From NCBI GenBank assembly GCA_963840855.1, contig CAWJBB010000013.1, forward strand, positions 1-22,314: a stretch of DNA of 22,314 nt. The letters are read 5' to 3'. The stretch comes from an uncultured delta proteobacterium. GTDB lineage: Bacteria; Desulfobacterota; Binatia; UBA9968. Below, piece after piece: positions 1 to 22,314 of this stretch. Both the position numbers and the translations under genes were made by a program. Within the stretch, counting starts at the first letter, position 1. Each line of letters opens with the position of its first letter. The notes beneath the pieces were generated by a model. The model ran no database searches, was not told the origin of the DNA, and saw only the letters and a list, made by a program, of their open reading frames with translations.

Positions 1-104
1 CAAGTTGCTCAGCGGCAATGGTTGCGTTGGAGTCCATGTTCACACCAGGACGTTCAATGCAGCCGCTGCTCTTCGGAGCGGCTTGTCCCGCACTTAATCT
101 TGCT

Positions 105-127
105 GTCTGCTCCAGCGGCAGTTGGAT
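105..127 (-). repeat. Left half (R''-L'') of a degenerate attC site closing the YrhB-like cassette
   Basis: Minus strand reads ATCCAAC TGCC GCTGGAGC AGAC, 15 bp after the stop at 143. ATCCAAC is complementary at 6/7 positions to the cassette's opening core GTTAGAT (559-565). The right half is not recognisable. Confidence 0.45.
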
Positions 128-142
128 ACGCAACTTTCCATG

Positions 143-538
143 TTACTGGATCTCATGAAGTCCCATTTCTTTCGCCTTTTTCGCGAGGCGCGCTCTGCGG
201 AAGCCTCTCCAGGGGAGCGGAAATGATGTGTTCAGACACCAATCTTTCCCACTTGCTTGGCTCGTCGCCAACAAGGTTTCGTATATCTCGATGAACCGAT
301 CAGGCGTGTATTCGATCGAGCTCTCAATAATTTGCTCTACATGTTTGTTCACAAGGATCAGCCTGTAGGAATCGATCCCGGGAGGCGCCGTCGCACCGGA
401 GCAACTTACCGCCAAGACGAAAAGCCAGCCAAACGGGCGCTCAATAGTGCCGTCTTCTACGATAAAAAGGTCCCGAGCATCTTGTCGAGCTTTGAGCCGT
501 GTAAGAACCAATTGCTGTGCTTTTTCCCTCGTAAGCAT
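143..538 (-). CDS. YrhB-like / Imm35-type putative immunity protein with a C-terminal extension; integron cassette ORF
   Basis: MLTREKAQQLV...IVEDGTIERPFGWLF...ILVNK resembles the YrhB/Imm35 pattern. The ATG at 538 lies about 20 bp downstream of the attC R' box GTTAGAT. Confidence 0.6.
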   Translation of the reverse strand: MLTREKAQQLVLTRLKARQDARDLFIVEDGTIERPFGWLFVLAVSCSGATAPPGIDSYRLILVNKHVEQIIESSIEYTPDRFIEIYETLLATSQASGKDWCLNTSFPLPWRGFRRARLAKKAKEMGLHEIQ

Positions 539-558
539 ACGCTTCGGTTTGGTTGACA

Positions 559-620
559 ATCTAACTTTACAAAGCTCAACCGTCACTGACAAGCGATCGG
601 TCTGAGACTCATAGTCAGAG
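559..620 (-). repeat. Integron attC site (62 bp, R'' mutated)
   Basis: Minus strand: CTCTGAC tatga GTCTCAGACCG atcgcttgtcagtga CGGTTGAGC tttgtaaa GTTAGAT. R' is a perfect GTTRRRY, R'' has AAC changed to GAC, and the interior is nearly identical to the attC at 8389-8446. Confidence 0.7.
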
Positions 621-631
621 GATACCTGCCA

Positions 632-654
632 TTCGCGATGCTATCTCACTATGC
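632..654. repeat. 23-bp direct repeat, copy 1 (TTCGCGATGCTATCTCACTATGC)
   Basis: Exact match to 5272-5294. The match extends leftward through GCCA with a single T indel. Confidence 0.9.
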
Positions 655-664
655 TCCTCGAACG

Positions 665-1555
665 TCAGGCCGGCTTCGGCCCCGGCGGCGGCTCAAGGAG
701 CTGGAGCAGTCCCGAGCTGTCGAGCCGGCCGAAGCCGGCCTGGCTCGCTTCGCCGTAGAGCTCCCACGCCTGCCTTGCGACTTCGGTGCGGGCGCCCGCG
801 CTTTCGGCCAGCTCAAGGGCCAGACGCAGGTCCTTCCAGGCGAGGTCGACGAAGAAACCGGCGCGATAGTCGTGGGCGACAAGGGCGGAGAGCTTGCGCT
901 CCAGGATGAAACTCGCGCCCGAAGCGCGGCTGAGCACTTCGCCAACAGTCCGGCGGTCGACGCCCAGGCGATCGGCGAGCGCCATCGCCTCGCAGAGCGC
1001 GGCCTGGTTGGTGAGCGCCACATAGTTGTTGAGGAGCTTCAAGATGTTGCCCCGGCCGACCTCGCCCAGGCAGAAGAGGTTCTTGCCGATCGCGCGCAGG
1101 ACGCTCTCGTAGGGCGCAACATCGGGGGCGGGCGCGCCGATCATCACGGCAAGCGTGCCGGCGACGGCGCCGCTCACGCTGCCACTCACCGGCGCGTCGA
1201 TGAGCCGAACCCCGCGCTCCGCGGCTCGGACCGCCAGCCGCCGCGTCGTGTCGGGGCTCACTGTGCTCAGGTCGAATACCACGTGGCCGGAGCGAGCGCC
1301 GGTGATCAAACCCGGCGTCCCCGCGGAGCCGAATACCACCTCCTCCACGATGGCGTCGTTCGGCAGGCTGGTCAGCGTCACCTCGACCGCCGCTGCGACC
1401 GCGGGGAGGTCGGGCGCGCGGCGCGCGCCGAGCTTCTCAAGCGGTGCGGTTGCCTCCGCGCGCGCGTCGAACACGGTGACCTGGTGGCCTGCCTTGAGGA
1501 CATTGGTCGCCATGGGTCCGCCCATGTTACCGGTCCCTACGAAACCGACGTGCAT
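665..1555 (-). CDS. NAD(P)-dependent oxidoreductase, 3-hydroxyisobutyrate dehydrogenase / tartronate semialdehyde reductase family
   Basis: Rossmann motif GFVGTGNMGGPMA, DAPVSG motif, catalytic KLLNN, and FxVDLAWKDL. Purine-rich RBS before the ATG at 1555. Visibly more GC-rich than its neighbours. Confidence 0.92.
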   Translation of the reverse strand: MHVGFVGTGNMGGPMATNVLKAGHQVTVFDARAEATAPLEKLGARRAPDLPAVAAAVEVTLTSLPNDAIVEEVVFGSAGTPGLITGARSGHVVFDLSTVSPDTTRRLAVRAAERGVRLIDAPVSGSVSGAVAGTLAVMIGAPAPDVAPYESVLRAIGKNLFCLGEVGRGNILKLLNNYVALTNQAALCEAMALADRLGVDRRTVGEVLSRASGASFILERKLSALVAHDYRAGFFVDLAWKDLRLALELAESAGARTEVARQAWELYGEASQAGFGRLDSSGLLQLLEPPPGPKPA

Positions 1556-1572
1556 AGCTCTCTCCTCCCTGT

Positions 1573-1668
1573 TCAGAGCCACTGCAGCCCGAACTCCTTG
1601 CGGGCCTTAGAGCACATGAAGCCGGCGGCGAACGGGATGCCGTTCACCGGCGCGCGCTGGTTAACCAT
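1573..1668 (-). pseudogene. Probable C-terminal remnant of the gene that originally preceded the dehydrogenase
   Basis: GC-rich, codon-biased stretch ...NGIPFAAGFMCSKARKEFGLQWL* stops just before the dehydrogenase RBS. The family is not recognised. Confidence 0.35.
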
Positions 1669-1697
1669 CGCTACCGTAGTCTCTTTAGTGGAGAGAC

Positions 1698-3507
1698 CTA
1701 GCGAGAATCGCCGACAACTCCTACGGTGTCCGAAAGGGCGCGAAGCCGGGGTAGCAGGCCGACCTCGCAGGCTTTTATCTGCAGCCCCAGATACTTGGAG
1801 TAGATGCGGCACTGGGCCAAACTGCCGGCGATAAACCAAAGGCCCGGCTGCGCGGTGCGCGTGAACATGTTGCGCAACTCCTGTTCATCGCCGAATCCCC
1901 AGATGGGGCCAACGCGGGCAGCAACTTCGTCGCCAAACAGCTTGCGAACCAGATATTCCTGGCCTTTGTAGCCGGTCGCCAGCACGATCAGATCGGCGGC
2001 AAGCGTATCGCCGGTGCGCAGCCGCGCTCCCTCTGCGACGAACCCGGCTATATCGGAAAATTGCACCAGTCCTATCTCACCTTCAACGATCAAATCGGAA
2101 CAGCCGACATTGAAGTAGTAGCCGCCGCCGCGGGTGAGGTACTTGAACTGCCAGCCCGTTCCGTCTTCCCCGAAATCAAGCTTGAACCCCACGCGCTCCA
2201 GCCCATCGAGGAGTTCCCTGTCCAGATTCTTCGCTCGTTCGGTCAAGAGGATGTGGCTTTTCCTCGCCAGTGGAAGCGGGATGGACGTCGTGATGAGGTC
2301 GCAGTCCTCCAGAGGAGGTCCTTCGTCATACAACGCGTAGGGAAGTTGCGCGCTCGGCTCGATATTGACGATCAGGGTCGAACTCCGTTGAACGAGAGTC
2401 ACTTTTGCCCCGCTCGAGTACAGGTCCTGCGCAATATCATGGCCGCTGTTGCCGGTGCCGATGACAAGGACACGCTTGCCCTTCCATGCCTCGCCGTCAT
2501 CGTATTGGCTGGAGTGCAGAATCTTGCCGCCGAAGTTCCGCAACGTCGGGATATCGGGAAGGTTCGGAATGCCGCTGACTCCGGTGGCCATGACGACGTG
2601 TCGTGGACGCATCTCCCGCTTCGTGCCGTCCGCCCGACGTAGCACAACGGACCATCGCTCTTCTCTTTCGTTGTACGCGCCGCCCGCGAATTCCGTGGCC
2701 GTCCAGTAGTTGAGCTCCATGCCTTCCACATAGGCCTCGAACCAGCCGGCAAGTTTGTCTTTGGGAATGTAGGTCGGCCAACTCGGTGGAAAAGGCATGT
2801 ACGGAAGATGGTTGACCTGCACCTGGTTGTGCAGGGTCAGCGCGTGATAGCGATTGCGCCAGTTGTCACCGATGCGCTGTTCACGGTCCACGATCAAGCG
2901 TATCGACCTGCAATTGACGCAGGCGTGCGGCGATCGAAAGCCCGGCCTGCCCCCCGCCGACGACCAGCACAACCGGATCCCTATCGACATACTCGGCGGC
3001 GGATCTCCTGAGGTCGCGCCAGTTCGGGCCTCGAAAATCGCGCGAATATGACGTACCCCTGGGCCGCAATCTCCCGACCTGTTCCTCGAACCCCTTTATT
3101 TCGTCGAGCGCTGTGAGCAAGGTCCACGCTTTCGGCGTGTTGCCATCATTGGCATCGGGGGTCAGCCGTAGGACTCCGCTGCCGCGGCCTTCGGCAGTTT
3201 CAAACCTGAAGATCGCTTCGATCGCGTTGGTGCCCGCGCGCGTTACATAGCGCGGCGCCGTCCGATCGGGATCCGTCCTAAAACCAGTCGGATGGACTCG
3301 GCCGATATGCGCTTTCAGCTCTCTAGAAATAGCGTCCAAGCCGTTGACCGTCCTGATGTGCCAAGTCAGGGCAAGTACATCGCGCCAATGGCTATCAGGA
3401 TGAAACAGAGTCTTCAGCAGGACGTCGTCGCATCCCGCAAGAGCACTTTCGAACTGCGCAAGCCAATGGTCCGCAATCGTCGCGATGGTTTCTGTTCTAG
3501 CCAACAT
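1698..3507 (-). pseudogene. Flavin-containing monooxygenase (FMO/YUCCA-like NAD(P)/FAD oxidoreductase) with one +1 frameshift near 2896
   Basis: N-terminal WRDVLALTW domain and FAD motif GGGQAG in ORF 2881-3519. GDNWRNRY, HSSQY, GTGNSG and ATGY motifs in ORF 1698-2990. Removing one T in ACG-CTT-GAT restores ...VDTLIVDRE... It could be a sequencing indel. Confidence 0.88.
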
Positions 3508-3545
3508 TCGCGATCCCAAGCTATCGATCTGCGCCGCGTTTCCAG

Positions 3546-3716
3546 GCTCTACAACTCCAGAGATCAGCGGACCGCATGCACGGCTACGCGATCCGCCGCT
3601 TCGTTGATTGCGGTCAGAAGGCCCGTGACTTCCACGTCTGGCCGCTGGCGGAGAACGTGCAAAGTCCAGGCACTATCTTTGGCCGAATTCCTGGATAGCC
3701 GTACTCGGCACGACAT
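3546..3716 (-). pseudogene. N-terminal remnant of a Dph6-like (diphthine-ammonia ligase family) PP-loop ATPase
   Basis: ATG overlaps the stop of the upstream gene (TGATG). It translates as MSCRVRLSRNSAKDSAWTLHVLRQRPDVEVTGLLTAINEAADRVAVHAVR*SLEL*, a degraded version of LLSWSSGKDSAW.LH...V.GLLTT.NE..DRVAMH.VR with in-frame stops. Not in the ORF track. Confidence 0.8.
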
Positions 3717-4666
3717 CAGCTGGAGACTCCTGGAATTGGGTTGACCACCTCGGAAGCGATCACGCGAACAGGTGGTGGTAACCCGGCGGGCAGCGGATGC
3801 ACGATCGGGTCAAGAGTGTGCGCCAGGATCTCCAGGCTATCGACCAGGCGTGGACCTGGACGGCTGAAATATTGAGAGCCGTCTGTGACATATACCCGTC
3901 CCATCCGGACTGCAGGCAAGTCTTTCCAGCCAGGGACGGCTTGCAACGGTGGAACATCATCCATGGTTCGCGCGACGTCAAAGCCACAACAGGCAATGAA
4001 CACGACCTCCGGCTGCCATCCCATCACTTCCTCCCAGTGCAGCGTCCGCGATGGCCTGCCTTCCCGACCGAGGCCTTCGACGCCTCCTGCCAACCGGACC
4101 AGTTCGGGGCTCCAATGGCCGCAGGAGAATGGTGGATCGAGCCACTCCAGCAACGCCACACGCGGCCGGCGTCGCAATGAGATCGTGCGGGCCACGACGC
4201 CCTCGACGCGGGCCGCCAGCCCTTCAACGACTTCCTCTCCTTTCCGGCCCACGCCCACGGCCATCGCCACTTTGCGGATTGCGGCAAAGACCTCCGAAAG
4301 GGTTTGCGGTTCCAGGTTGATGACCTGAGGGCGACCAGGAAGCAAAGATGCAGCGGCCTGAACCTCATCTTCGGCCACCGCGCAAACTTCGCACAGCGCT
4401 TGCGTGACAATCAGGTCAGGCTGCAGTTCTTCCAACATGGGCAGGTCGAGGGAATAGAGGGCTCGATTCGTCCGCAGCCATTGCCGAACCTGACGATCGA
4501 TTTCGGCGCTCGGAACTTCGGCGGGGACCAGCGTGCGCGTGACCTTTGGCAGTCCTCTAACGAACGCCGGGAAATCGCACTCGTGGGTAACCCCCACCAA
4601 TTGATCTTCCAGTCCGAGAGTGCAGATCATCTCCGTTGCGCTGGGAAGCAGCGAAACGATCCTCAT
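3716..4666 (-). CDS. Cobalamin-binding protein, BtuF-like periplasmic-binding fold, no signal peptide
   Basis: MRIVSLLPSATE, GVTHECDFP, PDLIVTQALCEVCAV, LEWLDPP..GHW.PE and YFSRPGPRLVDSLEILA. RBS AGGAG. Confidence 0.88.
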   Translation of the reverse strand: MRIVSLLPSATEMICTLGLEDQLVGVTHECDFPAFVRGLPKVTRTLVPAEVPSAEIDRQVRQWLRTNRALYSLDLPMLEELQPDLIVTQALCEVCAVAEDEVQAAASLLPGRPQVINLEPQTLSEVFAAIRKVAMAVGVGRKGEEVVEGLAARVEGVVARTISLRRRPRVALLEWLDPPFSCGHWSPELVRLAGGVEGLGREGRPSRTLHWEEVMGWQPEVVFIACCGFDVARTMDDVPPLQAVPGWKDLPAVRMGRVYVTDGSQYFSRPGPRLVDSLEILAHTLDPIVHPLPAGLPPPVRVIASEVVNPIPGVSS

Positions 4667-4675
4667 CGGCAGCTC

Positions 4676-4786
4676 CTATAAAGCCACGGAAGGCTCAGGT
4701 TCGCGCAGTGCTGGCACTGCGTTCGCGGCAAGCGCCGGGCCGCCCAAGAGCACCATCGAATAAACCGCGTCGCCCAACAAGGTATG
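4676..4786 (-). pseudogene. C-terminal fragment of a BtuM-like / DUF6580 putative cobalamin transporter
   Basis: HTLLGDAVYSMVLLGGPALAANAVPALREPEPSVAL* resembles the family C-terminus NTL.GD..YS..LFGG.AL....P.LRE. It ends directly before the BtuF-like RBS. Confidence 0.6.
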
Positions 4787-4834
4787 GGGACCAACACTGG
4801 AATCAAGCGTGCGTGGGGGAAAGTCAGCATAAGG

Positions 4835-5206
4835 TCACGCTGTTTTATAACCGTATGGACAATGTGTGCACCCATTTTGGCAACAGTGCCCGCGCTTCAA
4901 GAGATACCACGCCGTAAAAACAAATTTCCCATCTTCATTGAGGTAGTAGTCTATATCTTCCATGAGTGGACTGTTTGTGGCGTATTTCTTCGCGATGCTG
5001 GCAGCACCGTTTTCAGGAGTAATAGTTTGGAGATATCTGGCTATTTTTTCTTTTACAACCTCTTTCAAGCAAGCAGGGCAACGACACGATTGGCTGAAGT
5101 CAAGGGGCATGATCTGCGAATAGTCACAACACCAACACCTTTTATCCCCACTCTCCAGCCCACAGGTAAACAAGGTCGCACAGACTGGACAAGCTCTCAA
5201 CGGCAT
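4835..5206 (-). CDS. Cysteine-rich CWC domain fused to DUF5522
   Basis: CPVC..FTCG....CWC...C.CP.CL followed by DYY.NE.G..VFTAWYLLKRG.CC.NGC.HCPYG. RBS GAAGGAG. Confidence 0.85.
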   Translation of the reverse strand: MPLRACPVCATLFTCGLESGDKRCWCCDYSQIMPLDFSQSCRCPACLKEVVKEKIARYLQTITPENGAASIAKKYATNSPLMEDIDYYLNEDGKFVFTAWYLLKRGHCCQNGCTHCPYGYKTA

Positions 5207-5271
5207 CGCTGACTTCTCCTTCGATGCGTCAAGCACGAATTGGCCTCGGTCAGCCTTTCGGCCAGCGCCAT

Positions 5272-5294
5272 TTCGCGATGCTATCTCACTATGC
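5272..5294. repeat. 23-bp direct repeat, copy 2
   Basis: Identical to 632-654. Confidence 0.9.
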
Positions 5295-5412
5295 CCCCGG
5301 CGAGCGGTAGCTCACCGTCTTTGGCCGCCTCGTCGATCTGCTCTAGAGAACGTCGTCCTGACACATGGGTCCGTCTCGTTGCGTTGATCACCAATCAGAG
5401 CAAGTGTACATC

Positions 5413-5543
5413 CTCTAACGACCTGCGCATCAGCGGCCCGCGGGCGACGCGCCGCTGGACCGAAGATGAGAGCTACACTTGCAGATGACGAGACGGTTGG
5501 TCAAGCCCGCTCCCCGTGGGTCCGCCGCATGCGCGGGATAGGC
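5413..5543 (-). repeat. Integron attC site (131 bp, degenerate)
   Basis: Minus strand: GCCTATC CCGCGC ATGCGGCGGAC CCACGGG ... CCCGCGG GCCGCTGAT GCGCAGGTC GTTAGAG. The L''/L' pairing with an extrahelical base is typical. R'' has AAC changed to ATC. Confidence 0.7.
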
Positions 5544-5550
5544 AGCAGCT

Positions 5551-5650
5551 CACGGCGCGACGCGGCGGGAATGGGCCAATGCGAATGAGGAGCTGCTGGT
5601 GCGCTTCATCCGTGCCTTTGTCCGCGCCACCGACTGGGTGATGGATAAAA
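5551..5650 (+). pseudogene. Internal fragment of an NMT1/SsuA-type ABC substrate-binding protein
   Basis: HGATRREWANANEELLVRFIRAFVRATDWVMDK matches the typical '(R)..W...N.E.LVRF.RA..RA..W' helix. No start codon, and an in-frame stop just upstream. Confidence 0.6.
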
Positions 5651-5671
5651 AGCCGTCGCCGGCCTCGCCGG

Positions 5672-6941
5672 TTAGTTCTCCAACCCCGGATTCGCCATGA
5701 ACACGGACGGCGCGAGCTTTTGCCCGGTCTGAGGGTGGCGCATGGTTCGCTTGAGCACAAAGTCAAACAGCAGCGGATTGTAATCGTAGATCTCGTTGAG
5801 ATAGCCGCGCTCTTCTGCGGTGATGAATCCATCCCGCGCCATCGCCCTCGTGTGGATCAGGAAGTTGATCGCCGGCAGCGGATAGTCGCTGCCGTTCACC
5901 AGACGGGGATGCAAATCCTGACGCTTTAAAAGAGTCGAAATCGGTCCCGGCATTCGATTAAACTGAAGCTGCGCCGATATCTCGCCGAAGAGCAATCCGT
6001 CGTATTTTTTCTCATCCATCAGACGCAGGAACAGATCGAAACAGAGGACCTCGCCCTTCGCCGGGCTATCGAGGTCGATGCAATTGCCGAGACTGGCGCC
6101 GTGGGCCATAATCACTCGCAGCCCATAGTCCAGCGGTTTCCTCAACAACAGCGGATTCCCCAGCCGCTGATCCTCCTCCGCCTCGACCGCCTGTTCTTCT
6201 CCGGTGTGAGACAGAAGAATCATCCGGCGCGCTTTCATCTTTTCATAAAAGGGATCGAGGCGAGGACTGGCAGGGTCTATGCCCATCGCGTTCGGCAACC
6301 ACTTGATGTATTTCGCCCCTTTTTCCGCCCATTTTTCTAACTCCTCCAGCGCGTCAGGGCGATAGGGATGAACCGAGATGACCGGCAGAAACAGATCGGG
6401 ATAGTCGTGGACCAACCGAAAAATGTACTCGTTTGGAACATAAAAAGTGGTCTTTTCCAAATTGACCGACCCATCGGAATTGTAGTGCTTATCGAAGGCT
6501 AAGATACGAAATTTCCCCGGCGCCGGGATGTTGCGGGCCAGTCGCACGAGCCGCGCAACGTACTCCTGATCGGCGGTGTCGAGGCTCTGGATTCCCGCCG
6601 CGCTGGCATAGACGCTGAATTTCAGCCGCTCGATCAAATGGAGCCAGCTCCTCATCTTCGAATTCACAAACGCCCCGCTGCCGTCGGTTCCTAGAGCCAC
6701 GATATGCACGTGATGATCGATCCAGGGTTGCGGCTGGATTCCTTCGAACGCTTCGTCAATGAGCTTTTTTGCTCTCGGCGAGGCGTCGTGCTGGAGCCCC
6801 TCCGGCGTCTTTGGAAAAAGCGCCGCCGATCTGCTGGATGAGACAACCGGAAAGAAAAAACGAAACGGCCAGACATGAGCATAAAACCAGGCAGGATCTC
6901 CGAACCTGGCTGATGGTCGTCCTGTCGGAACCGCGTATCAT
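5672..6941 (-). pseudogene. Lipoprotein amidohydrolase (amidohydrolase_2-like) with one +1 frameshift near 6810-6819
   Basis: Signal peptide with lipobox FFLSGC from the ATG at 6941. Removing one base in TTTTTCCAAAG joins it to ...EAFEGIQPQPWIDHHVHIVALG. Metal-binding motifs HxH, SHTG, MAHGA and GSDYP. Confidence 0.85.
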
Positions 6942-7059
6942 AACTGCGAGTGAAGGTATTCGAAAGGCCCGCGGGTAGTCAAGAACAAAACAGCATAGGT
7001 TTCCGGAATCGCCGGCCCGAAGATCGATGGAACTTGACTTGACAGTAGAGATCTCCGCA

Positions 7060-7122
7060 TCAAGACCGTCCTTGAGGATCCTTAAGAGCCTCTGAATATT
7101 TTTCATAAAATGTGCTCGTCAA
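7060..7122 (-). pseudogene. Truncated start of the next cassette ORF (MTSTFYEKYSEALKDPQGRS*), possibly an HNH-endonuclease-like N-terminus
   Basis: Perfect RBS AAGGAGG 15 bp after the attC R' box GTTAGAC. The Y.E.LKDP stretch recalls Y.E.LKDPRWQ..R starts, and the ORF ends after 20 codons. Confidence 0.35.
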
Positions 7123-7149
7123 CACAACCTCCTTACATAAGGGTTCGTA

Positions 7150-7219
7150 GTCTAACGATCAAGTATCAGCTGCCCGCCGCTGCTTTTGGCGACGGGTCGG
7201 GCTGCATGCGGTGTTCGGC
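7150..7219 (-). repeat. Integron attC site (70 bp) closing the TIR cassette
   Basis: Minus strand: GCCGAAC ACCGC ATGCAGC CCGAC CCGTCGC caaaa GCAGCGG CGGG CAGCTGAT ACTTGATC GTTAGAC. R''/R' and L''/L' with an extrahelical G. The TIR ORF reads into it (RPNTACSPT...AADT*). Confidence 0.85.
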
Positions 7220-7989
7220 CTTGCAGGCTCCACCGTTGGGCCATCTTCATGAATCGCTTTCGCATACATAGTTTCGATGAAAACGAAGAGCAAGTTGAAT
7301 TTACGGGCTAACTCTGTCTTTCCTTCTTTCATTTCGGCTTCGTCCGGTACGCGGTGGTATGTGTCTGCGCAGGCCCGGATGACCGCGAGGATGTTTGCAG
7401 CCGATCCAACATTTTTCTTTTTGCGACCGCGTTTTTTCCGTTCTTGCTCGACGAACTTCCAGATCCATTCGTGCCAACGATCAAGGAGGGCATTCGACTC
7501 AGCGACGGAGATGACGACACCGTGACCAAAAATGCGTGGGCCTTCGTCCGCCCACTCGATAGCAATACCGCTCCTGAAGTTCTCACGGGTAACGTTTAGA
7601 CCCATGGCGATGAGGAGTAAATCGCATTGTTTGTCAAACTGCTTCTCGTCTCGGAAATCCGCATAGAGTTTGTTGGCGAGGGAGTCGGGAATCGGGCAGT
7701 CATCTATCCGAACCGGGAACACCACGACTGCCTCGTTCTTGATCTCTTTCGTTACGGCGAGACTAAGTTCTTTCTTCACCCACGGTGACTTGATCGAGTT
7801 TTTCGAAATAATCGCGGCAATGAAATCAACCTCCTTGATGGCCTCAGTGATCTTATCAATAAGAGAGTCACCGATTCGGAGGTTCGCTTCGTCCAACCAA
7901 ATGGTTGCCCCAGATTCGGTCAGCCGATCAGCCAGCCGACGTACGAAAGGCTTGTCTGCTGAATTGTGGCTGAGGAAGATCGATGGCAT
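7159..7989 (-). CDS. TIR domain (TIR_2-type) protein with an unrecognised C-terminal domain
   Basis: IFLSHNSADKPFVRRLA..L...WLDE...GDSL...I...DF...IISKNS.KSPWVKKEL, with the catalytic Glu position retained, then LANKLYADF. RBS GGAGAG. Confidence 0.9.
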   Translation of the reverse strand: MPSIFLSHNSADKPFVRRLADRLTESGATIWLDEANLRIGDSLIDKITEAIKEVDFIAAIISKNSIKSPWVKKELSLAVTKEIKNEAVVVFPVRIDDCPIPDSLANKLYADFRDEKQFDKQCDLLLIAMGLNVTRENFRSGIAIEWADEGPRIFGHGVVISVAESNALLDRWHEWIWKFVEQERKKRGRKKKNVGSAANILAVIRACADTYHRVPDEAEMKEGKTELARKFNLLFVFIETMYAKAIHEDGPTVEPARPNTACSPTRRQKQRRAADT

Positions 7990-7991
7990 GG

Positions 7992-8312
7992 CTACTCGCT
8001 CTCTCCATGCGGCTGAGCAGTGGCGACAATCTTGCCCTCTTTGATCAAGTCGTCGACTCCGGACGTGACGGAGATGGCTAAGTCGAACGTCTCCCCGGCG
8101 TCGATCTCGCGCTTCACCAGCGGGGTCGGTGCGAATTTGGTCACGAGCTTGTGCCCGGTATCGCGTTCAAATTGCGTGCCTAGCTCCTTGAACGCCGCTG
8201 TCATGGGAGCCGCAGCTATGACCTTTACCTCAGCGGCCTCTGCGGCGAAGCCTTGCGACAACAGAATCATCGCCGCAATTCTTGCTGGTGCCGCAAGCGA
8301 TCTGGTCCTCAT
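7992..8312 (-). pseudogene. 5' third of a ModA-like (molybdate-type) substrate-binding protein, truncated
   Basis: Signal peptide followed by AEVKVIAAAPM.AA.KEL..QFER.TGHKL...F......V...I.AGE.FDL. It breaks off after GKIVA and runs into the TIR gene leader. Confidence 0.75.
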
Positions 8313-8388
8313 GGCTCCCTCCAATGATTGCGAAATGTCCGCTCATCGCGGGCGCCTGATCCGTGAGCCGCCGCGCGAGTACCTTGCA

Positions 8389-8446
8389 GGCTAACGCCTA
8401 GCTCAGCCGTCACTGCTAGCGATCGGTCTGAAGCAATTGGTTAGGT
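8389..8446 (-). repeat. Integron attC site (58 bp)
   Basis: Minus strand: ACCTAAC CAATT GCTTCAGACCG atcgctagcagtga CGGCTGAGC TAGGC GTTAGCC. Perfect RYYYAAC, 5-bp spacer and two extrahelical bases. It begins 19 bp after the stop at 8466. Confidence 0.88.
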
Positions 8447-8465
8447 CGCGATTTGTTCTCGCGTC

Positions 8466-8822
8466 TTAATGCAACGGCAGATCCGGCAGATCAGTCTCTA
8501 TCTTAATACGCTCAATGAATTCACGCCCCTTCGGCGTGATTTCGAAATCTGTGATCGTTGGATGCTTGGCACTGCCAACTGAAAGGGGATTACTGTACTT
8601 GATTGTTACTAGTCCCAAATGGAGAAGACTCATCCCCAAACTGGGCAAGGTGCCCGTAATTCCATACTTGTTCGCCATGATCAAAACTTGGTAAGAGGCG
8701 TCGCCAATCAAACGACGAAAGAGATCTTTCTTGATTTGCCTGACCTTTCTCTCTCTAAGCCCGTCCTGTCGGTTTTTCGTTAAGTCATCAAAATCCGTTG
8801 GCGTTTGTAAAGGCGAGATCAT
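8466..8822 (-). CDS. Hypothetical cassette protein, probably 5'-truncated
   Basis: AT-richer ORF ending just before an attC. The C-terminal L..LGLV...FEITPKGREFIE pattern is winged-helix-like. No clear RBS or start. Confidence 0.45.
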   Translation of the reverse strand: MISPLQTPTDFDDLTKNRQDGLRERKVRQIKKDLFRRLIGDASYQVLIMANKYGITGTLPSLGMSLLHLGLVTIKYSNPLSVGSAKHPTITDFEITPKGREFIERIKIETDLPDLPLH

Positions 8823-8868
8823 GGACGACGGTTGGAGATCAACGAAAATTCTAAGTTTAGATTCCGCT

Positions 8869-9267
8869 CTATCCGACGGTGAAATAGTCGACCATGATCT
8901 GTGGAATTTTCTGATAGTGATCATCGGTCGTGACAACGCGCAAGCCATATTCCATGGCGCTAGCCGCAATCCAGATATCATTGGTTGGTATCGGGGTTCC
9001 GGCCTGCCACAGTGAATTGAGAATGACCGCGTATCTTTCTGCCGTTTCTTCAGTGACATCCACAAGCCCCACGCGCGGAGATGCAAGGAACCGGCGCAGC
9101 TCATCTTCATTCTTTTTTCGTCGATTTCCTTTTATGAACCCCGCTGTTAGCTCGCCGATAACGATGGAAGTGAGAAAAATCTCCTCGTTCGATCGGACGG
9201 CGATTCGGATGTCTTCATGGCCCTTCATGAATGCCGAATACGCTGACGTATCCAACAGCAAACGCAC
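8869..9267 (-). CDS. vapC: Type II TA system PIN-domain toxin (VapC family)
   Basis: LLLDTSAYS, IVIGEL, G.PIPTNDIWIAASA, VVTTD.HY. The GTG start overlaps the antitoxin stop (TAGTG). Confidence 0.92.
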   Translation of the reverse strand: MRLLLDTSAYSAFMKGHEDIRIAVRSNEEIFLTSIVIGELTAGFIKGNRRKKNEDELRRFLASPRVGLVDVTEETAERYAVILNSLWQAGTPIPTNDIWIAASAMEYGLRVVTTDDHYQKIPQIMVDYFTVG

Positions 9268-9530
9268 TATTTCCACAACTCCGGGTCGATGCTCCGTTGA
9301 GCCGCCAATGTATTATCAAATTCGGCGGCCTCCTTCTTCGTCCACGACCCTGCCAGAGCATCGAGATCGTCATGTTCGCGTGTCTTGTTTTTAGTTTTCT
9401 TGCGTCCTTCGACTTTCCGTTCTAGCAAGCTGATGACCGCTTTATTGATACTGATGCGCTTGCGTTCGGCCTCTTTACGCACGGTCTTTTCCAACTCAGA
9501 GGGCAAATTTCTCAAAGTTATCGCTTTCAT
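9267..9530 (-). CDS. Ribbon-helix-helix antitoxin (FitA/VapB-like)
   Basis: MKAITLRNLP.EL...VRKEA....ISIN..VI.LL at the N-terminus and acidic DLDALAGSWT..EA.EFD...IDPELWK at the C-terminus. Coupled to vapC. Confidence 0.88.
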   Translation of the reverse strand: MKAITLRNLPSELEKTVRKEAERKRISINKAVISLLERKVEGRKKTKNKTREHDDLDALAGSWTKKEAAEFDNTLAAQRSIDPELWK

Positions 9531-9541
9531 AACTTACTCCG

Positions 9542-9577
9542 ATTGTGCATCATGAGTGCGTCATAGTGAAGCACAAT
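9542..9577. promoter_or_regulatory. Inverted-repeat operator upstream of the TA operon
   Basis: ATTGTGCATCA-N14-TGAAGCACAAT (10/11 palindromic match) immediately upstream of the antitoxin RBS. Confidence 0.6.
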
Positions 9578-9769
9578 AGCACGGTGGCCAACCGATGCCA
9601 AGCCGCAGAGTTCGTCGTCCTACCCTCTCCGCGACGCCGAATTTTCGCGCCTCGGAACTTGCAAACAACCATACCCGCCTCTTTGATTCTTCCATCACCC
9701 CCTTGTCATCGAACTCGCACTTGGGCTATGACGGTCCTATGCAAAATCACCTCTATGGGAGAGAAAAGT

Positions 9770-9793
9770 ATGGAATACTTCGAACCCAAAAGC
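9770..9793 (+). pseudogene. Gene start (MEYFEPKS) cut by MITE copy 1, resembling the N-terminus of a CoxM/XDH FAD-binding subunit
   Basis: RBS GGAGAG and ATG, then only 8 codons before the element. The family call is tentative. Confidence 0.35.
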
Positions 9794-9798
9794 GATAA

Positions 9799-10034
9799 GG
9801 GTCAAGTCCGCTCTTAGCTTATTAGCCTATTCTTCATCTCTGCCTAGTTGTCGGAACGCAAGTCGATAAACACGCTTGTGACATTTATTGTCCAAGAAAA
9901 TATTCCCGCGGGAATGGCTGCGGTTCATTAAATGACAGTAACCCACGGGGTGTACGATGCGCAATGAATGAGCCATGAAAACCGCCTCGTCGTACTTGCA
10001 GGACATGTTAAAAGCTAAGAGCGGACTTGACGCC
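9799..10034 (-). mobile_element. MITE copy 1 derived from a RAYT/Y1 (HUH) transposase element
   Basis: TIRs GGGTCAAGTCCGCTCTTAGCTT ... AAGCTAAGAGCGGACTTGACGCC. The internal minus-strand remnant at 9827-9976, MAHSLRIVHPVGYCHLMNRSHSRGNIFLD, resembles MARPLRIEYPG.YYHVMNRGN.R..IF.D. Confidence 0.85.
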
Positions 10035-10185
10035 ATTCGTTCCGCGTGGTGTTGTTCTGAAGCGCATCGGTCCCCAGACTGGTGTTGCCCTGCGCCCAAG
10101 CAACCCCCGCCACAGTGAGCGAGAAAATGAGCGCAGCCATAAGGACGGAGAAAAACGAAGCGGTGTGGGTAGAATGGCTAAACAT
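10035..10185 (-). pseudogene. N-terminal fragment of a secreted repeat protein (NTAxGxxALxxNTTG type; tail-fibre or trimeric adhesin-like), cut by MITE 1
   Basis: RBS AGGAG, signal peptide ending AWA, then QGNTSLGTDALQNNTT before running into the TIR. Confidence 0.65.
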
Positions 10186-10475
10186 ATAAAACTCTCCTGT
10201 AGTTTGTAGTGAAGGCACTCGACGAGCAGAAGGGTCTTTTATTATTGACACGCCAAAGAGTCAACCGGCAGGATAAAGCGCAAGAGCAAAGCACGAAACG
10301 CGAAATTAGCAGGGGCGAGCGGTGGGGTCGTTCGCCTGAGAGGAGGGGTCACCCCACAATTTTGCCGCGGATCCAACTAAATAATTCGTCCTGGTTGCGG
10401 CCTTCGTAGCTTCGCAATAGAATTCCGCCGAAGGAATTTACGAACGAATTTTGGCATGAAAAGGAGGGACTCACT

Positions 10476-10916
10476 ATGGCAGTGACTGTGAAAAAAATCG
10501 TGTTGTGGCGAAAGGAAGTTGACAATAGGAGCGGAATTCTTGCCAGTGCTCTTGCCCCGCTTGCCAACGCCGGCACAGACATCCATGTGGTGATGGCCTA
10601 TCGTTTTCCGAGCCAGGAATCCAAGGCCGCAATTGAGCTTTACCCCGTTACAGGGAGGAAGTCCGTTACCGCGGCCGAGGAAGCGGGGTTCAGCGCGTCA
10701 GCAATCCCGGCTCTGCTGGTCGAGGGCGATAACCGGGCGGGCCTCGGCTATGCAACCGCTCAGGCCATTGCTGGTGCGGGGATCAACATGGATTTTCTCG
10801 TAGCCCAGGTGGTAGGGAGAAAATATTCAGCGGTTTTTGGATTTGAGTCCGACGCGGACGCCACAAAGTGCGCTGCGATAATCCGAAAGGCAGGGGCTAC
10901 CAAGAAAAGAGGCTGA
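10476..10916 (+). CDS. ACT-domain protein (tandem ACT-like repeats)
   Basis: Two similar halves, VDNRSGILA.AL..LA.AG.DI and VEGDNRAGLG......IA.AGINM. RBS AAGGAGG. Confidence 0.8.
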   Translation: MAVTVKKIVLWRKEVDNRSGILASALAPLANAGTDIHVVMAYRFPSQESKAAIELYPVTGRKSVTAAEEAGFSASAIPALLVEGDNRAGLGYATAQAIAGAGINMDFLVAQVVGRKYSAVFGFESDADATKCAAIIRKAGATKKRG

Positions 10917-10921
10917 TCGGG

Positions 10922-11005
10922 TTATGCCTTGCCAACAACAATGTCGCCATAAGTACTCTGGACAATCGCTTTCAACTCCGCCTGTTCGGCGGCGGGAACT
11001 TGGAA
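10922..11005 (-). pseudogene. C-terminal fragment of a group I truncated hemoglobin, cut by MITE 2
   Basis: FQVPAAEQAELKAIVQSTYGDIVVGKA* matches the trHbN-type C-terminus F.VP..EQ.EL.AIV.ST..DIV. Not in the ORF track. Confidence 0.65.
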
Positions 11006-11015
11006 ATCGCGATAA

Positions 11016-11250
11016 GGGGTCAAGTCCGCTCTTAGCTTATTAGCCTATTCTTCATCTCTGCCTAGTTGTCGGAACGTAAGTCGATAAACACGCTTGTGAC
11101 ATTTATTGTCCAAGAAAATATTCCCGCGGGAATGGCTGCGGTTCATTAAATGACAGTAACCCACGGGGTGTACGATGCGCAATGAATGAGCGATGAAAAC
11201 CGCCTCGTCGCACTTGCAAGACATGTTAAGAGCTAAGAGCGGGTGACCCC
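11016..11250 (-). mobile_element. MITE copy 2 (direct repeat of 9799-10034)
   Basis: GGGGTCAAGTCCGCTCTTAGCTT ... AGCTAAGAGCGGGTGACCCC. About 5 substitutions in the body relative to copy 1, including ATG to ATC at the remnant start. Confidence 0.85.
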
Positions 11251-11258
11251 TTTAATTG

Positions 11259-11507
11259 CTCATCGGTTAAATAGGGCAACAGGTTGTAGCCGTCGATATG
11301 ATTCTTGTACGTCCGTCCGATCGCCTGATAACCCTTCTTGGCCTTTGCAACGATGTCGGGTTCACCGGCGATCGCCATGAAGGTCGGGAACCAGTCATGA
11401 TGCTGAACGATCTCCCTTGAGATCTGACCGGGCTTGATTTTGCCGGGCCATCGCACGAGCAGTGGAATGCGGAAAGCACCTTCCCAGTTAGTGTTCTTCT
11501 CACTGCG
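11259..11507 (-). pseudogene. Internal fragment of an arylsulfatase
   Basis: RSEKNTNWEGAFRIPLLVRWPGKI.PG...HHDWFPTF...HIDGYNLLPYLT. Both termini are missing, and the 3' side ends at MITE 2. Confidence 0.88.
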
Positions 11508-11857
11508 ACTTCGAGGTCGGAGATGGCGACAGCGATTTTCTCGCCCTCCCTCTTCCCCACCAAATTTACACACTGAGTGATACATACACCAGCACGAGTG
11601 AGATTGACAACGTGCAATTCAATCGTGCATATTGGAAAAGCTTAATCTCGGATCTACGTCAGGACGCGCTAGTTCAGGCGATTCTAAAAAGCGCTTGGAG
11701 AAGCGACGTCTGTCAAAGACTAGGCCGATGGCTGCCGGAAATATGCTGTTGCCCGCATGCGCTCGCTTTTAAACGAGGGGTAAGGGCTTTAGCGGTACTT
11801 ACCGACCGAGTTGCAGACAGCTAAGCAAACGGCGAACGACCAAGAAAGGAACTGAAT

Positions 11858-12811
11858 ATGGAGAGACGGTTCTTAGATTTTTTGGAGCTGGCGCCGCGCA
11901 GCCCAAAGCCGCGGACTCAAGGTATAACCATCTTTGCCGAGTACGGGACAATTACCTGGACAAAGGAGATGCTGGAGACCTGGGGAGAGTATGTAGATGT
12001 TGTCAAATATACTCCAACTCATCTGCACGCGCCCTGGCGCGCTATCGAACAGAAAGTAAAATTGTATCGGGATCACCAGGTCGGCGTGGCAGCGGACGAT
12101 CCGATGTTCGCGATCGCTTACTATCAGGATAAGGCCGAACAGTTCCTGCGCACAATCCGCGATATTGGCTTTACGCACGCGCAAATCGACACCCAGCACA
12201 TCAATCTAGGTGAGAGGGCAGACCTGGAAAAACTTAATCAGGATTGGCAAAAGTACATGAATTTAGCGCTCGAGTTGGGGCTCAAGGTCGATGGCGAGGT
12301 TGGCCAAAAGACACCCGATGGCGATCTGGCCCGCTCCGGCAAAGGACGGCTAAACGTTGAAGCGGTCGTGGGAGAGATGAAGCGGCTCCTCAAGGCTGGT
12401 TGCGAGCATGTATATCTGGAAAGCCGCGTTATCCGGGAGGTTATCGGCAACTGGGGAGAAATTGAATCCGGAGCGGAGCAGATTCGACAGATCGTAGACG
12501 GAGTAGGAGAAAGCAACATCATCATCGAAATCAGCGGTCAGCTGCCGTTCGATACCCGGATGTGCCACCGTTTTTGGGCAGTGCGAAACTTCGGCCCGGA
12601 AGTCAATATGTCCGGTGGGGGATCGATCGAAGACGCACGTTACGTCGAAGCGATCCGTCGCGGCAACACTTTTGTCAACGGGCCGAGTCGCTCATCAAGC
12701 AAGCTATGGATAAAGTCCTTGGCTAAAAACGGCGGCAAAGCTGCTGCGCAGTGGTGGAAAGAGGAATATCCGATCGATCCTGGCGTCGTTGTCGGCAGAA
12801 CATTGAGCTAA
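11858..12811 (+). CDS. Divergent phosphosulfolactate synthase (ComA) family protein
   Basis: R..KPR..G.T, GEYVDVVK, GLKV..EVGQK, V.LESR, FGPEVN and VEAIRRG motifs. RBS GAAAGGA. Confidence 0.8.
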   Translation: MERRFLDFLELAPRSPKPRTQGITIFAEYGTITWTKEMLETWGEYVDVVKYTPTHLHAPWRAIEQKVKLYRDHQVGVAADDPMFAIAYYQDKAEQFLRTIRDIGFTHAQIDTQHINLGERADLEKLNQDWQKYMNLALELGLKVDGEVGQKTPDGDLARSGKGRLNVEAVVGEMKRLLKAGCEHVYLESRVIREVIGNWGEIESGAEQIRQIVDGVGESNIIIEISGQLPFDTRMCHRFWAVRNFGPEVNMSGGGSIEDARYVEAIRRGNTFVNGPSRSSSKLWIKSLAKNGGKAAAQWWKEEYPIDPGVVVGRTLS

Positions 12812-12824
12812 GGTGGGGTAAGTC

Positions 12825-13700
12825 GTGTTGCTAGTCTTGCGCGCTCAAGCGTTTAGCTTTCTTCCTTTTTATATAGCTGAAGAGAAAGGGTTCTTTAGCG
12901 CACAAGAGGTGCGCATTCGGTATGTTCATTCGCATGACGAGAAAAAGAGAATGGTCCAACTCGTGTTGGAACGTGAGGTAGCATTCTACGCGACGATAAG
13001 CATCGCGGTAGAGGCAGCCATACGTGGCTGGGGCGGCCTGAAGGCGCTATGTGCGACGAGCGTATCAAGGTATCCCTGCGCGGCGCGGAGCGAAATTCAA
13101 TCACTAGCAGATCTGAAGGGGAAGAAAGTGATGGTCGGCGGCGGCAGGTCAATGAGCGAGGTTCGATGGTTATGCCATCGATACGGCTGGGAGCTTGGCA
13201 AAGACCTTCACGTCGTGACCGGTGACTTGTCCGCGCGGGCGAAGGTCTTTTCCGATCCGAGCTTTTCGGCAGTGTTTGGGCGGCCGCAATACCTGTTCTG
13301 GCTCAAGAAGGGAGGCTTCCATTTGTTGCCTTACCCAGATGCGGACCGCGCCTGGCCCGAAGGGGGTATTACGACCAGCGTTGATTTGATCGAGAATAAT
13401 CCCGAGGCAGTACAGAAAGTTGTGAATGCAGTGGTCCAGGCGACCGAGTACGTGAAACACAATAGAGATGCGGCAATCGAGCTCGCCATGAAGAACGTTC
13501 CTGACCTGAACCGGGACGCTGCCGAAGGGAACTACGATGTTCTCCGAGACTGGTATTCTTCAGAGGTTAGCGAGTCAGCTATCGCGCATCTGACCGAGGT
13601 ACACAACATTGCGACAAAAAACTCCCGCGCCGTAAAATTGGCCGAGGTAGCCGATCTGTCATTCCTAAGAAGGGCTATGCTTTCAACGGCCAGAAAGTAA
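12825..13700 (+). CDS. NMT1/SsuA/TauA-like substrate-binding-fold protein without signal peptide
   Basis: FLPFYIAEEKGFF, IQSLADLKGKKV, NPEAVQKVV.A...AT.Y and ADLSFL. An in-frame TAA two codons upstream of the GTG rules out an N-terminal extension. Confidence 0.82.
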   Translation: MLLVLRAQAFSFLPFYIAEEKGFFSAQEVRIRYVHSHDEKKRMVQLVLEREVAFYATISIAVEAAIRGWGGLKALCATSVSRYPCAARSEIQSLADLKGKKVMVGGGRSMSEVRWLCHRYGWELGKDLHVVTGDLSARAKVFSDPSFSAVFGRPQYLFWLKKGGFHLLPYPDADRAWPEGGITTSVDLIENNPEAVQKVVNAVVQATEYVKHNRDAAIELAMKNVPDLNRDAAEGNYDVLRDWYSSEVSESAIAHLTEVHNIATKNSRAVKLAEVADLSFLRRAMLSTARK

Positions 13701-13836
13701 TGAACTATGTTCGTTTGACAACAAGAGTATGGGTGCTAGAGGGTTCGCTCGGCGGCGCGGATGCCCGCCTCAGCGGCGCGAAAGGAAGCAAAAGATGCGC
13801 ACCATAAGAGAAGGTTGAAAGCGCGGCTCTACTGAT

Positions 13837-13950
13837 CTAGCCCGGTTTATTCGTAAGATTGCGCCCGAGGAGCAAGCCTCTTCGGTCGCGGCCAAGATAG
13901 TCTAGGGGCCGGAGTCCCGGGTTTCGGATTTATCTTAACGCAAACTCTAG
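13837..13950 (+). mobile_element. CTAG-bounded MITE / IS remnant A
   Basis: Left end TAGCCCGGTTTATTCGTAAGATTGCGCCCGAGG (13838-13870) is identical to 16921-16953. The right end ATCTTAACGCAAACTCTAG is an imperfect inverted copy. Confidence 0.6.
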
Positions 13951-14099
13951 ACGCGAGACACGAGATTCATTGCTTTTATACTGTGGTGCGGTTTTCCAAA
14001 GACATGAATAATGCGGACTAGACACCTGAACTGGAGCAGCTCTATTCGTCGAGAGGCGCGTTCGGACGCAGTATCGCCTTACTCGAAGGTGAGTCGTGC

Positions 14100-15851
14100 A
14101 TGAATAAAACGATAGCGAACTCAGCCGACCCTTCATTGCCGCACAGCATCCGCAAAAAGCAGGAAGGCAATGCGATAGGTTTCAGCCGAAGGAGCTTTCT
14201 GCACCAGACGTTAACGGGAACGTTGGCGGCGACAGCCTTACCCATACTGGGGTTTGCTGCGGTTCAAAGGGCTCGATCTACACTCGTGGTTATCGGCGAT
14301 TCAAGCGAGAAGGGTTTCTTCATTGGTCGCGCCGATGCCGAACCCACGAACATGGTCCATACAGGACTGGCACGAAAAAATTCCAGCATTGGCAAGATGG
14401 TTCCCGAATTGGCAGCGGAGCTACCTTCGGTTAGCAGAGGCACGCTGAAAAGAAACTCCGACGGAAGCTTCACGACGATTTACAAGCTAAGATCGGGCTT
14501 GACGTGGCACGACGGAAAAGCGCTGACGGCGCGAGACTTTGTCCTGGGCTGGAAAGTTATGAACGATCCTAAGATTCCGTGGCGTGGCAGCGCCGGTACC
14601 AGGCTTGCTGTGAATATGGCCGCGCCGGATGATCTGACGCTTTCGATCCTTTGGAAGAAGCTGCACTGGAGTTCTGCGGCGCTCGGCGTAGTCGACCTAT
14701 GTCCGTTGCCGAGTCATCTGCTCGAACAAAGCTATGTCGCAGGTAATTATGACGCATTTGTCAATCAGGCATACTGGAACCGTCGCTTCGTAGGAGCAGG
14801 GCCGTACAAGCTGGTCGAATGGGGGCATGACGATCAATTAACACTCGAGGCGTTCCCGAATTACGTGCACGGTAAACCAAAAGTAGACCGGATCGTATAC
14901 CGGCACATCCCCGACCAGAACTCTGCGTTAGCGAGCGTTCTCTCGAATCAAATCGATGTTTCGTTGAATTCGGCGCTTGGGTTTCAACAAGCAGCGGTCG
15001 CTCAGACAGAATGGGAATCCAAACGGCAGGGGAAAGTCCACTTTTCACCCAACAGCTGGGTTGGCGTGGTGCCCGATCCTTCAAATCCGTGGTTTCGCGA
15101 CGTCCGAATACGGCAAGCTCTTCTTCATGCGATCGATAGGGACAAAATAATGCAGACACTCTTTAGCGGCAAGGTTCAGCCGGCGCATTTTATGATGTCT
15201 CCAAAAGACGCGGCATTCAAGGAAGCTGAAGTTCGGGCGGTAAAATATGAATTCAACCCGAACAAAGCAAGGAAGCTCTTCTCCGAGGCCGGCTGGGAAT
15301 CAGGACCTGACGGTATTTTAAGGAATCCAAAAGGCGAGCGCTTCGTCGTTGATGGCATAACCGACGCCGGCAATAGAGAACTCGAGCAAGTTCAGGTCGT
15401 CACTGTGTCATACTGGAAGGCCATAGGCATTGACGTGCAGATAAAGAACCTTCCGCGCAGAGTCCTGGGGGATGTGAAGTACCGTGCCAACCCCGGAACC
15501 CTTAGATGGCGGGAAAGAAACAACAGTGACGAGTATTATTATACCCAACTGAACAGCTCCAATATACCCAAAGAAGAAGATAAGTATGCCGGCCAAAATT
15601 TCGGTGGATGGAACAACGCGAGAGCGGACCAGATCACTGAGCGGCTTGAGGAGACGTTGCTGGAGCCCGGAGCCAACGCTCTCAAAGCCGAGCTGATGCA
15701 GCTGTTCACCCAGGATTTGCCGTGGCTGCCGCTTTATTATCTAACCGAGCATGTGACTGTCCGCGCCAACGTGCATGGCGTCGAGCCACGCCAGGCCGCT
15801 GGAGTTCGAAATGCTACTGTATGGAATATCCACATGTGGGAGAAAGGATAA
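14100..15851 (+). CDS. Peptide/nickel ABC transporter substrate-binding protein (family 5), Tat-exported
   Basis: Twin-arginine SRRSFL signal, P.LA..LPS, WHDGK.LTA.DF, GAGPYKL.EW, RIRQAL.HAIDR and DLPWLPLYY. Confidence 0.93.
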   Translation: MNKTIANSADPSLPHSIRKKQEGNAIGFSRRSFLHQTLTGTLAATALPILGFAAVQRARSTLVVIGDSSEKGFFIGRADAEPTNMVHTGLARKNSSIGKMVPELAAELPSVSRGTLKRNSDGSFTTIYKLRSGLTWHDGKALTARDFVLGWKVMNDPKIPWRGSAGTRLAVNMAAPDDLTLSILWKKLHWSSAALGVVDLCPLPSHLLEQSYVAGNYDAFVNQAYWNRRFVGAGPYKLVEWGHDDQLTLEAFPNYVHGKPKVDRIVYRHIPDQNSALASVLSNQIDVSLNSALGFQQAAVAQTEWESKRQGKVHFSPNSWVGVVPDPSNPWFRDVRIRQALLHAIDRDKIMQTLFSGKVQPAHFMMSPKDAAFKEAEVRAVKYEFNPNKARKLFSEAGWESGPDGILRNPKGERFVVDGITDAGNRELEQVQVVTVSYWKAIGIDVQIKNLPRRVLGDVKYRANPGTLRWRERNNSDEYYYTQLNSSNIPKEEDKYAGQNFGGWNNARADQITERLEETLLEPGANALKAELMQLFTQDLPWLPLYYLTEHVTVRANVHGVEPRQAAGVRNATVWNIHMWEKG

Positions 15852-15857
15852 ATCTTT

Positions 15858-16898
15858 ATGAGCAAGAAACCGCTGCGATTCGGTCCGGCGTGCTATCATG
15901 TCATACATCTTTCCCTGCCTGTCGTCGCGATGGAGATGAACTTTCTATACGACGAAGGCCTTCGCGATGCCGATGGCAATGAAACGTACGAGCTTGTCCC
16001 CCATGGACTGGCGCCATTCAGTTTCGAGAAGCTCACACTTATTCAAGCGATGAAGGACAAGGACGTTGACATCGCGACGGATGTACAACCTAGGACGGTA
16101 TTTTATCAGAACAGTCAGGGCGAAGATCTTTGCGTGATCGCGGGTTGGCGTAACAACCGGCCCGGATCCTTCATTGCCCGAGCGGGAATTCGCACTTTTC
16201 AGGATCTCAGGGGTAAGCGCATCGGAATCAGTGACATCAACGACAATCATCATCTGCAGCTAAGTTACTGGCTTCATCAGGCCGGGGTGAACCCACATAC
16301 CGAAATAAAATGGGTGACTGGATTTGGTCCCGAAATGAGGCTCGATCCTCTGCTTAACGGCGAATTCGACGCGGGTCTGTTTTCCTATCCTGATCACATA
16401 GAAAAGCTCCGTCAGTCGGGCTTTGAAGTTGTAAAGGATTTTTCTGGATCTTACCCCGAAGGACGTCCGGATCGAGTCATAGCCGCGCCCGCCCGAGTGT
16501 TGGAGGAGCGCCGAGATGAGGTAAAGGCATTTCTGCGAGCGATTCTTAGATCCTACTGGTTCGTGCGCGACCGACAGAATTTCCGGTATCTGCAGAACCT
16601 GGACCGTCGATTGCGCCGGCATAGCCCCAATTATCACGAGCGGTTGCGGCCTTTGCGTGTGCGATCCCCCGAGTGGCTTGAAAAGCATCAGCCGTTTCCT
16701 ATGGATGGGCTCGCGACAGGCCTGGAACAATACGCAAAGGAAATGTTGGAGTTAGGAGAGATCAAAGCGGAAGTTGATTATAGTAAAGCATCTCGTCAGG
16801 ATTTGATGCGAGAAGCCTATGCGGAATTGATCGCTCGCCCAGAGCTCCAAGAGGAGGTGCAGCGTGCCCGTGAGGTGGAAAAACGCGTAGGCTTTTAA
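15858..16898 (+). CDS. NMT1/THI5-like substrate-binding-fold protein without signal peptide
   Basis: I.TF.DLRGKRIGIS, L..AGVNP..EI.WV, L.NGEFDAG and EVKAFLRA. The upstream gene's TAA is in frame three codons before the ATG. Confidence 0.8.
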   Translation: MSKKPLRFGPACYHVIHLSLPVVAMEMNFLYDEGLRDADGNETYELVPHGLAPFSFEKLTLIQAMKDKDVDIATDVQPRTVFYQNSQGEDLCVIAGWRNNRPGSFIARAGIRTFQDLRGKRIGISDINDNHHLQLSYWLHQAGVNPHTEIKWVTGFGPEMRLDPLLNGEFDAGLFSYPDHIEKLRQSGFEVVKDFSGSYPEGRPDRVIAAPARVLEERRDEVKAFLRAILRSYWFVRDRQNFRYLQNLDRRLRRHSPNYHERLRPLRVRSPEWLEKHQPFPMDGLATGLEQYAKEMLELGEIKAEVDYSKASRQDLMREAYAELIARPELQEEVQRAREVEKRVGF

Positions 16899-16919
16899 TA
16901 AAATACAGTTGAATAGTAC

Positions 16920-17101
16920 GTAGCCCGGTTTATTCGTAAGATTGCGCCCGAGGTTGGACGATGACCGGGGGACGACTCGATGAGGAAACCACCGAAGTCT
17001 TTGCCGGGTTGCCCGACCCGCCGACTGGTCGGGACGATCCCCAGTCTCCTCTCCATTTCATGCAGAACCGAGAATCTTAAAAGTGTCGCAAAACTGGCTA
17101 G
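16920..17101 (+). mobile_element. Internally deleted IS remnant / MITE B carrying a DDE transposase N-terminal relic
   Basis: Same 33-bp left end as 13838. Right end AATCTTAAAAGTGTCGCAAAACTGGCTAG. The internal mini-ORF MTGGRLDEETTEVFAGLPDPPTGR...FMQNRES recalls F..LPD.RTG...FFMQS.SFL of ISNCY/ISAs1-like transposases. Confidence 0.6.
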
Positions 17102-17108
17102 TTGAAGA

Positions 17109-17181
<73 letters not shown>

Positions 17182-17198
17182 ACAAGTTTGAAATCTGA

Positions 17199-17227
17199 AA
17201 TATTGCCCAAAAGCTTAGATGAGTCAA
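17199..17227 (-). promoter_or_regulatory. Putative sigma70 promoter of tRNA-Phe
   Basis: TTGACT-N17-AATATT, ending 17 bp upstream of the tRNA. Confidence 0.4.
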
Positions 17228-17229
17228 GA

Positions 17230-17322
17230 TCGTGAGCGGGTTCGTGGCTCGTGTTCGTTTTTCCTTCAACGAGAGTTTTTCATGCTAGCGAGCACGGTCA
17301 CGAGTCACGGTTCCGAACCCGC
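17230..17322. repeat. Inverted pair of degenerate 6-mer tandem arrays (TCGTGn / nCACGA)
   Basis: tcgtga-gcgggt-tcgtgg-ctcgtg-ttcgt ... gcgagc-acggtc-acgagt-cacggt. The right arm overlaps the gshB stop. Confidence 0.55.
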
Positions 17323-18257
17323 CGTTCGACGAAATCGATCACCTGGCTTTCCAGGCGCACGCCGTCAAGCGCGTTGATCTCCTGGATGCCGGTGGGGCTG
17401 GTTACGTTGACCTCGGTTAGATAGTTGCCGATGACGTCCAAACCGACGAAAAACAATCCATCGGCCTGCATTAGCGGCGCCAGCGCCGCGCAGATTTCCC
17501 GGTCACGCTCCGTGACTTCAGTCCTGACGCACTGTCCGCCGACGTGAATATTGCCGCGGGTCTCGGTTTCCAGCGGGACGCGCAACACCGCCCCCAGCGG
17601 CGCGCCGTCGAGCACGATGATGCGTTTGTCACCCTGGCGAATTTCCGGCAAATAGCGCTGCCCCATAATCATTCTGCGGCCGTTGTCGGTGGCGGCTTCA
17701 AGGATGGCATTGGTGTTACGGTCTTGAGTATTGAGGTAGAACACGCCGCTGCCGCCGCTGCCGTCCAACGGTTTGATGATGATTTCCCCGCCAAGCTCCT
17801 CCATGAAATCCTTGAGCCGTCGCATGTCGCTGGTCACCAGCGTCTGAGGAATCTGTTCGGGAAAGCGCAGCGCGTACAGTTTTTCATTCGCCTCGCGCAG
17901 TCCCCTGGGATCGTTCATCACGAAGCACCGTGATGGGTCGATCAGGCTGAGCAGGTGCGTGGCGAAAAAGAATTTCATGTCGAACGGCGGATCTTTGCGC
18001 ATCCAAACGGTATCGAAGTCCTCGAGCCTCCCATCCGTGAATTCACCGAGCTGATAGTGCGGCGTCGCCCGCGCGATTTGCAGCCGCCGATAGCGGCCGT
18101 AGGGTGTGCCGCCGCGAACGTATAAATCATGCGCTTCCATAACGTGAATTTCATGGCCGCGCTGCTGCGCCTCGAGCATCAGAACAAACGTCGTGTCTTT
18201 GTCGATGTTTATATATTCCACGGGGTCCATCACGACCCCGATCCTTAGGACTCCCAT
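17298..18257 (-). CDS. gshB: Glutathione synthetase
   Basis: VMDP...I...KDTT, MRKDPPFD, ANEKL, KPLDG.GG, GDKRI, RGNIHVGG and GLDVIG.YLTEVNVTSPTG. RBS GGAGG. Confidence 0.97.
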   Translation of the reverse strand: MGVLRIGVVMDPVEYINIDKDTTFVLMLEAQQRGHEIHVMEAHDLYVRGGTPYGRYRRLQIARATPHYQLGEFTDGRLEDFDTVWMRKDPPFDMKFFFATHLLSLIDPSRCFVMNDPRGLREANEKLYALRFPEQIPQTLVTSDMRRLKDFMEELGGEIIIKPLDGSGGSGVFYLNTQDRNTNAILEAATDNGRRMIMGQRYLPEIRQGDKRIIVLDGAPLGAVLRVPLETETRGNIHVGGQCVRTEVTERDREICAALAPLMQADGLFFVGLDVIGNYLTEVNVTSPTGIQEINALDGVRLESQVIDFVERRVRNRDS

Positions 18258-18272
18258 GTCTCCCCTCCCCAT

Positions 18273-18415
18273 AGTGAGACCGTGAGCAGTGAGCAATGAG
18301 CAGTCGTTCAAAGCTTCTTTGCCAATGACACGATAAGCCCATTTAGCATTTTTCGATGTGGCTTTTCGTCACTTCCCACTGTTCACTTCTCACTGCTCAC
18401 TGCTCACTGCTCACT
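18273..18415. repeat. Inverted pair of 7-mer tandem arrays (AGTGAGC)n ... (ACTGCTC)n
   Basis: About 4 copies at 18273-18304 and about 6 copies at 18371-18415, in the RDD-gshB spacer. Confidence 0.85.
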
Positions 18416-19091
18416 CTCTTATGACCCACGTGCGCGCCAGGTAATCATGCCAAGCCCTTTTTTCCCGGCTCAACAACACCCATAGATGACCCAGCAGCAG
18501 TGGCGCAAAGGCGAGGCTCCCGATCCAGCGCAGGCAAGCGCGCCGGTAGCCGATTTGTTCACGCTCGGCGCCGACGACGCGCAAACTCAAGAACCATTTG
18601 CCGATGGTTTTTCCGTCCATGCCATGAAACAACACGAAATAGACCGTTGCCAACATCGTAGTCGCGGTCGTGAGCAATGTGACGAGGGGCATCAGGGTTA
18701 CCTCCGTGATGGTCCGTTGGTGCGCCGCGAGTCCCACTTTGTAGCCCACGTAAGCCATGAGCCCCATCACTAGCGCGAGAATAATGACGACGAAGCAATC
18801 GATAAGAAACGCGGCGCCGCGCCGAAAAAAACCGCCATAGCGCGGCACATCCGCGGGTTCACTGGAAGACTCGAGCGGGTGGGCGACTGATGGAGTCACA
18901 CCTCCCCCCGGAAATTGCCAGGCATCGCCCTCCACCGGCAAGTCTAGTTCAAACGGCTCCTCTCGAGTCAAATTGAAATCTTCCCGCCGTGGAGCCCCGA
19001 AAACCACTCTCGGATGCAGTAACCTCGCGCCGCATTTTTCACAGCGTTCAGCGGACGGCAAAACCGGCGAATCACAATTTTGACAGTTCAT
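18411..19091 (-). CDS. RDD family membrane protein with an N-terminal zinc ribbon
   Basis: CxxC...CxxCG, YGGFFRRGAAFLID, G.TIGK...LRVV and KRAWHDYLA.TWV. Confidence 0.92.
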   Translation of the reverse strand: MNCQNCDSPVLPSAERCEKCGARLLHPRVVFGAPRREDFNLTREEPFELDLPVEGDAWQFPGGGVTPSVAHPLESSSEPADVPRYGGFFRRGAAFLIDCFVVIILALVMGLMAYVGYKVGLAAHQRTITEVTLMPLVTLLTTATTMLATVYFVLFHGMDGKTIGKWFLSLRVVGAEREQIGYRRACLRWIGSLAFAPLLLGHLWVLLSREKRAWHDYLARTWVIRE

Positions 19092-19120
19092 GATTTTGAG
19101 TCTGTTTCCTGGAATTGCTC

Positions 19121-19320
19121 CTAGCGTCCTGGAATTATCGTTCGCTTACAAATTCGAAAGCCCGAGTCCGTCATTCTCGCCCTTCGGCTGGGCTCAGGAC
19201 AAGCTCCAGCGGGAATCCAGAGCCTAGGGAACTTCTGGATTCCGGGTCGCCCCCGTTTTCACGGGGGTTGCCCGGAATGACGATTGAATTATTTAGCGAA
19301 CTTCGGACACACCACTCTAG
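19121..19320. repeat. CTAG-bounded repeat element enclosing a CGTC-tagged REP-like palindrome pair (19169-19282)
   Basis: Ends CTAGCGTCC..GTTCGCT and AGCGAAC..GGACAC..CTAG. Inner CGTCATTC...GGAATCCAGA...TCTGGATTCC...GAATGACG. Confidence 0.75.
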
Positions 19321-19406
19321 CTCTTCAACTCCGTGAACGCCTTGAACCAGCGGCTTCTTAGCCGCTCATTACAGAAGAGATAGCCGCTCGTTCTGCCAAG
19401 AGCAAG

Positions 19407-20147
19407 CTATTGTAAGTCGCCCCAGAGAAACTGCGCCAACGAGACCGCCGTCAACGCCGCGGTTTCGGCGCGGAGAATTCGTCTGCCCAGAGAAATCATT
19501 TCGAATCCGCGCGCCTGCGCGGCTCGGGCTTCTTCAGCGCTGAATCCCCCTTCGGGACCAATGGCAATCAGCACCGACTCGGTATCACGTCGCTTGTCTT
19601 GCACTTGCCGCAACGACTGGCGGGCTTCGTTTTCCCAAAAAAATAGTTTGAGCGTATCCGGCCAATCCTGACCTAGCAAGTCGCGAAACTCGCAAAGCGG
19701 CAGTACTTCCGGTACGCGCGTGCGACCGCACTGTTTCGCGGCGCTTACAGCGATCCTTTGCCAGCGCGCCGCGCGTTTCTCGGCCTTGGCCGCGTCCAGC
19801 TTCGCCACCGCACGGATAGAGATGAAAGGAACCATCCGGCAGACACCCAGTTCCGTCGCCTTTTCGACGACGAAATCCATCTTATCCCCCTTGGTCAATG
19901 CGAGAGCCAGAGTTAAATCCAACGGGGATTCCCGCGGCGCCTCGCGCGAACGAATAATTTCTATTTCCGCGCTCTCGGAGCCGCAGGAACGGATGACGGC
20001 GTCATGCTCCCGCCCGGCGTCATCGAAGACGGTAATGCCATCGCCGGGCGCCAAGCGTAAAACCCGGCGCAGGTGCTGCAACTCTCGGCCGTGAATGACG
20101 CCGCGGTTTCCGTCGATATTCTTCTTGGGCAGGAAAAACCGAGCCAT
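19407..20147 (-). CDS. rsmE: 16S rRNA m3U1498 methyltransferase
   Basis: HL.RVLRL, K.DKMD...EKATELGV, AAKQCGR, IGPEGGFS and LG.RILRAETA. Confidence 0.97.
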   Translation of the reverse strand: MARFFLPKKNIDGNRGVIHGRELQHLRRVLRLAPGDGITVFDDAGREHDAVIRSCGSESAEIEIIRSREAPRESPLDLTLALALTKGDKMDFVVEKATELGVCRMVPFISIRAVAKLDAAKAEKRAARWQRIAVSAAKQCGRTRVPEVLPLCEFRDLLGQDWPDTLKLFFWENEARQSLRQVQDKRRDTESVLIAIGPEGGFSAEEARAAQARGFEMISLGRRILRAETAALTAVSLAQFLWGDLQ

Positions 20148-20157
20148 ATTATGCTCT

Positions 20158-20229
20158 GTTCAAGGTTCAACGTTCAAAGTTCAATGTTCGCGCCCCCGAC
20201 CTTGAACCTTGAACCCGAAACCTTGAACC
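20158..20229. repeat. Inverted pair of 7-mer tandem arrays (GTTCAAn)n ... (CTTGAAC)n
   Basis: gttcaag-gttcaac-gttcaaa-gttcaat-gttc ... cttgaac-cttgaac-ccgaaac-cttgaac. Overlaps the prmA 3' end. Confidence 0.85.
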
Positions 20230-21102
20230 GCGCCGGAGTCGCCGGCACAGCAGCGTTACCCATTCTTTCTCCCGCTTGCGCCGGAGCACCTTGAAACCGC
20301 TACCGGCAAAACGGCCGATGACGCCGCGAACTTTCTGATGCAAAATTCCCGATAGAATGAGAAAACCCCGCGGCGCAACTTTATGCGCCAACCCATCGGC
20401 GAGATCGAAGATCGTTTCCGCCGTCAAATTGGCAACCACCAGCGAAAATGACCGCCGGATCTGATTGAGCCTTGCGCCCGAAAGCCGGACATTTCTTGCC
20501 GCGCCATTGGCGAGCAAATTTTTCCGCGCGACTTTGAGCGCGACGGGGTCATTGTCGATGGCCCAAACTTTTTTCGCGCCTGATTTTGCCAGCGCAATGG
20601 AAAGGATACCGGACCCCGTGCCAACATCCAGCGCATCAAATTGGCCAGCGCCAAAATATCCGGCGGCGCTCTCAATAAACTCGATGCAGCCACGGGTGGT
20701 CGCGTGGGTGCCGGTGCCAAAGGCCAGCCCTGGCTCGATGGTGATTAACTGGCGCCCTCTTAGCGGCGGGGGCGTCAACCACGGCGGACACACCAGGAAT
20801 TGCCTGCCAATCTTCCGCGCTGTGAAAAATTTCTGCCAGGCGCGGTTCCAGTTGCGGTCTTTGAGAATGCGCCAGCTGACGCCGCCTTCGTCAATATCCG
20901 GATAGATCGCCTTGATGTCGCGCAAAAAACGTCGCACATCGGCGCTGACGCCGACCGCGGCGGCGCCCTGGGCGTAGTAGCCTTGGACTTGCCTTTTTTT
21001 TATGACGACGCCGGGCGAGCCCCGTTCGATGAGAAAATTGGCGATGGCATCCAGCGCCGGCGGATCGGCGCGCACTGAAATTTGCAACCACGCGGAAGGC
21101 AC
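20167..21102 (-). CDS. prmA: 50S ribosomal protein L11 methyltransferase
   Basis: W...W.KFF, PPW, IEPGLAFGTGTH.TT, LDVGTGSGIL, VVANL, LILSGIL and EWV.L. Lies upstream of rsmE. Confidence 0.96.
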   Translation of the reverse strand: MPSAWLQISVRADPPALDAIANFLIERGSPGVVIKKRQVQGYYAQGAAAVGVSADVRRFLRDIKAIYPDIDEGGVSWRILKDRNWNRAWQKFFTARKIGRQFLVCPPWLTPPPLRGRQLITIEPGLAFGTGTHATTRGCIEFIESAAGYFGAGQFDALDVGTGSGILSIALAKSGAKKVWAIDNDPVALKVARKNLLANGAARNVRLSGARLNQIRRSFSLVVANLTAETIFDLADGLAHKVAPRGFLILSGILHQKVRGVIGRFAGSGFKVLRRKREKEWVTLLCRRLRRGSRFRVQGSRSGARTLNFER

Positions 21103-21219
21103 AACTTTCTATGCCACACCGGCCTGCCCGGTTCAATTGAACGATCGCGGCGCCGGCCAGCTTGTCATAATCGCTTCTTCGATATAAGGAAGTTGCATCA
21201 CTTTTAAAGGAGCCTCGCC

Positions 21220-22110
21220 GTGAAATTTGCGTCTATTAAGCCCAATGACATCGCCGTCATTAGAAACAATGCCATGATCCCGGTCGGCAACCTGCTCGTC
21301 CACCATGGAGCGTTGCCGAAGAACTTTTCGATGCTCGATGTGATCGCCGATTATGACCGGCTTGGTGCGCAACTGAGCAGCGTGGTAAGCGGCGAAAGGG
21401 GCGTGCCCGTCGATCCCGCGCGGCTCAAACCGCCGGTGGCAAATCCGTCCAAAATTTGGGCCGCGGCCGGCAACTATAAGCGCGGCACAGAAGGATTGGG
21501 GGAGGCGCGCGGCAGAGGCACGGCGGCGAAAACATCGCCACAGGAGCTTCTCGAAAACATTTTTCTCAAACCGCCTTCATCGATAGCCGGGCCTGAAGAT
21601 AATATCGTGATTCCGAAAAATGCCGATTCGATCTTCCCGGAGTTGGAGCTCTGCGTCGTCATTGGCAGAAAGGCGCGCAACCTGAGCAAAGCGCAAGCCT
21701 TTGACGCCGTCTTCGGCTACACGATCATGCTCGATATGACTGCCCGCGGATATGGCTTGAGTAAAAATATGTCCGGCACCCGCAACGTGCGCAAAGGCTT
21801 TGAAACCTTCGCCCCCATCGGGCCCTGGATCACTACCAAGGACGAAATTCCCAATCCGGACAATCTCTGGATGAAACTGTGGATCAACGGCGAACTCAAA
21901 CAGTCGGCCAAAACCGATGCGATGATCAATGACATCGCCACTCTCATAAGTTTTCTATCGGAAGTGACGACCTTGTACCCAGGCGATTTGATCACCACGG
22001 GAAACCCCGATTCGCCGGAGTTTCAAGAAAAATTAAAACCCGGAGATGTGTTGAAAGCCGAGATCGAAGGCATCGGCGCCATGAGCCTCGGTGTGGTTAA
22101 GGAAGCTTAA
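21220..22110 (+). CDS. Fumarylacetoacetate hydrolase family protein
   Basis: PSKIW....NY, FLKPPSS, ELELCVVIG, GYTI..D.TAR, KGF.TF.P.GPW and TL.PGD.I.TG.P. RBS AAGGAG. Confidence 0.95.
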   Translation: MKFASIKPNDIAVIRNNAMIPVGNLLVHHGALPKNFSMLDVIADYDRLGAQLSSVVSGERGVPVDPARLKPPVANPSKIWAAAGNYKRGTEGLGEARGRGTAAKTSPQELLENIFLKPPSSIAGPEDNIVIPKNADSIFPELELCVVIGRKARNLSKAQAFDAVFGYTIMLDMTARGYGLSKNMSGTRNVRKGFETFAPIGPWITTKDEIPNPDNLWMKLWINGELKQSAKTDAMINDIATLISFLSEVTTLYPGDLITTGNPDSPEFQEKLKPGDVLKAEIEGIGAMSLGVVKEA

Positions 22111-22132
22111 CGAGGATTAGGTTCAAATGTAA

Positions 22133-22314
22133 GCCGTTCAAGTCGTTCAAAACGTTTTGAAGGATAGGAGGTTTTTGAACGCGTTGACTGCCGAGGTACG
22201 TTCCTCACGGCTGTCGAATCTTGGCTCCCGCATCTTGCAGATAATCCGATTGGCCAGGCTTTCTCTTTTTCTGACGGCTCGAACGATTTGAACGACTGGA
22301 ACGTTTTGAACGGC
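22133..22314. repeat. Inverted pair of 9-mer tandem arrays (CGTTCAAnn)n ... (nnTTGAACG)n
   Basis: gccgttcaa-gtcgttcaa-aacgttttg ... tcgaacgat-ttgaacgac-tggaacgtt-ttgaacggc. It may continue past the window edge. Confidence 0.75.

What the first reader, a model, noticed from the sequence alone, without database searches (positions are those of the whole stretch)
11858..16898. Divergent ComA-like enzyme clustered with signal-less NMT1/THI5-fold proteins and an orphan Tat SBP, without any permease
Seen: the comA-like gene is 13 bp from a binding-fold gene with no signal peptide. A Tat-exported family-5 SBP is 6 bp from a second signal-less binding-fold gene. In both signal-less genes an in-frame stop just upstream excludes a missed leader. 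No permease, ATPase, comB or comC is present. Known: ComA adds sulfite to PEP in coenzyme M and sulfolactate synthesis, and periplasmic-binding folds have been recruited as cytoplasmic enzymes (THI5, MqnA, MqnD). Inference: this may be an undescribed metabolic or sensing module in which cytoplasmic SBP-fold proteins act as enzymes or ligand carriers for a ComA-like reaction.
Basis: partly seen in the sequence, partly recalled or inferred. Interest (0 to 1): 0.7.

Follow-up and report, generated by a model that had tools for sequence, protein, structure and literature searches.

The report
Rebuilt ComA with leaderless binding proteins
Four genes encode an exported binding protein, two binding-protein look-alikes with no export signal, and a relative of a sulfite-adding enzyme whose active-site loops are rebuilt; the same gene families recur together in uncultured soil bacteria and likely form an undescribed uptake-and-breakdown pathway.

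Summary
The genome is from Binatia.

ORF1 has the ComA fold (Z 26 to 1qwg) and keeps the core Lys and acidic residues. It replaces the near-universal GG..E and E-x-S motifs with DDP and Q-x-D, and comB was not found, so it is unlikely to make phosphosulfolactate.

Both NMT1-fold families lack leaders in over 110 homologues each. The linkage is real but loose: an ORF4-like gene (invariant CYHxxH) lies within 6 kb in 24 of 51 distinct loci, against 1.2% background, in Binatia and Alphaproteobacteria. The three closest genomic orthologues lack both partners. ORF4-like genes occur in 66 of 90 family genomes, usually beside a GlmL-type ATPase rather than ComA.

'No permease' is ordinary. Only 29 of 172 NMT1-like genes in this genome have one nearby, homologous loci often include one, and a matching dppBC lies on contig C40.

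Best reading: a reshuffled piece of an import-and-catabolism module, with a lyase/hydratase-type ComA variant and cytoplasmic binding-fold enzymes or carriers. The substrate is unknown. This scan reported the system before on other DNA (e1-5086993, e1-6642220).

The parts
11858..12811 (+). ORF1: ComA-fold TIM barrel (317 aa) of a distinct clade. Keeps D47, K50, E147, G149, K151, E188, E224, N250, E264, R267; has D80-D81-P82 and Q109-x-D111 in place of the family's GG..E and E-x-S motifs; about 45-aa C-terminal extension with invariant W284, W299, W300, E302
12825..13700 (+). ORF2: leaderless NMT1/SsuA-type binding-fold protein (291 aa); invariant C85, R88, G105, G107, S109, R138, R153, W159, W177 (Arg-rich, predicted anion-binding)
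13701..14099 (.). 399-bp intergenic gap with a 33-nt sequence repeated exactly at 16921-16953, a terminator-like hairpin (13909-13927) and a promoter-like match (13955-13982); may split the cluster into two bicistrons
14100..15851 (+). ORF3: family-5 (Opp/Dpp-type) solute-binding protein with a twin-arginine leader (583 aa); no permease on this contig, likely served by dppBC on contig C40
15858..16898 (+). ORF4: leaderless NMT1/SsuA-fold protein (346 aa); invariant C12-Y13-H14-x-x-H17, E57, D75, G96-W97-R98-N99, R206, Y233-W234, R237
17107..17182 (-). tRNA-Phe(GAA) bounding the cluster on the right; housekeeping-type genes (gshB-, rsmE-, prmA-like, named from recall) follow

Best explanation
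The four genes are a reshuffled piece of a gene set conserved in Binatia and some Alphaproteobacteria that likely imports a small organic acid and processes it in the cytoplasm. ORF3 is predicted to be Tat-exported and to deliver solute to a DppBC permease encoded elsewhere in the genome (inferred). ORF1 keeps the ComA barrel, its lysine and its acidic core but has swapped its glycine-rich loops for acidic residues (shown). It would run ComA-type enolate chemistry, addition to or elimination from an alpha,beta-unsaturated carboxylate (hydratase or lyase), on a non-phosphorylated substrate rather than PEP plus sulfite (inferred). ORF2 and ORF4 lack export signals (shown by sequence), so they likely stay inside the cell. 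ORF4, with its invariant Cys/His motif, is likely a catalyst or metal-dependent ligand handler; ORF2, with an Arg-rich set, likely binds an anionic intermediate (inferred). They are interchangeable partners of several catabolic clusters rather than fixed subunits of ORF1. The substrate is not identified; neighbours point to aromatic or poly-carboxylates, possibly sulfonated.
For: Fold: VIA Z 26.0, rmsd 2.2 over 243 residues to 1qwg. Motifs: among 109 other ComA-superfamily sequences, G at position 81 in 108, E at 109 in 108, G at 80 in 100, E at 85 in 100, S at 111 in 100; ORF1 has D81, Q109, D80, A85, D111. D81, P82 and Q109 are invariant in 48 clade members. PF04029 (comB) was not found in the 94%-complete genome, while the control rang in 7 of 14. 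Linkage: ORF4-like within 6 kb in 24 of 51 distinct loci (14 of 29 at 80% clustering) against 57 of 4606 genes and 5 of 199 NMT1-like genes in this genome; ORF2-like 7 of 51 against 34 of 4609. At least four gene orders occur in two phyla. ComA-linked ORF4-like genes fall in several supported clades of a quick tree. Transport: L108 has ComA-like > SBP5 (70% to ORF3) > dppB (78% to C40 dppB); L037 has SBP5 > ComA-like > dppB > dppC (79% and 87% to C40). Neighbours of ComA-like paralogues are SBPs, permeases, MmgE/PrpD, FAD-dependent oxidoreductases, Rieske oxygenases, UbiD, amidohydrolases, PGA_cap and TctA (121 of about 160 neighbouring ORFs scanned). ComA-family genes also sit beside MmgE/PrpD in Haloferax and beside MmgE/PrpD plus PrpF in Bradyrhizobium, and beside a SAR11 TTT transporter (PMC11796062, passages).
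Against: No activity or ligand is shown. The three closest genomic orthologues of ORF1 (84-88%; L032-L034) have neither ORF2- nor ORF4-like genes within about 8 kb, and 27 of 51 loci show no ORF4-like gene (many are short). Neighbouring enzymes differ from locus to locus, so no single pathway emerges. The MmgE/PrpD link belongs mostly to more distant ComA clades: it appears in only 2 of the 67 ORF1-clade loci (L073, L084). Loss of two conserved glutamates could also mean loss of catalysis, as may hold for plant HSA32, whose function is unclear (bioRxiv 10.1101/2024.10.15.618377, passages). Loci are related by descent, so the enrichment overstates independence.
Confidence: 0.5

Rival explanations
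1. The leaderless proteins are cytoplasmic sensors or regulators of the neighbouring importers, like the NrtA-fold C-terminal regulatory domain of CmpC/NrtC or NasS (recalled), and ORF1 is an unrelated enzyme or a non-catalytic partner in the same operons.
For: The best sequence hits of ORF4 in the PDB are the CmpC regulatory domain (E 1.3e-7 with the family profile; Z 20.0). ORF2-like genes usually sit right beside an exported SBP. One locus holds ORF4-like > SBP > ORF2-like > SBP > ATPase > permease (L192).
Against: ORF4-like genes have an invariant Cys-Tyr-His-x-x-His and about 25 invariant residues across 40-90% identity, which looks more catalytic. Their commonest partner is a GlmL-type ATPase, not a transporter ATPase or an antiterminator. 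The CmpC match is tied with SsuA, ThiY-type and NrtA folds.
Confidence: 0.2
2. ORF4-family proteins are one half of an ATP-dependent two-part system with a GlmL/MutL-type ASKHA ATPase (PF13941), either an ATP-driven enzyme or a carrier that the ATPase loads or unloads. The window's copy would use the single ATPase gene on C41, and ORF1 would act up- or downstream.
For: The ATPase lies beside an ORF4-like gene in 16 of 20 chosen loci. It is mostly single-copy in 58 of 90 genomes; by my reading of the coordinates, 50 of those 58 have a listed ORF4-family match on the same contig within about 5 kb. Four of 51 ComA-clade loci hold all three genes.
Against: The window's own ORF4 subclade (11 rows, support 100) has no GlmL neighbour in any row. 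ORF4-like copies far outnumber the ATPase (up to 20 against 1). No binding test was run for this pair.
Confidence: 0.15
3. Sulfite release and capture: ORF4 is a DszB-like cysteine desulfinase that frees sulfite from an aryl sulfinate or sulfonate, and ORF1 adds that sulfite to an acceptor.
For: DszB shares the fold (2de3, Z 16.0, rmsd 4.9, 276 aligned). The aligned ranges start at model 5 and chain 20, which puts C12 on DszB Cys27 if the first eight residues have no gap. DszB uses Cys27, His60 and Arg70 and releases sulfite (PMC12168087, passages). Sulfonate-binding SsuA is the top fold match (Z 21.2, tied with three others).
Against: DszB ranks 16th, well below non-enzymatic SBPs. No residue-level alignment was available for His60 or Arg70. 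ORF1's glycine-rich loops are replaced by aspartates, which argues against binding an extra anion (inference). ORF4-like genes occur without this ComA clade in most genomes.
Confidence: 0.1
4. ORF1 is an ordinary phosphosulfolactate synthase for coenzyme M or sulfolactate synthesis, or the adjacency is chance in a genome full of binding proteins.
For: Public records name ORF1 homologues 'phosphosulfolactate synthase'. The genome has at least 150 PF09084 matches and four Ldh_2 (ComC-family) genes elsewhere.
Against: TIGR03849 score 75 against a cut-off of 280; family motifs lost; comB not found and no xcbCDE-type neighbours, unlike Nocardioides. The linkage is 47% against 1.2-2.5% background.
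Confidence: 0.05

Closest known systems
Phosphosulfolactate synthase ComA / XcbB / B. subtilis PSL synthase (PDB 1qwg, 1u83; PF02679)
   Same: Same barrel (Z 26.0, 21% identity); equivalents of M. jannaschii D40, K43, E133, K137, E168, E205, N224, E237 and R240 are kept.
   Different: GWGT, G74-G75-T76..E79, E103-x-S105 and E171 are replaced; about 45-aa Trp-rich C-terminal extension; no comB or xcbCDE; sits among importers and catabolic genes.
Cytoplasmic enzymes of the type II binding-protein fold: THI5, MqnA, MqnD, DszB, 4,5-dihydroxyphthalate decarboxylase
   Same: Same structural cluster (Z 13.6-17.8 for ORF4); no export signal; a cysteine after the first strand as in DszB (offset inference only).
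   Different: At most 18% identity to any match. ORF4's CYHxxH and GWRN motifs and ORF2's Arg-rich set match none of the catalytic motifs I know (recalled); no CCCxC motif of THI5 (motif recalled).
SsuA/TauA/NrtA/ThiY solute-binding proteins and the CmpC/NrtC C-terminal regulatory domain
   Same: Highest fold scores for ORF4 (Z 20-21) and best profile hits.
   Different: No signal peptide, no SsuC-type permease alongside, and not fused to an ATPase here.
Opp/Dpp/AppA family-5 SBPs (PDB 2d5w, 1xoc)
   Same: ORF3 matches at E 6e-38 and 3e-36; its subfamily sits with dppBC in this genome and in relatives.
   Different: Twin-arginine leader; below every NCBIfam equivalog cut-off; orphan at this locus; ligand unknown.

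Membership tests
ComA / phosphosulfolactate synthase | PF02679 match and ComA barrel fold | tested here: met
   109 bits against 25.2; Z 26.0, rmsd 2.2, 243 aligned to 1qwg
ComA / phosphosulfolactate synthase | TIGR03849 equivalog cut-off (archaeal model) | tested here: not met
   75.4 against 280 bits
ComA / phosphosulfolactate synthase | Lys137 equivalent and acidic core (catalytic role of Lys137 recalled; Wise 2003 not held) | tested here: met
   K151, E147, D47 invariant; K50, E188, E224 at 90% or more in 48 sequences
ComA / phosphosulfolactate synthase | G74-G75..E79 loop and E103-x-S105 conserved across the superfamily | tested here: not met
   D80-D81..A85 and Q109-x-D111 in ORF1; G81 and E109 each in 108 of 109 other sequences
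ComA / phosphosulfolactate synthase | Downstream comB or xcbCDE | tested here: not met
   PF04029 not found in G000, 94% complete; none among 121 scanned neighbours; contrast Nocardioides
ComA / phosphosulfolactate synthase | PEP + sulfite to phosphosulfolactate activity | not testable with these tools
   needs an assay
ComA / phosphosulfolactate synthase | Homotrimer | not tested
NMT1/SsuA-type ABC solute-binding protein (ORF2, ORF4) | Type II binding-protein fold | tested here: met
   PF09084 51.9 and 60.6 bits; ORF4 model Z 21.2 to 3uif; ORF2 by profile only
NMT1/SsuA-type ABC solute-binding protein (ORF2, ORF4) | Export signal or lipoprotein leader | tested here: not met
   in-frame stops; 0 of 117 and 1 (marginal) of 112 homologues with a hydrophobic leader; heuristic, not SignalP
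THI5 HMP synthase | CCCxC motif and PLP-lysine/histidine pair (recalled) | tested here: not met
   no CCCxC in ORF2 or ORF4; no invariant Lys in either family
DszB desulfinase (ORF4) | Cys27 after the first strand | tested here: inconclusive
   range offset 5 to 20 places C12 at 27 only if ungapped
DszB desulfinase (ORF4) | His60 and Arg70 | not testable with these tools
   no residue-level alignment to 2de3 was returned; residues from PMC12168087
CmpC/NrtC regulatory domain or NasS-type sensor | Cytoplasmic NrtA-fold domain fused to an ABC ATPase or paired with an ANTAR regulator (recalled) | tested here: inconclusive
   fold and location fit; stand-alone here; longer fused forms were not searched; no ANTAR among scanned neighbours
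Family-5 SBP exported by Tat (ORF3) | PF00496 domain, twin-arginine motif, TatC in the genome | tested here: met
   223 bits; RRxF-type motif in all five ComA-linked homologues listed; TatC present
Family-5 SBP exported by Tat (ORF3) | Cognate permease in the same operon | tested here: not met
   none on C13; present beside homologues L108 and L037, with a 78-87% identical pair on C40

The most novel reading that the evidence does not exclude
Binatia run an undescribed catabolic chemistry built from binding-protein folds turned enzymes: a Cys/His ORF4-family catalyst, powered in many loci by a GlmL-type ATPase that has left glutamate mutase, works with a ComA barrel repurposed as a lyase. Together they strip sulfur or other substituents from imported aromatic acids. 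This would give new reactions to three families at once (PF09084, PF02679, PF13941).
Probability: 0.2. Interest if true: 0.8.

Novelty: new variant of a known kind. Interest (0 to 1): 0.55.

Why it matters
Databases label these genes 'phosphosulfolactate synthase (CoM biosynthesis protein A)' and 'ABC-type nitrate/sulfonate/bicarbonate substrate-binding protein'. Both labels are probably wrong, so claims of coenzyme M synthesis or sulfonate uptake in Binatia that rest on them are unsafe. The ORF1 clade is the only one among the 116 ComA-superfamily sequences aligned to have replaced the family's core loop and glutamate, which makes it a clean test of how this barrel gains new chemistry. The ORF4 family is present in 66 of 90 genomes of a widespread soil and sediment lineage, often in many copies, so whatever it does is central to their metabolism. 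Expressing these proteins makes the question directly testable.

Tried and rejected
Complex prediction of ORF1 with ORF4 gave no answer (score 0.00) and is not used either way. The ESM Atlas did not hold ORF4 or its homologue. Four metatranscriptome runs gave only short contigs at depth about 2-5 over all four genes and also over intergenic DNA; this cannot be told from DNA carry-over, so expression is not shown. The first genome-wide leader screen was faulty because the profile included the signal peptide; it was redone. A Mantel test on 15 ORF1-ORF4 pairs gave rho 0.59, p 0.0008, but shared descent explains that, so it is not counted as co-evolution. The tree is the quick version with a midpoint root, so no order of events is claimed. 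Identical 'longest contig' lengths for ORF1, ORF2 and ORF4 homologues (5448, 4970, 13473) hint at further co-located copies but are unverified and not counted. A TctA-ComA fusion (P0508) is a single-member cluster and may be an artefact. No copy of the tRNA-Phe end was found elsewhere on C13, so island integration is not shown, although the cluster has lower GC3 (0.56-0.61) than the genes beyond the tRNA (0.66-0.74). Plasmid searches found only distant matches (below 30%). Ten literature searches returned no paper describing this clade or module. The Binatota survey PMC8262859 has no occurrence of 'coenzyme M', 'phosphosulfolactate' or 'ABC transporter' in its main text; its supplements were not read and may bear on this. 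The library lacks most subscription journals.
Full report
Setting. The window is the whole of contig C13 of a 7.1-Mb genome, 94% complete. Named relatives of its proteins are Candidatus Binatia or 'Deltaproteobacteria' MAGs. The genome has at least 150 PF09084 (NMT1) matches, 136 PF00528 permease-domain matches and one ComA-family gene. Binding-protein genes are therefore common neighbours of anything here, and the linkage needed a control.

Observation. All four ORFs, both spacings (13 and 6 bp) and both in-frame upstream stops are as described. ORF3 has a twin-arginine motif, shared by the five ComA-linked homologues listed, and TatC is present. ORF2 and ORF4 start at the first strand of the fold. 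None of 117 ORF2 homologues has an N-terminal extension of 10 residues or more. Twelve of 112 ORF4 homologues do, all polar except one marginal case. The same heuristic finds leaders on 137 of 176 NMT1-like ORFs of the genome; 39 are flagged leaderless, of which about 28 look real by eye, in several subfamilies. Leaderless binding-fold proteins are thus a recurring class in this organism.

ORF1. The AlphaFold model (pLDDT 91.5) matches M. jannaschii ComA (Foldseek E 2.5e-14; Z 26.0). Mapped through the HMMER alignment, it keeps D40, K43, E133, K137, E168, E205, N224, E237 and R240 (as D47, K50, E147, K151, E188, E224, N250, E264, R267). It loses GWGT, G74-G75-T76, E79, E103, S105 and E171. I aligned 106 representatives of 240-330 aa from the 150 listed, three plasmid proteins and seven clade members. 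Among the 109 sequences outside those seven, position 81 is G in 108 and position 109 is E in 108; the one exception shown is a fragment of ORF1's own clade. In ORF1's clade D81, P82 and Q109 are invariant over 48 sequences at 50-90% identity, so the site is rebuilt and held, not decayed. That the glycine loops bind phosphate and sulfite and that Lys137 is catalytic is my recall of Wise 2003, which was not held. The ComA, XcbB, ComB and ComC reactions come from passages of PMC9457059. comB was not found in the genome, and the Nocardioides gene in its xcb-type cluster keeps the standard motifs.

Linkage. I collected 77 loci with an ORF1-clade gene (and the window), which collapse to 51 at 95% identity. 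An ORF4-like gene lies within 6 kb in 24 of 51 (17 of 33 with at least 500 bases on both sides), mostly as the next gene. An ORF2-like gene is present in 7 of 51, a close ORF3-like gene in 4 of 51, a permease in 12 of 51 (7 of 16 with 3-kb flanks), a GlmL-type ATPase in 4 and a Rieske oxygenase in 5. Background in this genome is 1.2% of genes (2.5% of NMT1-like genes) for ORF4-like and 0.7% for ORF2-like. Recurrent orders are: ORF4 > ComA > SBP > fused permease (> GlmL > ATPase), in Binatia and Alphaproteobacteria; ComA > ORF4 > SBP > ORF2; ORF2 > ComA > SBP5; ComA > SBP5 > dppB; and dehydrogenase > SBP > beta-propeller > ComA > Rieske. Searching from the other side, ORF4's own subclade (E 1e-125 or better) occurs in 4 of 90 family genomes, each time beside a ComA-clade gene or, in G012, a C-terminal remnant of one.

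Results against a fixed module. The three closest genomic orthologues of ORF1 (84-88%) have neither leaderless partner within about 8 kb. ORF4-family genes are in 66 of 90 genomes, ORF2-like in 11, the ORF3 subfamily in 35, and the ORF1 clade in 8. The commonest neighbour of ORF4-like genes is a PF13941 GlmL/MutL-type ATPase (16 of 20 loci chosen as top hits on long contigs; 58 of 90 genomes carry it), often with TctC, CoA-transferases and crotonases. These loci are related by descent, so the counts are not independent events.

The missing permease. Only 29 of 172 assessable NMT1-like genes in this genome have a permease within 4 kb. For ORF3, the homologue in L108 (70%) is followed by a dppB 78% identical to the one on C40, and the dppB and dppC behind the ComA-like gene in L037 are 79% and 87% identical to the C40 pair. 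Use of that permease in trans is the simplest reading; it is inferred, not shown.

ORF4 and ORF2. The ORF4 model (pLDDT 93.8) belongs to the SsuA/NrtA/ThiY cluster (Z 20-21), with MqnD (17.8), THI5 (17.2), 4,5-dihydroxyphthalate decarboxylase (16.1), DszB (16.0) and MqnA (13.6-15.6) below. Eighty-three family members share C12, Y13, H14, H17, E57, D75, GWRN 96-99, R206, Y233, W234 and R237. The CYH lies in the loop after strand 1, which lines the cleft in this fold (general knowledge; no coordinates were available to me). ORF2's 40-member alignment fixes C85, R88, G105, G107, S109, R138, R153, W159 and W177; its best PDB hits are Candida CA3427, a Bordetella protein and THI5. The fold alone does not separate enzyme, carrier and sensor.

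Mechanism. Shown: anatomy, lack of leaders by sequence, rebuilt ComA site, non-random but loose linkage, permeases in homologous loci. Inferred: cytoplasmic location, import through DppBC in trans, and enolate-type addition or elimination by ORF1 on a non-phosphorylated unsaturated acid. The chemistry rests on the retained Lys and acidic core and on neighbours that act on such acids: MmgE/PrpD, PrpF, FAD oxidoreductases, UbiD and TctA/TctC, beside mostly more distant ComA clades. A SAR11 study likewise notes two 'phosphosulfolactate synthases' flanking a TTT transporter and proposes a catabolic role from annotation alone (PMC11796062, passages). I put the import-and-catabolism reading at 0.5, sensor at 0.2, ATPase-coupled system at 0.15, sulfite release and capture at 0.1, and canonical ComA or chance at 0.05.

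Novelty. Cytoplasmic binding-fold enzymes and ComA-fold proteins of unclear function (HSA32, passages) are known kinds; these families and their association were not found in ten literature searches (listed under Tried and rejected). Other papers seen: PMC12168087, PMC13397543 and PMC8262859 (passages); PMC7683729 (listing only). This scan noted the same ComA-ORF4 operon and the ORF4-GlmL pairing on other genomes, and a CWHxxH sister family in this one. Verdict: real, conserved, misannotated, mechanism open; interest 0.55.

Noticed in passing
G000:C41:280652-284421; loci L119-L138: ORF4-family genes pair with a mostly single-copy GlmL/MutL-type ATPase (PF13941) in most Binatia genomes; no glutamate mutase genes were recognised in the 20 loci read.
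   Followed up: partly
G012, G019, G035, G003 (L040-L051): ComA-family paralogue expansions (up to 15 matches in one genome) in at least two further clades, beside MmgE/PrpD, PGA_cap metallophosphoesterase-like genes, FAD oxidoreductases, LysR regulators and many SBPs.
   Followed up: partly
window 9799-10034 and 11017-11242: Two 98% identical copies of a 226-nt element with 20-nt terminal inverted repeats (MITE-like) flanking an ACT-domain gene; partial relatives on C72 and C50.
   Followed up: partly
window 13838-13870 and 16921-16953: An exact 33-nt direct repeat downstream of each gene pair; the left copy is part of a longer repeat also on C40 and C30.
   Followed up: partly
window 3716-4666 (-): A third leaderless binding-fold protein (Peripla_BP_2, BtuF-like), downstream of a small cysteine-rich ORF at 4835-5236.
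   Followed up: no
window 7159-7989 (-) and 8869-9530 (-): A TIR_2-domain protein and a PIN-type toxin-antitoxin-like pair (named from recall of the sequence).
   Followed up: no
window 1698-3519 (-), 7992-8324 (-), 11226-11585 (-): Apparent broken genes: a flavin monooxygenase-like gene split over two frames (recalled family), a truncated ModA-like SBP and a sulfatase C-terminal fragment.
   Followed up: no
G000:C79:137689-148099 and G012:C41:23728-27136: Remnants of the ComA > ORF4 > SBP > ORF2 operon: an ORF4 C-terminal fragment followed by SBP and repeated ORF2-like copies in this genome, and a ComA C-terminal remnant before an intact ORF4-like gene in G012.
   Followed up: partly
P0508, P0501, P0514: ComA-domain fusions: to TctA (single-member cluster), to an adenylation-carrier protein, and to an ATP-grasp domain.
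   Followed up: no
L202 (Bradyrhizobium plasmid), L203 (Haloferax plasmid): Cultured organisms with a divergent 'phosphosulfolactate synthase' directly after MmgE/PrpD (and PrpF), offering tractable models for non-canonical ComA chemistry.
   Followed up: partly
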